Assembly (NCBI GenBank): GCA_963827685.1
Contig: CAWHBU010000002.1
Span: 1,215,912-1,279,911 of the forward strand
Direction of reading: 5' to 3'
Origin: an uncultured delta proteobacterium
GTDB taxonomy: Bacteria > Desulfobacterota > BSN033 > UBA1163
Length of the DNA: 64,000 bases
Shown here piece after piece: positions 1 to 64,000 of this stretch; position 1 is the stretch's first letter, and each line of letters begins with the position of its first letter. The position numbers were made by a program, and so were the translations under genes. The notes under the pieces were generated by a model. It was not told the DNA's origin. It did not search any database and saw only the letters and a list, made by a program, of their open reading frames with translations.

Positions 1-262
<262 letters not shown>

Positions 263-360
263 TCAAAACTTAACTACATTATATAACTTTTTCTCGCCCG
301 TTGCGTCAATATTTTTTGGCGGCATTTAGGGACTTCACAAAAGGGGGATGACCTGGTATA

Positions 361-1368
361 TTGGATTTGACCAGAGCAGATAAAATGGAAAAGAAATCCC
401 AGGTGACACGGGACAGAAACATCTTAGAAATCGTGAGAGGGCTTCTCCTCTCGGAGGTTGTTTTCCGGGAAATCTTTGAAAAACACAGAGAGGGTCGTCT
501 CCGTTTCTCAGATATCGGCCTTTGGGTGGATGACAAAGGTCAGAGCCTCCTCTACAACTTAAAGGAACAGTCCCACTCCCTCTTTCGATATAAAGGGAAA
601 AAGCCGATCCACAAAAATGAGTGGCTTCTCGACTTAGTGATTGGGTCTATTTTCCATGAAGCCATGAAGTTGAGAGAGAACCTTTACCAGATGGAAGTCT
701 ATCGACCCAAGTACCTTCAATACAAATCGAAGTCCGGGAAATCCGACTATGAGAAAGACTACATCCAACTCTTTGAACGAATTATTCTAAAGGCAGAACA
801 AGGAGTAGCAGAAGGGATGGAGGAGACGCGATCTCTTTCTAAAGATGCGATGGCACAACTCATCGATCTTTTCAAAGAGAGCTCGAAGAATGCCCTTTTG
901 GTCCGTTTCCTCTTGGAGAATTTAACTCTCCTTCAAGAGGTTTATGGTTCCAAAAAGGCCAAAGAGATTTTCGATTTGATGTTCGAAAAGGGATTTTTAG
1001 ATGCTTACCAGTCCGCCGGTCAAAGCTATCTCCAGAGCGAACATTACGACATCTCCGCAGACTATTTCTTAAAAGCTTCTAAATTGGACCCTCATAACCA
1101 TGACCTCCAGTTCCTGCTAAACTTCAGCCTCGGGATGAATGAGTATTACAAGAATGCCTATTCAAAGTCCTTGTTCTATTTTTCCAAGTTGATTTCCCTA
1201 AAATTCAATGGAAAATTGATAAAGGAGTATCTCAAGAAGGTCGAAGAGGTCTGTAAAAAGATCTTTCCCGAGTTGGAAGAAGAAAAGGGCCTTAAAGCTG
1301 CGAGAGAGGCAGGTTCCCTTGCTGATCGAATAAGAAAATGTTACGATGAAGTTGTAAGGAGTTCGTGA
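361..1368 (+). CDS. Hypothetical protein with C-terminal TPR-like repeats (probable start ATG 385)
   Basis: 335-aa ORF; C-terminal AYQSAGQSYLQSEHYDISADYFLKASKLDP is TPR-like. Confidence 0.7.
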   Translation: MDLTRADKMEKKSQVTRDRNILEIVRGLLLSEVVFREIFEKHREGRLRFSDIGLWVDDKGQSLLYNLKEQSHSLFRYKGKKPIHKNEWLLDLVIGSIFHEAMKLRENLYQMEVYRPKYLQYKSKSGKSDYEKDYIQLFERIILKAEQGVAEGMEETRSLSKDAMAQLIDLFKESSKNALLVRFLLENLTLLQEVYGSKKAKEIFDLMFEKGFLDAYQSAGQSYLQSEHYDISADYFLKASKLDPHNHDLQFLLNFSLGMNEYYKNAYSKSLFYFSKLISLKFNGKLIKEYLKKVEEVCKKIFPELEEEKGLKAAREAGSLADRIRKCYDEVVRSS

Positions 1369-1369
1369 G

Positions 1370-1591
1370 ATGCCTATTTACGAATATCAATGTCACCAAT
1401 GTCGAAACGAATTTGAAAAATTGGTATTGAATACTTCCGAAAAGATTGCCTGTCCTAAGTGTAAGAGCAGAAAAGTTCATCGGATGATGTCTGCCTTTGC
1501 CTTTTCCAGCGGTGGAAAGTTTAAAAGCACCGCCAGTTCCTCCTGTGGAACCTGCTCAGCCACCAGCTGCTCCACCTGCGGCTCCAAATAA
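1370..1591 (+). CDS. FmdB-family zinc-ribbon protein
   Basis: MPIYEYQCHQC...CPKC motif with Cys/Ser-rich tail; AGGAG RBS. Confidence 0.9.
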   Translation: MPIYEYQCHQCRNEFEKLVLNTSEKIACPKCKSRKVHRMMSAFAFSSGGKFKSTASSSCGTCSATSCSTCGSK

Positions 1592-1757
1592 AGGGTTCTA
1601 TCATTCAAGGGTCCAAGGGTCCGAGTTTTCTGCAATTTATCATACCCATTCATAAAATGTCTTTTAGAGCTTTTTACATTCTTTTTAAGACCCTCCTTTT
1701 TTCTTTCTTCTTCAACATGCGCATTTCTTAATCTTTCTTGACCCCTTGAACCCTGAA
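1592..1757. repeat. Inverted pair of degenerate 8-nt tandem repeat tracts
   Basis: TTCAAGGG-TCCAAGGG-TCCGAG (about 1604-1625) versus CTTGACCC-CTTGAACC-CTGAA (about 1737-1757). Confidence 0.6.
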
Positions 1758-2681
1758 TTAGAGATTAGTCAGGTGTCTTCTCATCTCCATCTCTTCCCTC
1801 ACCGAATCATTTTCTTTGAGCCCTCTTAAAGCCTCGTCAATCATTTCCATCATTCTTTCCTTGTCCTCAGGAAGTTTCCCATCGAGGGGGAGAAGATTGG
1901 AGATATGATCGCTTACGAATTGAGAAGTCACCTGAAGCTTTTCCAAAAGCAGCTTTGTCTCCACTAATATCGTTTCTGGTAAAGCCGGCTGGAAACGACC
2001 CTCCATCATGGCCTCATAGAGCGGAGAGTTGGGTTGGGGGATGCATGTGCGAACACGGATGAAATGAGGATCGATTTGATTCAATACCTCTGCGGTCCCC
2101 CTGGCATGTTGTTCCCATTTTTCTTCACCTCCAATCCCTAACAAAACATACAAAGAATATTCAAACCCAGCTTCTTTCGCTTTTCTCCCTGCCTCGACCA
2201 TCTCTTCTGGAGTTGCCCCTTTTTCAATCTCCTTGAGGAGTTCACGATCGCCCGTCTCAAGCCCTACATGGAGTCTGGTTAAACCCGCTTGACGGATTTT
2301 TATCAAATCTTCTGAAGGTTTCTTAGCAATCGTTTTAGATCGTGCATAACTGGTTACCCTTTCGATATGGGGAAAGAAGGAGAACAAGGTGTTCAAAATT
2401 TTGACCAACATTACGGTTTTCGCCACAAGACTATTAGAATCTCCAATAAAAATCGTCCTGACCCTATCTCCGTAAAGATCTCGTGCTAATTCGATATCCC
2501 CCAGAATCTCTTCAAGGTCCCTGATTTCGAATTTCATCCCTTTATACATTGAACAGAAGGTACATCGGTTCCAGGGGCATCCTCGGGTAATTCTAAGAAG
2601 AAGGCTGCTTGCCTCGCTGGGGGGCCTGAAGGGTGGAAAATCATAATCTCTTCTTCTCAATCCAAATCTGCCGATCGTCAT
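1758..2681 (-). CDS. Radical SAM protein of unknown function
   Basis: CPWNRCTFC (CxxxCxxC) motif, FRPPSEA N-terminus, GLETG motif. Confidence 0.9.
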   Translation of the reverse strand: MTIGRFGLRRRDYDFPPFRPPSEASSLLLRITRGCPWNRCTFCSMYKGMKFEIRDLEEILGDIELARDLYGDRVRTIFIGDSNSLVAKTVMLVKILNTLFSFFPHIERVTSYARSKTIAKKPSEDLIKIRQAGLTRLHVGLETGDRELLKEIEKGATPEEMVEAGRKAKEAGFEYSLYVLLGIGGEEKWEQHARGTAEVLNQIDPHFIRVRTCIPQPNSPLYEAMMEGRFQPALPETILVETKLLLEKLQVTSQFVSDHISNLLPLDGKLPEDKERMMEMIDEALRGLKENDSVREEMEMRRHLTNL

Positions 2682-2692
2682 GATTTACCTCA

Positions 2693-2742
2693 ATTCCCAA
2701 TTCCCCCAACCCCCCTTTAGTAAAGGGGGGGAGAGGGGGGTT
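2693..2742. repeat. C-rich/G-rich palindromic (REP-like) hairpin
   Basis: CCCCCTTT-AGT-AAAGGGGG core; similar elements at about 7381-7432 and 9657-9706. Confidence 0.55.
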
Positions 2743-3496
2743 AAAATATCATCGAGACAGGAATTCCCTTCTTCTCAAAACGCTCTTTCAACTCCGTTCC
2801 AACCAGATGAAAATAATCCTCTTCCAAATACTGATCCAGCTTGGCTTTGCGATAAATCGCCTTCACCTTGTTCGGGTAATTCATTCGATCGATAAGCACC
2901 TCGTCAATCAACCCATCCAGCATCGCTACCAGCGGTTTCGGATCTAAAGGAAGCATCGGGCCGATGAAAGCATAGGTCCGAATCTTTTCTTGACGAAGGG
3001 CTCTCAGGGCTTCAACTCGAGACAGAACAGAAGGGGAACAGGGTTCAAAGATCTTCTTGATCCCCTCATCATGAGTTGTAACGGAGAAGCCTACTTCAAT
3101 TCTCTTGAACTGTTTAAACAGATCAATGTCTCTCAGACAAAGAGGTGACCGGGTCAACAAATTTACTGAAAGTTGAGCATCCAGAAGAGCTTCCAAACAT
3201 TTTCGAGTCAGTTGATATTTTTTCTCGATAGGCTGATAGGGGTCGGTCACCGTACTGAGGGCCACGACCCCTTGCTTCGCCCTCTTTAACTGCTTTATCA
3301 GCAGGGGAGGGGCATTCACCTTAACATCGATGAACTCCCCCCATGGCTCCAGATGACCGGTAAAACGCTTCATGAAACTGGCATAACAGTACCGGCAACC
3401 ATGCCCGCACCCGACATAGGGGTTGATACAGTAATCAAAACCAGAAATGGCTGTCTTGGTCAGAATGGTCTTGGCAAAGATCTCTTTGACTTTCAT
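2741..3496 (-). CDS. Spore photoproduct lyase-like radical SAM protein
   Basis: INPYVGCGHGCRYCYA and STVTDPYQPIEKKY motifs. Confidence 0.88.
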   Translation of the reverse strand: MKVKEIFAKTILTKTAISGFDYCINPYVGCGHGCRYCYASFMKRFTGHLEPWGEFIDVKVNAPPLLIKQLKRAKQGVVALSTVTDPYQPIEKKYQLTRKCLEALLDAQLSVNLLTRSPLCLRDIDLFKQFKRIEVGFSVTTHDEGIKKIFEPCSPSVLSRVEALRALRQEKIRTYAFIGPMLPLDPKPLVAMLDGLIDEVLIDRMNYPNKVKAIYRKAKLDQYLEEDYFHLVGTELKERFEKKGIPVSMIF

Positions 3497-3531
3497 TAAT
3501 CATATTATAACGGAGAGGCGAGAAAATCGAA

Positions 3532-3735
3532 AGTTCTTAAAATTCTTGAGTTCAAGGGTTCTAGTGAAATGATTGAAATCACAATAAAATAAAAGTCCCG
3601 TTAGGGAAAAAACATTGAAGATTAGGAATTTGATAAGGTTTAAAAAGTATAGGGGAAATTGGAAGAATATTTATAACCTAGAACCCTTCACCCCTGCCTA
3701 CCGGCAGGCAGGCTGGGCTCCTCGAACCCTTTTGT
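3532..3735. repeat. Inverted 8-nt tandem repeat bracket with a nested CCTGCC...GGCAGG palindrome
   Basis: TTCTTGAG-TTCAAGGG-TTCTAGTG on the left; CTAGAACC-CTTCACCC...CTCGAACC on the right, interrupted by CCTGCCTACCGGCAGGCAGG (3693-3712). Confidence 0.6.
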
Positions 3736-3738
3736 GTT

Positions 3739-4497
3739 TTATTGAACAGGTAGGTTAAATAAAGGCGAGTGAGAATTAGAAGTCCCTTTTAAAGGAAAGG
3801 TCCCATTAGATTGAGAATAGACCTGCTGAAAGAAACCAAAAATATCTATCTCTCCTCCTTTTGCTTTCTGCCAGAGATCATAAAGGTGATGAGTGGTAAT
3901 CAAAGTCATATTGTGCCGGCTTAAGAAATGGCTCAACTCTTTGGAGATATGACTCACCTGGCCTCTTTCAGAAAGTGGGAGGCGGATATGGGTGCTCGCA
4001 ATAATCAAGGATTTCTCGTTCTCTCTTTTTTCTTTCTCAAACTGCAAAGCCCGGTTGATCTTGGGATGGTTTCCTTCGACCTCCCCTTCACTCATCAAAA
4101 TCTGTACTCCGAAAGCCATGTGGGTCTCGGGAATTTTAACAATGCGATCCACCGATTGGTAGTTGACACCGGTTGATATCTTGAACCCCAGATCCTTGAA
4201 GATGGAATGAACGGTATCCATTAATAACAATTCACTTTTTGGCCAGAGCAGCGATTCAATAATAGAAAAATCCTGATCTCTGATCGCTGTCGATTCCTTC
4301 TTCGTGGCCTTGTCGATTTCTGACTTCAAAAAACTCTTCCGCGCCGTCTTTTTCTCGGAGCTTCTTTTTTCAATTCTGCTTACTACAAGCATCGCAATCA
4401 GGCAACCCAAAGGGATGAAGAGCTTCAGCTCTTCGGAGAATTTGAGAGCGCTAAAGATCGCAAGAACTGCAAGCAAAAGCTGTAGTATCCCTAACAT
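3739..4497 (-). CDS. Membrane-anchored hypothetical protein, possibly a degenerate Mrr-like restriction endonuclease fold
   Basis: Two N-terminal hydrophobic helices; IFKDLGFKIS...VDRIV...FGVQIL resembles the Mrr-type D...QxK core. Confidence 0.6.
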   Translation of the reverse strand: MLGILQLLLAVLAIFSALKFSEELKLFIPLGCLIAMLVVSRIEKRSSEKKTARKSFLKSEIDKATKKESTAIRDQDFSIIESLLWPKSELLLMDTVHSIFKDLGFKISTGVNYQSVDRIVKIPETHMAFGVQILMSEGEVEGNHPKINRALQFEKEKRENEKSLIIASTHIRLPLSERGQVSHISKELSHFLSRHNMTLITTHHLYDLWQKAKGGEIDIFGFFQQVYSQSNGTFPLKGTSNSHSPLFNLPVQ

Positions 4498-4558
4498 CTG
4501 TTCCCCATCACTTTAAAAATTAAATAAAAACAATAAGTTAAACCACATTTATACTCTG

Positions 4559-4575
4559 AGCAATTTCTATACCAA
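4559..4575 (-). promoter_or_regulatory. Sigma54 -24/-12 promoter for the 3739-4497 gene
   Basis: Minus strand TTGGTATAGAAATTGCT = GG-N10-GC consensus, about 60 nt upstream of the ATG; TGAC-containing candidate activator sites at about 4650-4710. Confidence 0.7.
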
Positions 4576-4747
4576 ATTTGAAAACGTTAAAAACTGCTTA
4601 TGATTTCAGCTGATTAGCTAAATATCACTTTAGCGAAGACTCTGTTCAAATATGACAATATTTCATGATTTGAACGAAAAGTGACATATTCTGACACAAA
4701 AAGGCACAATTTTTTGGAAAATAAGGGGTGCAATTTAAGGTCTGCGG

Positions 4748-5740
4748 TTAATGGGATGACGGCGCAAAAAGATATTCAACCGTTCGATTCAACATCCTCG
4801 CTCCCTTCACTTCTGTTTCGAATAGAGGGACGATCGCTCTTACCTTGTCCCCGAATATCTTCCAAATCTCTGCCATATGTTCGTCCTGCATCTGAATTCG
4901 GTTGAGGACAAACTCCACAGTATCTTTTCCGACCTGATCCTTTTGAATGACTCCGTTGACCACCACACCACCAACAGGAATTCCGAATTCATGGAACCAG
5001 TTAATGAAGCGGGTGATGACAGCAATGGGAAGGCTCTCGGGGAGTGTCACGAAAAAGAAAGCCGTGAGGGCTTCATCGGTCAGGAGGTTTTTCGCACTGC
5101 CCATTCTATCCTTGAAACTTAAGAGGTAATCCAGGAGAGGGTCCTTTTTCTCTTTTTTCGAGAAAGAGAGGATTTCCCTTAACGACTTTGCTTCCTCTCG
5201 GCTCTTCAGCATCTTCTCCACCCAAAGGGAGTAGACCTTCGACATTCCGAGAAGGCGTCTCGCATTCGCTGTGGGGGCAGTATCGAAGACGTAAAAATCA
5301 TATTCATCCTTGAACATGAGATCCACCATATTTTCAAACATAGCCGATTCTTCGAAGGCAGGATTCATCGTCGCCGATTCGATGAAATCTTCTGCTTTGG
5401 TCGTGATATCTGCAAATTTGAGAAACCAGTTGATCTTCTCTCGGATTTCTCGTTTGGACCGTTCGATCGTATCCCGTGTATCGATCTCGAAGGCATAGCA
5501 TTTTTCTTCGTCGCAGACGATGGCTGCTCTTCCAAAGACATCTTTTTCTAATAAGTTAGAAAGGCTATGGACGGGATTGGTCGATGCCAGTAAAGTCCTC
5601 TTCCCCTGTTTGGCCGACCAGAGAGCTGCTGCCCCTGCCATGACGGTCTTTCCAACACCTCCTTTCCCCCCGAAAAAGATATATTTCAAACGAGGGTGAT
5701 CTTTTAAGAATTTTCCCATACTGATCGTAATTTGGTCCAT
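4748..5740 (-). CDS. ArsA/Get3-family ATPase (single domain, switch-I Asp replaced by Asn)
   Basis: GGKGGVGKTV P-loop, STNPVHSL, DTAPTANA. Confidence 0.9.
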   Translation of the reverse strand: MDQITISMGKFLKDHPRLKYIFFGGKGGVGKTVMAGAAALWSAKQGKRTLLASTNPVHSLSNLLEKDVFGRAAIVCDEEKCYAFEIDTRDTIERSKREIREKINWFLKFADITTKAEDFIESATMNPAFEESAMFENMVDLMFKDEYDFYVFDTAPTANARRLLGMSKVYSLWVEKMLKSREEAKSLREILSFSKKEKKDPLLDYLLSFKDRMGSAKNLLTDEALTAFFFVTLPESLPIAVITRFINWFHEFGIPVGGVVVNGVIQKDQVGKDTVEFVLNRIQMQDEHMAEIWKIFGDKVRAIVPLFETEVKGARMLNRTVEYLFAPSSH

Positions 5741-5747
5741 TTTTAAA

Positions 5748-5797
5748 CTCCCGCCTATTGCTTTTTTCTGCTTACTGCTTTCTGCCTACTGCTTACT
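5748..5797. repeat. Degenerate 7-nt tandem repeat (CTGCTTA-like)
   Basis: CTGCTTA CTGCTTT CTGCCTA CTGCTTA between the two ATPase genes. Confidence 0.65.
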
Positions 5798-5799
5798 AA

Positions 5800-6786
5800 T
5801 TAAAAATTCCCAAACATCGCCTTGGCCATTTTTCCAATCATTGGAAGGCCGGTTACATCTCGTTCCATCTCAGGCACAGATGCTAAAATCTGTTTATCAA
5901 AAGTGGTGTCAATCACCTTCAGGTAATGTTCCTCCATCGTGAGACGATTTTTTAAATATTCGGGAATATTTTGGTCCCTCAATCCAAGAGGCAAAACCCG
6001 ATTAATGATATATCCACTTAAAGGAACGTCAAACTTAGCAAAAAGTTCTGCCGCCTTTAAGGTGTCCTTAATGATCATCTCCTCAGCGGTCAAAACAAAA
6101 AAGAAGGCTGTCTTTTCCTTATCGGTCAGGATCCTTGAGGATTTGTTGATGCGTTCTTTGATATAAAGAAGTTCTTTCAAGATGGCGTCTTCATCCAATT
6201 CTTTTTCTCGCTGCATCACAGCTGCCACCTGATCATACTCCCTCATCTGTTCTCGGAGAGCAGTGATCTTACTGATCCACGCATCATAGACAGACGCCAT
6301 ACTTAGGTAGTAAAGGGCATGACCTAACGGCACCAAATCGTAAATGTAGTAGTCGTAGCCTCCTTTGACGACAATATCCACCACCTCATCAAAAATGGCG
6401 CTTTCCTCCATCGCGGGCTCTGCCGCAGCAGCCTGAATATAGCTCTCGATCTCTTCTGGAATCTTATTCATTCCATACATATCGAAGATCTTCTGCCTAA
6501 TCTCCTGCTGATATTCCTTCACACGACGGTCGGCGTCAATCTCTTGTGCATAGAGGTTGGGAATGATCTCTATTGGCCCCTTGCCAAAGATATCCCTTTC
6601 GAAGATATCGGTTAACGAGGCCTGCGGATCAACAGAGAAAACCAAAACCTTTTTCCCTTTTTTGGCCAAATAATAGGCCGTAGCAGCGGAGAAAGTAGTC
6701 TTTCCCAAACCTCCCTTTCCGCCAAACATGATGTACCGCCGATCCGGATACTTTTCAAATATATCTGCTAATGGAATGTCAATCAC
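5800..6786 (-). CDS. ArsA/Get3-family ATPase (single domain)
   Basis: GGKGGLGKTT P-loop, SVDPQASL, AQEID, DLVPLGH. Confidence 0.9.
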   Translation of the reverse strand: MIDIPLADIFEKYPDRRYIMFGGKGGLGKTTFSAATAYYLAKKGKKVLVFSVDPQASLTDIFERDIFGKGPIEIIPNLYAQEIDADRRVKEYQQEIRQKIFDMYGMNKIPEEIESYIQAAAAEPAMEESAIFDEVVDIVVKGGYDYYIYDLVPLGHALYYLSMASVYDAWISKITALREQMREYDQVAAVMQREKELDEDAILKELLYIKERINKSSRILTDKEKTAFFFVLTAEEMIIKDTLKAAELFAKFDVPLSGYIINRVLPLGLRDQNIPEYLKNRLTMEEHYLKVIDTTFDKQILASVPEMERDVTGLPMIGKMAKAMFGNF

Positions 6787-6794
6787 CCCTTTCT

Positions 6795-6901
6795 CGGTTA
6801 TCGGGTTACTTGGGTTATTGGGTCTTTTGGGTTTCTTGTGTTTAATGATTTCATAACTCTAAAAACCCTATGAACTCAATAAACCCGATGGACCCAATAA
6901 A
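6795..6901. repeat. Inverted degenerate 9-nt tandem repeats
   Basis: GGGTTACTT-GGGTTATTG-GGTCTTTTG-GGTTTCTTG facing AACTCTAAA-AACCCTATG-AACTCAATA-AACCCGATG-GACCCAATA. Confidence 0.65.
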
Positions 6902-6915
6902 TGTTCGTTGGCCTT

Positions 6916-7191
6916 TCAGGCCAAGCCATCCGTAAAATCTTTTTCCCTCAGCATTCTCCGCTTCCAGGTAGAAATCTGGGGAACTACATAAGGCAATAAT
7001 CTTAATGAATAGTAAGGGGGTAGAATCGGCACACCCAGCATGTCTCCCATGGTGATGAGGATGAAGAGGTGCTCCATGCTCGCCCTCGTCTTCAAGGCAA
7101 ATCGGTACGAGTCGTGAGCTGCCATCCCATAGACGAACTCTTTAACCGCTTGGAAAAATCCTGCTTTTTTCTTTTTCTGCTCTTCCGTCAT
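6916..7191 (-). CDS. Small CstA/ArsA-associated protein (resembles the cory-CC-star family)
   Basis: EHLFILITMGDMLGVPILPPYYSLRLLPY motif; lies between cstA and the ATPases; GGGAGG RBS before ATG 7191. Confidence 0.75.
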   Translation of the reverse strand: MTEEQKKKKAGFFQAVKEFVYGMAAHDSYRFALKTRASMEHLFILITMGDMLGVPILPPYYSLRLLPYVVPQISTWKRRMLREKDFTDGLA

Positions 7192-7508
7192 AAAAAAGCA
7201 TCCTCCCAAAAATTATTTCACGTCACGCCGGAATACCTGCCTGCTAACAGGCAGGCATTACCGACGGACGATAATTGTTTCGCCCCCAGTAAATGGGGAC
7301 GCTGCATACTACGAAGCAATACTATAACACAAAAATTCTCGGTCTGCCTATCCCTTTGCGAGCAAACATCACTTCTATTAAAATTTCCCCTCCCTCCCTT
7401 TAATATCTACTAAAGGGGAAAAGGGGGGATTATTCGCTTTCACCGCTTCGAGCCTTTAACTTTACCTGCCCGTCGGGCCTTCACGCAACCGGGAACTTCG
7501 AACTTCTC

Positions 7509-9194
7509 TTATGCCTTTGCAGGCGCTCCTTCTGCTCGTATAACTTTGTAACGGCTAAAGGCCTTCAGTCCTTCCACCGCCAGAATGATCGCGGCGATGA
7601 CCAGGAAGATTGCAACCAAAATCATCAGTGTGTTCCCCACCAGGGCCTGTCCCTTAACCGCCCCTAAATAAACCTGTTTGGAAAGCCTCCAGGCGGTAAC
7701 CACCAGGGCAGCCGTGGTCGTGAAAAACATAAAAATCATCGGGTAAAAGGTCCATCCATAAGGTTTCCCCTGAGACATCAACCACGCTGTCATCAGCAAC
7801 AAGGCCAGGGAGGCCATCAATTGGTTGGCTCCTCCAAAAAGTATCCAGAGGTATTGCCACCATCCTGTCAAGATCAGGATCAGTGTCAGAAGGCTGGCAA
7901 TAATGGTCCCAATATGGACATTCTTAAAGATAGGGCTGATATCGCCCAACATTTCAGAAGTGGCCACTCTCATGAATCGAATCACAAGCTGCAGGATGGT
8001 AACTGCCAGGACGATTAACATAACGCCACCATAAGATCTCCCGACGGCAGCTGGAAGCCCCAATGCCCCTAAGAATTTCGACACTCCTGCTGAAAATACG
8101 CCAATAGGTCCTTTAGCAATGGCGGCCGTATATTCCGAAGACGAGGCGAAAATCGTTCCAGCAATGACCAGAGCGAACACGCCAAGCATCATCTCCACAA
8201 ACATTACACCGCCACCTACTGGACGGGCATCTGTTTCGTACTCTAATTGCCTGGCTGTACCTGAACTTGAAACAATACTGTGCCATCCGGATACTGCCCC
8301 GCAACCGATGGTTACAAACATGATGGGCCAAAGAGGCCCAATTCTGATATTAAAGCCTGTATAAGCGGGTAGTGTAAAATCAGGATGGAGCACAAATACT
8401 CCGATGATCCCAAATAAGAGACCCAAGAAAATAATGTAGGAAGTGACATAGTTAATGGGAAGGGCAAATCTCCAGATCGGCAAAACCGCTGCAAAGTAGC
8501 AGAAGACAAGCGCAGCGATCGCCCAAACAAGTCGACTATTGGCAATATCCGCTCCAAGGATACTGTCAGAGGGAGCAACCGATCCAAGCCATATCCCGAA
8601 CAACGAAATGGCGACTGTGATAACAGTGGTCAGAATAATATCCTTCTTCCAGCGATAGATCATCTGCCCAGCAAGAACTCCAGCGCCGGTGAAAAAAAGC
8701 CATGCCATGGGAGAACTTTTCGCCCCGATGGCTGCATCGACAACAATATTTCCAAAGGCGCCGGCGATGAGAAGCAGAAAGAAATAGATAAAGCAGAGTA
8801 GAACGATCCGAGCCCGCGGCGAGATCAATTTGTAGCTTAATCCGCCAAAGGAAGCTCCTTCATTTCGCATGGCCACCACGGCGCTCGAGTAGTCATGAAC
8901 CCATCCAATGAATAACGCACCAAGGCAGAGCCACAGCAAACAGGGGAGCCACCCCCATTGAATGGCAATGATTGGACCAACGACTGGTGCTGCGCCGGCA
9001 ATGGACTTGAATTGGTACCCGAACAGGATGTTCTTACTGGTGGGCATGAATTCCACCCCATCCATATACATCTTGGCCGGAGTGGCCCTCTTCGGGTCTG
9101 ACTTTACAATTTTCGTATCCACGTACTTTGCATAGAAGCGGTAACCGATAAAAAAGACGATAAACCCTATGATCATAACAACAACTGAATTCAT
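7509..9194 (-). CDS. cstA: Carbon starvation protein A family transporter
   Basis: TPAKMYMDGVEF, SIAGAAPVVGP, IGCGAVSGWHS and LFGGANQL motifs; many TM helices. Confidence 0.93.
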   Translation of the reverse strand: MNSVVVMIIGFIVFFIGYRFYAKYVDTKIVKSDPKRATPAKMYMDGVEFMPTSKNILFGYQFKSIAGAAPVVGPIIAIQWGWLPCLLWLCLGALFIGWVHDYSSAVVAMRNEGASFGGLSYKLISPRARIVLLCFIYFFLLLIAGAFGNIVVDAAIGAKSSPMAWLFFTGAGVLAGQMIYRWKKDIILTTVITVAISLFGIWLGSVAPSDSILGADIANSRLVWAIAALVFCYFAAVLPIWRFALPINYVTSYIIFLGLLFGIIGVFVLHPDFTLPAYTGFNIRIGPLWPIMFVTIGCGAVSGWHSIVSSSGTARQLEYETDARPVGGGVMFVEMMLGVFALVIAGTIFASSSEYTAAIAKGPIGVFSAGVSKFLGALGLPAAVGRSYGGVMLIVLAVTILQLVIRFMRVATSEMLGDISPIFKNVHIGTIIASLLTLILILTGWWQYLWILFGGANQLMASLALLLMTAWLMSQGKPYGWTFYPMIFMFFTTTAALVVTAWRLSKQVYLGAVKGQALVGNTLMILVAIFLVIAAIILAVEGLKAFSRYKVIRAEGAPAKA

Positions 9195-9309
9195 GATCTT
9201 ACCTCCTTGTGGTTATAAAACCACCCTTGAGATATTGATGAATTCCCCCTACCCATATTCCTTACTCATGCGCGACGCGTTCTCACCTCCTTTAATTCTG
9301 AATGACCTA

Positions 9310-9337
9310 ATTATATGCAAATAATTCTTTATGTCAA
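9310..9337 (-). promoter_or_regulatory. Sigma70 promoter of the cstA operon
   Basis: Minus strand TTGACA-N16-TATAAT. Confidence 0.7.
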
Positions 9338-9352
9338 CCCTCCGATTTACTC

Positions 9353-9463
9353 GGGTTGACCCTGCACTTCGATAGACTCGGTGTCCTGAGTTTGCCGAAG
9401 GAAGCAGCGCTTGCTTCACCATCCTAAACGACAAAGCTGAGCGCCGTCGAATGGGTCAAACCC
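9353..9463. repeat. REP/MITE-like palindromic element
   Basis: Terminal GGGTTGACCC / GGGTCAAACCC and internal hairpin CTTCGATAGACTCGG...CTGAGTTTGCCGAAG. Confidence 0.45.
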
Positions 9464-9467
9464 AAAA

Positions 9468-9659
9468 TTATTCGAAACACCCCAGCTGGCACTGGCTGAT
9501 TTTGACCTTCATCTCATTCAAGATCTTTCCCATCTCCCTCTTAGAAATTCCAAAATCTTCAGCGATCTTAAAGCACATGGCACAGGGAAGTTTTCCGTCC
9601 TTGGCTTTTTCCTTGATCGCTTCCTCTATCTTTTTTCGATCCATAATGAGCTCCGTCAC
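9468..9659 (-). CDS. Small Cys-containing hypothetical protein
   Basis: 63 aa, GKLPCAMCFKIA...KISQCQLGCF. Confidence 0.75.
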   Translation of the reverse strand: MTELIMDRKKIEEAIKEKAKDGKLPCAMCFKIAEDFGISKREMGKILNEMKVKISQCQLGCFE

Positions 9660-10201
9660 CCCCTCCCTTTCCCTCCCCCCTCGAGGGGGAGGGGTGGGGT
9701 GGGGGGCCTGGAAATATAAATCCCATATTCAAATCCATCCACCAACGCCAGAAAGGAGGCTTTATTAATATTCTCCGAAAATGCTTTCACCCTCCACGCC
9801 TCTTTTCCATTGCTAAACAGAATCTCCACCTCCACACCCGCTGCGGTTCCGGCACCCGGATCGAAGATTCTGGAACTGAAATCGACCAGTTTCACCCCAT
9901 CAATCTCAGGGAAGATCGATTTGAGTGATTTTTTCAATACCTTGGCTAAGGCATCCACCGGGCCCACCCCTGTGTCTGCTTCGTGCATCTCTTTTCCATT
10001 GGCCCGAAGCATAATGGTTGCCTCAGGTTGGATGCCATCGTCAATCAGTCGATAATTACCGATGATCTCAAAATGGGGTTTATAGCTGGCCATCGACCTT
10101 AAAAGATTTAGAATCTTTGTCGCATCCTTGATTTTTTCCTCGACCAATGTTTCCCCCTGTAAAATAATGCCCATTACAATCGGATTTATACGAAATGTCA
10201 A
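9656..10201 (-). CDS. Stand-alone LeuA/CimA allosteric (regulatory) domain protein
   Basis: EATI...GVGPVDALAKVL...LVDFSSRI...GTAA...SENINKASFLALVDGFEY; no catalytic barrel. The C-terminus runs into a C/G palindrome. Confidence 0.8.
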   Translation of the reverse strand: MTFRINPIVMGIILQGETLVEEKIKDATKILNLLRSMASYKPHFEIIGNYRLIDDGIQPEATIMLRANGKEMHEADTGVGPVDALAKVLKKSLKSIFPEIDGVKLVDFSSRIFDPGAGTAAGVEVEILFSNGKEAWRVKAFSENINKASFLALVDGFEYGIYISRPPTPPLPLEGGGKGRG

Positions 10202-10352
10202 GAAAAATTATAACATGAAAAATTATAACATGGGAATCGACGAAAGATGCTATTTGACCGTGACTCGTCTCCGTGTTATTTAAAGTAAAGTAAAAAATGT
10301 TTTACGGTCAAGGGCGCGAGACACGGATCACATTTTGGAGAGGATTGCTAAA

Positions 10353-11231
10353 ATGAGACTCGGCGGGGTCATGCCACCCATTACCACACCTTTTCAAGAT
10401 GGGAAATTGGCTTCGAATAAACTCAAAAATAATTTTCAAAAATGGAATAAAGCAGGTCTTTCCGGTTATCTCGTCCTTGGATCAAACGGTGAGGCGGTCT
10501 ATTTAAATGAGAAAGAGAAAATAAAAGTCGTCGAAGTCTCAAGGGCATCTATCCCCAGATCAAAGATTATGATGGTTGGAACAGGGATGGAATCGACTCA
10601 GGAGACCATTCGCTTTACCGGTCAAGTGGCGAAGATGGGGGCGGATATCGCTCTCGTAGTCACTCCATCCTATTTCAAGGGATCGATGAAGCCCCAGATT
10701 TTATATGATCATTTTGTTGCTGTCGCAGAATCTTCCCGAATTGAAATTCTCCTTTACAACGTCCCACAATTTACTGGAATCAACTTAGAGTCGGAATTGG
10801 TCGCTAAGCTTTCTGAACATTCCAATATCGTCGGGATGAAAGACAGTTCAGGGAATATCGGTCAATTGAGTGAAATCATTCATCTCTCTAAGAAGGGATT
10901 TGCCGTCTTCGTAGGGTCAGCACCTGTATTCTTCCCCGCCCTTTGCGTAGGGGCGGTGGGCGGAATTCTGGCTGTGGCAAATGTGGTTCCTCAAGAATGC
11001 GTCCAGATTCAAAGCCTTTTTGATAAAGGGAAAATGAATGAGGCCAAGGCATTACAAAATCAACTAACCTCCTTGGCCAAAGCAGTGACAACAAAATATG
11101 GCATCGGCGGTTTAAAAATCGCGATGGATCTGGCAGGATACTTTGGTGGAAATCCACGACTTCCTTTAAAAAGACCGAGCAAGGAAGCTGAAGAAGAATT
11201 GAAACGACTATTCCTTCATTCGAAAGGTTGA
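10353..11231 (+). CDS. Dihydrodipicolinate synthase family aldolase (HOGA-like)
   Basis: GSNGE, LLYNVPQFTG and Schiff-base GMKDSSG motifs; GSNGE rather than GTTGE suggests a non-DapA member. Confidence 0.88.
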   Translation: MRLGGVMPPITTPFQDGKLASNKLKNNFQKWNKAGLSGYLVLGSNGEAVYLNEKEKIKVVEVSRASIPRSKIMMVGTGMESTQETIRFTGQVAKMGADIALVVTPSYFKGSMKPQILYDHFVAVAESSRIEILLYNVPQFTGINLESELVAKLSEHSNIVGMKDSSGNIGQLSEIIHLSKKGFAVFVGSAPVFFPALCVGAVGGILAVANVVPQECVQIQSLFDKGKMNEAKALQNQLTSLAKAVTTKYGIGGLKIAMDLAGYFGGNPRLPLKRPSKEAEEELKRLFLHSKG

Positions 11232-11617
11232 TATCTCCTGCTTATCTTTTTCGAAGTTTCATCAGACCGGTTACATCACTCTTCGCCTCGCAAGCTGAAG
11301 ATCCTACAACCTTTTCATCGAATATTTCTGTGGTTAGGGTTCCCGATGACACCGCTCGGGGGGAAACGAACTCTTTGCTCCTTCCTGTGGCCTAATATAT
11401 TCCCCGATAGCTGATTCATCTAACCGCGCCGTCATATGCCGAACGGGGCTCAGGCCGGAGGCTCAGCCGGCCTGCCGCAGGCAGGGGCTAACCCTGAGTG
11501 GCCCTCTAAACGGTGTCCTAAAGGGTAAGATCTAACGCCCTTGAATGGCTCAATTGCTGTTTCCGATCCACTCTGTTATAATTTTTTTTAAATTTGAGAA
11601 ATTGAAAGGAGGGCTTT

Positions 11618-12115
11618 ATGGGAACAAAAACCGAAGGAAATTTGAAAGAGGCATTTGCAGGGGAATCTCAGGCCAATCGAAAATATCTCGCCTTTGCGAA
11701 GAAGGCAGATGAGGAAGGATATTCACAAGTGGCTAAACTTTTCAGGGCGGCGGCTGAAGCAGAAACCGTCCACGCCCATAGCCACCTTCGAGTTTTGAAA
11801 GGGATCAAATCGACAAAAGAAAATCTTCAGGAGGCCATCGGTGGCGAAACCCATGAGTTCAAAAGCATGTACCCCGGGATGATCGAAGCGGCAAAGTCAG
11901 ACAAGAATGATGCAGCCTTCCGAACATTTAATTTCGCTAATCAGGTGGAGAAAATCCACGCTGCTTTATACTCAAACGCCTTGGAGAAACTGGGGAAAAA
12001 TGAAGTCGTGGATTATTATGTCTGCCCTGTTTGCGGCAATACGGTTGAAAAGGCACCGCCGGATAATTGCCCGATCTGCGGGGCTCCAGGCAAGAGTTTT
12101 ATGAAAATTGCCTGA
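11618..12115 (+). CDS. rbr: Rubrerythrin
   Basis: AFAGESQANRKY, EAETVHA, VEKIHA and CPVCG...CPICG; GAAAGGAGG RBS. Confidence 0.95.
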   Translation: MGTKTEGNLKEAFAGESQANRKYLAFAKKADEEGYSQVAKLFRAAAEAETVHAHSHLRVLKGIKSTKENLQEAIGGETHEFKSMYPGMIEAAKSDKNDAAFRTFNFANQVEKIHAALYSNALEKLGKNEVVDYYVCPVCGNTVEKAPPDNCPICGAPGKSFMKIA

Positions 12116-12225
12116 TCATGATTCCGTCGGGGTGATGGGGGGATGAGGAGATAAGGCGAGCAGAACTTTCTCCTCACCTCTCTATCTCCCCAATCTGTCT
12201 GCAAGCGAATGATTTTTTCTAAGAT

Positions 12226-12942
12226 ATGAAAACCTATTCCCTTCATCCCGAATCGATTCGAAGCCTCTTCAATAACATCGCCCCCACCTACGATTTCCTC
12301 AATCATCTTCTCAGCCTGGGAAGGGATTTTTATTGGAGGAAAACGGCGGTCCAGGAGCTGAAGGGGCTTGAAGGCTGGATATTGGATATTGCTACTGGAA
12401 CAGGGGATGTCGCCATTGAGATTACCCATCACAATGATCATCGAAGGAAGGTCTTCGGATTGGACTTCTCCGAACCTATGATTAAAAAGGCACAGCGAAA
12501 GGTCCTGAAAAAAGGTCTGTCACAAATAATCACATTGAGCCTTGGTGATGCCCTCTCCCTTCCTTTTCGAGACAATAGCTTTAGCGCTTCGATGATCGCC
12601 TTTGGTCTGAGGAATATTGTGGAGAAAGAACAGGCCCTTTCCGAAATGGTCCGGGTGATCAAAAGGGGTGGAAGGGTAATTGTCTTAGAATTCACTTTTC
12701 CCAAAAAGGGATTGATGAGAAAATTATATCCGATCTATTTTCAAAGAGTCCTTCCTCGGGTGGGAGGTTTCGTCTCCGGCGATCAAGGAGCCTACGCCTA
12801 TCTCCCGGAATCGGTTTCCCATTTTGCATCCGCAGAAAATTATGAGGAGATCATGAGGAAAGTCGGTTTGGAAAATGTGGGCTCCCAATCATTGACCGGT
12901 GGAGTAGCCTCCGTTATCTCAGGAACAAAAAAGTGTTCATGA
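12226..12942 (+). CDS. ubiE: Demethylmenaquinone/ubiquinone C-methyltransferase
   Basis: YDFLNHLLSLG, LDIATGTGD, AFGLRN, AYAYLPESV. Confidence 0.92.
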   Translation: MKTYSLHPESIRSLFNNIAPTYDFLNHLLSLGRDFYWRKTAVQELKGLEGWILDIATGTGDVAIEITHHNDHRRKVFGLDFSEPMIKKAQRKVLKKGLSQIITLSLGDALSLPFRDNSFSASMIAFGLRNIVEKEQALSEMVRVIKRGGRVIVLEFTFPKKGLMRKLYPIYFQRVLPRVGGFVSGDQGAYAYLPESVSHFASAENYEEIMRKVGLENVGSQSLTGGVASVISGTKKCS

Positions 12943-13382
12943 TCCGGCCTTTCTCTCTCCCCGATTTAGGTTCCATTCTCCAAATCGAAAGTCAATCCTT
13001 TCCCAAGTCGCCCTACGATCGGACAACTTTCCTCAACCTCCACTACCTCTATCCGGAAACTTTTCTGGTTTATGTCAACACAAAGCATGGCCAAAAGGAA
13101 GAGGAGATTTTAGGATATGTCATCTTCTCTCGGGACGGGCATATTATCTCGATTGCCGTTCATCCCCGGTATCGAGGAGAAGGCATTGGAACCCGACTCC
13201 TCCAGAGGGTGATGAAGACCCCTCATCTTAAAAAGGTGTGGGCTGAGGTGAGGAGAGGCAATCAGGGAGCCCAAGCCTTTTATTCCAAGATGGGATTTCA
13301 AATTACGGGTATGGTCTCGAACTACTACGGAAATGAAGATGCCCTGATTATTCAATGGACTCCTGACATCCCTGAATCTTAG
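12939..13382 (+). CDS. rimI: RimI-like GNAT N-acetyltransferase
   Basis: HIISIAVHPRYRGEGIG, EVRRGN, YYGNEDA; ATGA overlap with ubiE. Confidence 0.85.
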   Translation: MIRPFSLPDLGSILQIESQSFPKSPYDRTTFLNLHYLYPETFLVYVNTKHGQKEEEILGYVIFSRDGHIISIAVHPRYRGEGIGTRLLQRVMKTPHLKKVWAEVRRGNQGAQAFYSKMGFQITGMVSNYYGNEDALIIQWTPDIPES

Positions 13383-13422
13383 CGAATTCCAGATAGTCAG
13401 TCTCCGGACGAATCACTCCGAA

Positions 13423-13872
13423 CTATCTTGAAAACCTCACGACATCCCCTGCTTTGATGCCATGGGAAGAGAACCAACCTTTATTCATCTCTAAACCATA
13501 GAGGATGGGTCTGGGGGGGACATGGGAATCTACAGTCAGAGGTTTCATATCGGTGATCCAAACAATCCGGCCATCTTTGTCGATAAAGGCGATGCTGAGG
13601 GGGATAATGGTATCTTTCATCCAAAACCCGTGATAGTCTTCTGTTTCGAAGATAAAGAACATTCCCTCATCTCTACCCAAATGTTTTCGGCCCATCAATC
13701 CATGGTTCCTCTCTTCTGGACTCTTGGCGACCTCCACCCAGATTTCTTTCTCGTGGATGTAAAGAGGAATTTTCAGGATTCTCTGAGAATGCGCAATGGG
13801 AATCCAGACCCAAAACAGTATGAAAAGGATCCCTTCAATCTTCCGGACCAGATATCCCCTTCCCTTTTCCAT
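13423..13872 (-). CDS. DUF192 family protein
   Basis: VEVA...GLMGR...GMFF...FWMKDT..PLSIAFID...LEMNKG. Confidence 0.9.
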   Translation of the reverse strand: MEKGRGYLVRKIEGILFILFWVWIPIAHSQRILKIPLYIHEKEIWVEVAKSPEERNHGLMGRKHLGRDEGMFFIFETEDYHGFWMKDTIIPLSIAFIDKDGRIVWITDMKPLTVDSHVPPRPILYGLEMNKGWFSSHGIKAGDVVRFSR

Positions 13873-14065
13873 CCCAATCCCTTTCTACAAGCTGATCGAC
13901 GAGGTTCCGAATTTCATCCTTGATCTTGCCCGTATTCCACTGGATGAATAAAACCCAGAGGGGAAGGAGAAGCCAAAGAATCAAAAGAATGCTCAAGAAA
14001 ACAACCACTACAATGGCGATCCCAAAAGGAAGTTCTTTAAAGATCTGTTCAATATACCATTCCAT
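13835..14065 (-). CDS. Small membrane protein
   Basis: 76 aa with one long hydrophobic segment; AAGGAGG upstream. Confidence 0.6.
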   Translation of the reverse strand: MEWYIEQIFKELPFGIAIVVVVFLSILLILWLLLPLWVLFIQWNTGKIKDEIRNLVDQLVERDWDGKGKGISGPED

Positions 14066-14132
14066 TCCCGTCCATACCTCCTTTAATTAATCCCCAGACC
14101 AAGAAGGTTTCATAATTCCTGGATCAGACATA

Positions 14133-14226
14133 CTCAGATTTCAAATCCCAAATCAACGTGATTTAAGATTTCAGATTTTAGATTTCTGCTTTTCAATCTG
14201 CAATCTGCCATTTGCAATCTGCAATT
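14133..14226. repeat. Inverted degenerate 7-nt tandem repeats
   Basis: GATTTAA-GATTTCA-GATTTTA-GATTTC facing CAATCTG-CAATCTG-CCATTTG-CAATCTG-CAAT. Confidence 0.65.
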
Positions 14227-14228
14227 TC

Positions 14229-14522
14229 TTATCGGGGTCGCTCCCCTTTTAATTGTCTACTCAGTTTCTCATTGACCTTTAAGATTTGATCCACATCTGA
14301 ACCGGTCAGTTCCCAGGAATAGCTATCCTTGCCGTCTTTCTTCAGTTTAATCTTTACCTCCGGAGGAAAAGGTTGCTCCTTTTCAACCTTTTCCTTTTCC
14401 ACAACGACCTTCGGAACCGGTGGACTCTCTGATTTGCCTTGTGGAGGAACGGATTTCTTCTCACAAGCGATGAGGGAAAAAATTAACACCGCAGAGACGA
14501 TAAATATCTTCTTCATACTCAT
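14229..14522 (-). CDS. Putative lipoprotein
   Basis: Signal peptide ending in LIAC lipobox, Pro-rich linker. Confidence 0.7.
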   Translation of the reverse strand: MSMKKIFIVSAVLIFSLIACEKKSVPPQGKSESPPVPKVVVEKEKVEKEQPFPPEVKIKLKKDGKDSYSWELTGSDVDQILKVNEKLSRQLKGERPR

Positions 14523-14543
14523 TGTGTTCCTTGTGCGAAGGGA

Positions 14544-16078
14544 TCAGTCCTCTTTTAGGAACAGCCGGCATCCTTTCACAAATTCTTCTTTGCTACGGGC
14601 GTCTTTGGGGTAAGAATAAGTTCTGAACTGAACGTCTATCCCTTTCGGAATATAATTTCCCTGGGTCAATTTCACTTGAACCCTTTCACCAATCTCCTTG
14701 GCCAACTTCTTATCGTTAAAAGAAAAAATATAAACCGCGTTGTTTTGGAAAGGAATCACCGTGTCCACCGAGCGAACCATCTTCTGGAGGGCATACATCA
14801 CCCCTTCCCAAGACTCGTGGCTGAGCGCAGATTCCCGTTTGGTCCTCTGTTCCCAAAAGTCCACTCGAATCATTGAAAACGGGGCCTTATCTCTTTCCGC
14901 TTCTTCGAGCATTGGATTGAGAACGAGGCTAGAGATAGTCTCCATCCTAAACACGGGAACGGTGAAGACAAAGGAGGCACCACTTCCAGACTTGCTCTCC
15001 GCTTGGATATAACCCTGGTGTCCTTCAACGATTTCCTTGGTGATGGCAAGTCCCAGCCCTGTCCCCGCGATGAGTCCTGTCTGGGTTCTTCTCCCTTGAT
15101 AGAAACGGTCAAATACTTTGAGCAAGTCTTCTGGGGAAATCCCCACCCCTGTATCCGTCACCACAATCTTCAAATAATCCCGCTTCTCGGTGAGTCCCTT
15201 CGAATCAATGGTGACCTTCCCTCCCGGAGGGGTGAACTTGATTCCATTGCCAATGAGGTTGATAAAAACCTCCACTAATCGATTACGATCAACTAAAACA
15301 AGTGGGGAATCCGGATCGAGCCGATTTTCAAGGGTGATCCTCTTTTCCTCCAACTGCTGAGAAAAAGTCATAACGGCATCCTCGACAACCTCCATCAGAC
15401 GAGTCGGCTCGAACTTCAGTTTCAAACCCTTTCCGGATTCGATCCTGGAGAAATCAAGGAGGGTTTCGATCAGATTCGTCAGGCGTATAATATTCTTATG
15501 GGCAATACCTAAATATTCTTTCTGATCTTCGGTGAGAGCTCCCACATGTCCTTCCAGCATGAGGGAGATAAATTCCTTGATGACGGTCAGGGGGGTTCGC
15601 AGTTCATGGGAAACACTGGAAACGAAGGTGGACTTCAATTGGTCGAGCCGTTTCAGTTCTTCATTGGCCTTCTCCAATTCCGCCGATTTCTGAGTGAGAT
15701 CCGCAATCAGATCCTTCTCACGGATCACTCGCTTCAATTTTGCCCTCATCTCGTCGATGGTGAACGGTTTAGCGATGTAGTCCGCGGCTCCCACACCGAC
15801 CACATCTGTATAAGTATAGGAGCCTCCATGGGCGGTCATACAGATGATATAGGTACCCGGGAATTGATCCTGCGCCGCCTTCATCAATTCAAATCCATCC
15901 ATCTCCGGCATCTTAATGTCCGTGATCATGATGCTGCAGGCCCCTTCTTTAAAATCTCTAAAGCCTCTCTCCCATTTCCAGTGGTCACCACCTCATAGCC
16001 AATATGGTTGATGATTTTAGAAACCATCTCCCGAACGGTCTCTTCATCATCCACCACCAAAATTTTTTCCTTTTCCAC
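14544..16078 (-). CDS. Receiver + histidine kinase hybrid protein, interrupted by a -1 frameshift at about 15950
   Basis: GTG 16078 frame reads MEKEKILVVDDEETVREMV...REALEILK and then stops; the -1 frame continues ...CSIMITDIKMP...SHELRTPL...NGIKFT...DTGVGI...GTGLGL. Confidence 0.85.
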
Positions 16079-16215
16079 CTTGGGATTCCTTTCAACCTTG
16101 ATTTAAGAAAGAATATTCCTTTTCCCTAACAATTTCAACAAAATTGTGGCCCCTTCTCCCGCGTCGTCCTCGAAGCCGCCGTCTGCCTTCAGGCAGAGGG
16201 ATAGACATGGGGGGA

Positions 16216-17286
16216 TTACCTCCCTTCCATCTCCTTCTTCCAAGCAGAGAAGAAAGTCCAGAACTTCCCAGAGGTCCCCGGGGGGAGATTAAGAAAATGA
16301 ATTCCAGGGGGAATGGTTTCCTCAAAGAAATGCTGGTTCATCTCTTTGACCTCCTTGTAAAAAAGTCCAAGGGCCCTGGCCACCTCCATAATGGGAAGAG
16401 GTTGGGTCAACTCAATCTGAACTCTCTCCACCTGAAGGGGGCTGTAATACTGCTTCTCCTCGATGCTATATCCATATTTTCCTGGATCGGAAAGGATGAT
16501 TTTAGCCACTGCGACCTTATAGACATACCGTTCTGTCTCCAAAGGAAGATCAAGATAAAAATAATTCATCGTCTTTTGAAGATCGATCTCTTTTCGAACT
16601 CTATTTTCCCCTGCATTATAGGCGGCCATCGAAAGCGTCCAACTTTTGAATTCTTCGTAGAGGCTTCCCAGATAGGAAAGAGCGCCTTCGGTGGCCTTGA
16701 AAAAATCAAACCGCTCATCAATGCTTCGGTTCTTCCTCATCCCATATTTCTCGCCGGTGGAGGGGATGAATTGCCAGATTCCTGCTGCTCCGGATGAGGA
16801 GACGGCTTCAGGTCGAAGGCTGCTTTCTGTGATAGTCACATATTTCAGATCATCGGGAAGTCCCATCTCTTTCAACCTCTTCTCAATAAGAGGAAAATAT
16901 CGCCGTGCTCGCTTCATCCATAAAAGGACTTGGGCTTCGTTGGACAATGCCAGAAGGAATTCCCGATCCAGATGTTCCCAGACATTCCTATCTCCCAACG
17001 GAAAATGCTCTCCGCAGAGAGAAACCTCTTGGGGAAGTTTATAGGTGGTGAGAGAAGGACGGGCTTGACCACTGTTCAAGCGGTATCCCAAATTGGCCAC
17101 CTCTGATCGAAGGCTGGAAACAGATTGTTCCAACGTTTTCAATCTCTCCAACAAGGCATCATTCTTCTCTGAGGATTCACCCCGAACGGCTATCTTCTCG
17201 GGCTCCGTCTGTACGGATTGACCTGTGGCACAACTGAGAAGAAAACCAACCAACAAAACGGAAATGATCATCTTTGCCTTTTTCAT
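16216..17286 (-). CDS. Lytic transglycosylase lipoprotein (MltD-like SLT domain)
   Basis: LLSC lipobox; TESSL, GAAGIWQF, AAYNAGE, ETERYV. Confidence 0.9.
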   Translation of the reverse strand: MKKAKMIISVLLVGFLLSCATGQSVQTEPEKIAVRGESSEKNDALLERLKTLEQSVSSLRSEVANLGYRLNSGQARPSLTTYKLPQEVSLCGEHFPLGDRNVWEHLDREFLLALSNEAQVLLWMKRARRYFPLIEKRLKEMGLPDDLKYVTITESSLRPEAVSSSGAAGIWQFIPSTGEKYGMRKNRSIDERFDFFKATEGALSYLGSLYEEFKSWTLSMAAYNAGENRVRKEIDLQKTMNYFYLDLPLETERYVYKVAVAKIILSDPGKYGYSIEEKQYYSPLQVERVQIELTQPLPIMEVARALGLFYKEVKEMNQHFFEETIPPGIHFLNLPPGTSGKFWTFFSAWKKEMEGR

Positions 17287-18028
17287 TTCTTTTACCTCAA
17301 GAAGAAAAAATCACTCTCCATTTTCATTACCATAATTTTCCCTCCAGATGCAAGCACCGGTTTTCCTCTCGCCGCCCCCACTCAAATGCATCGACTTCCT
17401 TCAATGCGCAACGTACACTACGGACAGTTGCCTCCCATAAGTATATTGGTATAGGGTGTGTACTCCTCGCTTATTGGGATTTGATTTATCCAAAATCTTC
17501 CCAAGAGGATAAGACCTCTCCCTTTTTATGCCAAACATTTTATACCATAACCTGTCCGCCGAACAAGTTCTTCGGCAGGCGGGGGCTTCGGGCGGGTCAT
17601 CCGCCAGTTAGAGTAAGCGACATCGGCCGCAGCACTTCGAATTGCATTCATCCACATGTGAAACCCGTCCCGGGCGCTGAGGCGCTCCGCCTGCCTGCGC
17701 GAAGTCCCGCGCTTGCGGGACGAAGGCAGGACGCACAGGCCTGGTCTTCTGGAAACGCGGACAAAAAAAAGCCCTACATATCCTCTCCATTTGGGTGGGG
17801 TTTGGATGGTGGGAGTCAGAGAATATATAGGGCTTAAGAACTTAGATTATTGTTTTAGGCAGGGAGTCGGGTGCACAAAACCTCCGATGTTCGCAGTCTC
17901 CCATTCTAAGCAGTCATCAGTCCTTTTTAAAAATACCTCCTCTTCAAATCGAAGTGTTTTTTTCTTTCTTCTTCGGATAGAATCTATGTCGCTCACTCAG
18001 GCTTACTGCCACAACAAAGAATCCCCTC

Positions 18029-18862
18029 TTACGTTCCCTTCCAATTTTTAATGGTTTCATTGAAACTTTGAACGATACCATAGAAGCGCCGAATGAATGG
18101 GCCTTTCTCTCCTTCTTCCTGATGGATAGGATAGACCCTTCCACCTCTCACGGCTGCCGCCTCGGCAAACTCCTTCAGTTCTCCTTTTGGTTGAGCCTTG
18201 ATCCTCTCGAGCTCCATCCCATGCTCCTCCTCCATTTCATGTTCAGTGAGGTCCCCTGTGATCCAGGCCCAACTCATAGGGTAGACATCGGGATTGAAAA
18301 CGACAGAATAAAAATGCCAGACGATGATGGTGAGGGTAGCTAAGACTGCCTCATAGAAATGGATTGCCTGGGCAACATCCCAAGTCCACATGGGAAAATA
18401 CATCAACCATTCCGTTTTAAACCAAAGGATAAAGCCTGTAACAGTCATAACAATCGTTCCCCAGATCAAGCCCAGGTATTCCAACTTCTCCCGGAAATTG
18501 AAGCGAGGCATTTTGAGCGCTTTGGCCGGCCGGTTGATGAAGAGATTGTTCTTCAACGTCTCCCAGAGGTCTTTGGCATCTTTCAACCCTGGGATCATAT
18601 CCTTTGCAATTCCTCTCCCCCTCTCCGTGAAGGCTAAGTACAAGAGGTGATAGCCCCCCAGGAAAACCGTAGCCACACCACACAGGCGATGCAAAAAACC
18701 TCGAAGGGTCATTCCCAAAGGAGCATCGGTGATGGGAGAAACCCAGAAGGCGGTCGAATAGCTTAGAGCAAAACCTGTGATAACCAGGAGCGTAAAATTC
18801 ACGGCAAGATTGAGATGCTGCATTCTCTCATTCAATGTCATTCTGAGGTATCCCTTTGTCAT
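18029..18862 (-). CDS. Cytochrome b subunit (FdnI/HydC-like)
   Basis: ERMQH, FLHR, RFNFREKLEY, AIHFYEA...WHFY heme-b histidines; own AAGGAG RBS. Confidence 0.88.
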   Translation of the reverse strand: MTKGYLRMTLNERMQHLNLAVNFTLLVITGFALSYSTAFWVSPITDAPLGMTLRGFLHRLCGVATVFLGGYHLLYLAFTERGRGIAKDMIPGLKDAKDLWETLKNNLFINRPAKALKMPRFNFREKLEYLGLIWGTIVMTVTGFILWFKTEWLMYFPMWTWDVAQAIHFYEAVLATLTIIVWHFYSVVFNPDVYPMSWAWITGDLTEHEMEEEHGMELERIKAQPKGELKEFAEAAAVRGGRVYPIHQEEGEKGPFIRRFYGIVQSFNETIKNWKGT

Positions 18863-18882
18863 GGCGGTCTACTCCTTGCTTT

Positions 18883-20163
18883 TTAATGTGCCCGGTCAAT
18901 CGTCTTTCTCAACCAATCCATAAAGTTAAAGAATGTCAATCCTCCGATGACAGCGACTATTAGTAAAATGTAGACAATCCTCACCCATCCAACCACCTTC
19001 TCCCCAAAATCTTCTCCGGTGATCGAGGCAACGGCATGCATCTTTCCTTTTGCAAAGTTCTCCGAGGCTCCGGGGTGACAGGTTCCACAGGTCTTTTGCA
19101 AATTATCTTTGTGGATCATAGATTTTGGATCTGAAGAAGGTCGGATATCATGGACTCCATGACAACTGGCACAGTGTGCCGAATAGGTATCTCCCCCACG
19201 ATAAGAAAGGCCATGAAAACTATCATAATAGGATTTGACTGGTGTTGTAGTGATCTTATATTCTCTTGAAATTCGCTCTGCTGCATGGCACTGTGGGCAG
19301 GTGGTTAAGGCGATTCTCTTCTCATTGACCGGAGAATCGGGGTCTACCTTCGCTTTAATTCCGTGGAAACCATGACAAGTCGTACAGGTGGGAGAATCAC
19401 TTCTTCCCCTTGCCGCAAGAACTCCATGGACACTCTCTGTAAATTGTTTGGTAATATCTGGATGGCACCCCCCACAGGTCTGGGGAATGTTCGATCGGAA
19501 GATCGTTGATTTGGGATCGATGAGGGATCTCAGGCTACTATGACTCCCATGGCAACTCGTGCAGGTCACCTCGCCCGATTTTCCATGGACACTTTTTCTA
19601 AATTCCTCTTTAGGTATAGCCTCCCCTAATCCATGCTCTTTGACAAATCCCAAATCTGAATGACAGCGATTACATGTCTTGTCAATGTTGGAAAGGTAGG
19701 TCATGGATTTTGCATTCTTACTTGGGAGTATATTATGTTTTCCGTGGCAATCATAACAACTCGCTGCCCTCTCCGTCCCCTTCATGATCATCTTGGAATG
19801 GAGGCCCTGCAAGTATTCTTTCTCCGCCTTCTCGTGGCAAGTGGCACAGTTTACCCTTTTGTCCGCCGCCTTCTGCCCACCCTCGGCATGCTTGTCATCT
19901 TTAATATGGGTGTGGCAATCTGAACAGGACAATTTCCTGTGAACCGAATTTTTAAAACCTGACTCTGAAACAAAAAGAGCGATACTCTTGCCACGAGCAT
20001 CTTGCTTTTTTAGCGACTCGTCTTGATGACAGCCAAGGCAGAAGGAATTGTCGGCCCAAGCCGCTCCTGTCATCCACCCCAGGATCAGCCCCAAGATCAG
20101 AAAGACAGGAAGCCCCCCCCCGATGATCCTCCAAGCCCTACCACCATCTTCTCTCCGTTTCAT
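18883..20163 (-). CDS. Membrane-anchored multiheme cytochrome c (11 CxxCH)
   Basis: Signal peptide; CLGCH, CSDCH, CATCH, CYDCH, CNRCH, CTSCH, CGGCH, CTTCH, CPQCH, CASCH, CGTCH; C-terminal TM helix. Confidence 0.93.
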   Translation of the reverse strand: MKRREDGGRAWRIIGGGLPVFLILGLILGWMTGAAWADNSFCLGCHQDESLKKQDARGKSIALFVSESGFKNSVHRKLSCSDCHTHIKDDKHAEGGQKAADKRVNCATCHEKAEKEYLQGLHSKMIMKGTERAASCYDCHGKHNILPSKNAKSMTYLSNIDKTCNRCHSDLGFVKEHGLGEAIPKEEFRKSVHGKSGEVTCTSCHGSHSSLRSLIDPKSTIFRSNIPQTCGGCHPDITKQFTESVHGVLAARGRSDSPTCTTCHGFHGIKAKVDPDSPVNEKRIALTTCPQCHAAERISREYKITTTPVKSYYDSFHGLSYRGGDTYSAHCASCHGVHDIRPSSDPKSMIHKDNLQKTCGTCHPGASENFAKGKMHAVASITGEDFGEKVVGWVRIVYILLIVAVIGGLTFFNFMDWLRKTIDRAH

Positions 20164-20588
20164 GCTGGAACCCTCCTTGGAATGAGGAAAGGGAAAAACC
20201 CTCCTTTTAAATTCTCTCTCTCAATCTTTTCAAAAGCACACTCCACTGCCGACTTGATCTCTTCCAGATCAACTGGTTTCATGGCTTGATAGAAGATCCC
20301 TGCCCCTCGGAGACGTTTCACCAGCCCGATAGAGAGATCTGAAGAGATGACGATGACCTGGATCTTATCATCAATCTTCTTAAAGAGGGGGACTAAGTCA
20401 CAAGCCTTCACTCCTTCCATCTCATCCTCAAGGAGGGCGACATGGATGCTTCCTTTTCGAACCTTCCGAATCATCTCACTCACCATCTTTGCCGTTTCGA
20501 CCCTGTAACCAATGCCATGGAAAAAAGTGGAGAGTGATTTGGCCCAAACATCATCCTGATATGCAATGAGGATCGTTTTCGATTTCAT
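20160..20588 (-). CDS. Stand-alone atypical receiver-domain protein
   Basis: ILIAYQDD...ALLEDEM...VISS...MKPV; receiver fold with an altered acidic pocket. Confidence 0.75.
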   Translation of the reverse strand: MKSKTILIAYQDDVWAKSLSTFFHGIGYRVETAKMVSEMIRKVRKGSIHVALLEDEMEGVKACDLVPLFKKIDDKIQVIVISSDLSIGLVKRLRGAGIFYQAMKPVDLEEIKSAVECAFEKIERENLKGGFFPFLIPRRVPA

Positions 20589-20632
20589 ATTAAACTCCTC
20601 CTCAATCAGGCATCCTTATTCTTCCAATCTTC

Positions 20633-20887
20633 CTATGTCGCCCGGATAGGTATGTTTCCCCGGCGAGAAGAAGAGAACGCCGTTCCTACGAAAGAGGAAA
20701 AGAGAATTCCAGCGGGGATCAATTGGGCTAAAACCACGATGATACCTCCGGTGAAGAAAAAACAGACTCCTAAGAGTCCGATTCCCCTGATCCCTCCCGC
20801 ATAAGCAATTCCTAAAATGACCAACGTAATCGCCAAGACCAAGATTAAGCTTAAAAGGATTAAAATATTTCTCATTTTCCCAAGCAT
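20633..20887 (-). CDS. Small membrane protein (paralog of 20903-21208)
   Basis: IIVVLAQLIPAGILFSSFVG motif. Confidence 0.7.
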   Translation of the reverse strand: MLGKMRNILILLSLILVLAITLVILGIAYAGGIRGIGLLGVCFFFTGGIIVVLAQLIPAGILFSSFVGTAFSSSRRGNIPIRAT

Positions 20888-20902
20888 TGTTTTTTTCAGC
20901 TC

Positions 20903-21208
20903 CTATTTTTTAACAGGTGCCGGCTCAATTCCAGGGAGTACAGCTTTCTCTTCCGTTACCACTTCCCCGGTTTCTCTTTTGCGTTTGAAGACCATGCTTG
21001 AAGAGGTTCCGATGAAAGAGAAGAAGAGAATTGCTGCTGGAACGAATTGAAGGAGGATAATCACGGCCCCAATGATGATGAAAATCCAGAGGGCAATTCC
21101 AGCATCTTTCAGGTTGATAGACCGTGCAAATGCTGGCGTAGCCATCATAGCCATAGTGATCAGCCCGGCCATCGATCCAGCGAACCAAGGTTTTATTGTT
21201 TTTAACAT
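20903..21208 (-). CDS. Small membrane protein (paralog of 20633-20887)
   Basis: Signal-like N-terminus (PAFA) and AVIILLQFVPAAILFFSFIG motif. Confidence 0.7.
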   Translation of the reverse strand: MLKTIKPWFAGSMAGLITMAMMATPAFARSINLKDAGIALWIFIIIGAVIILLQFVPAAILFFSFIGTSSSMVFKRKRETGEVVTEEKAVLPGIEPAPVKK

Positions 21209-21247
21209 ACCTCATCCCCCCTTTCTAATGGGCAGAGCTTTCAATAT

Positions 21248-21264
21248 TGCATTTCATATGCCAA
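21248..21264 (-). promoter_or_regulatory. Sigma54 -24/-12 promoter of the cytochrome operon
   Basis: Minus strand TTGGCATATGAAATGCA = GG-N10-GC. Confidence 0.75.
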
Positions 21265-21348
21265 CGTGAAACTTAAAAACATATTTGATTTAACTATTTG
21301 AAATTATTAATTTTTACTAAATTATTTGAAGAACGCTTTGAGGCAAAA

Positions 21349-21367
21349 TGTATATTCTAAATATACA
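21349..21367. promoter_or_regulatory. Candidate enhancer (bEBP binding site)
   Basis: Perfect palindrome TGTATATT-CTA-AATATACA about 85-100 nt upstream of the -24 element, with an AT-rich IHF-like tract between. Confidence 0.55.
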
Positions 21368-21459
21368 ATTTTTAGGAACAAAATGAGCAAAAATTCACTA
21401 ATTAATAGAATTGACTGATTTACTTGAAGAATAAAAAAAATATGCAGTTTAATATCCAA

Positions 21460-21744
21460 TCAGAATCCTAACGTCCGAGCTAAGATTGTAAAGGCAATAA
21501 TGGGAATTAGCCAACAGAAAAAAGCAATTATAAAACAAAGACTTACATCATCTGTCTCGATCCTTTTTACCTCTCCATATCTGACAATTAAGATCGTTCC
21601 AAGGGCAGCAATCCCTACCACAACAATTGACCAACCCACAATCAACCATTTAAAAAAATCTGACAAGAGAAGCTCCTTGCTTTCCGTGATTCGTGCTCGT
21701 GGTTCGTGACCGAAAGGACCATCCCTTTTTAACTCATAACTCAA
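21460..21744 (-). CDS. Hypothetical two-TM membrane protein
   Basis: 94-aa ORF with two hydrophobic segments. Confidence 0.5.
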   Translation of the reverse strand: MSYELKRDGPFGHEPRARITESKELLLSDFFKWLIVGWSIVVVGIAALGTILIVRYGEVKRIETDDVSLCFIIAFFCWLIPIIAFTILARTLGF

Positions 21745-21756
21745 AACTCCTGACTC

Positions 21757-23160
21757 TCAACTCTCTCCCCTCGCTCGGAGGTTGTATTTTCTCATCAGGG
21801 CTTGAAAATTTGGCCGCAGCATTCCTACCTCTTCAGCCGCTCTGGTGACATTCCATTGATGGCGCTCTAAGGCATTTAGGACAAACGCCCTTTCAATCTC
21901 CTCAACCGCCTTTTCCCTCATCTGCTTCTTAATCTCTTTTAGCTCTTCACTCGTCACGGGGATTTGATTCTCCAAAATTTCTTTTTCTTGTTGACCCGGG
22001 AGAATGAGATGCTCCACTCTCACCATCTCATCGTCGATCATCACCACAGTCCGTTCGATCACATTCTCCAGCTCTCGAATGTTTCCTGGCCATGGATACC
22101 TCATCATTTTTTCCATGGCTTCGGGGGTAAACCCTTTGATCGCCTTTCCCATCTCTTCAGCATATTTCTTGAGAAAATGGACGGCCAAGAGGGGAATGTC
22201 TTCTTGACGTTCTTTCAAAGTTGGAAGAGAGATGGGAACAATATTCAATCGGTAATAGAGATCTTCCCTAAAGACCTCTTCTTTGATCATCTTTTCGAGA
22301 TCTTTGTTGGTGGCAGCAATCAACCGAATGTCCACCTTTTTGGCCTTGGTCCCTCCCACGGGGGTGAACTCTCTTTCTTGCAAGACCCTGAGGAGTTTCG
22401 CTTGAATAGATAAGCTGATATTCCCAACTTCATCGAGGAAGACCGTCCCTCCATCCGCCACTTCAAAAAGCCCCGGCTTGGTGGTGACGGCACCGGTGAA
22501 AGAACCCCTGATGTGGCCGAACAATTCGCTTTCCAAGAGATTCTCTGAAAGAACAGCACAGTCCACCGGCACAAATTGTTTCTCTCTTCTTGGACTGTTG
22601 AAATGAATGGCCCGAGCGATGAGTTCCTTTCCTGTCCCGCTCTGACCATAGATTAAGACCGTACTGTCGGTCACAGCCACTTTGGCAATGATCCGGTAGA
22701 TCTCCTGCATCTTCTTGCTCTTTCCCACAATGTTATGGAACCCATACTTTTCCTGCAACTCCTGACGCAGGTATATATTCTCCAGCATAAGGTTCTTCTT
22801 CTCAATCGCCTTTTTCACCACAATGGAGACCTCATCAGGCGTAAACGGCTTGGGGATGTAATCGAAGGCTCCCAATTTCATAGCCTCCACTGCGGTTTCA
22901 ACAGTAGAAAAACCGGTGATCATAATGATGATTGAATCGGGATACTCCTTACGAAATGTCCTCAGAACCTCCATGCCATCAATCCCCGGCATCTTGAGGT
23001 CGGTGATGACAATATCGAAAGGGTTGGCCTTCATTTTTTCAAAGGCTTCTTTTCCGCTCAGGGCGGCTTCCACCTCATACCCCTCCTCATCCAGAATCCG
23101 CTTGCAACTCTCGCAAACGATCATTTCATCATCAACAACTAAAATTCTTGGCACGGACAC
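21757..23160 (-). CDS. NtrC-family sigma54-dependent response regulator
   Basis: Receiver (VVDD, DLKMP, KPF), GQSGTGKE, GSFTGA, FLDEVG, WPGNIREL, C-terminal HTH. Confidence 0.95.
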   Translation of the reverse strand: MSVPRILVVDDEMIVCESCKRILDEEGYEVEAALSGKEAFEKMKANPFDIVITDLKMPGIDGMEVLRTFRKEYPDSIIIMITGFSTVETAVEAMKLGAFDYIPKPFTPDEVSIVVKKAIEKKNLMLENIYLRQELQEKYGFHNIVGKSKKMQEIYRIIAKVAVTDSTVLIYGQSGTGKELIARAIHFNSPRREKQFVPVDCAVLSENLLESELFGHIRGSFTGAVTTKPGLFEVADGGTVFLDEVGNISLSIQAKLLRVLQEREFTPVGGTKAKKVDIRLIAATNKDLEKMIKEEVFREDLYYRLNIVPISLPTLKERQEDIPLLAVHFLKKYAEEMGKAIKGFTPEAMEKMMRYPWPGNIRELENVIERTVVMIDDEMVRVEHLILPGQQEKEILENQIPVTSEELKEIKKQMREKAVEEIERAFVLNALERHQWNVTRAAEEVGMLRPNFQALMRKYNLRARGES

Positions 23161-23740
23161 TTCTTATTCCTCCCCACCGTTAGGATATAAGTCCTCATCA
23201 TCTTAGCATAAATGGCACAGGTATTAAAGAAGCTGACCAAGCTCGTTCCAAGTACAACCCATGCCCAATGAAGCTTAAATATGCTTTTTCCCTTCAATGC
23301 TACCACCTGCAACTTGCTTCAGAATGACAAACATTCCTCCTCATTTACTCAAGGAAGCATAAATATCTTCCCTTATATTCGATTTTCCAAAAAATGTCGA
23401 GTTAAAAACAGAAAGCGCTTTGTGGAATCAATAAGGTTGATCCGTCTGAAATTTTCAATTAGGTCTATTTGTGACTGAAAAGCTCTTCAGACTCAATGTG
23501 GCTTAAGGAAATGGCCGAAGAGAAAGGAGTGGATGAGTCTTGAATCGTTGCTTATTTTTTGAATAGTGAATTCCAGAAAAATTGAGGTTTATTATTTATG
23601 AAATGCTCTTTAAAAAATTAAGAAATGATTTTCCGACCCTTCTTTCTCAGAATAGTTAAACACGAGTGGAGCGAATCCGTTTCAACGACCCGTCGGATGC
23701 CACAATTCTTTATAATGCTACGCTCTTGTTTTTCATTTTT

Positions 23741-25636
23741 TCATTCCCGTTCCTTCATTCTGTGCGGGCGTGTCAAATTCTCTGGCTTCATAAATTCCTT
23801 CCATTCTCCTTCTGTCATTAGCTTTCGTTTCAGAACTATTTCTTTAACGCTGCGACCTGTTTCCAATACGTCTTTAACAATCTCTGAAGCTTTTTTGTAG
23901 GTGATTATAGGGATTAAGAAAGTAGCCAATCCGGGACTTTCCTCCACTCTTTTCCGAAGATTTTCTTTTTCTTTTTCGCTTACCGTGACGTCCTTTATAT
24001 GATCCGCCAGAATCCTTGTTGCACGAGTCAACATTTCTAACGATTGAAAAATGTTAAAACCAATAATGGGTTCGAAAGCGTTGAGTTGCAGTTGACCGGC
24101 TTCAGCCGCCATGGTGACAGTCAAATCATTTCCGATAACCTGAAAGGCGACTTGATTCACTACTTCAGGAATGACAGGATTAACTTTGCCAGGCATAATC
24201 GATGAACCCGCTTGGACCGTGGGGAGTTTAAGATCACCAAAACCGGCTCTGGGTCCGCTATTCAATAATCTCAAGTCGTTGCAAATCTTAGACAATTTAA
24301 CGGCAAGTCGTTTCAGTACACTGGAGAATAAAACAAAAGCCCCTGTATCCCATGTAGCTTCCACGAAATCTTTTGCTGGCCTGAGATTAATATCATCGAT
24401 ATGGACGTCATTTTTTATAATGTTGTTAAGTTGATTTATTACCTTCGCGCAATACATTTCGTCGGCCGTCACGCCAGTACCGATAGCTGTCCCTCCCAAA
24501 TTGATTTGTTCAAAGAGTTTAGCTGCGCCGTCAAGTTTATCAACATCCTCCTCAATCGTTTCAGCAAAAGCTCCAAATTCCTGCCCGAGAGTCATGGGAA
24601 CGGCGTCTTGGAGTTGCGTCCGCCCCATTTTAATTATATCTCTAAACTCTTTCGCTTTCTCTCTGAATTTTTCTATAAGATATCCCATTGCCCTCGTCAG
24701 ATCTTTATAGGTTAACACTATTGTTAAACGAATAGCGGTAGGATATACATCATTGGTAGATTGACACATATTAACATGGTCATTGGGATCAACAATTACT
24801 CCATTACTTCTCGGATAACCAAGAATTTCCTGCGCACGTTTCGCAATCACCTCATTTGCATTCATATTAGTGGATGTTCCAGCACCGCCTTGTATTACAT
24901 CGACAACAAATTGACTAAGCAAAAAAGAGTTTCCCTGAATGATTTCGTTACAAGCATGAATAATAGCTTCGGCTCTGCTCAATTTTTTTTTAGGGTTTGG
25001 CTCATTTTTCATGTCCTCCGAGTCTTCATTGGCTCTAGCAGCTGCTTTTTTTATCATGGCTAGACTTCGGATTAGCGAAGGAAAATGAGATAAACCGATA
25101 CCCGTTATACAAAAGTTTCTCTTGGCCAATTCTGTTTGGGCACCATAATAAGCATTAATGGGTATTTCCAAGAATTGGCCTTCATGTATCGGATGTTCTA
25201 CTTTTCGCATCTCGCCAATTGAAAGACACTTAAGACGACTGAAAGCGATATGAGCAACCTGTTTGAAGATTTTATTGGCTATATCTCTCTCGTCTATCAG
25301 AAACTTTTCAATATCCCGTCTTCTCCACCATAGCACTGTGCTATCGAGTACTGCTCGACACGAAACAGTGTGAGGTTTATCCGGTTCAAACAGCACCCCT
25401 TCACCAACGATCTCATTTTTAAAAAGGCGTGCAACATGTTCTTCTTTGCCTCCTTTCCCCCTAAAAAGATCAAGCTCGCCATCTTTGATAATAAGCAACC
25501 CTCTTCGTGCTTTACCTTCTTCAATTTCACAAGAAATCTCTCCTAGCCTACAATTCCTTTCCACAATATGTTTTGCTACTTTTTCTATTTGATCTCCTGT
25601 CAGATTAGGAAAAACATATCTCAAAGTATCTTTCAT
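23741..25636 (-). CDS. aspA: Cyclic-nucleotide-binding domain fused to aspartate ammonia-lyase
   Basis: N-terminal IIKDGELD...IVGEGVLF...HTVSCRA cNMP-like barrel; QGGAGTSTNMN, QSTND, GRTQLQDA, GSSIMPGKVNP. Confidence 0.88.
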   Translation of the reverse strand: MKDTLRYVFPNLTGDQIEKVAKHIVERNCRLGEISCEIEEGKARRGLLIIKDGELDLFRGKGGKEEHVARLFKNEIVGEGVLFEPDKPHTVSCRAVLDSTVLWWRRRDIEKFLIDERDIANKIFKQVAHIAFSRLKCLSIGEMRKVEHPIHEGQFLEIPINAYYGAQTELAKRNFCITGIGLSHFPSLIRSLAMIKKAAARANEDSEDMKNEPNPKKKLSRAEAIIHACNEIIQGNSFLLSQFVVDVIQGGAGTSTNMNANEVIAKRAQEILGYPRSNGVIVDPNDHVNMCQSTNDVYPTAIRLTIVLTYKDLTRAMGYLIEKFREKAKEFRDIIKMGRTQLQDAVPMTLGQEFGAFAETIEEDVDKLDGAAKLFEQINLGGTAIGTGVTADEMYCAKVINQLNNIIKNDVHIDDINLRPAKDFVEATWDTGAFVLFSSVLKRLAVKLSKICNDLRLLNSGPRAGFGDLKLPTVQAGSSIMPGKVNPVIPEVVNQVAFQVIGNDLTVTMAAEAGQLQLNAFEPIIGFNIFQSLEMLTRATRILADHIKDVTVSEKEKENLRKRVEESPGLATFLIPIITYKKASEIVKDVLETGRSVKEIVLKRKLMTEGEWKEFMKPENLTRPHRMKERE

Positions 25637-25961
25637 AACCGCTTCCTATTGCCTAATAATCACTAACTATTGGCAATTCGCCAGCATCCAGCACTAATAT
25701 ACAGCAAAGGAATTTAACAGATTCGACTCCTACGTTCTTCATGCTATGGGACTCCACGCATAGGTTTGCAAACGAATTCGTTAGGTCCCAATATATGTCT
25801 TTCTTCCAATTCATTAATAGTGACCTGGAGATTGAATTTAAGCTTCGGTAATAAGATTTTTCATAGAGGGAGATGGCTTTGGGTACTGCCCGTGGCTGCG
25901 GAAATTATCAATGGATCAAACCTACCTGTTTACTTTCCTCATTTATAGGTAATAAAAGTGC

Positions 25962-26252
25962 TTAGCCTCCCGAAACTGGAACAAATAGATCAATCTGATC
26001 TTCATGGCAAAGTTTTGTTCCACGTATTTTCTGGGGCGAAACAACTGCATGATTAATAAAAATATTTATTTGAGAATCCAGAATTTCTTTTTTGAAAAAA
26101 AACCTTTTAAAACGGTCCCCAAATCGCCTTGATAGAATCCATAGTAATTCTTCCAAAGACCCCAATTCCAAGCATACTTCATCCGATTCCTTCCCAGTAA
26201 TTTCTCTTAAGATACCGTAAAAATTGACGTGAACCACTTTATCTTCAGGCAT
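25962..26252 (-). CDS. MoaD/ThiS-family sulfur carrier
   Basis: Ubiquitin-like size, ends in PVSGG. Confidence 0.88.
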   Translation of the reverse strand: MPEDKVVHVNFYGILREITGKESDEVCLELGSLEELLWILSRRFGDRFKRFFFKKEILDSQINIFINHAVVSPQKIRGTKLCHEDQIDLFVPVSGG

Positions 26253-26264
26253 GTTTCAAGAATT

Positions 26265-28127
26265 CTAAAAATTCAATCTCCGATAATAACTATCCAGACC
26301 CAATTCTTGACATTTTTCTTGAATTGGGATCCCATTCCCGTCCCAACCCCGAATCTCATAATATTCATCGAGCATTTTCTCAAAATCCTGCCTGTCGATC
26401 GTCTTACCCGCAGCCACTCCTGTCGTTAAGGGATCGCGGAAGATTCTCTCCGGGAGGGCGTCTTCTTTTCGGCTAAAACCTTCGCGGACATTGAATAACC
26501 GGACCATGTTCCAGATCCTTTCCCCGACAACCGGGACTTCTTCTGAATCCATCTCCCATCCTGTGGCCGCATTCAATAGATCAACACAGCGCCCTTGGCC
26601 CACTGCACCGATGACCATATCGCAAAGGGCAACTGAGTAGAAGAAGGCATTCATGTCTTGATCATATTTCGTTACAAAAGCCTTTCCTTCGACGCCATAG
26701 CGGTCTAGGGTTCTCCCATCTGGGGTTCTGGTTCCTCGAACCTCATAGGCGATTGGGAATGCCCTCTCATGATCCGCCCCTCGTTCAGCCGTGGCGTAAG
26801 CCAGCCCCATTCCAGGAGAAGATCTCACCTCCCATCCAGGAAATTCAAGCCCTTTCACCTCCATGGCAAATTTCTCAGTTCCTTTGCCAAAAGCCCTGGC
26901 CACTTCGCGTACCCCTCGGGACATTAGATCTCCGATCCCTTCCCGAAAAGCGATCTTACGAAGCATCTCGAGGACGGCCTCTCCGTTATTAAATTCTAAC
27001 CGCAGCCCATCAAGGTCTTTTTCATCCACAATCCCTCTCTCGAAACACTCCATTACGAAACCAATTACATTTCCGGCTGAAAGGGTATCGAGGCCCAAAC
27101 GATCGCAAAGTTCGTTTGCTGCAGCAATTAGTCCTAGATCACTGATCTCTAGATTGGCTCCCAGAAGAGTGGAAGTTTCGTATTCGATGCCTTCAACGAC
27201 AGTCCCCTTATATTTTCCGGAACGAACAAAACCGATTTTCGAACAGTTAATTGGGCAACCGAAACAGGCCTTATCCTTCACCCAAAACTTTTTTCTCATC
27301 GTTTCGCCAGAGATCTTCTCCACCTCTGGAAATGTTCCGGTTTGGAAGTTCCGAGTGGGGTAGAGATCTTGATTGGAAGAGAAAAGGGTTGAACGACCTG
27401 TACCGATCCTTCTTAAAGTGGCCATCCCCGCATTATCTGGGCTTAAGATTTCGCTCTTGATTTTCTTGGCGATTTTCATAAATCGGTCAGGCTGGTCGAT
27501 CAAAATTGCTCCGTTCCCTTTTACCGCGATAGCTTTTAAATTCTTCGAACCTAAAACGGCGCCCAACCCCCCTCTTGCCGCTTGTCGGTGCACATCTACA
27601 CTAATTAATGAATACTTAACCAGGCGCTCTCCAGCTGGGCCGATAGTGGCAATATGTATGTCGTGCCCCACTTCTTTCTTAATGACTTCATCAGTTTGAG
27701 CAGTGTCCAGACCCCACAAATGATCGGCGTGCCTAAACTCAACCTTACCATCCTCAATCAAAACATAAGAGGGTTTGTCACATTTCCCTCTTAGAGAGAC
27801 CACATCATATCCGGCATATTTGAGTTCCGGACCGAAATGCCCTCCAACATAAGAATCACAATATGTCCCAGAGAGAGGAGATTTCCCGATAACCACCGTT
27901 CGCGTTGATGGACAATAAGTCCCGGTTAAGGGACCTGTGACAAATAACAATTGAGCTTCAGGGGCGAGGGGATGGGTACCTGCCTTCATGCTTTCGAACA
28001 GAAGAACCGCACCCAATCCTTTCCCGCCAATGAATTTTTTCGCCTCCTCGGGCTCTAAGGGAATGATCTCAACTTTCTTGGATGATAGGTCGATATCAAG
28101 AATCTTTCCCACATATCCTTTGTTCAC
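26265..28127 (-). CDS. Aldehyde:ferredoxin oxidoreductase family (W/Mo) enzyme
   Basis: FIGGKGLG, KSPLSG, IGPAGE, GSKNLKAI, CFGCPINC, DRLGLDT, YYEIRGWD. Confidence 0.93.
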   Translation of the reverse strand: MNKGYVGKILDIDLSSKKVEIIPLEPEEAKKFIGGKGLGAVLLFESMKAGTHPLAPEAQLLFVTGPLTGTYCPSTRTVVIGKSPLSGTYCDSYVGGHFGPELKYAGYDVVSLRGKCDKPSYVLIEDGKVEFRHADHLWGLDTAQTDEVIKKEVGHDIHIATIGPAGERLVKYSLISVDVHRQAARGGLGAVLGSKNLKAIAVKGNGAILIDQPDRFMKIAKKIKSEILSPDNAGMATLRRIGTGRSTLFSSNQDLYPTRNFQTGTFPEVEKISGETMRKKFWVKDKACFGCPINCSKIGFVRSGKYKGTVVEGIEYETSTLLGANLEISDLGLIAAANELCDRLGLDTLSAGNVIGFVMECFERGIVDEKDLDGLRLEFNNGEAVLEMLRKIAFREGIGDLMSRGVREVARAFGKGTEKFAMEVKGLEFPGWEVRSSPGMGLAYATAERGADHERAFPIAYEVRGTRTPDGRTLDRYGVEGKAFVTKYDQDMNAFFYSVALCDMVIGAVGQGRCVDLLNAATGWEMDSEEVPVVGERIWNMVRLFNVREGFSRKEDALPERIFRDPLTTGVAAGKTIDRQDFEKMLDEYYEIRGWDGNGIPIQEKCQELGLDSYYRRLNF

Positions 28128-28615
28128 GACCCGACCTCCTCTCGCGAGATAGGCGAATCAAGCCTCTCAAACAAACGATTTCTTATCTCGTTAGCCCGTT
28201 CGTTCTGATTTATACTTACCTCTTTCCCTTCCTGAAATGTCAAACAACCTGTCGGGCATTCCTTTACACATTGCCCGCATAGAGTACAGTTGATCGCCTT
28301 CATCCTTTCTGGATCCATAAAGACTCCATCGTAAGGGCAGGCCGAGATACATTTTCCGCATCCATCGCACAAAACCTCGTCGATGACGATGACGTTCCTC
28401 CTCTTCGAGATGGCCTTGGAAGGACAAACTGGAAGACAACGGGGGACATCACAATGACGGCAAAGAGTTGGTACATCAAAGCCAGGAGGATAATAAGAGA
28501 CTTTTATTCGCGATCTGGCCAAAGAGAAGATTCCAAAGTTATGGTAAGAACATATCAATTGACATAATCTGCAACCCGTACATTTTTCAGCCTGAATGTG
28601 AATCCATTTTATCAT
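28124..28615 (-). CDS. 4Fe-4S dicluster ferredoxin (AOR partner)
   Basis: CTGCRLCQLIC, CRHC...CP, CDGCGKCISACP, CTLCGQCVKECP. Confidence 0.92.
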   Translation of the reverse strand: MIKWIHIQAEKCTGCRLCQLICSYHNFGIFSLARSRIKVSYYPPGFDVPTLCRHCDVPRCLPVCPSKAISKRRNVIVIDEVLCDGCGKCISACPYDGVFMDPERMKAINCTLCGQCVKECPTGCLTFQEGKEVSINQNERANEIRNRLFERLDSPISREEVGS

Positions 28616-28819
28616 GAAAGCAACCCTCTCCCTGTATAAGAAAACTGTTTTAAACGATCCGCCATCTTCTCTGAAGATGGAAAAATGAAAACAGCAAGAT
28701 TACCTATTATATTAGGTGTCGAGGTTCAAAACTCCAGCACTAACGTAAGTTGTATTTGATTTTTCGACGCTCCTCAGATTTGCTGGAACCAGCCTGCTAA
28801 TCCATGTCTATAAAGATTA

Positions 28820-29524
28820 TTATCTCAAATAAGCTCTTTTCACGATTTCGCTATTTCTGAGTCTTTCAATATCACCCTCGGCTATTATCTCTCCTTTTTG
28901 GAGAATGTATCCATACGAAGCAATATCTAATGATTTCTTCGCATTCTGTTCAATAAGCAGTATGGTAATGCCCCTTTCATTTATATCTTCAATTGCTTTA
29001 AACACCCTACTAACTACTATAGGGGCTAATCCCAAGGACGGTTCATCCAATAAAATCATTTTAGGATTTGCCATCAGAGCTCGACCAATGGAAAGCATTC
29101 CTTGTTCACCACCACTAAGGGTACCGGAGATTTGCCCAAGACGCTCTTTCAAAAGTGGCAGAATTTCAAATGTCTTTTCCATTCGGACCCTGATAGTGCT
29201 GCGACTGTTTTCAAAATACGCACCAAGCCTGAGCGTTTCATCTACACTCAGTTTCGGGAAAAGTTGTCTGCTCTCCGGGACAACTGAGATACCCATTTTG
29301 ATGATTTGATAAGTCTTTAGCCGATCTATTCGCACGTCGGAAAATCTTATTTCGCCTGACTTGGGCTTGACTAAGTTAACAATGGTCTTTACGAGGGTAC
29401 TCTTGCCAGCCCCATTTGGCCCAAGGACGCAGGTTGTTTTTCCTTTCCCTGCGAACATAGAGATATCTCGCAATACAACAACTTTTTCTTCATACTGTGA
29501 TGTTACTCCATTAAGCTGTAACAT
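28820..29524 (-). CDS. Liv-type ABC transporter ATPase (LivF-like)
   Basis: GPNGAGKST, LSGGEQ, LDEPSLGLAP. Confidence 0.9.
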   Translation of the reverse strand: MLQLNGVTSQYEEKVVVLRDISMFAGKGKTTCVLGPNGAGKSTLVKTIVNLVKPKSGEIRFSDVRIDRLKTYQIIKMGISVVPESRQLFPKLSVDETLRLGAYFENSRSTIRVRMEKTFEILPLLKERLGQISGTLSGGEQGMLSIGRALMANPKMILLDEPSLGLAPIVVSRVFKAIEDINERGITILLIEQNAKKSLDIASYGYILQKGEIIAEGDIERLRNSEIVKRAYLR

Positions 29525-29528
29525 CTTC

Positions 29529-30311
29529 CTATTTATCCCCCCCCAAATATGCTTCTATCACTTCAGGGTTTTTGGCGACTTCAGAAAAAGGTCCCTCCGC
29601 AATTTTCTTTCCATAATTGAAAACGATGACCCGTTGAGCGATCTTTTCTATCACCGACATGTCGTGCTCAATAATAATAATGCTGATATCTTTATATTTT
29701 GCTTTTACTTTGCCAATATCCTCCATCAACCTTTCCGTTTCCCCGGGAGACATCCCCGCCGAGGGTTCATCTAGTAAAAGCAAACTTGGATCACTTACCA
29801 AAGCCCGGCAAATTTCCACCTTCCTTCTCTCCCCTTGAGGCAAATCTACAACGGGCTTGAAGTGGCTATCCCTCAATTCCAAACTAAAATAACCAAGGAC
29901 TTCGAGGGCTTCTTCACAACAACGTTTCAGTTCGTCCTTGGCCTTTTTATATCTTAGAACGATGTCAAAAAATCTGGCTTGTTGCTTGCTATGCATGCCT
30001 ATAATAACGTTGTCCAGAATACTTAACTCCCAAAAAAGCCGACTGTTTTGGAAAGTCCTGGCCATCCCTTTCCTTGTAATCTCATGGGGCTTTTCCCCTA
30101 CAATGTTTCTATTGTTGAACCAAACTTCGCCTTCAGCAGGTTTGTAAATTCCTGAAATTAGATTAAAAAAAGTGGTTTTACCCGATCCATTCGGTCCAAT
30201 GAGACCAACAACTTCTCCCCAGCCAACGTCAAAATTTACCTTGTTAACGGCACACAAACCTCCAAACGAAATCGAAAGATCTTTTGTCTGTAGTATCCAA
30301 TGATTTTTCAT
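29529..30311 (-). CDS. Liv-type ABC transporter ATPase (LivG-like)
   Basis: GPNGSGKTT, ARTFQN, LDEPSAG, IEHDM, EAYLG. Confidence 0.9.
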   Translation of the reverse strand: MKNHWILQTKDLSISFGGLCAVNKVNFDVGWGEVVGLIGPNGSGKTTFFNLISGIYKPAEGEVWFNNRNIVGEKPHEITRKGMARTFQNSRLFWELSILDNVIIGMHSKQQARFFDIVLRYKKAKDELKRCCEEALEVLGYFSLELRDSHFKPVVDLPQGERRKVEICRALVSDPSLLLLDEPSAGMSPGETERLMEDIGKVKAKYKDISIIIIEHDMSVIEKIAQRVIVFNYGKKIAEGPFSEVAKNPEVIEAYLGGDK

Positions 30312-30334
30312 GCTTTCCTGGTTCGAGCAATAAA

Positions 30335-31477
30335 TTAAGTATACCGCCTCATTTTCTGAGGGAACAATCCTTTTGGCCTAACTAAAAGCATCACTAATAT
30401 GACAATCGCAAACACTAACAACCGATAACTCTGCATCACCTGGAATTTTTCAGGAATAAGCGCCATTATCAATGCCCCGAATATAACACCAGCTGTATTT
30501 CCCATACCTCCAACAATTACCATAGTAATCACAATGATTGAAAGCATGAAGGCGAAATCTTCTGGGGAGATGAAACTAACGCTGAAAGCATAGATCGCAC
30601 CAGTCAATCCATCAAAAAAAGCATTTGTATAAAAGGCCCTAATTTTGCACCCCGTTACATCAATGCCCTGACATTCAGCCGCAATTTCATCTTCCCGAAT
30701 CGCATTCCAAGCCAATCCGGTTTTGGAGTTATACAGGCGCCGAGCAAAAATAAATTCTATAAAAAGGAGAACAAGAATTAGGTAATAGAAGTTTGCCTGG
30801 AAGGGAAGCTCCATCCCAAAAAGATGAACAGAAGAACCAAGAGAAAATCCTCCAATGGTCGGGTAAGGAATGCCGCTGATGCCATTGGGCCCGCCCGTCC
30901 AAGTCAGGTTGTTCAATAAAAGGTACACAACGAGTGCTGCAGCAATTGTCACAAGGGAAAGATGATATGTCTTGGTTTTCATGGTTGGAAGACCAAGGAG
31001 AAACCCGAAAAGGCAAGCCGCGATGCCACTGAGAGGAAGCACCGCCCAGAAAGACCAACCATAATTTACAGCCAATAGAGCCCCTGTGTAGGCACCAATT
31101 CCATAATTTGCAGCCGTGGCGAAACTAACAAGGCCAGTAGCTCCCACTTGAAAGTCAAGACCAACCGCCAGAGAACAGTAAAGACCAGCAATAAATAACA
31201 CATGAATCAGATAAGGGTTTTTGTGAAGCATGAAAGGCAATGATAGAATAAACACTAACCCCCAGCAAAGAGCCGCCTTTTTGTACCGATTGAAGAGCTC
31301 TTGTAAAAAAGTGTTCACATAATCAAGTCTTCTAATGAGATAAGTTATTAGGAGTGTGCCAAAGATGGCGGCCAGGATAGTGAATGTCCCCTCTGCAATC
31401 AAAAAAACGATAAAGAGGGCAAAAAAAGCAGTCTCAAGCAGAAGGACAAGTAGAATATTTTTGATATGTTCTTTCAC
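30335..31477 (-). CDS. Liv-type ABC transporter permease (LivM-like)
   Basis: TGGPNG, AIREDEIAA, VIVGGMG. Confidence 0.9.
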   Translation of the reverse strand: MKEHIKNILLVLLLETAFFALFIVFLIAEGTFTILAAIFGTLLITYLIRRLDYVNTFLQELFNRYKKAALCWGLVFILSLPFMLHKNPYLIHVLFIAGLYCSLAVGLDFQVGATGLVSFATAANYGIGAYTGALLAVNYGWSFWAVLPLSGIAACLFGFLLGLPTMKTKTYHLSLVTIAAALVVYLLLNNLTWTGGPNGISGIPYPTIGGFSLGSSVHLFGMELPFQANFYYLILVLLFIEFIFARRLYNSKTGLAWNAIREDEIAAECQGIDVTGCKIRAFYTNAFFDGLTGAIYAFSVSFISPEDFAFMLSIIVITMVIVGGMGNTAGVIFGALIMALIPEKFQVMQSYRLLVFAIVILVMLLVRPKGLFPQKMRRYT

Positions 31478-31501
31478 GTCTCCTCTTCTCTCACACGTTC
31501 C

Positions 31502-32425
31502 TCAAACTTTTTCGAAGATTTTTTCTCCAAGTAACCCCGAAGGCCTAAACACTAAGAAGAAGATGACAAGTAAAAAAGCTACAACATCTTTATAAGGCGA
31601 CCCTCCCGGGATATAAGCCGAGCAGATCGTTTCTGCCATTCCGAGAGTGAGTCCTCCTAATATAGCCCCATAAAAATTCCCTAACCCTCCAACGACGGCT
31701 GCCGAAAAACCCTTAATGCCTGCATTTAACCCTATATCGAACTTTATCACCTCGAAATAAGAACCGGTCAAGATACCGGCAACTCCGGCCAAAATAGACC
31801 CGGCAAAAAAAGTAACCATAATAGCCAAGTCGGGATTAATCCCCATTAGACTCGCTGCCTCAATATTTTGTGAAATGGCACGAATTGCCAATCCTATTTT
31901 TGTCTTATTAATAAGAAGCATCATTCCAACAATGACCGAGAGAGTAACTCCGAGGATGAGAAATTGTATGGTCTGGAAATGTAAAGGACCAATGAAGAAT
32001 CCGGATTGTGGAAAGATTTTTGGGAAAACTTGTGGATTACTGCCCTGGGGGTAGAAAAGTCTAATGGACTCCCTGATGATAATCCCCAGCGAAATTGTTG
32101 CTACCAGAACCATCAGTATAGGAGAATTCCTAAAAGGCTTTACAACAGCCCTCTCAAATATAACTCCCATCCCTCCGGTGATCACTAGTGTCCCAAAGAT
32201 TATACCACTTACCAAAAGCCACGTGGAATAAGCTTCTGTGAAACCTGCAATCTGCGCAAGGCTATAAAGGCTCATTGCCACAAAAGCTCCCAGCGTCGCA
32301 ACATCGCCATGAGCGAAGTGGATAATGTTGATAGCTCCAAAGAAAAGCGTAAAGCCCACTGCAATGAGCACATAAACAGAGCTGAGCATCAATGCAACAA
32401 ATATTATCTCTATAAAATGGTACAT
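31502..32425 (-). CDS. Liv-type ABC transporter permease (LivH-like)
   Basis: IIHFAHGD, AIRAISQN, AAVVGGLG, RPSGLLG. Confidence 0.9.
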   Translation of the reverse strand: MYHFIEIIFVALMLSSVYVLIAVGFTLFFGAINIIHFAHGDVATLGAFVAMSLYSLAQIAGFTEAYSTWLLVSGIIFGTLVITGGMGVIFERAVVKPFRNSPILMVLVATISLGIIIRESIRLFYPQGSNPQVFPKIFPQSGFFIGPLHFQTIQFLILGVTLSVIVGMMLLINKTKIGLAIRAISQNIEAASLMGINPDLAIMVTFFAGSILAGVAGILTGSYFEVIKFDIGLNAGIKGFSAAVVGGLGNFYGAILGGLTLGMAETICSAYIPGGSPYKDVVAFLLVIFFLVFRPSGLLGEKIFEKV

Positions 32426-32450
32426 ATAAACTCTCTGTTTGTATCAATAT

Positions 32451-32483
32451 TGGAGAGGCGGCCCCGAATGAACCGCCCCTCCA
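32451..32483 (-). terminator. Hairpin downstream of the first substrate-binding protein gene
   Basis: TGGAGAGGCGG...CCGCCCCTCCA imperfect inverted repeat. Confidence 0.45.
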
Positions 32484-32513
32484 GCTAAGACTTTTGGTTT
32501 GTTTCCTATTTAG

Positions 32514-33701
32514 CTATCTTTTGGGTAATTTTCTCACCCCTTTTGAGTAGTCTGAGCCCTCCCATGGGATCCATTTCCCATCTTGAACCACTTTCTCCGT
32601 TAGCCCAGCCGTTAGGGATTGACCATATTCATCAAACTTGGTGAGACCGAGAACTCCGTGGTACTCTGTTGCTCTGATCGTCTTGGCTATCAGCTTCCTG
32701 TCATCCGGCCCAACCTTATTGATTACAGCAATGATTAGATTTGTTGCGTCATAGGCATAGGCGCCACAACTTTCGTAAGGTTCTTTATAGCCCTCCGCCT
32801 TGTATGCCTTAACAAACGGAGAGTCTTCGCCAATATGCATTTTCCCCACAACTACCGATCCTTCAGCAGCTTTGCCAGCGGTTTTAGTAAAAGTCTCGGT
32901 ATCAAACCCAGGCGATCCTGTGTACAATATATCTTGCATCCCCAGCTCGTTCATTTGGAGCTTAATCAATGCAGCCTCCGTGCCAATACCACCATAGTAA
33001 ATGACCTGCGGCCCGGGGTTCAATGACTTGATTCGCAATAAAATGGGCCGGAAATCCTGGGTGCCCACCGTCACCCCATCGGCCGACAACATTTTAGCCC
33101 CAACTTTGGCCAAGGAAGCTGTTATGCTTTTGAAACAAGCATCTCCGTAACTGGTGGTATCATAGAGGACACTCCAGTTTTTGTAGCCAAGCTTTTCGAC
33201 CACAAACTTCGCCAGCAAGTTATGGGATGAGATTGTATTTTCACAAACTCGAGTGACCTCAGGAAAGTTATATTTGTACGTAATATCCGGAGAGACTCCA
33301 GCCCAAAACACTTGTGGGGTTTGATACCGGTGGAATACGTGGATCGTCGCTAACCCTACAGGGCTATTGAAATGCGTCGTAGCCGCAGCGACTCTGTCAA
33401 CGGTACAAAGCTTTGTAGCCGCCGCGACACCTGTAGAAGGATCAGAGGCATCGTCCATTACAACGAGCTCGTACCGATAAGGCGCGTTACCCCTCCGATT
33501 TGTCTCCTTGACAGCTAAATCAGCTGAATTTCTTGCTCCCAGACCAATGGCAGCAACACTTCCCGTTAATGGGCCAATGAACCCGATTTTTACAGTCTTT
33601 TTCTCCGCCGCGAATAATCGGGCCCCCAAAAGACCCAAACTAGCGCATATTGTAATTGCAATCGTTACCAAAATTACCCTTACTAAGTGTCGCGATGACA
33701 T
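32514..33701 (-). CDS. LivK-like periplasmic substrate-binding protein
   Basis: Signal peptide, KIGFIGPLTG, DDASDP, YAYDA. Confidence 0.9.
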   Translation of the reverse strand: MSSRHLVRVILVTIAITICASLGLLGARLFAAEKKTVKIGFIGPLTGSVAAIGLGARNSADLAVKETNRRGNAPYRYELVVMDDASDPSTGVAAATKLCTVDRVAAATTHFNSPVGLATIHVFHRYQTPQVFWAGVSPDITYKYNFPEVTRVCENTISSHNLLAKFVVEKLGYKNWSVLYDTTSYGDACFKSITASLAKVGAKMLSADGVTVGTQDFRPILLRIKSLNPGPQVIYYGGIGTEAALIKLQMNELGMQDILYTGSPGFDTETFTKTAGKAAEGSVVVGKMHIGEDSPFVKAYKAEGYKEPYESCGAYAYDATNLIIAVINKVGPDDRKLIAKTIRATEYHGVLGLTKFDEYGQSLTAGLTEKVVQDGKWIPWEGSDYSKGVRKLPKR

Positions 33702-33782
33702 ATTGTATTGCCTCCTTTCGGATATCTAATGCCTTCGAAAAACCTGATGGTGAAATTGTTCTCTGACTGAGAAAGCGAGGAT

Positions 33783-34544
33783 CTAACGAACTTTGTCATA
33801 ACGCGTATAAACCACATCTGGCTCTGGTATCCTCTCTTTCCTCGCATGCTCGGGGTCATGGTTCGGAATGATAATGTCACAGATATCTCTAAACTTTAAC
33901 ATGTTATCGTAGCTTGCGATTGGGTCAGAATACATCCCTATGTTGATAATATTATCTTTTGTATTCATCGGAACTGGAGGTTCAAAATTCTGGGTAATGC
34001 AACAAAATCCCGTTATACCGGCAATCCCTTTACTTGTTTCAACAACAACAGATTGACAACCAGGGGTATGGCCCGGAGTAAATATTGCTTTAACTCCCGG
34101 TACAATCTCCTGGTCTCCTTCAATCATCTCAAATTTTATGCCCTCCCAGATCCTTTTGTCATAATAAAACTGATAAGCGGGATGCGGATTCATCGCAAAC
34201 TCATATTCCTTTTTTTGAACATAAAACTTCGCCTTCGTATATTTATTGCCATACCCAATATGCTCGTAATACAAATGAGTGGCTATAACAATATCAATAT
34301 CAGAAGGTTTGAGTCCGAATTCCTTAAGTTTTTCTTCAGGAGTTGCAAGATTCTTCCAAGGACCAAAACGAAGTAACTGGGCCCTTGAAGAAGTATCTAC
34401 CAAGATCTTCTTATTCGCACCTTCAATATACCAACTGTAAGCTATAGCAGGTACTATTTCACCCCAGCCAAATTGGTTCGTCATAAAACATTTTGGCATG
34501 TCCCAAGTCATTAAAGGCATCGGCCTTATGCTATAATCCTTCAT
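33783..34544 (-). CDS. Metallo-beta-lactamase-fold hydrolase (AHL-lactonase-like) with altered metal motif
   Basis: ILVDT, ATHLYYEHIG (HxHxDH variant), TPGHTPG, IIPNHD. Confidence 0.8.
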   Translation of the reverse strand: MKDYSIRPMPLMTWDMPKCFMTNQFGWGEIVPAIAYSWYIEGANKKILVDTSSRAQLLRFGPWKNLATPEEKLKEFGLKPSDIDIVIATHLYYEHIGYGNKYTKAKFYVQKKEYEFAMNPHPAYQFYYDKRIWEGIKFEMIEGDQEIVPGVKAIFTPGHTPGCQSVVVETSKGIAGITGFCCITQNFEPPVPMNTKDNIINIGMYSDPIASYDNMLKFRDICDIIIPNHDPEHARKERIPEPDVVYTRYDKVR

Positions 34545-34695
34545 TTTCCTACCTCCTATAATTGATTTTAGTTTTTTAAGCTGAGATTTCAGTAAAGATC
34601 ATGATCATCCAAATGTAAATCGGTTTCTGCTAAAATCTTTCATTTTTCACCTCCTAAACGGATTCTTGGTTTTCTAAACCCCGCCTTCGATCAAG

Positions 34696-35691
34696 TCACG
34701 ATCGTCTAAATTCAGAACCGGTCTCCTGCATTTCGACATTTTTCGTTCTAAAAAACACTTGGATGATTTGTTGTAGCCAACTTACAACCCCGTCAGGTTT
34801 AAATATAAAAATTAATATAACTAGAATCCCAACGATACCAAAGCGGAATTCTGCTGTGATATCAAACGAAATAGGTATTCCCGCCGCTATTACAGCACCC
34901 ACTATCGGGCCTAAGATATTATTGGTCCCCCCAATCAGGCTACAAAAAACCATTGTCAAAGATAACTCGGCATTCCAAAGTTCTGGAGAAATAAACCCAA
35001 TGAAATGTGCATATAAGACTCCACCGAGACCAATAAACGGTGGAAAGATTAGGTATGCCAACATAATATACTTCTGAGTATTGATACCAACTGTATCAGC
35101 AAGTTCTAGATTCCTACCAATCAAAGTCAAGATCCTTCCAAACCTGGAATTCATAATCTTAAAAATAAGGAATAAGGATACTGCGGTTACAGATAGTACC
35201 ACCCAATACCTTTGACCTATGTTAGCAAAGAAGCTTTGTGGGGTGAAATACCGTACTTTTAACCCATCGATTCCATATGTGAAATTCGGAAAAGCAACTA
35301 TTACATATTTAAACATAAAAATAAATGCCAGATTTAGTATTGCAAATTGTATATGACCAACTATCCTCCTAGCTAATAAATAGAAGAGCATCCCAACCGC
35401 GCAAGAAGTTGCCATAGCTATAATAATTGTAATCCATGTATTCCTGATAATCTCACCAAGTAAGCCAGTTGTATAACCGCTTATTTCTGCTATAATTACA
35501 ACAGCAAATAACGCCTGCCCACCCTGATGAAATATTGCCCATGTTGCAGACGCCCATAACATATTTACTAAAAGCAGTGATATTACAAAAAGTATAAAGT
35601 CATTTGTAAAAAAAGGGGCAAGCAATAATGTTGTTAGCAACAGAATAATTAATATTACACTATAATTAGTCTTATTATTTTTCATGGGCAT
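34696..35691 (-). CDS. Liv-type ABC permease (divergent LivM-like)
   Basis: TYGIDG, SRFGR, LIGG, KPDG; multiple TM helices. Confidence 0.82.
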   Translation of the reverse strand: MPMKNNKTNYSVILIILLLTTLLLAPFFTNDFILFVISLLLVNMLWASATWAIFHQGGQALFAVVIIAEISGYTTGLLGEIIRNTWITIIIAMATSCAVGMLFYLLARRIVGHIQFAILNLAFIFMFKYVIVAFPNFTYGIDGLKVRYFTPQSFFANIGQRYWVVLSVTAVSLFLIFKIMNSRFGRILTLIGRNLELADTVGINTQKYIMLAYLIFPPFIGLGGVLYAHFIGFISPELWNAELSLTMVFCSLIGGTNNILGPIVGAVIAAGIPISFDITAEFRFGIVGILVILIFIFKPDGVVSWLQQIIQVFFRTKNVEMQETGSEFRRS

Positions 35692-35694
35692 TAT

Positions 35695-36570
35695 TTAAAT
35701 ATCCCGTCTTGTTGGTATAACGCCTTTAGGTTTTACTATCACCAGAATTATCAGGATGAATGTTGTTATTATATATTCAAACTTACTCCCGAGCAAAAAG
35801 TCGGTTGTGCTCAATGCCAGGCCAATTATGAGAGAAATGAAAAAAGCCCCATAGATGCTCCCGAGTCCGCCCATCACTGCTATAAGGAATCCATAAAGAG
35901 TGAATAAAGTTCCACTTCCTAACTCGAGAGAAAACATTTCTCCCCATAAAGTGGCTCCTATGTATGCACACCCACCACCGATTGCCGCTGTAATTAAATA
36001 AATTCTTCCAATATTTATTTTTATCAACCTTGCTAAAAACGAATTTTGTGTAACTCCACGCACCTGGGTACCTGCCCTTGTCTTGTTTAGGATAATATGA
36101 CTCAACACCAATATTAGGATCGCAATACCAATGGTTATCAATTCATATCCAGTTATCGAGGCGCTAAGTATTTTTAAGGTTCCCAATCTTGGAAGACGTA
36201 TTGTGGTCATTGTAGACCTAAATATATTTAGCAAAATTGCAGGTAGTAAAAGGGATAAGCCAAAAGTACCATAGATAACGAAAATCCTTCCTCTATCACC
36301 GCCACCCACTGAATTAAATAAGGGCTCAACCACAAACCTCTGAATAATCATTCCAAGCAAAATTGAGATTCCAATGCCCGCTAAAATTGCAAAGAGAATA
36401 TTCACATCACTTTTTATAATTGTTGAAGTAACATACGCGCCCGTCAGACCTATTGTTCCAATTACAAGATTCGGGAACCCTCCCACTCCATATAAAAAGG
36501 TGACAGAAAAGGAAATAAGAAAATAAATCGCTGCTAAGCTTAATCCCTTAATAATTATTGGACCTAACAA
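35695..36570 (-). CDS. Liv-type ABC permease (divergent LivH-like)
   Basis: AVMGGLGSIYG, KPKG; multiple TM helices. Confidence 0.82.
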   Translation of the reverse strand: MLGPIIIKGLSLAAIYFLISFSVTFLYGVGGFPNLVIGTIGLTGAYVTSTIIKSDVNILFAILAGIGISILLGMIIQRFVVEPLFNSVGGGDRGRIFVIYGTFGLSLLLPAILLNIFRSTMTTIRLPRLGTLKILSASITGYELITIGIAILILVLSHIILNKTRAGTQVRGVTQNSFLARLIKINIGRIYLITAAIGGGCAYIGATLWGEMFSLELGSGTLFTLYGFLIAVMGGLGSIYGAFFISLIIGLALSTTDFLLGSKFEYIITTFILIILVIVKPKGVIPTRRDI

Positions 36571-36589
36571 ATTTTTCCTCCATTTTGCA

Positions 36590-37297
36590 TTATAGTTGCA
36601 CCCCTAAATAGACCTTTCTTATTTTCTCATCTTTTTTAAGATCTTCCGCTTTACCTTGTAACCTTATTTCCCCTCCTTCTATGACATACACACGGTCAGA
36701 AATATCCAAAATGCGAGGTGTTTGCTCTGAAATCAAAATTGATAAATCAAGATTTTTACTTATTTTTTTTATCGTATCAAGAATCAGTCCTACCATTATT
36801 GGTGCTAATCCAAGCGTTGGTTCATCCAACATTACTAAGTCTGACTTTCTGACTAAACCCATTCCTAAAGCTAGCATTTGACGCTGCCCACCACTTAAAG
36901 TGCATGCTTCTTGATTCCTTCTCTCAAATAAGACTGGAAAAAGTTCGAAAATTTCATCATTTATGACTTTTTGTTTTGAAACACCTTTAGCAATCCAGAG
37001 GTTCTCAAAAACGGTTAAAAATGGAAAGGTAGCGAGTTCTTGCGGAATGAGACAAATTTGTTTACTAATCTCTCGGATTTGTTCTACATGAATTTTTTTC
37101 CCTGCAAATTCTATACTTCCTTTAGGAAATTTATACAGGCCCATCAACGAGCCAAATAAGGTACTTTTGCCTGCTCCATTTGGACCAATTAAAGCAACAA
37201 TTTCTCCTCTCTTTATATCCAGACTTATATTTCTTAAAACTAAAACTCCTCCCCGTATTACGTCTAAGTCCCTTATCTGAAGCAGGGTTTCAGACAT
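36590..37297 (-). CDS. Liv-type ABC ATPase (LivF-like)
   Basis: GPNGAGKST, LSGGQRQM, LDEPTLGLAP. Confidence 0.9.
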   Translation of the reverse strand: MSETLLQIRDLDVIRGGVLVLRNISLDIKRGEIVALIGPNGAGKSTLFGSLMGLYKFPKGSIEFAGKKIHVEQIREISKQICLIPQELATFPFLTVFENLWIAKGVSKQKVINDEIFELFPVLFERRNQEACTLSGGQRQMLALGMGLVRKSDLVMLDEPTLGLAPIMVGLILDTIKKISKNLDLSILISEQTPRILDISDRVYVIEGGEIRLQGKAEDLKKDEKIRKVYLGVQL

Positions 37298-37300
37298 TAT

Positions 37301-38023
37301 CTATTCTCCTAAATATATCTTGTGAACATCTTGATTTTTTTGTATTTCATCTGGTGATCCTTCCGCAAATTTTGTACCCTGATGCATTACAATAATCACA
37401 TCCGAAACACTCATAATTGCCCTCATGGTATGCCCAATTATGCAAAAAGTAATTCCGAGCTTGTTAAATTTTTGAATAATCTCTATAAGTTTCATTGTCT
37501 CTTCTTCATTAAAACCCGCCATTATTTCATCAAACAACACCAGCTTAGGTTCACAAATTAATGCTCTTCCTACTTCAACTAATCTTCGCGCCACCGGAGT
37601 GATTTCTGTTATATTTGATTTATAAAGATGAGAAAGCCCAAGTAATTCCAACATGTTTTCTACTCTTTCCTTCTCTTTTTTCTCATGCAAAAACTTACAT
37701 ATTATGCCCGCTTTCACATTTTCAAGAACACTTAATCTAGGGAAATTGTTTAACATCTGAAAAGATCTGGCAATCCCCATCTGAGCAACTTGGTAAGGTT
37801 TCAACTCATTAATTCGTTTTCCCATGAACCTCAATTCTCCTGAATCGACAGGGATAAGTCTATTGACCAGGTTAAAAAAAGTTGTTTTGCCCGCTCCGTT
37901 TGGGCCAATTAAACCTGCGATTTTTCCTCTTTCTATTGTCAAATTCAAATCTTTAATTGCTTCGAGTCCCCCAAATCTTTTCCTTACTCCATCAGCAACC
38001 AGAATTGCGTCATTTTTCTTCAC
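37301..38023 (-). CDS. Liv-type ABC ATPase (LivG-like)
   Basis: GPNGAGKTT, ARSFQ, FDEIMAG. Confidence 0.9.
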   Translation of the reverse strand: MKKNDAILVADGVRKRFGGLEAIKDLNLTIERGKIAGLIGPNGAGKTTFFNLVNRLIPVDSGELRFMGKRINELKPYQVAQMGIARSFQMLNNFPRLSVLENVKAGIICKFLHEKKEKERVENMLELLGLSHLYKSNITEITPVARRLVEVGRALICEPKLVLFDEIMAGFNEEETMKLIEIIQKFNKLGITFCIIGHTMRAIMSVSDVIIVMHQGTKFAEGSPDEIQKNQDVHKIYLGE

Positions 38024-38092
38024 TTATCTTCCTCAAATTTGAAATCTTTCATACTTTACAAATCTCAATCCTTTAAATCTCTGTTCATAATT

Positions 38093-38130
38093 AAGATTGG
38101 GCTCAGTTTAATAAAGCCGAGCCCAATCTT
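38093..38130 (-). terminator. Hairpin downstream of the second substrate-binding protein gene
   Basis: AAGATTGGGCTC...GAGCCCAATCTT, 12-bp stem. Confidence 0.55.
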
Positions 38131-38136
38131 GAAAGT

Positions 38137-39342
38137 TTATTTACTTATTATTCCCAAGGCCTTATCTATCTCCTCTTTACACATGGGTGAAACCTCTAAA
38201 CTGCAAACTACTTCCCTGTGGTAAGGTAACTGATTAGACCATGGCGGAGGTCCTTTGACAAATTTAATTATATTGACAGCTGTTTTCCGCGGTAGGCCAG
38301 ACTCCTGGAATGGTCCACATGGAGATGATGCTACTCCATCATAAGAGGAGTTACGCATAGCTTTTGCAACTGTCTCAGGGTCTAAAGTTCCAGCGGTTTC
38401 TGCTGCCTTCTTTATAAGCCATAAAGTATCATGCATTCCATGTGAGAGCCATGTGGGCCAATACCCGTATTTCTCCTTATGGGTCTTTGCAAATTCTATC
38501 CAACGAGGCTTTCTTGGGTCTTGAGTACACCAAGCCATTACATCACCTATATAATCTGGCCCTAATTCATCTAGTGTCACTTGATATCCTGAAATAGTTG
38601 GATCAGCTATAAAAATTCTTGGCCAATATCCAGCATCCTTCATTTGCTTGATTATTATATAGTTCCCTGCCCCTGAAAATGGCCTGATTACAGCATCCGG
38701 TTTCAATTCCTTAAGCTTCATAATATCAGAAGAGTAATCAACCTTCGAAAAATCGTGCCAATTCTCATAAATCTTTTTAATCCCAGTTCCCCTCAAGTAA
38801 AAAGCTAAGCTCTGATCCGATGTACGGCACCATACATAATCGGCTCCGATAAACGCATAGGTTTTCACGTTTTGTTCTTTAAAATATTTTGCTATTATCT
38901 TCCCCCCTTCCATGCTTCCGGCTACAGGAACAATCGAATATTTTGTTTTACATAGCACACCTTCATAAGAGGTTTCATTGGTTAGGCTAGTAGGAATTTT
39001 GAGTTCTTCAGCTTTACGTGTCATCATCCTCTCGACAGTACTAACAAATCCACCCCATATGAAATTTGCACCCTGACTTACAGCCCTTTCAATCTGACTA
39101 GCAGCAATTGTTGCATCGTTACCATCGTCATAGAATCTGATATTCATCTTATCAAAGCCTTTTATACCCGCCTTATTTATGTCATTAACTACCCCTTGCC
39201 CTATATCCCTCATGAGGCGACCATAGAAAGCTCCGCCTCCTGTCAGTGGTACCATAGCACCAATATTAATGTCCTTTGCCCAAGCTCCCGATGTCATGAA
39301 AGATATTAATGAAACTATTAATAGCATTTTAATCATCTTCAT
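38137..39342 (-). CDS. LivK-like substrate-binding protein
   Basis: Signal peptide MKMIKMLLIV...AWA, IGAMVPLTG; AAAGGAGG RBS before ATG 39342. Confidence 0.88.
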   Translation of the reverse strand: MKMIKMLLIVSLISFMTSGAWAKDINIGAMVPLTGGGAFYGRLMRDIGQGVVNDINKAGIKGFDKMNIRFYDDGNDATIAASQIERAVSQGANFIWGGFVSTVERMMTRKAEELKIPTSLTNETSYEGVLCKTKYSIVPVAGSMEGGKIIAKYFKEQNVKTYAFIGADYVWCRTSDQSLAFYLRGTGIKKIYENWHDFSKVDYSSDIMKLKELKPDAVIRPFSGAGNYIIIKQMKDAGYWPRIFIADPTISGYQVTLDELGPDYIGDVMAWCTQDPRKPRWIEFAKTHKEKYGYWPTWLSHGMHDTLWLIKKAAETAGTLDPETVAKAMRNSSYDGVASSPCGPFQESGLPRKTAVNIIKFVKGPPPWSNQLPYHREVVCSLEVSPMCKEEIDKALGIISK

Positions 39343-39455
39343 TTTACCCTCCTTTCCACTCTTCACTGCTTGCAATATGTTAAAAATTTTGGAAACCTAA
39401 TTAACCCCAAATTACCAAAAATATATTTACTCTCCCCCACCCCCTTTCTGCTTTG

Positions 39456-39638
39456 TTATATTCCTCCACGTGTCTTATGAGCTATTAGGATCCCCCATTT
39501 TTGCATGTAACCGTCTTGTTTTCCAAGATAGCCTCGATATTCTTTACGGAAACACATATAATAGTGGCGCCCTCGATAGACAGTACATTCTCGACATAAA
39601 TTTTTACTGAAAGGGCAAAGCATTGGAATCTTGGACAT
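39456..39638 (-). CDS. Small Cys-rich hypothetical protein
   Basis: CPFSKNLCRECTVYRGRHYYMC; TAATG overlap with the Mo-subunit stop; GAGGAG RBS. Confidence 0.65.
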   Translation of the reverse strand: MSKIPMLCPFSKNLCRECTVYRGRHYYMCFRKEYRGYLGKQDGYMQKWGILIAHKTRGGI

Positions 39639-41923
39639 TAACTCCTCTCATCCTTTTCTTTTAAAGCGGCCAAAATTTTTTCAGGAGTGATAGGTAAGCT
39701 TTTAATTCTAACCCCTACAGCATCATAGATCGCATTTGCGATCGCCGCTGCAGTGGGAACTAATCCCGCTTCACCTACCCCTTTAGCTCCATATGGACCG
39801 TCTGGATCGATACTTTCTACTATTATGGACTTGGTTAAAGGCGCATCATTAATGTAAAAAATTCGATAATCTTGAAAATTGGGATTCAGGACAATTCCTT
39901 CTTCCCAAACAATACCTTCAGAAAGGGCGTAGCCTAATCCCTGTAAGGATGCACCTTCAATTTGTCCCTCCACCAACATAGGGTTAATCGCTTTTCCTAA
40001 ATCGTGCGCAGCAATAAAATTGAGTATTTTGACCTTTCCTGTGCTTCTATCTACTTCTACTTCAATGGCATGCGTCCCAAATCCATATGTGGGAACTCCC
40101 CCATAACCTGTTTTTGGATCAGGTTTATATCCAGTAGGATCGTCATAACATCTTCTTCCCGCAAGAATCTCACCTCTATTATAATAGATCGTTGCCAATT
40201 GCCCGATCGAAACAAATTTTTCTGGATTTTCTTTCACATAAACCCTTCGGTCCTTCGCTACTAGATTTTTTATAGGGACACTAAGGATTTTAGAAGCCTC
40301 TTCAAACAATCTTTGCTTTATCTCCCCGGCTGCCATTTTAGCAGCATTCCCTGCAATGAAAATCTCTCGACTTCCCCATGCTCCCAAGCACTGTGGAGTT
40401 ATTGAAGTATCCCCTGTAATAATACTCACATCTTCTATATTTATTCCTAATTCCTCTGCTACAATCTGAGCTATCCCAGTATCCGATCCTTGGCCGATTT
40501 CTGCCATGCCCGAAGTCAAATCGACCGTTCCATCGTTATTCATTTTGATAAACACATCTGACAAATTGCAGTCTCCAAAGAGAAATCGGAGTCCGCCTCC
40601 TGCATGCATCAGGGACGCAATTCCGACACCTCGGTTTCCTGGTTTTCTCCTTTTTTCTTTCCAATCAATCTCTTCACAGGTTTTTTTAATACAATCTTCC
40701 TGTCCACAACTGGTAATTTTATGCCCCATACATGTTATCTGGTTAGAATAGTTAGCGTTTCTCAAGCACAAATCCTTCATGTCTATATCTAATTTTTCTG
40801 CAATCATATCCATCTGAGATTCGATAGCAAATGTGATCTGAGGATTTCCATATCCTCGAAAAGCACCCCCGTATACTTTGTTTGTGAATACTACATCAGC
40901 CTCGTATTTCACGTTAGGGACTCCCCAAAGGTAAGTACATTTCGTTCCAATACCCATTGTAATTGGGATGCCATGACTATTGTAAGCCCCATTATCAGTA
41001 ACTACTTTTACCTCTCGAAGCAGGATTGTTCCATCGTTTTTTACTCCTGTCTTGATATGTATGATCATCGGATAGGAAAATCTACCAGTTGTGAACTGTT
41101 CATCATGAGTATTAATGATTCGAACCGGTCTTCCAGCTTTCCTGGACAAAAAGTATGCAATAACTTCTACAGGATCTATCCCAAACCTTCCTCCGAAACC
41201 TCCCCCCATATTGACTTTAATAATCCGGACCTTATTATGAGGTAAACCTATCGCATCCGCTAGTAGCCTTCTTAAGGGGTGAGGTATCTGAGTCGTTATC
41301 CATAGAGTTAGGTGCCCTGATTGATCAAAATGAGCGATACATCCATGTGGTTCTAAGCAACAGTGGAACTGAGCCTGTGTTTCAAACTGGTCTTCGAAAA
41401 TGTAATCCGATTCTTTGAAAGCCTGATTTACATTCCCATAAGATCTCGAAATATGAATGGCAACATTGCCTTCTTCGTGAACCTTAACTGCACTAGGTTT
41501 CATAGCCTCCAATGGATCATAAACACTGGGTAGTTCCTCATATTCAACTTCGATGAGATCAAGAGCCTCTTCTGCAATATCCTCCCTTTCTGCTGCGACA
41601 GCCGCAATCTCATCCCCGATGAAGCGGACCTTATCTTCTGCTAACGGCGGCTTGTTAGCAAGATGGGGAATGACACAAAGCCTAATACCGCGAGTGTCGT
41701 TCCCTGTTATAATACTCCTCACCCCCTTCAGGCTTTGTGCCTTGGAAGTGTCTAACTTTAAAATCCTCGCATGTGGAAATGGGCTGCGAAGAATCTTCCC
41801 GTGCAACATCCTCGAGATTCTTAAATCTCCCAAATACTGCGCAGCTCCCGTTACTTTCTCAATTGCATCGATACGAGGGAATTTTTTCCCTATTACCGCG
41901 TACTCCTCAGCCATCTCTTTCAC
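39638..41923 (-). CDS. Xanthine dehydrogenase family molybdopterin-binding subunit
   Basis: GGGFGG, GAFRGYGNPQ, EIGQG, GQIEG, GAKGVGE. Confidence 0.93.
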   Translation of the reverse strand: MKEMAEEYAVIGKKFPRIDAIEKVTGAAQYLGDLRISRMLHGKILRSPFPHARILKLDTSKAQSLKGVRSIITGNDTRGIRLCVIPHLANKPPLAEDKVRFIGDEIAAVAAEREDIAEEALDLIEVEYEELPSVYDPLEAMKPSAVKVHEEGNVAIHISRSYGNVNQAFKESDYIFEDQFETQAQFHCCLEPHGCIAHFDQSGHLTLWITTQIPHPLRRLLADAIGLPHNKVRIIKVNMGGGFGGRFGIDPVEVIAYFLSRKAGRPVRIINTHDEQFTTGRFSYPMIIHIKTGVKNDGTILLREVKVVTDNGAYNSHGIPITMGIGTKCTYLWGVPNVKYEADVVFTNKVYGGAFRGYGNPQITFAIESQMDMIAEKLDIDMKDLCLRNANYSNQITCMGHKITSCGQEDCIKKTCEEIDWKEKRRKPGNRGVGIASLMHAGGGLRFLFGDCNLSDVFIKMNNDGTVDLTSGMAEIGQGSDTGIAQIVAEELGINIEDVSIITGDTSITPQCLGAWGSREIFIAGNAAKMAAGEIKQRLFEEASKILSVPIKNLVAKDRRVYVKENPEKFVSIGQLATIYYNRGEILAGRRCYDDPTGYKPDPKTGYGGVPTYGFGTHAIEVEVDRSTGKVKILNFIAAHDLGKAINPMLVEGQIEGASLQGLGYALSEGIVWEEGIVLNPNFQDYRIFYINDAPLTKSIIVESIDPDGPYGAKGVGEAGLVPTAAAIANAIYDAVGVRIKSLPITPEKILAALKEKDERS

Positions 41924-41928
41924 CTCTT

Positions 41929-42396
41929 TTACGCCGAGCGTGCCACCGATAGGAAGGCTTCAAGAATCTTTACGTATCCTGTGCAACGACACAGATTCCC
42001 AGCAAGGGCATCTTTGATCTGTTGCTCCGAGGGATGCGGGTTTTGATCTAGCAAAGCCTTGCCAGTCATAATCATCCCTGGTGTGCAGAATCCGCACTGG
42101 ATTGCTCCAAATTTTACAAAGGCTTGCTGAAGCGGATGGAGTTCTCCCTCCTTTTTTGACAATCCCTCAATAGTCCAAATTTCTTTATTATCAGCATCAT
42201 AAGCAAGCATAAGGCAGGATTTCACTGCCCTTCCATTTAAGATCACTGTACAGGCTCCACATTCTCCTCCGCCACAACCTAATTTAGTCCCTGTTAGTCC
42301 AAGGTCATTTCTAATTACCTCAAGGAGAGTTCTATGAGATTCCACTTCAATTGTGTAGTCCTCTCCATTCACTCTCAGTTCCACCCGTCGTTTCAT
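41929..42396 (-). CDS. XDH-family 2Fe-2S subunit
   Basis: GCGGGECGACT, QCGFCTPG, GNLCRCTGY; likely start ATG 42396. Confidence 0.93.
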   Translation of the reverse strand: MKRRVELRVNGEDYTIEVESHRTLLEVIRNDLGLTGTKLGCGGGECGACTVILNGRAVKSCLMLAYDADNKEIWTIEGLSKKEGELHPLQQAFVKFGAIQCGFCTPGMIMTGKALLDQNPHPSEQQIKDALAGNLCRCTGYVKILEAFLSVARSA

Positions 42397-42403
42397 TGAT
42401 CCC

Positions 42404-43276
42404 TTACCTTCCTTTCGCCCTCGCCAGAGCCTGTTCGATTCCTGCTTTTGCAAAGATTTCGACCATATCTTTTCGATATGCGGCCGAAGCTCGCACATCA
42501 TGGATTGGATCGATTCCTTCTGAAGCAGTCCTAGCTGCCGTTTCGATTAGCGAATCATCAATTGTCTTTCCAGTCAGCAAGACCTCAGCCTTTTTGGCTC
42601 TAATAGGAGTCGAAGAGACTCCTCCAAAAATAATCCTCGCATCCCGACAGATTTCAAGTTTTGGGTCCAAACACAGCAACACTGCTGCGCCTACAATCGC
42701 TAAATCAAAAGCCCCCCGCATTGTATGCTTTAAATATACAACTCCAGAATTTTTAGGCACAAATGGAATCCAAATCTCTTCTAGAATCTCATGTTGTGCC
42801 AGGGTTGTCTCATAGAAGTCTGTAAAAAACTCTTCCGAAGAAACAATCCGTTCCCTTCCATAATCTGCAATCTTCAGTTTGGCTCCAAGGGCTATTAAAA
42901 GAGGAGCAGGATCTGATGCCGGGTCTGCAAAGCAGAGGTTTCCTGCAAGCGTCCCCACATTACGGATCTGCACGGAACCAATGGTATGGATCATCTCAGC
43001 TACGGGCAAGAGTTTTTCTTTGACGATAGGAGAATTTTCAATATTAGCAAGGGTTGTCAAAGCCCCGATTTCCAGTCTTTCTTCCCCTTCACGAACGAAA
43101 TTGAGATCTTTAATTCCTTTAATATTTATCAAATAAGAGGGTTGAATAAGCTTTTTTTTCATCAATTTTACGAGAGCCGTTCCGCCTGCCAACACTTTAG
43201 CTTGATCCCCATATCTCGAAAGCAAATGGCATGCTTCTTCCACGGATCTCGGCTCCAGAATTTCAAAAATCTTCAT
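42404..43276 (-). CDS. XDH-family FAD-binding subunit
   Basis: LAGGT, IGALTT, QIRNVGTLAGN, DVRASAAYR. Confidence 0.92.
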   Translation of the reverse strand: MKIFEILEPRSVEEACHLLSRYGDQAKVLAGGTALVKLMKKKLIQPSYLINIKGIKDLNFVREGEERLEIGALTTLANIENSPIVKEKLLPVAEMIHTIGSVQIRNVGTLAGNLCFADPASDPAPLLIALGAKLKIADYGRERIVSSEEFFTDFYETTLAQHEILEEIWIPFVPKNSGVVYLKHTMRGAFDLAIVGAAVLLCLDPKLEICRDARIIFGGVSSTPIRAKKAEVLLTGKTIDDSLIETAARTASEGIDPIHDVRASAAYRKDMVEIFAKAGIEQALARAKGR

Positions 43277-43725
43277 CTATTACCCCGCAACTTTTCTTTG
43301 ATGTTTTCGATTACCTTGGCAACCTCTCTTTTGGCAAAAGTCTTGATTAAGCCTTGCCCAAGCGACGATAGTCGTCCCCTAATTTTCACATCCGTTTTGT
43401 ATTTGACGAGAGTATCCATCTCGGAGAGCTTAATAAGATCTATCCAATTGATGAGTTCAAAGGTACTACCCATCATTGTATCTTTCCCTTTGCCAATGGC
43501 CACCAACCGATTTGGGGGGATTACTTCTGTGAAAGTCGTTTGAGTTTCGAACGTTGCCGAGATTGGTCCCACTTTTTGGCTTATCGTAATAGCAAAACTT
43601 TTGTCGTCAAAAATTTCGAGCTTCTTACAGCTTGATATACAAGCAACCACTTCTTTGATATTCAGTAAAAAATCCCAAGTCCGTAGAATCGGGGCGTTTA
43701 CTTGAAATTCATCCTCAATAATCAT
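43273..43725 (-). CDS. CoxG/SRPBCC-family protein
   Basis: WDFLLN...CI...KVGPISATF...GRLSSLGQGLI. Confidence 0.85.
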   Translation of the reverse strand: MIIEDEFQVNAPILRTWDFLLNIKEVVACISSCKKLEIFDDKSFAITISQKVGPISATFETQTTFTEVIPPNRLVAIGKGKDTMMGSTFELINWIDLIKLSEMDTLVKYKTDVKIRGRLSSLGQGLIKTFAKREVAKVIENIKEKLRGNR

Positions 43726-43844
43726 CCAAGACCTCTCTCGTTTGTTTTCATCAATACATAAAAGACATGATCACGGCAGCCATGTCAGAAATATATTAAG
43801 ATAATTACTCAAAAAATAGCTTAATCACCAGGACAATCCGTCTG

Positions 43845-44477
43845 TCAGTCAATTATGTAGCCACGGCAAGCTCTATTGTGATTTTCCAATATTTTCCTTG
43901 CACTTCTCAGATTTCCCGCTTCTACCGCCTTGAACAACATTTCGTGTTCTTTCTTAAACTGCGCGATGTAAGGTGTCAGGTATACAAACTTGAGTCTAAA
44001 ATATATTTTTTCATAGAATTGCTTCATGATTTCGAAGAAAAAAGGATTTTGACTCATTTGGGCTATTTGTAAGTGAAACTCCGTGTCAAGGTGAAGTCTT
44101 TTGTTATCATAAACAGTGGATTGATATGCATTATATTCCTCTAACTTCTCTTTAAGTATTAAAAGATCTTCGTCGGTGCAATTCGCAATAGCATATTCAA
44201 TCGCTAGGTTTTCCAGCTTTTCCCTGAGGTCAAATACCTGTTCGACCTCATAAGCATCTATTTCAGAAATATAAAAGCCTCGATTGCTTTTATTGACAAC
44301 AAAGCCTTCTTTTTCAAGCATGTTTAACCCACTTATTATAGGGGTTTTTGTCATGCCGATTTTTTCTTCAAGATCGCGGTAGACAAGCTTTTGCCCGGGG
44401 ATTAATTGATGAGTGAGAATAAGATTTTTTATATTCTCGTATGCCTGATATTTTTTGGATGGTTTATGTGTATTCAT
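43845..44477 (-). CDS. GntR-family (FCD) transcriptional regulator
   Basis: LIPGQKL...TKTPI...LEKEG wHTH; DTEFH...EH FCD domain. Confidence 0.9.
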   Translation of the reverse strand: MNTHKPSKKYQAYENIKNLILTHQLIPGQKLVYRDLEEKIGMTKTPIISGLNMLEKEGFVVNKSNRGFYISEIDAYEVEQVFDLREKLENLAIEYAIANCTDEDLLILKEKLEEYNAYQSTVYDNKRLHLDTEFHLQIAQMSQNPFFFEIMKQFYEKIYFRLKFVYLTPYIAQFKKEHEMLFKAVEAGNLRSARKILENHNRACRGYIID

Positions 44478-44511
44478 GACAGAAAGAAAATTTAATTAAA
44501 AATTTGATTAA

Positions 44512-44540
44512 ATTTTATATTAAAAATTTTCTTTTGTCAA
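44512..44540 (-). promoter_or_regulatory. Sigma70 promoter of the GntR/XDH operon
   Basis: Minus strand TTGACA-N17-TAAAAT, immediately next to the IS target duplication. Confidence 0.65.
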
Positions 44541-44556
44541 GAAAAAAATTTGAGGA

Positions 44557-45986
44557 TGTCAAGCCAAAATAGAAATGTCCTCTTCTTACCAAAATAGAAA
44601 TGTCCTATTCTTCAGATTTGAGATTCTAAGAGTTTTTCTCTGTTATAGGGATGTTTCCTAATCTTGAACTTCCTCCAAGGATGATCAGCCGGAGGAATGT
44701 AAGTCTTCCTCCTTCTCACAATAGCCGGCTGTTTCTTCTCTCTTAGTGGTCTCTCAGTGATCTCTTTAAATCTCAAAGCTCGACCTTTATGGGTCATGAC
44801 CATTGATCCGTCGATTCGATCCTGAACCATCACCTTGGAGGCCTTGATCGTATCCTCAACCTGATAGAGCTTCCTGTTATGAGCCACCGTAAAGTCATTT
44901 CTCAGTGCTCGCTCTGTCTTAATGCATAAGATCGCATCCAGATCCACCCCCTTAGGTAAGGGCCTGTGGAAATCGTCTTTCTCCTGGGGCCAAACAGAGA
45001 ACCTCTTGTTATAGAGAGGAAGATATTCCTCTAAGAACTGATTGCCTTCCTCAATCGTCCTGATCCCTCTTAAACGCATCTCCTTGACCAGCCTGTCCTG
45101 AAGGGTCCGAAAGAGTCGTTCAATCCGCCCCTTGGCCTGCGGCGAATGGGCATGACTGACCTCTACCCCCAACTCTTTTAAGGCCCTCTCAAACTCACTT
45201 AACGGCCCCACGTCATTTAACTCGTCCTCGATCGTTGGCTTGGCCGTCGACTTATAGGTCGAATGCTTATCCAAATACACCTTCATCGGTAAACCGTTTT
45301 TCTTGATATAACGCTTGAAGCTATCCATCGCCGGGATCGTCCCCTCATACTCATAGAACCTCCCAAAGGCTTCCCCGGTAGCATCGTCAATATAGCTCAT
45401 CAGAACACAGGGGCCACCTCTGTCCTCAAACCAAGCGTGATGGGACCCGTCCATCTGTACCATCTCGCCGTAATGATGCTTCCGCTCCCTCCACTGACGA
45501 TGCCTCCCTCTCTTGCGGCTCTTCTTCCAATCCCCCGCCTCGATGAGCCACCTCCGTAAGGTCTCATCACTGATCTCTATCCTACCCCTTTCCAGAAGCT
45601 TCTCCGAGGCCAGGGTCGGCCCAAAACCCTTGTACTGTGCCCGGTAAAGTCGGATCACCCTGTCCTTAATCTTATAGGGTATCCTCCGGTTTGATGGCCT
45701 CCCTCTCGATTTGTGTATGACTCCCCTGTTCCCTTCATTCCTGATCCGCTTCACGATCCTCCGAATTTGCCTACCACTCAAGGAAAGAATCTCTGCTGCC
45801 TCTACCCGCTTGATGACCCTCTCCAGGACCTTCTGGATGACATGTAACCGCTTTAACTCTCCCTGACGTACCATGATCATGTCCTCTCCTGCCATCATGC
45901 CCTCCTCTGAAAAAGGGCATCTTAGCATGTCGAAAAGAGGACATTTCTAAATTGGTCAATTAGGACATTATCATTTTGGGATTACA
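44557..45986 (-). mobile_element. IS1202-family (ISNCY) insertion sequence with 16-bp target-site duplication
   Basis: TGT...ACA ends; IRs TGTCAAGCCAAAATAGAAATGTCCT / TGTAATCCCAAAATGATAATGTCCT with duplicated subterminal AATGTCCT motifs; direct repeat GAAAAAAATTTGAGGA at 44541-44556 and 45987-46002. Confidence 0.92.
44612..45898 (-). CDS. ISNCY/IS1202-family DDE transposase
   Basis: GFGPTLASEKL, QMDGSHHAWF, IDDATG, YLDKH, SPQAKGRIER...LQDRL, HPWR. Confidence 0.93.
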   Translation of the reverse strand: MMAGEDMIMVRQGELKRLHVIQKVLERVIKRVEAAEILSLSGRQIRRIVKRIRNEGNRGVIHKSRGRPSNRRIPYKIKDRVIRLYRAQYKGFGPTLASEKLLERGRIEISDETLRRWLIEAGDWKKSRKRGRHRQWRERKHHYGEMVQMDGSHHAWFEDRGGPCVLMSYIDDATGEAFGRFYEYEGTIPAMDSFKRYIKKNGLPMKVYLDKHSTYKSTAKPTIEDELNDVGPLSEFERALKELGVEVSHAHSPQAKGRIERLFRTLQDRLVKEMRLRGIRTIEEGNQFLEEYLPLYNKRFSVWPQEKDDFHRPLPKGVDLDAILCIKTERALRNDFTVAHNRKLYQVEDTIKASKVMVQDRIDGSMVMTHKGRALRFKEITERPLREKKQPAIVRRRKTYIPPADHPWRKFKIRKHPYNREKLLESQI

Positions 45987-46118
45987 GAAAAAAATTTGAG
46001 GACAAAAACAGGGAGTACTAATTTCCTGGTAACGGTGAAATTTCGGTTGAAGAAGACGAAAGTTATCGGGGTCTTATGATTCTCGGCAAGTCCGTCACCG
46101 AGGTCTTATAAGATCGAT

Positions 46119-46808
46119 TCAAGGATTGATTTTTTCTGGTTCATTGAGGGCTTGTGCATTATCGTGGAGTTTCTTTTCAAGATCTCTCAGGTCTGAAAGT
46201 GTAAAATCTCCTTTCTGTTCGCCCGATCGATCCAAGTAAAAGGCGTGGATCCCCAATGAGCGGGGGACGAGATAGTCGAACTCATAATGGTCACCGACAT
46301 GGACAATCTCCTGAGGCCTGACTCCGAGGATCTGGCAAATTCGTTGGTAAAAGTCTGCTGTCTTTTTCACCCTCTTGAAGTCCGAGGTTGCAGAAAAGAT
46401 CCGGTCAAAATACTTTTTCAAACCCGTGGCTTCCATCTCTGTGTCGATGAACTCTCTTCCTGCATTGGAGGTTAGAACTAATGCGAACTTATTCCTCAAT
46501 CGTTCCAACAGGTGATTAACATCTGGATAGATATTGATCTTATCCGTATATCGCTCCAACACCGCTTTCCAACTCGCCTCCAATTCGAAAAACTTTAACC
46601 AATATTTGATGTCATACCACTCGATGGCCCCCTCCCCCACCTTCAGGTACTCTTCTACCACAAAGGCTTTCGCCTCATCGAAGGGAAGTCCGACCTTCTC
46701 GGCATAAAGTTTGGGAATACCGTGTCCCCAGACCCAATCCGTGAATTCTGGATCAACCAAAGTCCCATCCATATCAAAAGAAATAATCTTAGCCGTCTGC
46801 TTCACCAA
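46119..46808 (-). CDS. HAD-family hydrolase
   Basis: FDMDGTL, TSN, KK, HVGD...D. Confidence 0.9.
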   Translation of the reverse strand: MVKQTAKIISFDMDGTLVDPEFTDWVWGHGIPKLYAEKVGLPFDEAKAFVVEEYLKVGEGAIEWYDIKYWLKFFELEASWKAVLERYTDKINIYPDVNHLLERLRNKFALVLTSNAGREFIDTEMEATGLKKYFDRIFSATSDFKRVKKTADFYQRICQILGVRPQEIVHVGDHYEFDYLVPRSLGIHAFYLDRSGEQKGDFTLSDLRDLEKKLHDNAQALNEPEKINP

Positions 46809-46879
46809 TCAATCTGAAATTCGAAATTAGTTTTCCAAATCCAAATGTCAAATGAATGTCAAAATTTCAAGAATACTCG

Positions 46880-47170
46880 GGCTACCCTTCCATATCGACC
46901 TGGTAAGGAGTAGCCTATGAATTCAGGAAAAACAGTCTTTGCTCAACTGAATCCTCCCTCGCCTGAAAGGCGGGGGGTTCCAAAAGAATATCGACTTTAA
47001 GTCAACTTTAAAATCATTTCTCCTTCGCCCGTCATTCCTGCGGAAGCGGGCATGATAAAAAAGGGTGACTTTTCATAAGATTGATTTATTTCTACTTTAA
47101 TTACATTTAACCTGACAGTCATCATACTAAGGTGATCGCCTGAAGGCGAGGGATTTTTCTAATCCCAAAA
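46880..47170 (+). mobile_element. Cluster of IS remnants (IS4-like transposase 5' stub plus IS200/IS605-like end hairpins)
   Basis: Stub MNSGKTVFAQL at 46917 behind an RBS-sequestering hairpin; CCCTCGCCTGAAAGGCGGGGGG (about 46957) and TCGCCTGAAGGCGAGGGATTTT (about 47136). Confidence 0.5.
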
Positions 47171-47226
47171 GGAGACATTAAATTTATTCAACTAACATTT
47201 GAGCAGTAGTGTTCTTACTTAAACCT

Positions 47227-49086
47227 TTAATAGACTATTGCCCATATTATAAAGACAACAGTAAGTAATCCTACAATAAGGGAAGTTATTCCTATAGCAC
47301 CGGAGAAAAGGTTACCAAGAACGTTAGGGAAGGAAATTTTTAACTTCTCCAATTCTTTCGCTTCAAATAATCGATCGTATTCTAAGGATCTTTCCTCGAT
47401 AAACTCCCATTTATATATTCTACCTGTAAACATGGCATAGTTCATGGGCCATTTGGTTGGGACAAAGTGGGTATTGAAAAAGTGAATTGTGAAAATAAAG
47501 CCAATAGCAAGAAGTGCCTCTTCAGAATGGATAATACGAGCCACGTTTATTACCCATCCCGGGAAAAATTTGGCAGTTGCACTGGGTGACCATAGCAAAG
47601 CGCCTGAAATACCAATAGCAACCATCCCCCAAAAAACAGCAAGAATATCGAATTTTTCGTAATAAGCCCAGTGGTCAAATTTTGGGGGCGGGCCTTGATC
47701 CACAAACCATCTGCCCATGGTTATGAAATCCTCCCAATCCTTTTTTCTTGGCAAAAAGGAATTAGGCCCCCAAAGTCTCTCTTTTATCGTCTTTCCTCTT
47801 TTCTTGTTAAAGAGGGTGAAATGGGTACAATAGGCAAGAAAGATGAAAAATTCCAAAAAGATAACAAACGCACATACTTGATGAAGGAGTATTGACCCCT
47901 CAGGTCCACCAATAAAATGCAGCATGAATTTTGACCAACCGGCATCTGGGAATTTAATAGGGAGGCCTGTGGAAGCGAGTCCAAAGAAGGCAAAGATACA
48001 AAAAAGGTGGAAAAGCCTGTCTCTAAGTTTAAAACGGATATAGGCCTCTCCGGGGTTTTCAATATGGATAAGTCTCTCTGATATGAGATGTCCTTCCCTC
48101 AGCTGCCTCTGTTTCTCCCAATAGGCTTTTCGCCACCAGAGAAGGGTATGACCCCAGTAAAAAAGGAGGGTACTCAAAAGGAGCATAACCATGAAAATCC
48201 TTGTCCAAAAGAGCAGAGGATATTTTTCCCTATCACGCAAATCAGGATGGGCGGTATATTTTGTAAAGTTTAGATTTACCCCTTGATGGCATTTTGAGCA
48301 TACCTTCGTAAGGTTTTTCTCGTTAATTGAAGATTTAGGATCCTGTCTAGGGAGGATATTATGGGCGCCGTGACAATCAGCACAACCTGCGGCAGGACCA
48401 CCCAATTTTCTTATCGTTCCATGAAGAGTCTCTTGATAGGTTTCAACGGCAATTGTAGTGAGATTATTCTTTTTCATAAGCTCTTTATCGCCATGACACC
48501 TGATGCATGTTTTCGTATAAAAATCCCTTGCCTCTAAGGAATATCCCTTTCCAAAAACATGGAAAAGTTTCGTATTATGCAGGCCATGACAATCTGAACA
48601 GACTGCAGAATCTTGGTTACCGTTAAGGATTGCTTTATCATGGCCACTTTCTACATAATCCTCCATGCTATGGCAGGATGTACATTTATTGATGATCGCC
48701 ACTTTGCTTCTATCCCATCTTCCCAAATAATGGATGCCAGAGTGGCATTCGGTACAGTCGAACTCATTCTTAATACGGTGTACATTTTCCAGGTATTCCT
48801 TTGCTTCCGTCTGATGGCAAGGGCTACAATCTACCTTTGCCGGTATGTAGATTCTTTTCGCATGCTTTTCAATATCTATAATATCTACATGACAGCTACT
48901 ACAAGCATTGGGACCATGGACAGAGTTTGCATATTTCATCCCGTTTATGCTACTTCCGTGGCATTTCAAACAATCTGTTGTAAAAAGGGGCCTTTTCATA
49001 TTTACGTTGATTGTAACCTCTCGGAATTCAGCAAAAGAAGGGGAGGAATAAAAAAGCATGAAGAGGATTAAAAAGAGCCTCATCAT
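47227..49086 (-). CDS. CbcL-like fused multiheme cytochrome c (9 CxxCH) / cytochrome b
   Basis: Signal peptide after AAAGGAG RBS; CLKCH, CSSCH, CSPCH, CTECH, CTSCH, CSDCH, CIRCH, CADCH, CSKCH; then RLFH, LLHQ, FDHWAYYEKFD, IIHSEEALLA...IHFFNTH. Confidence 0.88.
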   Translation of the reverse strand: MMRLFLILFMLFYSSPSFAEFREVTINVNMKRPLFTTDCLKCHGSSINGMKYANSVHGPNACSSCHVDIIDIEKHAKRIYIPAKVDCSPCHQTEAKEYLENVHRIKNEFDCTECHSGIHYLGRWDRSKVAIINKCTSCHSMEDYVESGHDKAILNGNQDSAVCSDCHGLHNTKLFHVFGKGYSLEARDFYTKTCIRCHGDKELMKKNNLTTIAVETYQETLHGTIRKLGGPAAGCADCHGAHNILPRQDPKSSINEKNLTKVCSKCHQGVNLNFTKYTAHPDLRDREKYPLLFWTRIFMVMLLLSTLLFYWGHTLLWWRKAYWEKQRQLREGHLISERLIHIENPGEAYIRFKLRDRLFHLFCIFAFFGLASTGLPIKFPDAGWSKFMLHFIGGPEGSILLHQVCAFVIFLEFFIFLAYCTHFTLFNKKRGKTIKERLWGPNSFLPRKKDWEDFITMGRWFVDQGPPPKFDHWAYYEKFDILAVFWGMVAIGISGALLWSPSATAKFFPGWVINVARIIHSEEALLAIGFIFTIHFFNTHFVPTKWPMNYAMFTGRIYKWEFIEERSLEYDRLFEAKELEKLKISFPNVLGNLFSGAIGITSLIVGLLTVVFIIWAIVY

Positions 49087-49112
49087 ATTCTCCTTTCTAA
49101 GTTCCAAAATAT

Positions 49113-49158
49113 TTTTGACATTTGAGCTTTGGTATTTGATATTTCGACATTCGGATTT
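49113..49158. repeat. Degenerate 7-nt tandem repeats
   Basis: TTTGACA TTTGAGC TTTGGTA TTTGATA TTTCGACA TTCGGA; related tracts at about 46806-46870 (inverse) and 51423-51480. Confidence 0.6.
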
Positions 49159-49927
49159 ATATTCTTTCAATGGTTATATCTTTTGCGTCCCGAATCTCCT
49201 TTTCCAAATCAGCCATCGCAACGGTGCGGATCGGCAGATAGGCACGAGAGCTAAAGATGGTGATGCACCTCTTGTTGAACATGATTAAAGGGGCATTGGG
49301 TTGATGGGACCGGACAAGAACCTGTTTTTGATATCGCTCCATCAATCGACTGAAATATTGTGGTCCAAATTGGGGTCTTCCCCAAATGTCTCCTGGGAAG
49401 TCCGTTTCGCTTTCCACAAAATCCCCCCAAACAATTCGGTCCCAATGCTCATCTCCCAATTCGATCTGGTTCATGTCTTCAAGGGTCTTTAAATCTGGCA
49501 GCGCACCGTGAAGGGCCAAGATTCCATTTTGAGTAGTGGCCGCAATAGGAAATTTTGAGAAGAGAAGGCCGTAGGCTTCCCTTTCTTCAAAAGAAATGGA
49601 AGTCCAAAAATTGGCAGGATAAAGCTCTTTCACCATAAATCCTTCATGATTCCCAGCCAGCAGAAAGATTTCCTCAGGATGTTCCAACTTCAATCTCAGA
49701 AGGTATTGGATATTCTCTTCGGAATAATTTCCGCGATCCACATAGTCTCCTAAGAAGACAATGTGATAAGGTTCTTTGAGGTATCGCTCGATAACCTGCT
49801 GACTGGCCTCCAGATCTCCATGGGTATCTCCCACAAAAACCACTCTCCCCTGTGAGGGAAGATGGATCAGCCGCGGTTCCTTCTCAAATACTTCCTCTGC
49901 CTTTCTAAGAAGATCCTTCCACTCCAC
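49157..49927 (-). CDS. PPP-family Ser/Thr protein phosphatase-like metallophosphoesterase
   Basis: GDTHG, GDYVDRG, GNHE, HG, VWGD, RSHQ, TIFS. Confidence 0.88.
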   Translation of the reverse strand: MEWKDLLRKAEEVFEKEPRLIHLPSQGRVVFVGDTHGDLEASQQVIERYLKEPYHIVFLGDYVDRGNYSEENIQYLLRLKLEHPEEIFLLAGNHEGFMVKELYPANFWTSISFEEREAYGLLFSKFPIAATTQNGILALHGALPDLKTLEDMNQIELGDEHWDRIVWGDFVESETDFPGDIWGRPQFGPQYFSRLMERYQKQVLVRSHQPNAPLIMFNKRCITIFSSRAYLPIRTVAMADLEKEIRDAKDITIERI

Positions 49928-49935
49928 CTCTTTCC

Positions 49936-50334
49936 CTATGTCTTCACCGCTTTGACATGGACCTTCCGATTCCTTGGCCCATCAAATTCGCAAAAAAAGA
50001 TTCCCTGCCAGGTTCCAAGGACTAACTTCCCTGACTCAACAAAAACGATTTCAGAACACCCCACCAGACTGGCCTTGATATGAGCCGGAGAATTTCCTTC
50101 CGAGTGGTGATATTGATCCTTAAAAGGAATGATCTTGTTTAACTCCATGACAATATCGCGAGCGACGCTTGGGTCCGCATTCTCATTGATCGTGACCGCC
50201 GCAGTGGTGTGAGGGATAAAGACGATGCAGAATCCATCCCCTACCCCTGTTTTTTTCACGGCCTCTTGAACAGAACGGGTGATGTCAATAAATTCGGTCT
50301 GCGTTGATGTTGCTACTTGAAAAGTTTGAATCAT
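49936..50334 (-). CDS. yjbQ: YjbQ (UPF0047) family protein
   Basis: PHTTAAVTINENADP, HSEGNSPAHIKASL, LGTWQGIFFCEFDGPR. Confidence 0.93.
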   Translation of the reverse strand: MIQTFQVATSTQTEFIDITRSVQEAVKKTGVGDGFCIVFIPHTTAAVTINENADPSVARDIVMELNKIIPFKDQYHHSEGNSPAHIKASLVGCSEIVFVESGKLVLGTWQGIFFCEFDGPRNRKVHVKAVKT

Positions 50335-50437
50335 CTTCAACTCCACCCCTCCGAAAAAGATTGACAATAATTCATTTTCATATCACATCCGCTGAAGAAT
50401 CTCAATCATATCTCAATATTACGTTCAATGAATCTTA

Positions 50438-50466
50438 TTGACTCTTTCATCTCAATTTAGTAAATT
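50438..50466 (+). promoter_or_regulatory. Candidate sigma70 promoter of the ECF operon
   Basis: TTGACT-N17-TAAATT about 20 nt before the ATG. Confidence 0.5.
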
Positions 50467-50487
50467 CCCGTCCGACTGGGGAAACAA

Positions 50488-51234
50488 ATGAAAACTGCTT
50501 TTCGGATGTGGAAGAACACCCGGATGATTATTTTAGTAGCCGTCTGTGCAGCCATTTATGGTGCGGCGCTCATTGCCTTCAAGACCGCCATTCCTCTCAT
50601 CCCGGGGATCACCGAAGTGCGTGTCGCCAATATCTTTCCAATGGTATTCGGAATGCTCTTCGGCCCTGCGGGCGCCTGGGGGACAGGAATTGGGAATCTC
50701 ATTGGGGATATCTTCGGAGGCACGCTGGGACCGACCTCCATTGCCGGCTTCGCGGGCAATTTTCTACTCGGCTACCTCCCTTACACCATGTGGGTCACAT
50801 TTGTGCCCTTTGCTAAGAAGTCTCCCCAATGGGAAGCCGGAAGTTGGCGCAACTGGATAAATTATCTTCTCATTGGCTTTATCTCCAGCGCTGCGTGTGC
50901 AGTCGTGATTGGTATCGCCGCAGATGCTCTGGGGATCGTGCCTTACGCCATTCTAACAAAGATCATTGCTCTCAACGACACCATTGCCAGTTGGATCGGA
51001 TTGCTCCTGTTCATCTCCGTATATGGTGTCACGAAACACCAACTCGGTCTCTTTTGGACTGATGTGGTGGATGAGAGTGATATTGGCTCACCCATCGCTG
51101 GTGCTGTCGGTGCATGGTTAGTTGCAACCGCTTCAGTGTTCGGCCTGCTGGGTGGAATGATCACGGGCGTTCAAACAACCACCATTGGCTGGCTATGTAC
51201 CCTCGCCATTGTCATCGGCTGCCTCTTACTATAA
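50488..51234 (+). CDS. ECF transporter S component (QueT-like family)
   Basis: MWKNTRM...PGITEVRVAN...LFGPAGAWG..IGNLIGD; multi-TM; upstream of ECF ATPase and T genes. Confidence 0.82.
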   Translation: MKTAFRMWKNTRMIILVAVCAAIYGAALIAFKTAIPLIPGITEVRVANIFPMVFGMLFGPAGAWGTGIGNLIGDIFGGTLGPTSIAGFAGNFLLGYLPYTMWVTFVPFAKKSPQWEAGSWRNWINYLLIGFISSAACAVVIGIAADALGIVPYAILTKIIALNDTIASWIGLLLFISVYGVTKHQLGLFWTDVVDESDIGSPIAGAVGAWLVATASVFGLLGGMITGVQTTTIGWLCTLAIVIGCLLL

Positions 51235-51317
51235 ACTGGAAATTCGAAGCAAATTTTTCATGATGAATTCGTCAATTGGAAACTATGGAAATTGAATTTT
51301 GTTGGTTTGATCCATTA

Positions 51318-51411
51318 TGTCATTCCCGTGCAAGCGGGAATCCAGATTCGGGTCTGTATGAGAAACCGGAACCATGCTATAAGCTGGATTCCTGCCTTCG
51401 CAGGAATGACA
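51318..51411. repeat. REP-doublet / MITE-like element
   Basis: TGTCATTCCCGTGCAAGCGGGAATCCAG ... CTGGATTCCTGCCTTCGCAGGAATGACA terminal inverted repeats; partial copy at about 47030. Confidence 0.75.
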
Positions 51412-51492
51412 AAGGAGGAGGATTTTGACATTTCAGTTTTGGGTTTGGTTTGACATTTGAACTTTGGCATTTGACATTTTAATTATTAAAAT

Positions 51493-53184
51493 ATGAGCCT
51501 TGCCGTCTCAATTGAAGACCTGACGTTCGCTTATCAAGGAAGCGAACGGCCTGCCCTGCAGAATATCCAGGGCGAGATGGAAGAGGGAACCTTTGTGGCA
51601 GTGATGGGGCATGGGGGAGCTGGTAAGTCCACTCTATGTTACAGTCTCAATGCCCTTGTGCCTAAATTCTTCCATGGGAAATATCAGGGCCGTGTTCTGG
51701 TAAGCGGACAAGAAGTCGCGCGGCATCGAGTTTCTGAGATGTCACGTCTTGTCGGGTTGATACTCCAGGACTTTGAAGCACAACTCTTCTCCACAACGGT
51801 TGAGTTGGAAATGGCCTTTGGGCCAGAAAACCATTGTCTTCCTCGCCAGGAGATCGAACGCCGTATTCAACGCTATCTCAACTTCGTACGTTTAGAAAAA
51901 CTTCGCAGCCGCGAACCAGCGAGTCTTTCCGGCGGACAGAAACAAAGACTGGCTATCGGTTCAGTCCTTGCATTGGAGCCCAGGATCCTTGTAATGGACG
52001 AACCTGTCACTGATCTCGACCCTCTTGGACGTGAAGAAGTCCTTTCATTAGCCAAAACTATTCGAGAAGAGGGCCGCATGCTCCTCATCGTGGATCATGA
52101 ACCAGAAACGGCCGTCACTGCAGATCAAGTGTGGTTAATGCGCGATGGTCAGGTCGTTTCACAAGGATCGCCTTTGGAAATCCTCGCGGATGTGACGATG
52201 ATGGAATCATGCGGGATTAAAACCCTGCCCACGGTCGAGCTATTTCATACGATGGGCTGGCCAGGAAATCCTCTGACGGTCGATACAGCGATTGAACTCA
52301 TTCAAAGGCATCACTTTGCTCGACGCCGTGAATTGAAGGCCGAAACAGTCTCTTCTGGCCCATCCGAAGGTTCGTCCGTTCTCAAGGCCGAGGAACTAAG
52401 ATACACCTATCCCACATACGATGTTGAGGCACTGCGAGGAATTGATTTATCTATCCAGGAAGGTGAATTCTCCGCCATTTTGGGGCAAAATGGATCCGGC
52501 AAGACCACCCTGGCCAAACACTTTAACGGTCTGCTCAAACCCAGCTCTGGCCACATGTGGGTGCAGAACAAACCGACTACCGAGTATAGCCATCGCGAGT
52601 TAGCGCGAAAGGTAGGATATGTGTTTCAAAATCCCGATCACCAGATCTTTGCAGGGACAGTCGCTGAGGAGGTGGGCTTCGGACTCAAGATGCAAGGTGA
52701 GACTTCCAAAAAGATTGAGAGGCGAGTGGCCGAGGCATTGGAAGTAGTGGGGTTACAAGGTTATGAACAGAAGGTGCCTTTCGCTTTGACGAAAGGTGAA
52801 CGACAACGCGTGGCTGTGGCGTCTGTGCTGGCCGCTCAGCCGCAAGTGATCATCCTCGACGAGCCAACAACCGGCCTTGATTACCGTCACCAACGAAACA
52901 TGATGGAGATGTTAAAGCGTTTAAATCAATACGGACATACCATCATTATCATCACGCATTCTATGTGGGTGGCCACTGAATATGCGAATCGGACCATTGT
53001 CATGAAGGATGGCCGTATTCTGTCAGATGGACCTACTCGTGCGATCTTCTCCGATGAGAACAAATTAGCTGAAGCGTCATTATCCCCACCCTCACTGGTG
53101 CGGTTGAGTAACTGGTTGGGCACAAAGGCGCTTACAGTTCAGCAGATGGTGCAGGAGTTAAAGACCCGTGTTGGTGATTCGTGA
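51493..53184 (+). CDS. ECF transporter fused double ATPase (EcfA-A')
   Basis: GHGGAGKST...LSGGQKQR...DEP and GQNGSGKTT...FQNPDHQ...LTKGERQR...DEPT. Confidence 0.92.
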   Translation: MSLAVSIEDLTFAYQGSERPALQNIQGEMEEGTFVAVMGHGGAGKSTLCYSLNALVPKFFHGKYQGRVLVSGQEVARHRVSEMSRLVGLILQDFEAQLFSTTVELEMAFGPENHCLPRQEIERRIQRYLNFVRLEKLRSREPASLSGGQKQRLAIGSVLALEPRILVMDEPVTDLDPLGREEVLSLAKTIREEGRMLLIVDHEPETAVTADQVWLMRDGQVVSQGSPLEILADVTMMESCGIKTLPTVELFHTMGWPGNPLTVDTAIELIQRHHFARRRELKAETVSSGPSEGSSVLKAEELRYTYPTYDVEALRGIDLSIQEGEFSAILGQNGSGKTTLAKHFNGLLKPSSGHMWVQNKPTTEYSHRELARKVGYVFQNPDHQIFAGTVAEEVGFGLKMQGETSKKIERRVAEALEVVGLQGYEQKVPFALTKGERQRVAVASVLAAQPQVIILDEPTTGLDYRHQRNMMEMLKRLNQYGHTIIIITHSMWVATEYANRTIVMKDGRILSDGPTRAIFSDENKLAEASLSPPSLVRLSNWLGTKALTVQQMVQELKTRVGDS

Positions 53185-53269
53185 ATCGTGTTAGTAAATC
53201 AACGCAAAGAATTCAAATCACCAGCACGAATCACTTTCGCGAATCGCTTTTTGCAATGAGTCGTTTGCT

Positions 53270-54064
53270 ATGAACATCTTCCTCTACCTCGACAGAGGCA
53301 CTTGGATACATCGCCTGGATCCGCGGACTAAGATGATGGCCGTTCTGATTGTCTTCTCCATCTGCTTGTGTTTCAACGATCCATTATATATGGCCGCCAT
53401 CAGTTTGGGCATCGCACTGGTCGCTATCTCAGCTAAAGCGTTGCCAAATTTCTGGCGGCTTCGCTTTATCCTCATCCTACTCATCGTTTTCAGCACGATG
53501 ATGTGGCCTTTCTTTGCCAGAGGGCCAACCCCATTGTGGTCATGGGGATCTCTCCAGGTGAGCCAAGAATCCCTTCTCTATGGGGTTGCCATGGGACTTC
53601 GTTTGGCAACGTTTGTAGGGACTGGTTTAATTTTTCTTTCGACAACAAGAAATGAGGAGTTGACCAACGGCCTCATCCGAATGGGATGCCCCTACCCCAT
53701 AGCCTTCGCCTTGTCTACTGCTTTGAGACTCATTCCAACCTTCGCCGGTGCCGGAGCAACCATCATCCAGGCTCAGGTTTCACGCGGATTGGATCTGGAA
53801 TCAGGGAATATCTTGAGTCGCGTTGGTAAGTTCATCCCTCAGGCAGTGCCTCTCTTCATTTACGCTATTCGCCACACCAATCTACTGGCAATGGCCTTGG
53901 AATCAAAAGGTTTCAGCCCTGAATCAAAACGCACGATGTATTATGAGCCTCAAATGCGAGGGATAGACTATACAGTGCTTGTTTCCCTTATATTGATCTT
54001 GGGATTATTATTATATATTCGGTTGGGGTTACACCTCGGTGCCGTCATCCCAGGTCGTTTATAG
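53270..54064 (+). CDS. ECF transporter T component
   Basis: HRLDPRTK, AQVSRG, AMALESKGF. Confidence 0.92.
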   Translation: MNIFLYLDRGTWIHRLDPRTKMMAVLIVFSICLCFNDPLYMAAISLGIALVAISAKALPNFWRLRFILILLIVFSTMMWPFFARGPTPLWSWGSLQVSQESLLYGVAMGLRLATFVGTGLIFLSTTRNEELTNGLIRMGCPYPIAFALSTALRLIPTFAGAGATIIQAQVSRGLDLESGNILSRVGKFIPQAVPLFIYAIRHTNLLAMALESKGFSPESKRTMYYEPQMRGIDYTVLVSLILILGLLLYIRLGLHLGAVIPGRL

Positions 54065-54155
54065 CGCGGCTACTTTTCTCATCTAAAGTAATGAGTTATT
54101 ATAGTTAGAGAGAGATCCGTAACGATGAAAAGAAATCTTGTGTTGAGGTAAGGAA

Positions 54156-54854
54156 ATGGAAGAGGAGTATTTGCCTTATTTGGCTCCAACAGCCATTATT
54201 GACAGTGATCATAAGAGTATCCGAGATTATGCCATCAAGACTATAGGTGGAAGTACAGACCCCATCAAGATCGCCGTGGAGCTTTATCTCGCTGTTCGCG
54301 ATGGGATCCTTTACGACCCTTATGCTCCTTTTTATCTTCCTGAGCATTATCGCGCGAGCTATGTGCTCAAGCGTGGCAGGAGTTTCTGTATACCCAAGGC
54401 ATCCCTCCTCTGTGCCCTGGGAAGAGCCTGCGGCATTCCTTCCCGTATCGGTTTTGCCGATGTCCGTAATCATCTTGCCACGAAGCAGCTCATTGAATTC
54501 TTGGGGAGTGACTTTTTCGTTTATCACGGTTTTGCAGAATTTCATCTGGAGGGGAAATGGGTAAAAGCCACACCGGCTTTCAACAGCGATCTCTGTAAAA
54601 GGCATCATGTCCCACCTCTTGAGTTTAACGGCCGTGAAGATTCTGTTTTTCAGGCCTATAATTTGCAAAATCAAAGATTTATGGAATATGTGAGGCTTCA
54701 CGGAGTTTATGCCGATATTCCTGTGGATCGGATCGTGTCGGCATGGGAAGAAGCTTATGGCAGGGATCGTATCAGGAATTGGATTAGAAGGTTCAAAGAA
54801 AGAGGGGATCGCAGTCTCTCCGACTTTGAAAAAGAAGAAATTTCAAAAACTTAA
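54156..54854 (+). CDS. Transglutaminase-like protein
   Basis: VRDGILYDPY, FCIPKA (Cys), YHG (His), WVKATPAF. Confidence 0.88.
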   Translation: MEEEYLPYLAPTAIIDSDHKSIRDYAIKTIGGSTDPIKIAVELYLAVRDGILYDPYAPFYLPEHYRASYVLKRGRSFCIPKASLLCALGRACGIPSRIGFADVRNHLATKQLIEFLGSDFFVYHGFAEFHLEGKWVKATPAFNSDLCKRHHVPPLEFNGREDSVFQAYNLQNQRFMEYVRLHGVYADIPVDRIVSAWEEAYGRDRIRNWIRRFKERGDRSLSDFEKEEISKT

Positions 54855-54919
54855 AAAAATAATGTTATTGAAATTTTTCTTTCGATGAGGTATCTTGAAA
54901 AGCGGGAGGAGGATCCCGG

Positions 54920-55159
54920 ATGCCCCAAAAAAAGATCTCAGAGATTTTGAAACTGGTTGAATTCCTCAATGAGGAGGTGAAAGAGGTTTCAAAAAGATTA
55001 AGCCGGGTGACACCAAAAGAGGTCAGTGAAAAATTAGGGGCCTTAGCCTTGCTCAGAGAGAAGATCCTCAACCTTCAAGTCGACCTTCCCCAAGAAGTAG
55101 AGAAAAAACTGACAGAGATCTACCCCTCCATCGAAAAAATCAAACAAAAACCCTCCTGA
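54920..55159 (+). CDS. Small helical hypothetical protein
   Basis: 79-aa amphipathic ORF with GGAGGAGG RBS. Confidence 0.65.
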   Translation: MPQKKISEILKLVEFLNEEVKEVSKRLSRVTPKEVSEKLGALALLREKILNLQVDLPQEVEKKLTEIYPSIEKIKQKPS

Positions 55160-55465
55160 TTTGCTGCGTCTTCCATATCGCAACCTGTGGGATAGCGCGG
55201 ATAGTGGCAAGATATCCGCAGGTTAGACTTTGAAAATTCTTCATCGCCACCTTGTTTGTTTCTTCCTGAAGCCTTTGTGCCGATTAATCGGCACAAAGGA
55301 GGATGAAGATTTAGTATTTGGCACCATGAGTTGGTTATCTATTTTCAGGGGGAAGCGTGATTTTTATATTTCTTCCATCGATATAAGGTTTCAAGCAGTC
55401 GATAATTCTTGTCGTAATCCCTCAGTTATGGGTAATTATTGGTTATGGAGTTATCCTTTTTTCTC

Positions 55466-55520
55466 GTAGCGTCGGCATTTATTGCCGACGGACTCCGCCC
55501 TCAATAAATGAGGGCGCTAC
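55466..55520. repeat. GTAG-type REP doublet
   Basis: GTAGCGTCGGCATTTATTGCCGAC ... GCCCTCAATAAATGAGGGCGCTAC. Confidence 0.7.
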
Positions 55521-55577
55521 AATTATTATAAAAATTCCTCGCGTAACTGAGGGATTACTTCTTGTCTCCGATTTATC

Positions 55578-55606
55578 TTGACATTGCGCAGAGAATAGTG
55601 TATAAG
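55578..55606 (+). promoter_or_regulatory. Sigma70 promoter
   Basis: TTGACA-N17-TATAAG. Confidence 0.75.
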
Positions 55607-55650
55607 AAAATCAAACCTAGTTGCAAAGAGTCCTTTTTAGGACGTGAGAG

Positions 55651-55693
55651 AAACCCGCAAAGAACTCCAAACAGCTTCTTTGCGGGTTTTTTT
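55651..55693 (+). terminator. Intrinsic terminator inside the leader
   Basis: AAACCCGCAAAGAA / TTCTTTGCGGGTTT 14-bp stem followed by a T-run. Confidence 0.8.
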
Positions 55694-55864
55694 ATCAAGC
55701 CTCGGAGAGTCTCTTTCCAGTATCTACCAAAAGCGAGTCTCTTACCTGTATCTACCGAAAGCTGACAAAAAAAGGAAAGGAGGTTTGGGATCTATAAAGA
55801 GGCGCAGGACCTAAGTGTCTAATATTCCTACTAACCTTTAGTACCCAAGAAAGGGGGACATTGT

Positions 55865-56398
55865 ATGCATTTCATAAAGATTTTCATATTGATAGCTTTA
55901 AGTCTGGCCATTGGATTTTTTGGTTGCACCAAGGAAGGGAAGAAGGCGGAGGCTCCCGCACAAGAGCAAATCATTAAAAATTTGGTTCCACCGAACGCGG
56001 AGGTCAAGGGGCCGGCTTTTTTTGTGGAACTTAGCGACCTTAAGGTCATCACAACGGTAAACACAGCTTCTAAAGAGATCGTTGAGACGCCGACTCTCAG
56101 GGGTAACATCAAGATCACCAATAAATCGAAAGATATCCTGGATATCCAGGCGGTCACCCTCGAATATTTGGATGAAGCTGGGAAGCCAATCCCTTATAAA
56201 CCGGAAGAGAAAATAGTGAAGGTTTATTCGTTTTGGAAGGCTATCCCGCCTGAAGGTGTCACCGAAGGGACTTTGGACGTTACGATCCCGACGAAAGCTA
56301 TCAAAGAAAAGTCCCTTAGAAAGATAGAAGTCGACCTGGTCTATGTCCCGTCTCCTCTTAAACGAGAGATTTTGACATTGTCTGAAAAGGTTGAATAG
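55865..56398 (+). CDS. Putative lipoprotein
   Basis: Signal peptide with FFGC lipobox; beta-rich body. Confidence 0.75.
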   Translation: MHFIKIFILIALSLAIGFFGCTKEGKKAEAPAQEQIIKNLVPPNAEVKGPAFFVELSDLKVITTVNTASKEIVETPTLRGNIKITNKSKDILDIQAVTLEYLDEAGKPIPYKPEEKIVKVYSFWKAIPPEGVTEGTLDVTIPTKAIKEKSLRKIEVDLVYVPSPLKREILTLSEKVE

Positions 56399-56585
56399 TC
56401 CCTGATATCAATCCATGAGGCTAATATTTTGATCACAACATAGGGGGATAGATACTCCCTGTTCCCCTATGTTGCCAATCTACTGTGGTAGCCAGGCGGT
56501 TTGGGGTATAGGAAACACTCTGCTTGTTATATCGAGGTAGGCTATGGGAGCATGGGGTAGCCGATCGAATCGGCGGGAGGTTACG

Positions 56586-56765
56586 ATGACAACATCATTG
56601 CAAAAGAGTCAACTAAAGCGGAGCAACATTCTGAAGAAAATCAAAGTTGAGGGTAACGTGGATGAGAGGCAGGAGATAATTGTTTGCTACGAAACTGCCA
56701 CTCTAAAATGGAAAGGATTCGAATCCCGCATGGCGATATGGAATAAAATTTACGAACGGGTCTAA
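56586..56765 (+). CDS. Small hypothetical protein
   Basis: GGGAGG RBS before ATG 56586; 59 aa. Confidence 0.45.
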   Translation: MTTSLQKSQLKRSNILKKIKVEGNVDERQEIIVCYETATLKWKGFESRMAIWNKIYERV

Positions 56766-56784
56766 CGAGCAAGGGAAAATTGGT

Positions 56785-56985
56785 ATGAAGGCTTTCCATA
56801 ACGAGGTGAGAGATCGCTCAGAAATTCCCTGCGAAGGCAATTGCCCGTATTTGGTTGTTACGGATACTTTGAACTGCCGAAAAGATTCAGAAGGCGTAGT
56901 AGACATGGAAGAAGTCCGAGATACAGGCGAATGTCCGTTTTGGCCGCAAGAAAAAAGGGAAATCGGGCGAACTAGGGTGGGATAG
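56785..56985 (+). CDS. Small Cys-containing hypothetical protein
   Basis: CEGNCPY...C...CPFW. Confidence 0.45.
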   Translation: MKAFHNEVRDRSEIPCEGNCPYLVVTDTLNCRKDSEGVVDMEEVRDTGECPFWPQEKREIGRTRVG

Positions 56986-57107
56986 AACTCATGATCAAAA
57001 AGGCAGATGGAGGACAAGGCCTTAAGGAAGTTGAAGCATTCCAGTCGGGCCGGTAAACTAAGAAGTTTCATCGAGCACTAAAAGAATCCTAAATAGGGAG
57101 AACAACC

Positions 57108-57422
57108 ATGAATATTTATGTTGGAAATCTATCGTATGATGTATCAGAGGAAAATCTTCGGCAGGCTTTTGAATCCTTCGGCCAAGTAACCTCGGCAAGA
57201 ATTATCAAAGACAAGTACAGTGGCCAGTCCCGCGGGTTTGGTTTTGTAGAAATGCTTGAGCAGACACAGGCTCAAGCGGCGATTAAGAGCCTTAACGGGA
57301 AGGAACTCCTGGGCAAACAGATGAGTGTGAATGAGGCACGTCCTCGCGCCAACCCGGGAAATTCCGGTAGGCAAGGTGGTCATCAAGGGCGACCGGGTTA
57401 CGGTGGCAGAAGGCCTTATTGA
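57108..57422 (+). CDS. RRM (RNP-1) RNA-binding protein with Gly-rich tail
   Basis: IYVGNL (RNP2), SRGFGFVEM (RNP1), VNEARPR. Confidence 0.95.
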   Translation: MNIYVGNLSYDVSEENLRQAFESFGQVTSARIIKDKYSGQSRGFGFVEMLEQTQAQAAIKSLNGKELLGKQMSVNEARPRANPGNSGRQGGHQGRPGYGGRRPY

Positions 57423-57478
57423 TTCAGTTGTCTCCCATTCTCTGAACCGGGCATTGGAAAGAGGCTAAATTGGCACAG

Positions 57479-57636
57479 ATGAGAAGGCACGGGAGGTTTC
57501 ATGGTTCAAAACCAAGCCGTTCAAGCCGCCCTAAGTCCTATAAATTGTTTGTGCGGGTTGCGGAAAGGAAGTAGCCGTCCAGATTCCCCCACCAAATGAC
57601 AAAAAACTATTGTGCCTGGAGTGCTTCAAAAAATAG
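57479..57636 (+). pseudogene. CxxC-x17-CxxC zinc-ribbon protein, frameshifted (one A missing at about 57542)
   Basis: MRRHGRFHGSKPSRSSRPKSYK then, in another frame, IVCAGCGKEVAVQIPPPNDKKLLCLECFKK*; exactly 17 residues between the CxxC pairs. Confidence 0.7.
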
Positions 57637-58405
57637 AGATCTCCTCTATGAGAGAAGAATTTCATTTTTAACCCTCCAAGATTCAATGGTAAGAAATGTG
57701 CTCATTATCACTACTGTGGCCGATAGTGGAGAGCCCACATTGGCAACGGTTACATATATATCGGTATTCCCACGATAGGGGTCATAAGTGGTCTGGTAAT
57801 CAATATCGGACAAGTATTTTGCTCCGATGAAAGTCAGTATCTTTGGAGTCTCGATCACAAGATCCACAGCATGTCTGAGAAGCTCTGCAATAAATCTCTT
57901 TATCTCATCGTCACTGCCGACCGTTCGGCTTGGGGCAACTACATCCGACGGAGCCAGATGTCTGCGGCGAAGTGCACGACCATGCCAAGAGGGGCTAGAA
58001 GGCACACAAGAGCAATTGGGACGTCGGTTCTCGCGATCGATCCGAAGTAGACGGCGATCGATGCGACAGCTAGCATCAGGACGATGAAGCTGTTCCTGGC
58101 TGTCTTGTCGGCAATTGCCTGTGTCCGTCGCGCCGCACCGCTGCCGGCCTCGGCGCCTGGTAGCTTTCCTGCCCCTGCTTGGGGTGCGTTGTAGGTCAGA
58201 ACTGTCATTCACGGATAGGATTGTGTATGCTGGTGATGGCCGCCTGGAGGACGGCACAGGGTCGCGCGAGGAAGGGGATTCGCCTCTTAGGCCAGCGACG
58301 CCACAAGACGATATACTGGTGGCGACTGTGTCCAAGATTCCCACCCGGTGAAATTCTTCGCGATGCCTAGGAACTTAGACCCAGGGGTGATACAAGGACG
58401 AAAAT

Positions 58406-61400
58406 ATGGAAGCAGGCACCGTCATAGGCTACTTCGCAGAACGAGATGAAGCTCTTAGATCTCTACGGGAGTTGCAGAGAAGGGCCTTCCGCCGCGCCGC
58501 ATTGGTGCACAAGACCGCGGACGGAGAGGTACATATAAGGGACCCCTTCCTTTGGCGCCGTGCTCTCGGGGCGACCTTGACTGCCATTCTTTTCGGGGGC
58601 CTTGCCAGCGTTGCGTCCCTGGTCCTCCACTGGCCGGTGCCGATTCTGAGCGGAAGCCTTTCCACCCTGGTTTCGGTCTTTGTGGGTGGATTTATCGGAA
58701 CCCTATTCGGTGGGGTGTGGATACGACGATCGAAGTACGGTGTCAAACGAAGGCTGCTTGAGGATCACGCACGTTGGTTGGTGTCCAAGGAGACCGTCCT
58801 GATCCTCCAGGCGCCGATTGAAACACTGCGGTTCCCAGTGGCGGTACTTCGAGAAAGCGGCGACATCCCGCCCGCAGTCTTCGTCCTGCATCCGAAGCGC
58901 GAGAATCCAATTGGAGATGTGCGAAGCCCTGGGGTGCCGCTCTCTCCGATGCAGATCCAGGAGCATGCCCAGCGCCTGGCCATGGACCACGAAGTGGACC
59001 CAAGGCCGCGGCGGAACGCTGAGCTGCTGAGGCGGGTCGAAAACGCCCATCAATGGATCCATCAGGTATGCTTGGATCTCTCCGAAGCGAGTCGACTGGA
59101 ACAGGGTGCGCCTCCGACCGCCGAGTGGATCCTCGATAATGAATACGTCATCGAGAGCAACGCCCGAGACGTGCAGCTGAACCTTCCTCGGCGTTTTTAC
59201 CAGGAGCTGCCGGCACTCGCCAACGGGCCCTACCGGGGTCTGCCATGCATTTACGGTCTAGCGAAGGAACTCGTCTCCTATACGGAATTGCGCCTAGACC
59301 GGGAGAACATCCTTGCATTTATTGAGGCTTATCAATCCGTACGCACGCTGACGATTGGCGAACTCTGGGCTGTCCCCCAGATGCTGCGCATCGCATTGAT
59401 TGAGAGCATCCGGGATCTTGCCGCCAGCGCTCTGACCGAGCTGCGGGAGGGTGAGATCGCCGACTTCTGGGCGAACAGGCTCATTACGGCCAACCGGCGA
59501 GACCCCAAACAGCTCTTCACTATCCTGGCAGAACTTGCTGCGACCCAACCCGGCCCGAGCCCCTATTTCGCTACTCAACTGGTCGATCATCTCTACGACG
59601 AAGACGCCGCGCTGGTGCCGGTCCAGAGCTGGCTGGAGCGCACTTACCGCAAGTCCCTGAGCGAGCTCAACCTGCGTGAGCAAAACCGCCAGACGAAGGA
59701 TCAGATATCGATCGGGAATGCATTTACCAGCTTGCGACATCTCGCCCTGTTGGATTGGAGAGGGATCTTCGAGCGTCTCAGCCGCGTGGAGCGGTTGCTT
59801 CGATTCGATCCATCCGGCGTTTATTCCAAGATGGATTTCGACACACGCGATCGGTATCGCCGTGCGATTGAAGAACTCGCGCGTCGGTCCGGTCAGGCGG
59901 AAGACCAGGTCGCCCAACGCGCCATCGAGCTATCTACGCAAGCCGCACGTGAAGCGGCGGAAGATGACCGGTGGATCCACGTCGGGACTTATCTGGTGGG
60001 TGAAGGAAGGCGCGAGCTTGCGCGGCTCCTCGGTTGCCATGAGGCGCCACGTTTCCGCGTCCTGCAGCGGGTATACCGCCATCATTCTGCAGTGTACTTT
60101 CTTGGGCTCAGCCTCTTCTCCGCTGTATCCATCTCCCTGATCGTCCTGTTGGGTCTGCGCGGACAGACGCCCGGGATCCGGCTTGTGATCGCCCTCCTTT
60201 TGCTGATCCCCGTCAGCCAACTCGCGCTCGAGGTTTTGAATTACCTCGTCATGCGGCTACTTCCACCCCGAGCCCTTCCAAAGATGAATTTTGAGGTTTC
60301 GGGCATTCCTGACGCATTTCGAACGTTGGTCGTTGTGCCCATGATGCTGGTAGACGCGGAGACGATCCAGGCAGAGGTGGAGAAGTTAGAAATCCGGTAC
60401 CTGGCCAACAAAGAAGGCAATCTGCTCTTCAGCCTCTTCACGGACTACACCGATTCGAATCAGGCGTATCGTGAGGACGACGAAAGACTGCTTCAGACTG
60501 TGACCGAGAGCGTCGAAGCTCTCAACCATCGGTATGGTGGTGAGCGTTTCTTCCTTTTCCATCGGAACCGCACCTGGAGTGAATCCGAGCAGAAATTCAT
60601 CGGTTGGGAACGCAAACGCGGGAAGATAGAAGAACTCAATCGTCTGATCGATGGAACGCGCCCTGAAGATGCCGATCGTTTAGTATACGCCGGCGACCCG
60701 GATCATCTGTCCAATGTGAGGTTCGTCATCACGTTGGACAGCGACACACAGCTGCCTCTCGGCACTGCCCGCAGGATGATCGAGACTCTGGCACACCCTC
60801 TCAACCAGCCGCGCTTCGATGCCGCAGGCAGGATCCTCGCCGGCTCTTACACCATCATCCAACCGCGCGTGAGCCCAACGCTTCCGAGCACGAGTGGTTC
60901 GCCTTTCAGCAGACTCTTCGCAGACGCGGTCGGAATTGACCCATACACCAAGGCCGTTTCCGATGTCAATCAGGATCTCGCTGGTGAAGGCTCCTACCAT
61001 GGCAAGGGTATCTATGATGTGCGCGCCTTCAGTCGGGTGCTGTCTGGGAGGTTTCCTGAAGAGTGGTTGCTGAGTCATGACTTGATTGAAGGCGCTCATG
61101 TCCGAGTGGGCCTGGCCAGTGATATTGAGCTCTATGATGAGTTCCCGCAGGGTTACCTAAGCTACACCCGCCGGCAACATCGTTGGATTCGCGGTGATTG
61201 GCAAATCGCGGATTGGATTTTGCCGTGGGTTCCCAAGCCTGGAGGACGGCGAGTGCCAAACCCGCTCTCCTGGTTCGACCGTTGGAAGGTTTTCGACAAC
61301 TTGCGCCGGAGCCTGATACCCACGACCAGCCTGGGCTTGCTCATAGCCTCCTGGCTGACTTCTCCTCAGATGGGGTGGATCTCTACGCTTGTGATCGCCA

Positions 61401-64000
61401 TGCAGTTGCTCTTCCACCCTTTCGCGCAGCCCTTCACCATGGCGACCACTCGCCAGGGGCTCAAGAGTTTCTCCTTCTCGAAGGTGGCGCACGACCTGCT
61501 GCGGACGGTTGCTGATGCGGCGTTGCTTGTGCACCAGGCCGGGCTGGCTCTGGATGCCATTCTGCGGGTCTGGTATCGCCGCCTCATCTCTCACCGCGGG
61601 TTGCTCGAATGGACTTCGGCCCAGGTGACTCATAAGGGTGCCCCGCGCCGGCAGCCATGGTTTGTAGCTTCTTTGGGCCTGGCGAGCCTATTCAGTGGGA
61701 TCATGGGTTGGGCGGTGCAGCGCTGGATGCCGTCCAGCCTTGCGATGGCCAGCCCCTGGCTCGTCTTGTGGTTCCTATCCCCTCTGATCGGCTGGTTCTT
61801 AAACCTCCGACCGCAGGCGAAGCAAAAGCAACTCCTGCTGCCTCAAAGGGATCTGCGGTTCCTGAGGCAGGTGGCACGACAAACCTGGCGCTATTTCTCA
61901 GACTTTGTCAGTGATGATACGTCTTGGCTTCCACCCGACAACTACCAGGTCTCCCCTCAGAACCGACTGGCGAGGCGTACCAGTCCAACCAACATCGGTC
62001 TCTGGATGCTCAGCGCACTATCCGCGCATGATTTCGGGTATATGACGGTGGATCAGGTCGTCGAAAAACTGGCCCATACCATGGAGACGATCGGCAAACT
62101 GGAGCGCTATGAGGGCCATCTGCTGAATTGGTACGATGTTCAAACCCTGATCCCTCTCGAACCTCGCTATGTGTCCGCCGTAGACAGCGGAAACCTGCTG
62201 GGTGCCCTATGGTCACTGGAGCACGGACTGGACGAGCTGATTCAGAGACCCGTCTTGGATGGGAAAGCTTTTGAAGGCCTGCGGGATACCGGGGAAATCC
62301 TGAAACAAGTCGTCGAACAGGAAGGCATTTCGGGTCTAGATGCCCACGCTCTCGACGCACTGATGCGCCCGTGGAAAACCCCGCCGGCTCGCATCGCCGA
62401 CGTTCTTCGCCTGCTGCGGCGGGTGGAGAGTAGCGTAAGGGCTCTATCCGATGCGGCTCGTGAGTCCACCGAGGTTGAAACGGGAGCGGCTTATTGGGCC
62501 AGGCAGATGGAGGAGCAGGTATCGGCCTGGCTAAGGATCACGGATCGCTATCTCACCTGGATCGAAATCCTCGATGAAAAAAAGGAGGAGGAGATCACGC
62601 CGCTGGGTCTGGAGGCCCTGCTCGCCATCCGCCAGGCTATGTCTCACGCGCCTTCGCTTCTCGATCTTGCCAACGGGCGCATCGGCTGTATTCCGATCCT
62701 CCAATCGATCCGCGAGCAGGCTCCACCAGCCGCTCACCCCCTCTTCGAATGGCTTGACCGCCTGATGGAGTCCTTCGCCAGGTCGCGATGGCTGGCCGGT
62801 GAAATCCTGGGTTTGGGCGAGCGGCTTATCCAGGACGGACGCGGGTTATCCGAATCGATCAATATGCGCTTCTTGTATGACCCCGAACGACGGTTGTTCT
62901 CAATTGGCTACAACGTTTCCGAAGGCCGCTTGGATAGCGCCTACTACGATCTCCTGGCGAGTGAGGCGCGGCTTGGGAGTTTCGTCGCCATCGCTCGGGG
63001 TGATGTCCCGGTTGAGCATTGGTTCTCCATGAGTCGACCCTACGGTGCAATCGGTCGGCGCCGAGTGCTGCTCAGTTGGACCGGGACCATGTTCGAATAT
63101 CTGATGCCGCTGATTTTCCAACGCTCCCAGGAAAACTCGCTCCTGGATAAAGCGGCGAGGGAAGCGGTGGCGATCCATATTGCCTACGGCCGCCAGCGTC
63201 GTGTGCCGTGGGGGATCTCGGAGTCTGCCTTTGGAGATCTGGACCTCAACAAGACCTACCAATATAAGGCCTTTGGCGTACCGGAGCTCGGATTGAAGCG
63301 CGGCTTGGAGGAAAAAGTCGTCGTCTCACCCTATGCCACCCTTCTGGCGCTCAACATTGCGCCGAGAGAGACCGTGCAGAATCTGAAACGACTGGCCGGC
63401 CTGGGGCTGTTGAACGATTACGGCTACTATGAAGCGATAGACTTCAGCCGTCAACCGAGTCGTGAGGGTGAGCGTGGGGTGATCATTCAAGCCTACCTGG
63501 CGCATCATCAAGGCATGGGTTTCCTGTCACTGACCAACTTCCTCCATGGCAATCCTATCCAGCGCGATTTCTATGCCGACGCACGCGTGCGCGCCGTTGA
63601 GCCCCTGCTCTATGAACGCATCCCGATCCTGTCTCCGCTGCACCACATCTCCACGCGAGAAAGAATGTCTTTGCCGGAGAGCGTCGGCGAAGTCGCCCCA
63701 TCGGTGAGCAAATTCGATACCCCCCATACGAGCACGCCCAAAACCCAACTCCTTTGCAATGGTTGCTATGGCTTGATGATCACGAACGCAGGCGGGGGAT
63801 ACAGTCGGTGGGGCAACTTTGAGATCACACGCTGGAGGTCGGATCGGACTCAGGATCCGTGGGGAACCTTCTGCTACATCCATGAGGCTGACTCGGATCG
63901 ATTGTGGTCCAACACGTATCACCCAGTCGGCGGGAAGGTTGAGGCGTACTCCGCCAACTTCACGCTCGACCGTGCCGTGTTTCGGCGCGCTGATAACGGC
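58406..64000 (+). CDS. Cyclic beta-1,2-glucan synthase (Cgs/NdvB/ChvB-like), truncated by the window end
   Basis: Same frame at start and end with motifs EWILDNEY, LTIGELWAVP, GWERKRGK, ITLDSDT, GEGSYHGKG, SHDLIEG, RQHRWIRGDW, LPPDNYQ, YDLLASEARL, SWTGTMFEY, PWGISES, HHQGM; visibly more GC-rich. Confidence 0.92.
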   Translation, partial: MEAGTVIGYFAERDEALRSLRELQRRAFRRAALVHKTADGEVHIRDPFLWRRALGATLTAILFGGLASVASLVLHWPVPILSGSLSTLVSVFVGGFIGTLFGGVWIRRSKYGVKRRLLEDHARWLVSKETVLILQAPIETLRFPVAVLRESGDIPPAVFVLHPKRENPIGDVRSPGVPLSPMQIQEHAQRLAMDHEVDPRPRRNAELLRRVENAHQWIHQVCLDLSEASRLEQGAPPTAEWILDNEYVIESNARDVQLNLPRRFYQELPALANGPYRGLPCIYGLAKELVSYTELRLDRENILAFIEAYQSVRTLTIGELWAVPQMLRIALIESIRDLAASALTELREGEIADFWANRLITANRRDPKQLFTILAELAATQPGPSPYFATQLVDHLYDEDAALVPVQSWLERTYRKSLSELNLREQNRQTKDQISIGNAFTSLRHLALLDWRGIFERLSRVERLLRFDPSGVYSKMDFDTRDRYRRAIEELARRSGQAEDQVAQRAIELSTQAAREAAEDDRWIHVGTYLVGEGRRELARLLGCHEAPRFRVLQRVYRHHSAVYFLGLSLFSAVSISLIVLLGLRGQTPGIRLVIALLLLIPVSQLALEVLNYLVMRLLPPRALPKMNFEVSGIPDAFRTLVVVPMMLVDAETIQAEVEKLEIRYLANKEGNLLFSLFTDYTDSNQAYREDDERLLQTVTESVEALNHRYGGERFFLFHRNRTWSESEQKFIGWERKRGKIEELNRLIDGTRPEDADRLVYAGDPDHLSNVRFVITLDSDTQLPLGTARRMIETLAHPLNQPRFDAAGRILAGSYTIIQPRVSPTLPSTSGSPFSRLFADAVGIDPYTKAVSDVNQDLAGEGSYHGKGIYDVRAFSRVLSGRFPEEWLLSHDLIEGAHVRVGLASDIELYDEFPQGYLSYTRRQHRWIRGDWQIADWILPWVPKPGGRRVPNPLSWFDRWKVFDNLRRSLIPTTSLGLLIASWLTSPQMGWISTLVIAMQLLFHPFAQPFTMATTRQGLKSFSFSKVAHDLLRTVADAALLVHQAGLALDAILRVWYRRLISHRGLLEWTSAQVTHKGAPRRQPWFVASLGLASLFSGIMGWAVQRWMPSSLAMASPWLVLWFLSPLIGWFLNLRPQAKQKQLLLPQRDLRFLRQVARQTWRYFSDFVSDDTSWLPPDNYQVSPQNRLARRTSPTNIGLWMLSALSAHDFGYMTVDQVVEKLAHTMETIGKLERYEGHLLNWYDVQTLIPLEPRYVSAVDSGNLLGALWSLEHGLDELIQRPVLDGKAFEGLRDTGEILKQVVEQEGISGLDAHALDALMRPWKTPPARIADVLRLLRRVESSVRALSDAARESTEVETGAAYWARQMEEQVSAWLRITDRYLTWIEILDEKKEEEITPLGLEALLAIRQAMSHAPSLLDLANGRIGCIPILQSIREQAPPAAHPLFEWLDRLMESFARSRWLAGEILGLGERLIQDGRGLSESINMRFLYDPERRLFSIGYNVSEGRLDSAYYDLLASEARLGSFVAIARGDVPVEHWFSMSRPYGAIGRRRVLLSWTGTMFEYLMPLIFQRSQENSLLDKAAREAVAIHIAYGRQRRVPWGISESAFGDLDLNKTYQYKAFGVPELGLKRGLEEKVVVSPYATLLALNIAPRETVQNLKRLAGLGLLNDYGYYEAIDFSRQPSREGERGVIIQAYLAHHQGMGFLSLTNFLHGNPIQRDFYADARVRAVEPLLYERIPILSPLHHISTRERMSLPESVGEVAPSVSKFDTPHTSTPKTQLLCNGCYGLMITNAGGGYSRWGNFEITRWRSDRTQDPWGTFCYIHEADSDRLWSNTYHPVGGKVEAYSANFTLDRAVFRRADNG

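Follow-up and report, generated by a model that had tools for sequence, protein, structure and literature searches.

A CstA-family carrier with a remodelled core, encoded beside a conserved pair of Get3/ArsA-type ATPases predicted to hydrolyse ATP at one site

The window, a stretch of 64,000 nucleotides from an uncultured delta proteobacterium, raises the question of why a gene for a CstA-family carrier should stand in one row with a gene for a small protein and two genes for Get3/ArsA-type ATPases, one of which has Asn in place of its catalytic Asp. An earlier note on this DNA had described four co-oriented genes, and the ORF listing of the window places all four on the minus strand in the order cstA, cstX, ATPase A and ATPase B, with a promoter-like site upstream:

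9310..9337, minus strand: sigma-70-type promoter-like site TTGACA-16-TATAAT, ~115 nt upstream of cstA, 12/12 consensus positions
9194-7509, minus strand: cstA, 561 aa; PF02554, E 1e-134
7191-6916, minus strand: cstX, 91 aa; DUF7990/PF25952 family
6786-5800, minus strand: ATPase A, 328 aa, GTG start; single-domain Get3/ArsA fold; PF02374, TIGR00345
5740-4748, minus strand: ATPase B, 330 aa; single-domain Get3/ArsA fold; PF02374, TIGR00345

The gene row has the make-up of a CstA cassette: cstA, a cstX of ~90 aa and single-domain arsA homologues of ~330 aa. Looser promoter-like sites occur in the region at chance level (six seen, 7.5 expected), and the neighbouring genes are unrelated, as judged from the ORF list and profile matches. 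A 252-aa gene at 3739-4497, downstream of B, recurs in 23 loci, all close kin, and was treated as synteny outside the module; relatives of a 183-aa protein occur in six other loci and are absent from this genome. The absence of arsR/B/C/D and acr3 from the surroundings, also claimed earlier, is borne out: no such ORFs were recognised by eye in the ORF lists around the locus, and the genome's four Acr3/SBF-family (PF01758) matches all lie on contigs other than that of the window. A search for ATPase B on plasmids gave no match at E 1e-30. Contigs of relatives from four metatranscriptome libraries between them cover the four genes, which implies neither transcription nor a single transcript; one such contig bridges A and B and another cstX and A. 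None of the RNA runs searched contained half of the query words.

Both ATPases score well above the cut-off of 135 bits for the TRC40/GET3/ArsA profiles (TIGR00345, PF02374; A 223 bits, B 206 bits), and they are 33% identical to each other. The GKGGxGKT P-loop and the switch II Asp are present in the pair, and the motifs on which the earlier note had built its case were found as it described them: A carries GKGGLGKTT, SVDPQASL with Asp53 (codon GAT, 6630-6628) and DLVPLGH, and B carries GKGGVGKTV, STNPVHSL with Asn55 (codon AAT, 5578-5576) and DTAPTANA, while the signature Lys and an xPAxEESAxF segment (EPAMEESAIF and NPAFEESAMF) are common to both. The switch II of A had been called divergent; its letters were read correctly but its degeneracy was overstated, as D150, P153, G155 and H156 are, like D53, invariant in 38/38 sequences and the D..P.GH switch II is intact. 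It is from B, not A, that the Gly-His of switch II is missing (A158 in 38/38, N159 in 37/38); B also lacks the second P-loop Thr (GKT-V) and the catalytic switch I Asp, which is Asn in 38/38 B sequences and Asp in 38/38 A sequences. A is the predicted hydrolytic subunit. For B the prediction is ATP binding with no hydrolysis, because it retains the two P-loop lysines, Asp153 of switch II and Asn262 but has Asn at the position of the catalytic Asp.

The databases use the name 'arsenite-transporting ATPase'. The two fused domains and metalloid cysteines of pump-driving ArsA are absent from A and B, A having no cysteine at all and B only C76 and C81, which are not conserved, and scores against the arsenical-pump equivalogs TIGR04291 and NF041417 (96-132 bits) fall far below their cut-offs of 650 and 800. 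Among solved structures, the archaeal single-domain proteins 3ug6 and 3zq6 come closest; both ATPases contain the Get3-type helix 7-9 insert, and neither has the CxxC zinc-binding dimer clasp.

The Asn of B would be of little interest if it were private to this genome, which the earlier note had named as the case that would overturn its reading, asking for a survey of two-ATPase cstA loci. The survey gave the opposite result. Asn was found at this position in B from 80/80 genome loci, in 121/121 proteins (the query and its 120 closest relatives) and in 38/38 diverse B proteins down to 46% identity. Among all loci collected, some of them redundant, 101 B-type ORFs encode it by AAT (60) or AAC (41), and 95 A-type ORFs encode Asp by GAT or GAC. 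B has a dN/dS of 0.013-0.088 in 14/14 comparisons. On this sequence evidence decay of B is excluded, because the pairing is conserved, both codons are used and selection is purifying. A is the gene directly upstream of B in 78/80 loci, and 69/80 contain the full set of four; in 11/11 incomplete loci B lies within 1.5 kb of a contig end, and no case of B without A was seen where the contig allowed a look. A and B each form one clade (SH-aLRT 99 and 100) and are sisters inside one supported group, which makes the duplication a single evolutionary event. The internal branching of the two trees largely matches, and the CstA tree largely repeats the pattern. The ATPase of one-ATPase cstA cassettes retains the catalytic Asp.

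The carrier beside the pair is itself altered. Its structure model (pLDDT 90) has an APC/LeuT fold and superposes on KimA with a VIA Z of 24.9 and an rmsd of 3.5 over 378 aligned residues, with similar results for BasC, ApcT and Nramp; no solved CstA relative was found by sequence search. In the window's CstA, which is 28% identical to E. coli CstA and BtsT, Y60-Q61-F62-K63 replaces the H-H-x-A/S/T (His-His) motif of TM1, I247-N248 the Arg-Asp pair of TM5 and Q402 the Asp402 of TM8. The protein scores 183.5 bits against NF011590, the equivalog of the pyruvate/proton symporter CstA, well short of the cut-off of 1188. Ionisable residues found in both CstA types are D45, D101, R110, H305, E320, E334, R406 and R409.

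These replacements coincide with the ATPase pair. CstAs of two-ATPase cassettes form one clade (support 100) in which His-His, Arg-Asp and Asp402 are replaced and Lys63 is mostly gained. Asp402 is lost in 74/76 CstAs beside a D/N pair, the two exceptions being distant paralogues that these loci encode as an additional CstA. All three features are kept in E. coli CstA and BtsT and in 10/10 CstAs of one-ATPase cassettes, and Asp402 is kept in 61/65 CstAs without a nearby ATPase, 'nearby' meaning within the flank examined, which was only ~1.3 kb for 30 of the 61 canonical CstAs; the other four are of the remodelled type and lie near contig ends. This clade of remodelled CstAs, defined by the loss of charged core residues from the protein sequence, is newly described here. 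Its link to the D/N pair is suggestive only, because the remodelling is one evolutionary event.

CstX is a helical protein whose middle segment is moderately hydrophobic (best 19-residue hydropathy 1.5), and it is likely an adaptor or client. It matches the DUF7990 clusters with an Atlas score of 0.99, its homologues carry PF25952, and its dN/dS is 0.015-0.12. Predicted alone it gave no confident fold (pLDDT 59, pTM 0.27). Against the cory-CC-star model NF041419 it scores 38 bits (cut-off 80), having no Cys and hence no C-terminal Cys-Cys; at locus L134, where one canonical ATPase stands alone, the adjoining CstX-like ORF passes the same model with 127 bits, so the two families are related. 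Where cstA is inverted or has moved (L089, L090, L095, L169, L171 and L174), cstX stays directly upstream of A. This genome and its relatives hold extra, unlinked cstX copies, which group with one upstream copy at weak support in a poorly resolved CstX tree. There are 44 longer CstX homologues, several of them fused to ATPase A, to a second CstX or to a thioredoxin-like protein; most such fusions among the 29 inspected have frameshift-like junk at the joint, and each ATPase-CstX fusion is a single sequence (P0137, on one contig, looks clean). We rejected them as Rosetta-stone evidence for these reasons.

Other genes accompany the pair less regularly. A thioredoxin-like protein, with CxxC in most copies, is encoded in 21/84 pair loci and once elsewhere in this genome, and a CstY-like single-TM gene in 5/84. 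A five-sequence profile of CstY-like proteins (single-TM, ~210 aa) found no match in this genome, which is 94.5% complete, nor did PF07946, and the CstY-like protein of L177 had no CCDC47 match in Pfam. The gene clusters common to the 84 pair loci include no conserved regulator or output gene, and the conserved neighbours give no clue to the substrate.

We favour, with a probability of about 0.4, the reading that a one-site A/B heterodimer, docked through CstX, drives or gates the remodelled CstA. A and B, as conserved partner paralogues, would form a Get3/ArsA-type heterodimer whose signature lysines act across the interface; ATP would be split only at the A site and held at the B site. Bound to the remodelled CstA by way of CstX, the dimer would drive or gate the cycle of transport, the clamped B site keeping the dimer attached and the cycling A site supplying one stroke per cycle. 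ABC exporters with a degenerate site likewise have one clamped and one cycling site. We infer dimerisation with cross-interface lysines, and the lack of hydrolysis at B, by analogy with the biochemistry of Get3, and the CstX link and coupling to transport from gene context only. The Get3 precedent makes an asymmetric heterodimer with a single hydrolytic site the natural reading: in yeast Get3, D57 is catalytic and D57N traps ATP (PMC12506534), in agreement with the block to hydrolysis cited in the earlier note, and the signature Lys acts across the dimer (PMC10248533). Complex prediction for A, B, two ATP and CstX scored 0.33, 0.30 and 0.51, unrelated partners scored 0.00 and 0.00, and a control with B replaced scored 0.54; these values were given no weight for or against the complex. 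Pyruvate uptake of the E. coli kind is probably not what this carrier does.

Several points weigh against the powered carrier. CstA remodelling and ATPase duplication each happened once, so that their coincidence counts as a single observation. The lost residues may have served to bind substrate and not to couple protons; the parts of the CstA literature drawn on here assign them no role. The ionisable residues common to both CstA types are still in place, and the new Lys63 could itself carry a proton, by analogy with Lys158, the proton carrier of ApcT. One-ATPase cassettes combine an ATPase with a CstA of normal core, so a carrier need not be uncoupled to have an ATPase as its neighbour, and we know of no ATP-driven LeuT-fold carrier. 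The boldest form of the reading, in which a LeuT-fold secondary carrier was converted into an ATP-driven pump, losing its ion-coupling residues as the ATPase split into a firing and a clamped subunit, with CstX transmitting the stroke, perhaps as a pair of unlike CstX chains, is unlikely.

The main rival, rather unlikely in our judgement, is that A and B are a dedicated Get3-like chaperone that holds CstX or segments of CstA in a hydrophobic groove and delivers or assembles them at the membrane, CstA being an ordinary ion-coupled carrier. The archaeal structural relatives and the helix 7-9 insert fit this role as well, CstX has no confident fold alone, the CstY-like gene of five pair loci encodes a single-TM protein, and Farkas et al. 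(PMC6593721) have suggested a chaperone role for such bacterial homologues, through the binding of hydrophobic sequences. A chaperone would, however, leave the change of the carrier core in the same clade unexplained; most CstAs, namely the 61 canonical ones (flank only ~1.3 kb for 30), have no adjoining ATPase, and no CstY was found in this genome. It is distinctly improbable that the system is a switch or sensor, in which CstA, on binding or moving a solute, signals through CstX to A/B, or the dimer reads ATP or redox state with the thioredoxin-like partner and toggles the carrier without energising it. A non-hydrolysing site would suit nucleotide sensing, a sensing transporter could likewise have shed its coupling residues, and the thioredoxin-like gene is at hand in a quarter of the pair loci; against this, those loci share no regulator or output gene, and the pair has no conserved cysteine. 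That B is not a dead heterodimer subunit, A and B forming separate homodimers or the Asn site hydrolysing slowly with help from its partner, is very unlikely: the heterodimer is a prediction, and Get3d with degenerate catalytic motifs still hydrolyses ATP (PMC10248533), but B always came with A on contigs that allowed a look, the branching of the two trees largely corresponds, and the Gly-His of switch II and the second Thr of the P-loop are missing from B as well. A split arsenite-pump ATPase, as suggested by the database names and by the split arsA pair that acts with Acr3 in Alkaliphilus (as cited in PMC2963123), or a decaying duplicate, is largely refuted by the missing cysteines, the equivalog scores, the lack of an Acr3-family match on this contig and the low dN/dS of B.

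If the pair powers the carrier, as in the favoured reading, the APC/LeuT fold, to our knowledge otherwise only ion- or exchange-driven, would here serve primary active transport, and a large unexplained group of prokaryotic Get3-like ATPases would gain a function. Whatever its job, a natural one-site Get3 dimer offers a test of whether one hydrolysis event suffices for the Get3/ArsA cycle, with the one-ATPase cassettes and their normal CstA core as a ready control.

Among known systems, the nearest are the cassettes of Castillo and Saier 2010 (PMC2963123), who gave CstX its name and reported ArsA pairs standing side by side in two organisms (cluster 15). They observed that no residue but Asn can substitute for the SxD Asp, and put forward CstX as the coupling between CstA and ATP hydrolysis. 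The earlier note was right that the neighbourhood is known at family level, but the split form was not as uncharacterised as it supposed. Those cassettes have the same gene set, ~330-aa single-domain ATPases and no ars genes, their pairs being 31% and 25% identical (33% here); cluster 15, with two adjacent divergent arsA homologues, matches by architecture, the Par and Sth pairs being known here by description, and the ~210-aa single-TM CstY of the cluster 14 type was not found in this genome. The portions of the paper drawn on here suggest homodimers, do not link the Asn with a particular partner of a pair, describe no remodelled CstA clade and state that CstX never occurs in an operon without cstA, whereas extra unlinked copies were found here. 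Searchable literature yielded no bench test of the cassette's ATP-coupling idea.

E. coli likewise pairs CstA-family carriers with small proteins, in CstA-YbdD and in BtsT-YjiX-YjiA, where btsT, yjiX and the P-loop GTPase gene yjiA (its product is annotated as a GTPase) stand in one row. Its carriers are proton-driven pyruvate symporters (for CstA, PMC7730263) with the His-His, Arg-Asp and Asp residues that the window's CstA has replaced, and YbdD and YjiX belong to PF04328, which CstX does not match. The claim that characterised CstAs need no partner has to be softened, as YbdD was needed for CstA uptake in one study (PMC5847655), although cstA alone gave full complementation in another (PMC7730263). 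The ArsAB pump and the split ArsA with Acr3 provide earlier examples of a secondary carrier energised by an ArsA-fold ATPase and of a split pair (PMC2963123, PMC6593721); the present system differs in having no metalloid cysteines, no ars genes and another carrier fold. The adjacent mycobacterial Get3-like pair Rv3679/Rv3680 (BagA/BagB) was solved in one entry, PDB 6bs3. These proteins are very distant from A and B (E 1e-4 to 1e-9). Their structure is reportedly a heterodimer. Yeast Get3, 3ug6 and 3zq6 share fold, motifs and helix 7-9 insert with A and B; Get3 forms a homodimer whose two sites are equal, and it has a CxxC zinc clasp and the Get1/2 receptor, whereas here there are two paralogues without CxxC, and B carries by nature the ATP-trapping change made in yeast Get3 in the laboratory (D57N).

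The earlier note had placed four co-oriented genes in the order cstA, small protein, ATPase A and ATPase B, and the ORF coordinates, all on the minus strand, agree; the successive intergenic gaps are ~317, ~129 and ~59 nt. The features of the locus are as follows:

9337-9310: perfect match to TTGACA-16-TATAAT, a site near cstA
9194-7509, minus strand: cstA ORF
7191-6916, minus strand: cstX, a 91-aa ORF of the DUF7990/PF25952 family
6786-5800, minus strand: ATPase A, passes PF02374 and TIGR00345
5740-4748, minus strand: ATPase B, passes PF02374 and TIGR00345

Five terminator-like matches were found, all within coding sequence and at chance level in number. The CstA, the sole one of its genome, matches PF02554 but scores 183.5 versus 1188 for the E. 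coli-type equivalog. The nearest relatives carry the labels Thermodesulfobacteriota or Deltaproteobacteria. Judged by size and position, the 91-aa protein corresponds to CstX, which was named together with the single-TM protein CstY by Castillo and Saier (2010; PMC2963123), whose paper reports 26 cstA-arsA associations. A 252-aa protein that matches nothing in Pfam or NCBIfam and has a hydrophobic segment at its N-terminus lies 3' of B (3739-4497), and is so placed in 23 loci, all of close kin. Elsewhere in the window are a fumarase/aspartase-family lyase with an N-terminally fused cyclic-nucleotide-binding domain (23741-25636) and an ORF with helix-turn-helix domains, labelled transposase-like by eye (44612-45928, minus strand).

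Our search, of mainly non-subscription literature, found no experimental study of the cassette, but the 2010 paper already describes adjacent ArsA pairs from two organisms, gives Asn as the only replacement allowed for the Asp of the SxD motif and proposes coupling of CstA to ATP hydrolysis (PMC2963123). Within the same search scope, no paper linked the Asn to one member of a pair or described the remodelled CstA considered below, and a word count found no mention of CstA in Farkas et al. 2019 (PMC6593721). On sequence grounds, the locus with adjacent Asp- and Asn-type ATPases (the D/N pair) is a real and strongly conserved variant of a known cassette.

The switch I Asn is present in B and in all its 120 best homologues. 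A B-centred search, which reached 80-97% identity only, found 80 genome loci. The Asn occurs in every B, A lies directly upstream of B in 78 loci, and 69 loci are complete with all four genes; the 11 that are incomplete are cut by contig ends. Deeper relatives were taken from a 50% cluster search, a metagenome scan and phylum regions; two of these loci (L090 and L177) show the same split, with B 50% and 46%, and A 50% and 45%, identical to those of the window, and certain distant B-like representatives have no recognisable motif (SLSTLHSL in protein P0200). When the window and 37 loci picked for diversity among 84 loci with both ATPases were aligned, D53 was found in 38/38 A and N55 in 38/38 B sequences; the pairing, which the earlier note had singled out for checking, is thus conserved across two-ATPase loci. 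Both Asn codons are in use (AAT 60, AAC 41, redundant loci counted), and dN/dS for B (0.013-0.088, 14 comparisons) is low and similar to that for A (0.028-0.091). Given this conservation, low dN/dS and codon usage, decay does not account for the Asn of B. In a 59-row tree, built by a quick method without bootstrap, A and B each form one clade (support 99 and 100) with largely matching internal branching orders, and A, B and one canonical single protein form a group of support 99.

The carrier has a confident predicted model (pLDDT 90) with an APC/LeuT fold, in which we infer from aligned ranges and helix pattern that TM1 spans residues 54-80, TM5 244-269 and TM8 382-416. Aligned with E. coli CstA and BtsT, it has Tyr-Gln for His-His at 60/61, Ile-Asn for Arg-Asp at 247/248, Gln for Asp at 402 and a new Lys63; eight further charged residues are shared by both CstA types. 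We surveyed 152 near-full-length CstAs from all loci, grouped by neighbouring genes, with a canonical set skewed to top Pfam scorers from one phylum. Asp402 is absent from 74 of the 76 CstAs beside a D/N pair, the two keepers being second, distant paralogues. Eleven CstAs had an Asp-type ATPase alone detected: ten belong to one-ATPase cassettes and keep all five residues, and the eleventh (L089) belongs to a pair in which the start of the B ORF is disrupted. Where no ATPase was seen in the flank (n = 65, the flank being merely ~1.3 kb for 30), Asp402 is kept in 61, and the other four are of remodelled type near contig ends. Lys63 is usual among remodelled CstAs (Asn in three, Arg in one). Because these form one clade with support 100, in a tree that left out the diagnostic columns, the remodelling is a single event. 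Since the proton drives E. coli CstA (PMC7730263) and these residues are replaced, either coupling or substrate is, by this comparison, altered in the remodelled clade.

In proteins of this family the switch I Asp sets the position of the attacking water, the signature Lys crosses the dimer to the partner (PMC10248533), and yeast Get3 D57N is stuck in the ATP-bound state (PMC12506534). In B the second P-loop Thr and the Gly-His of switch II have been lost; as it retains K26, K31, D153 and N262, it likely still binds ATP. A has all of these residues intact, and the divergent switch II ascribed to it comes down to the middle of DTAP, its sole difference. The signature Lys, reported earlier for both ATPases, is present in 37/38 A and 38/38 B sequences. 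The simplest reading pairs A with B in a heterodimer in which a single site fires; however, Get3d proteins hydrolyse ATP despite degenerate motifs (PMC10248533), which calls for caution.

The cassette has variable additions. Among the 84 pair loci, 19 have a second cstX, 21 a thioredoxin-like protein gene and five a single-TM CstY-like gene. Window-type CstX occurs in 30 of 251 phylum genomes, and a second, more distant copy in 20 of these 30 versus 3 of the 221 others, kin not being independent. CstY was not found in the window's own genome, which has three unlinked genes:

C5:357654-357896 (L085:5643-5936): cstX, no cstA or ATPase adjoining
C4:507551-507802 (L086:5519-5815): cstX, no cstA or ATPase adjoining
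C4:478114-478524 (L189:6115-6525): thioredoxin-like CxxC protein; unnamed Atlas clusters, minority DUF1525, no named family

The two cstX copies are 53% and 48% identical, and many relatives hold similar unlinked copies in varied contexts. These contradict the cassette rule in the available part of the 2010 paper, that cstX is never in an operon without cstA (PMC2963123). An unlike CstX pair may possibly match the unlike ATPase pair. At L177 (7166-7717), a 183-aa protein that belongs to no known family lies immediately 3' of B; its relatives in six other loci adjoin thioredoxin-like or cstA genes, and it may be an additional, optional component of the module.

We tentatively favour, at a probability of about 0.4, a mechanism by analogy with ArsA and its arsenite carriers: A and B would form a dimer with one working ATP site, which would dock through CstX onto the remodelled CstA and drive or gate it. 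A heterodimer with one dead site is common to this reading and to the next two, namely that A and B are a Get3-like chaperone for assembly, which is unlikely but a serious competitor, and that the module is a nucleotide or redox switch, which is less likely again. Separate homodimers, or a B that is still active as Get3d activity would allow, are improbable. Arsenic resistance or decay hardly merits consideration; both ATPases fail the arsenical-pump equivalogs by profile score.

Two further ArsA-like ATPases of this genome lie apart from cstA. The fourth of the genome, with the canonical Asp (C2:718861-719835; L087:4850-5827), adjoins aminotransferase-like and 2-oxoacid oxidoreductase-like genes, named by eye. 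The other, canonical and single-domain, sits in a gas-vesicle-like cluster (C3:671000-683000; L088) with GvpL/F bearing a DnaJ domain, a GvpN-like AAA protein and Hsp20, whereas the gas-vesicle ArsAs of Castillo and Saier (2010) are two-domain (PMC2963123). The layout of the cassette is like that of btsT-yjiX-yjiA in E. coli K-12 (4587909-4591279), where a CstA carrier, a small protein and a P-loop NTPase also stand together, although the small protein is unrelated and the NTPase is a GTPase; this likeness suggests that carrier, small protein and P-loop NTPase are a recurring design.
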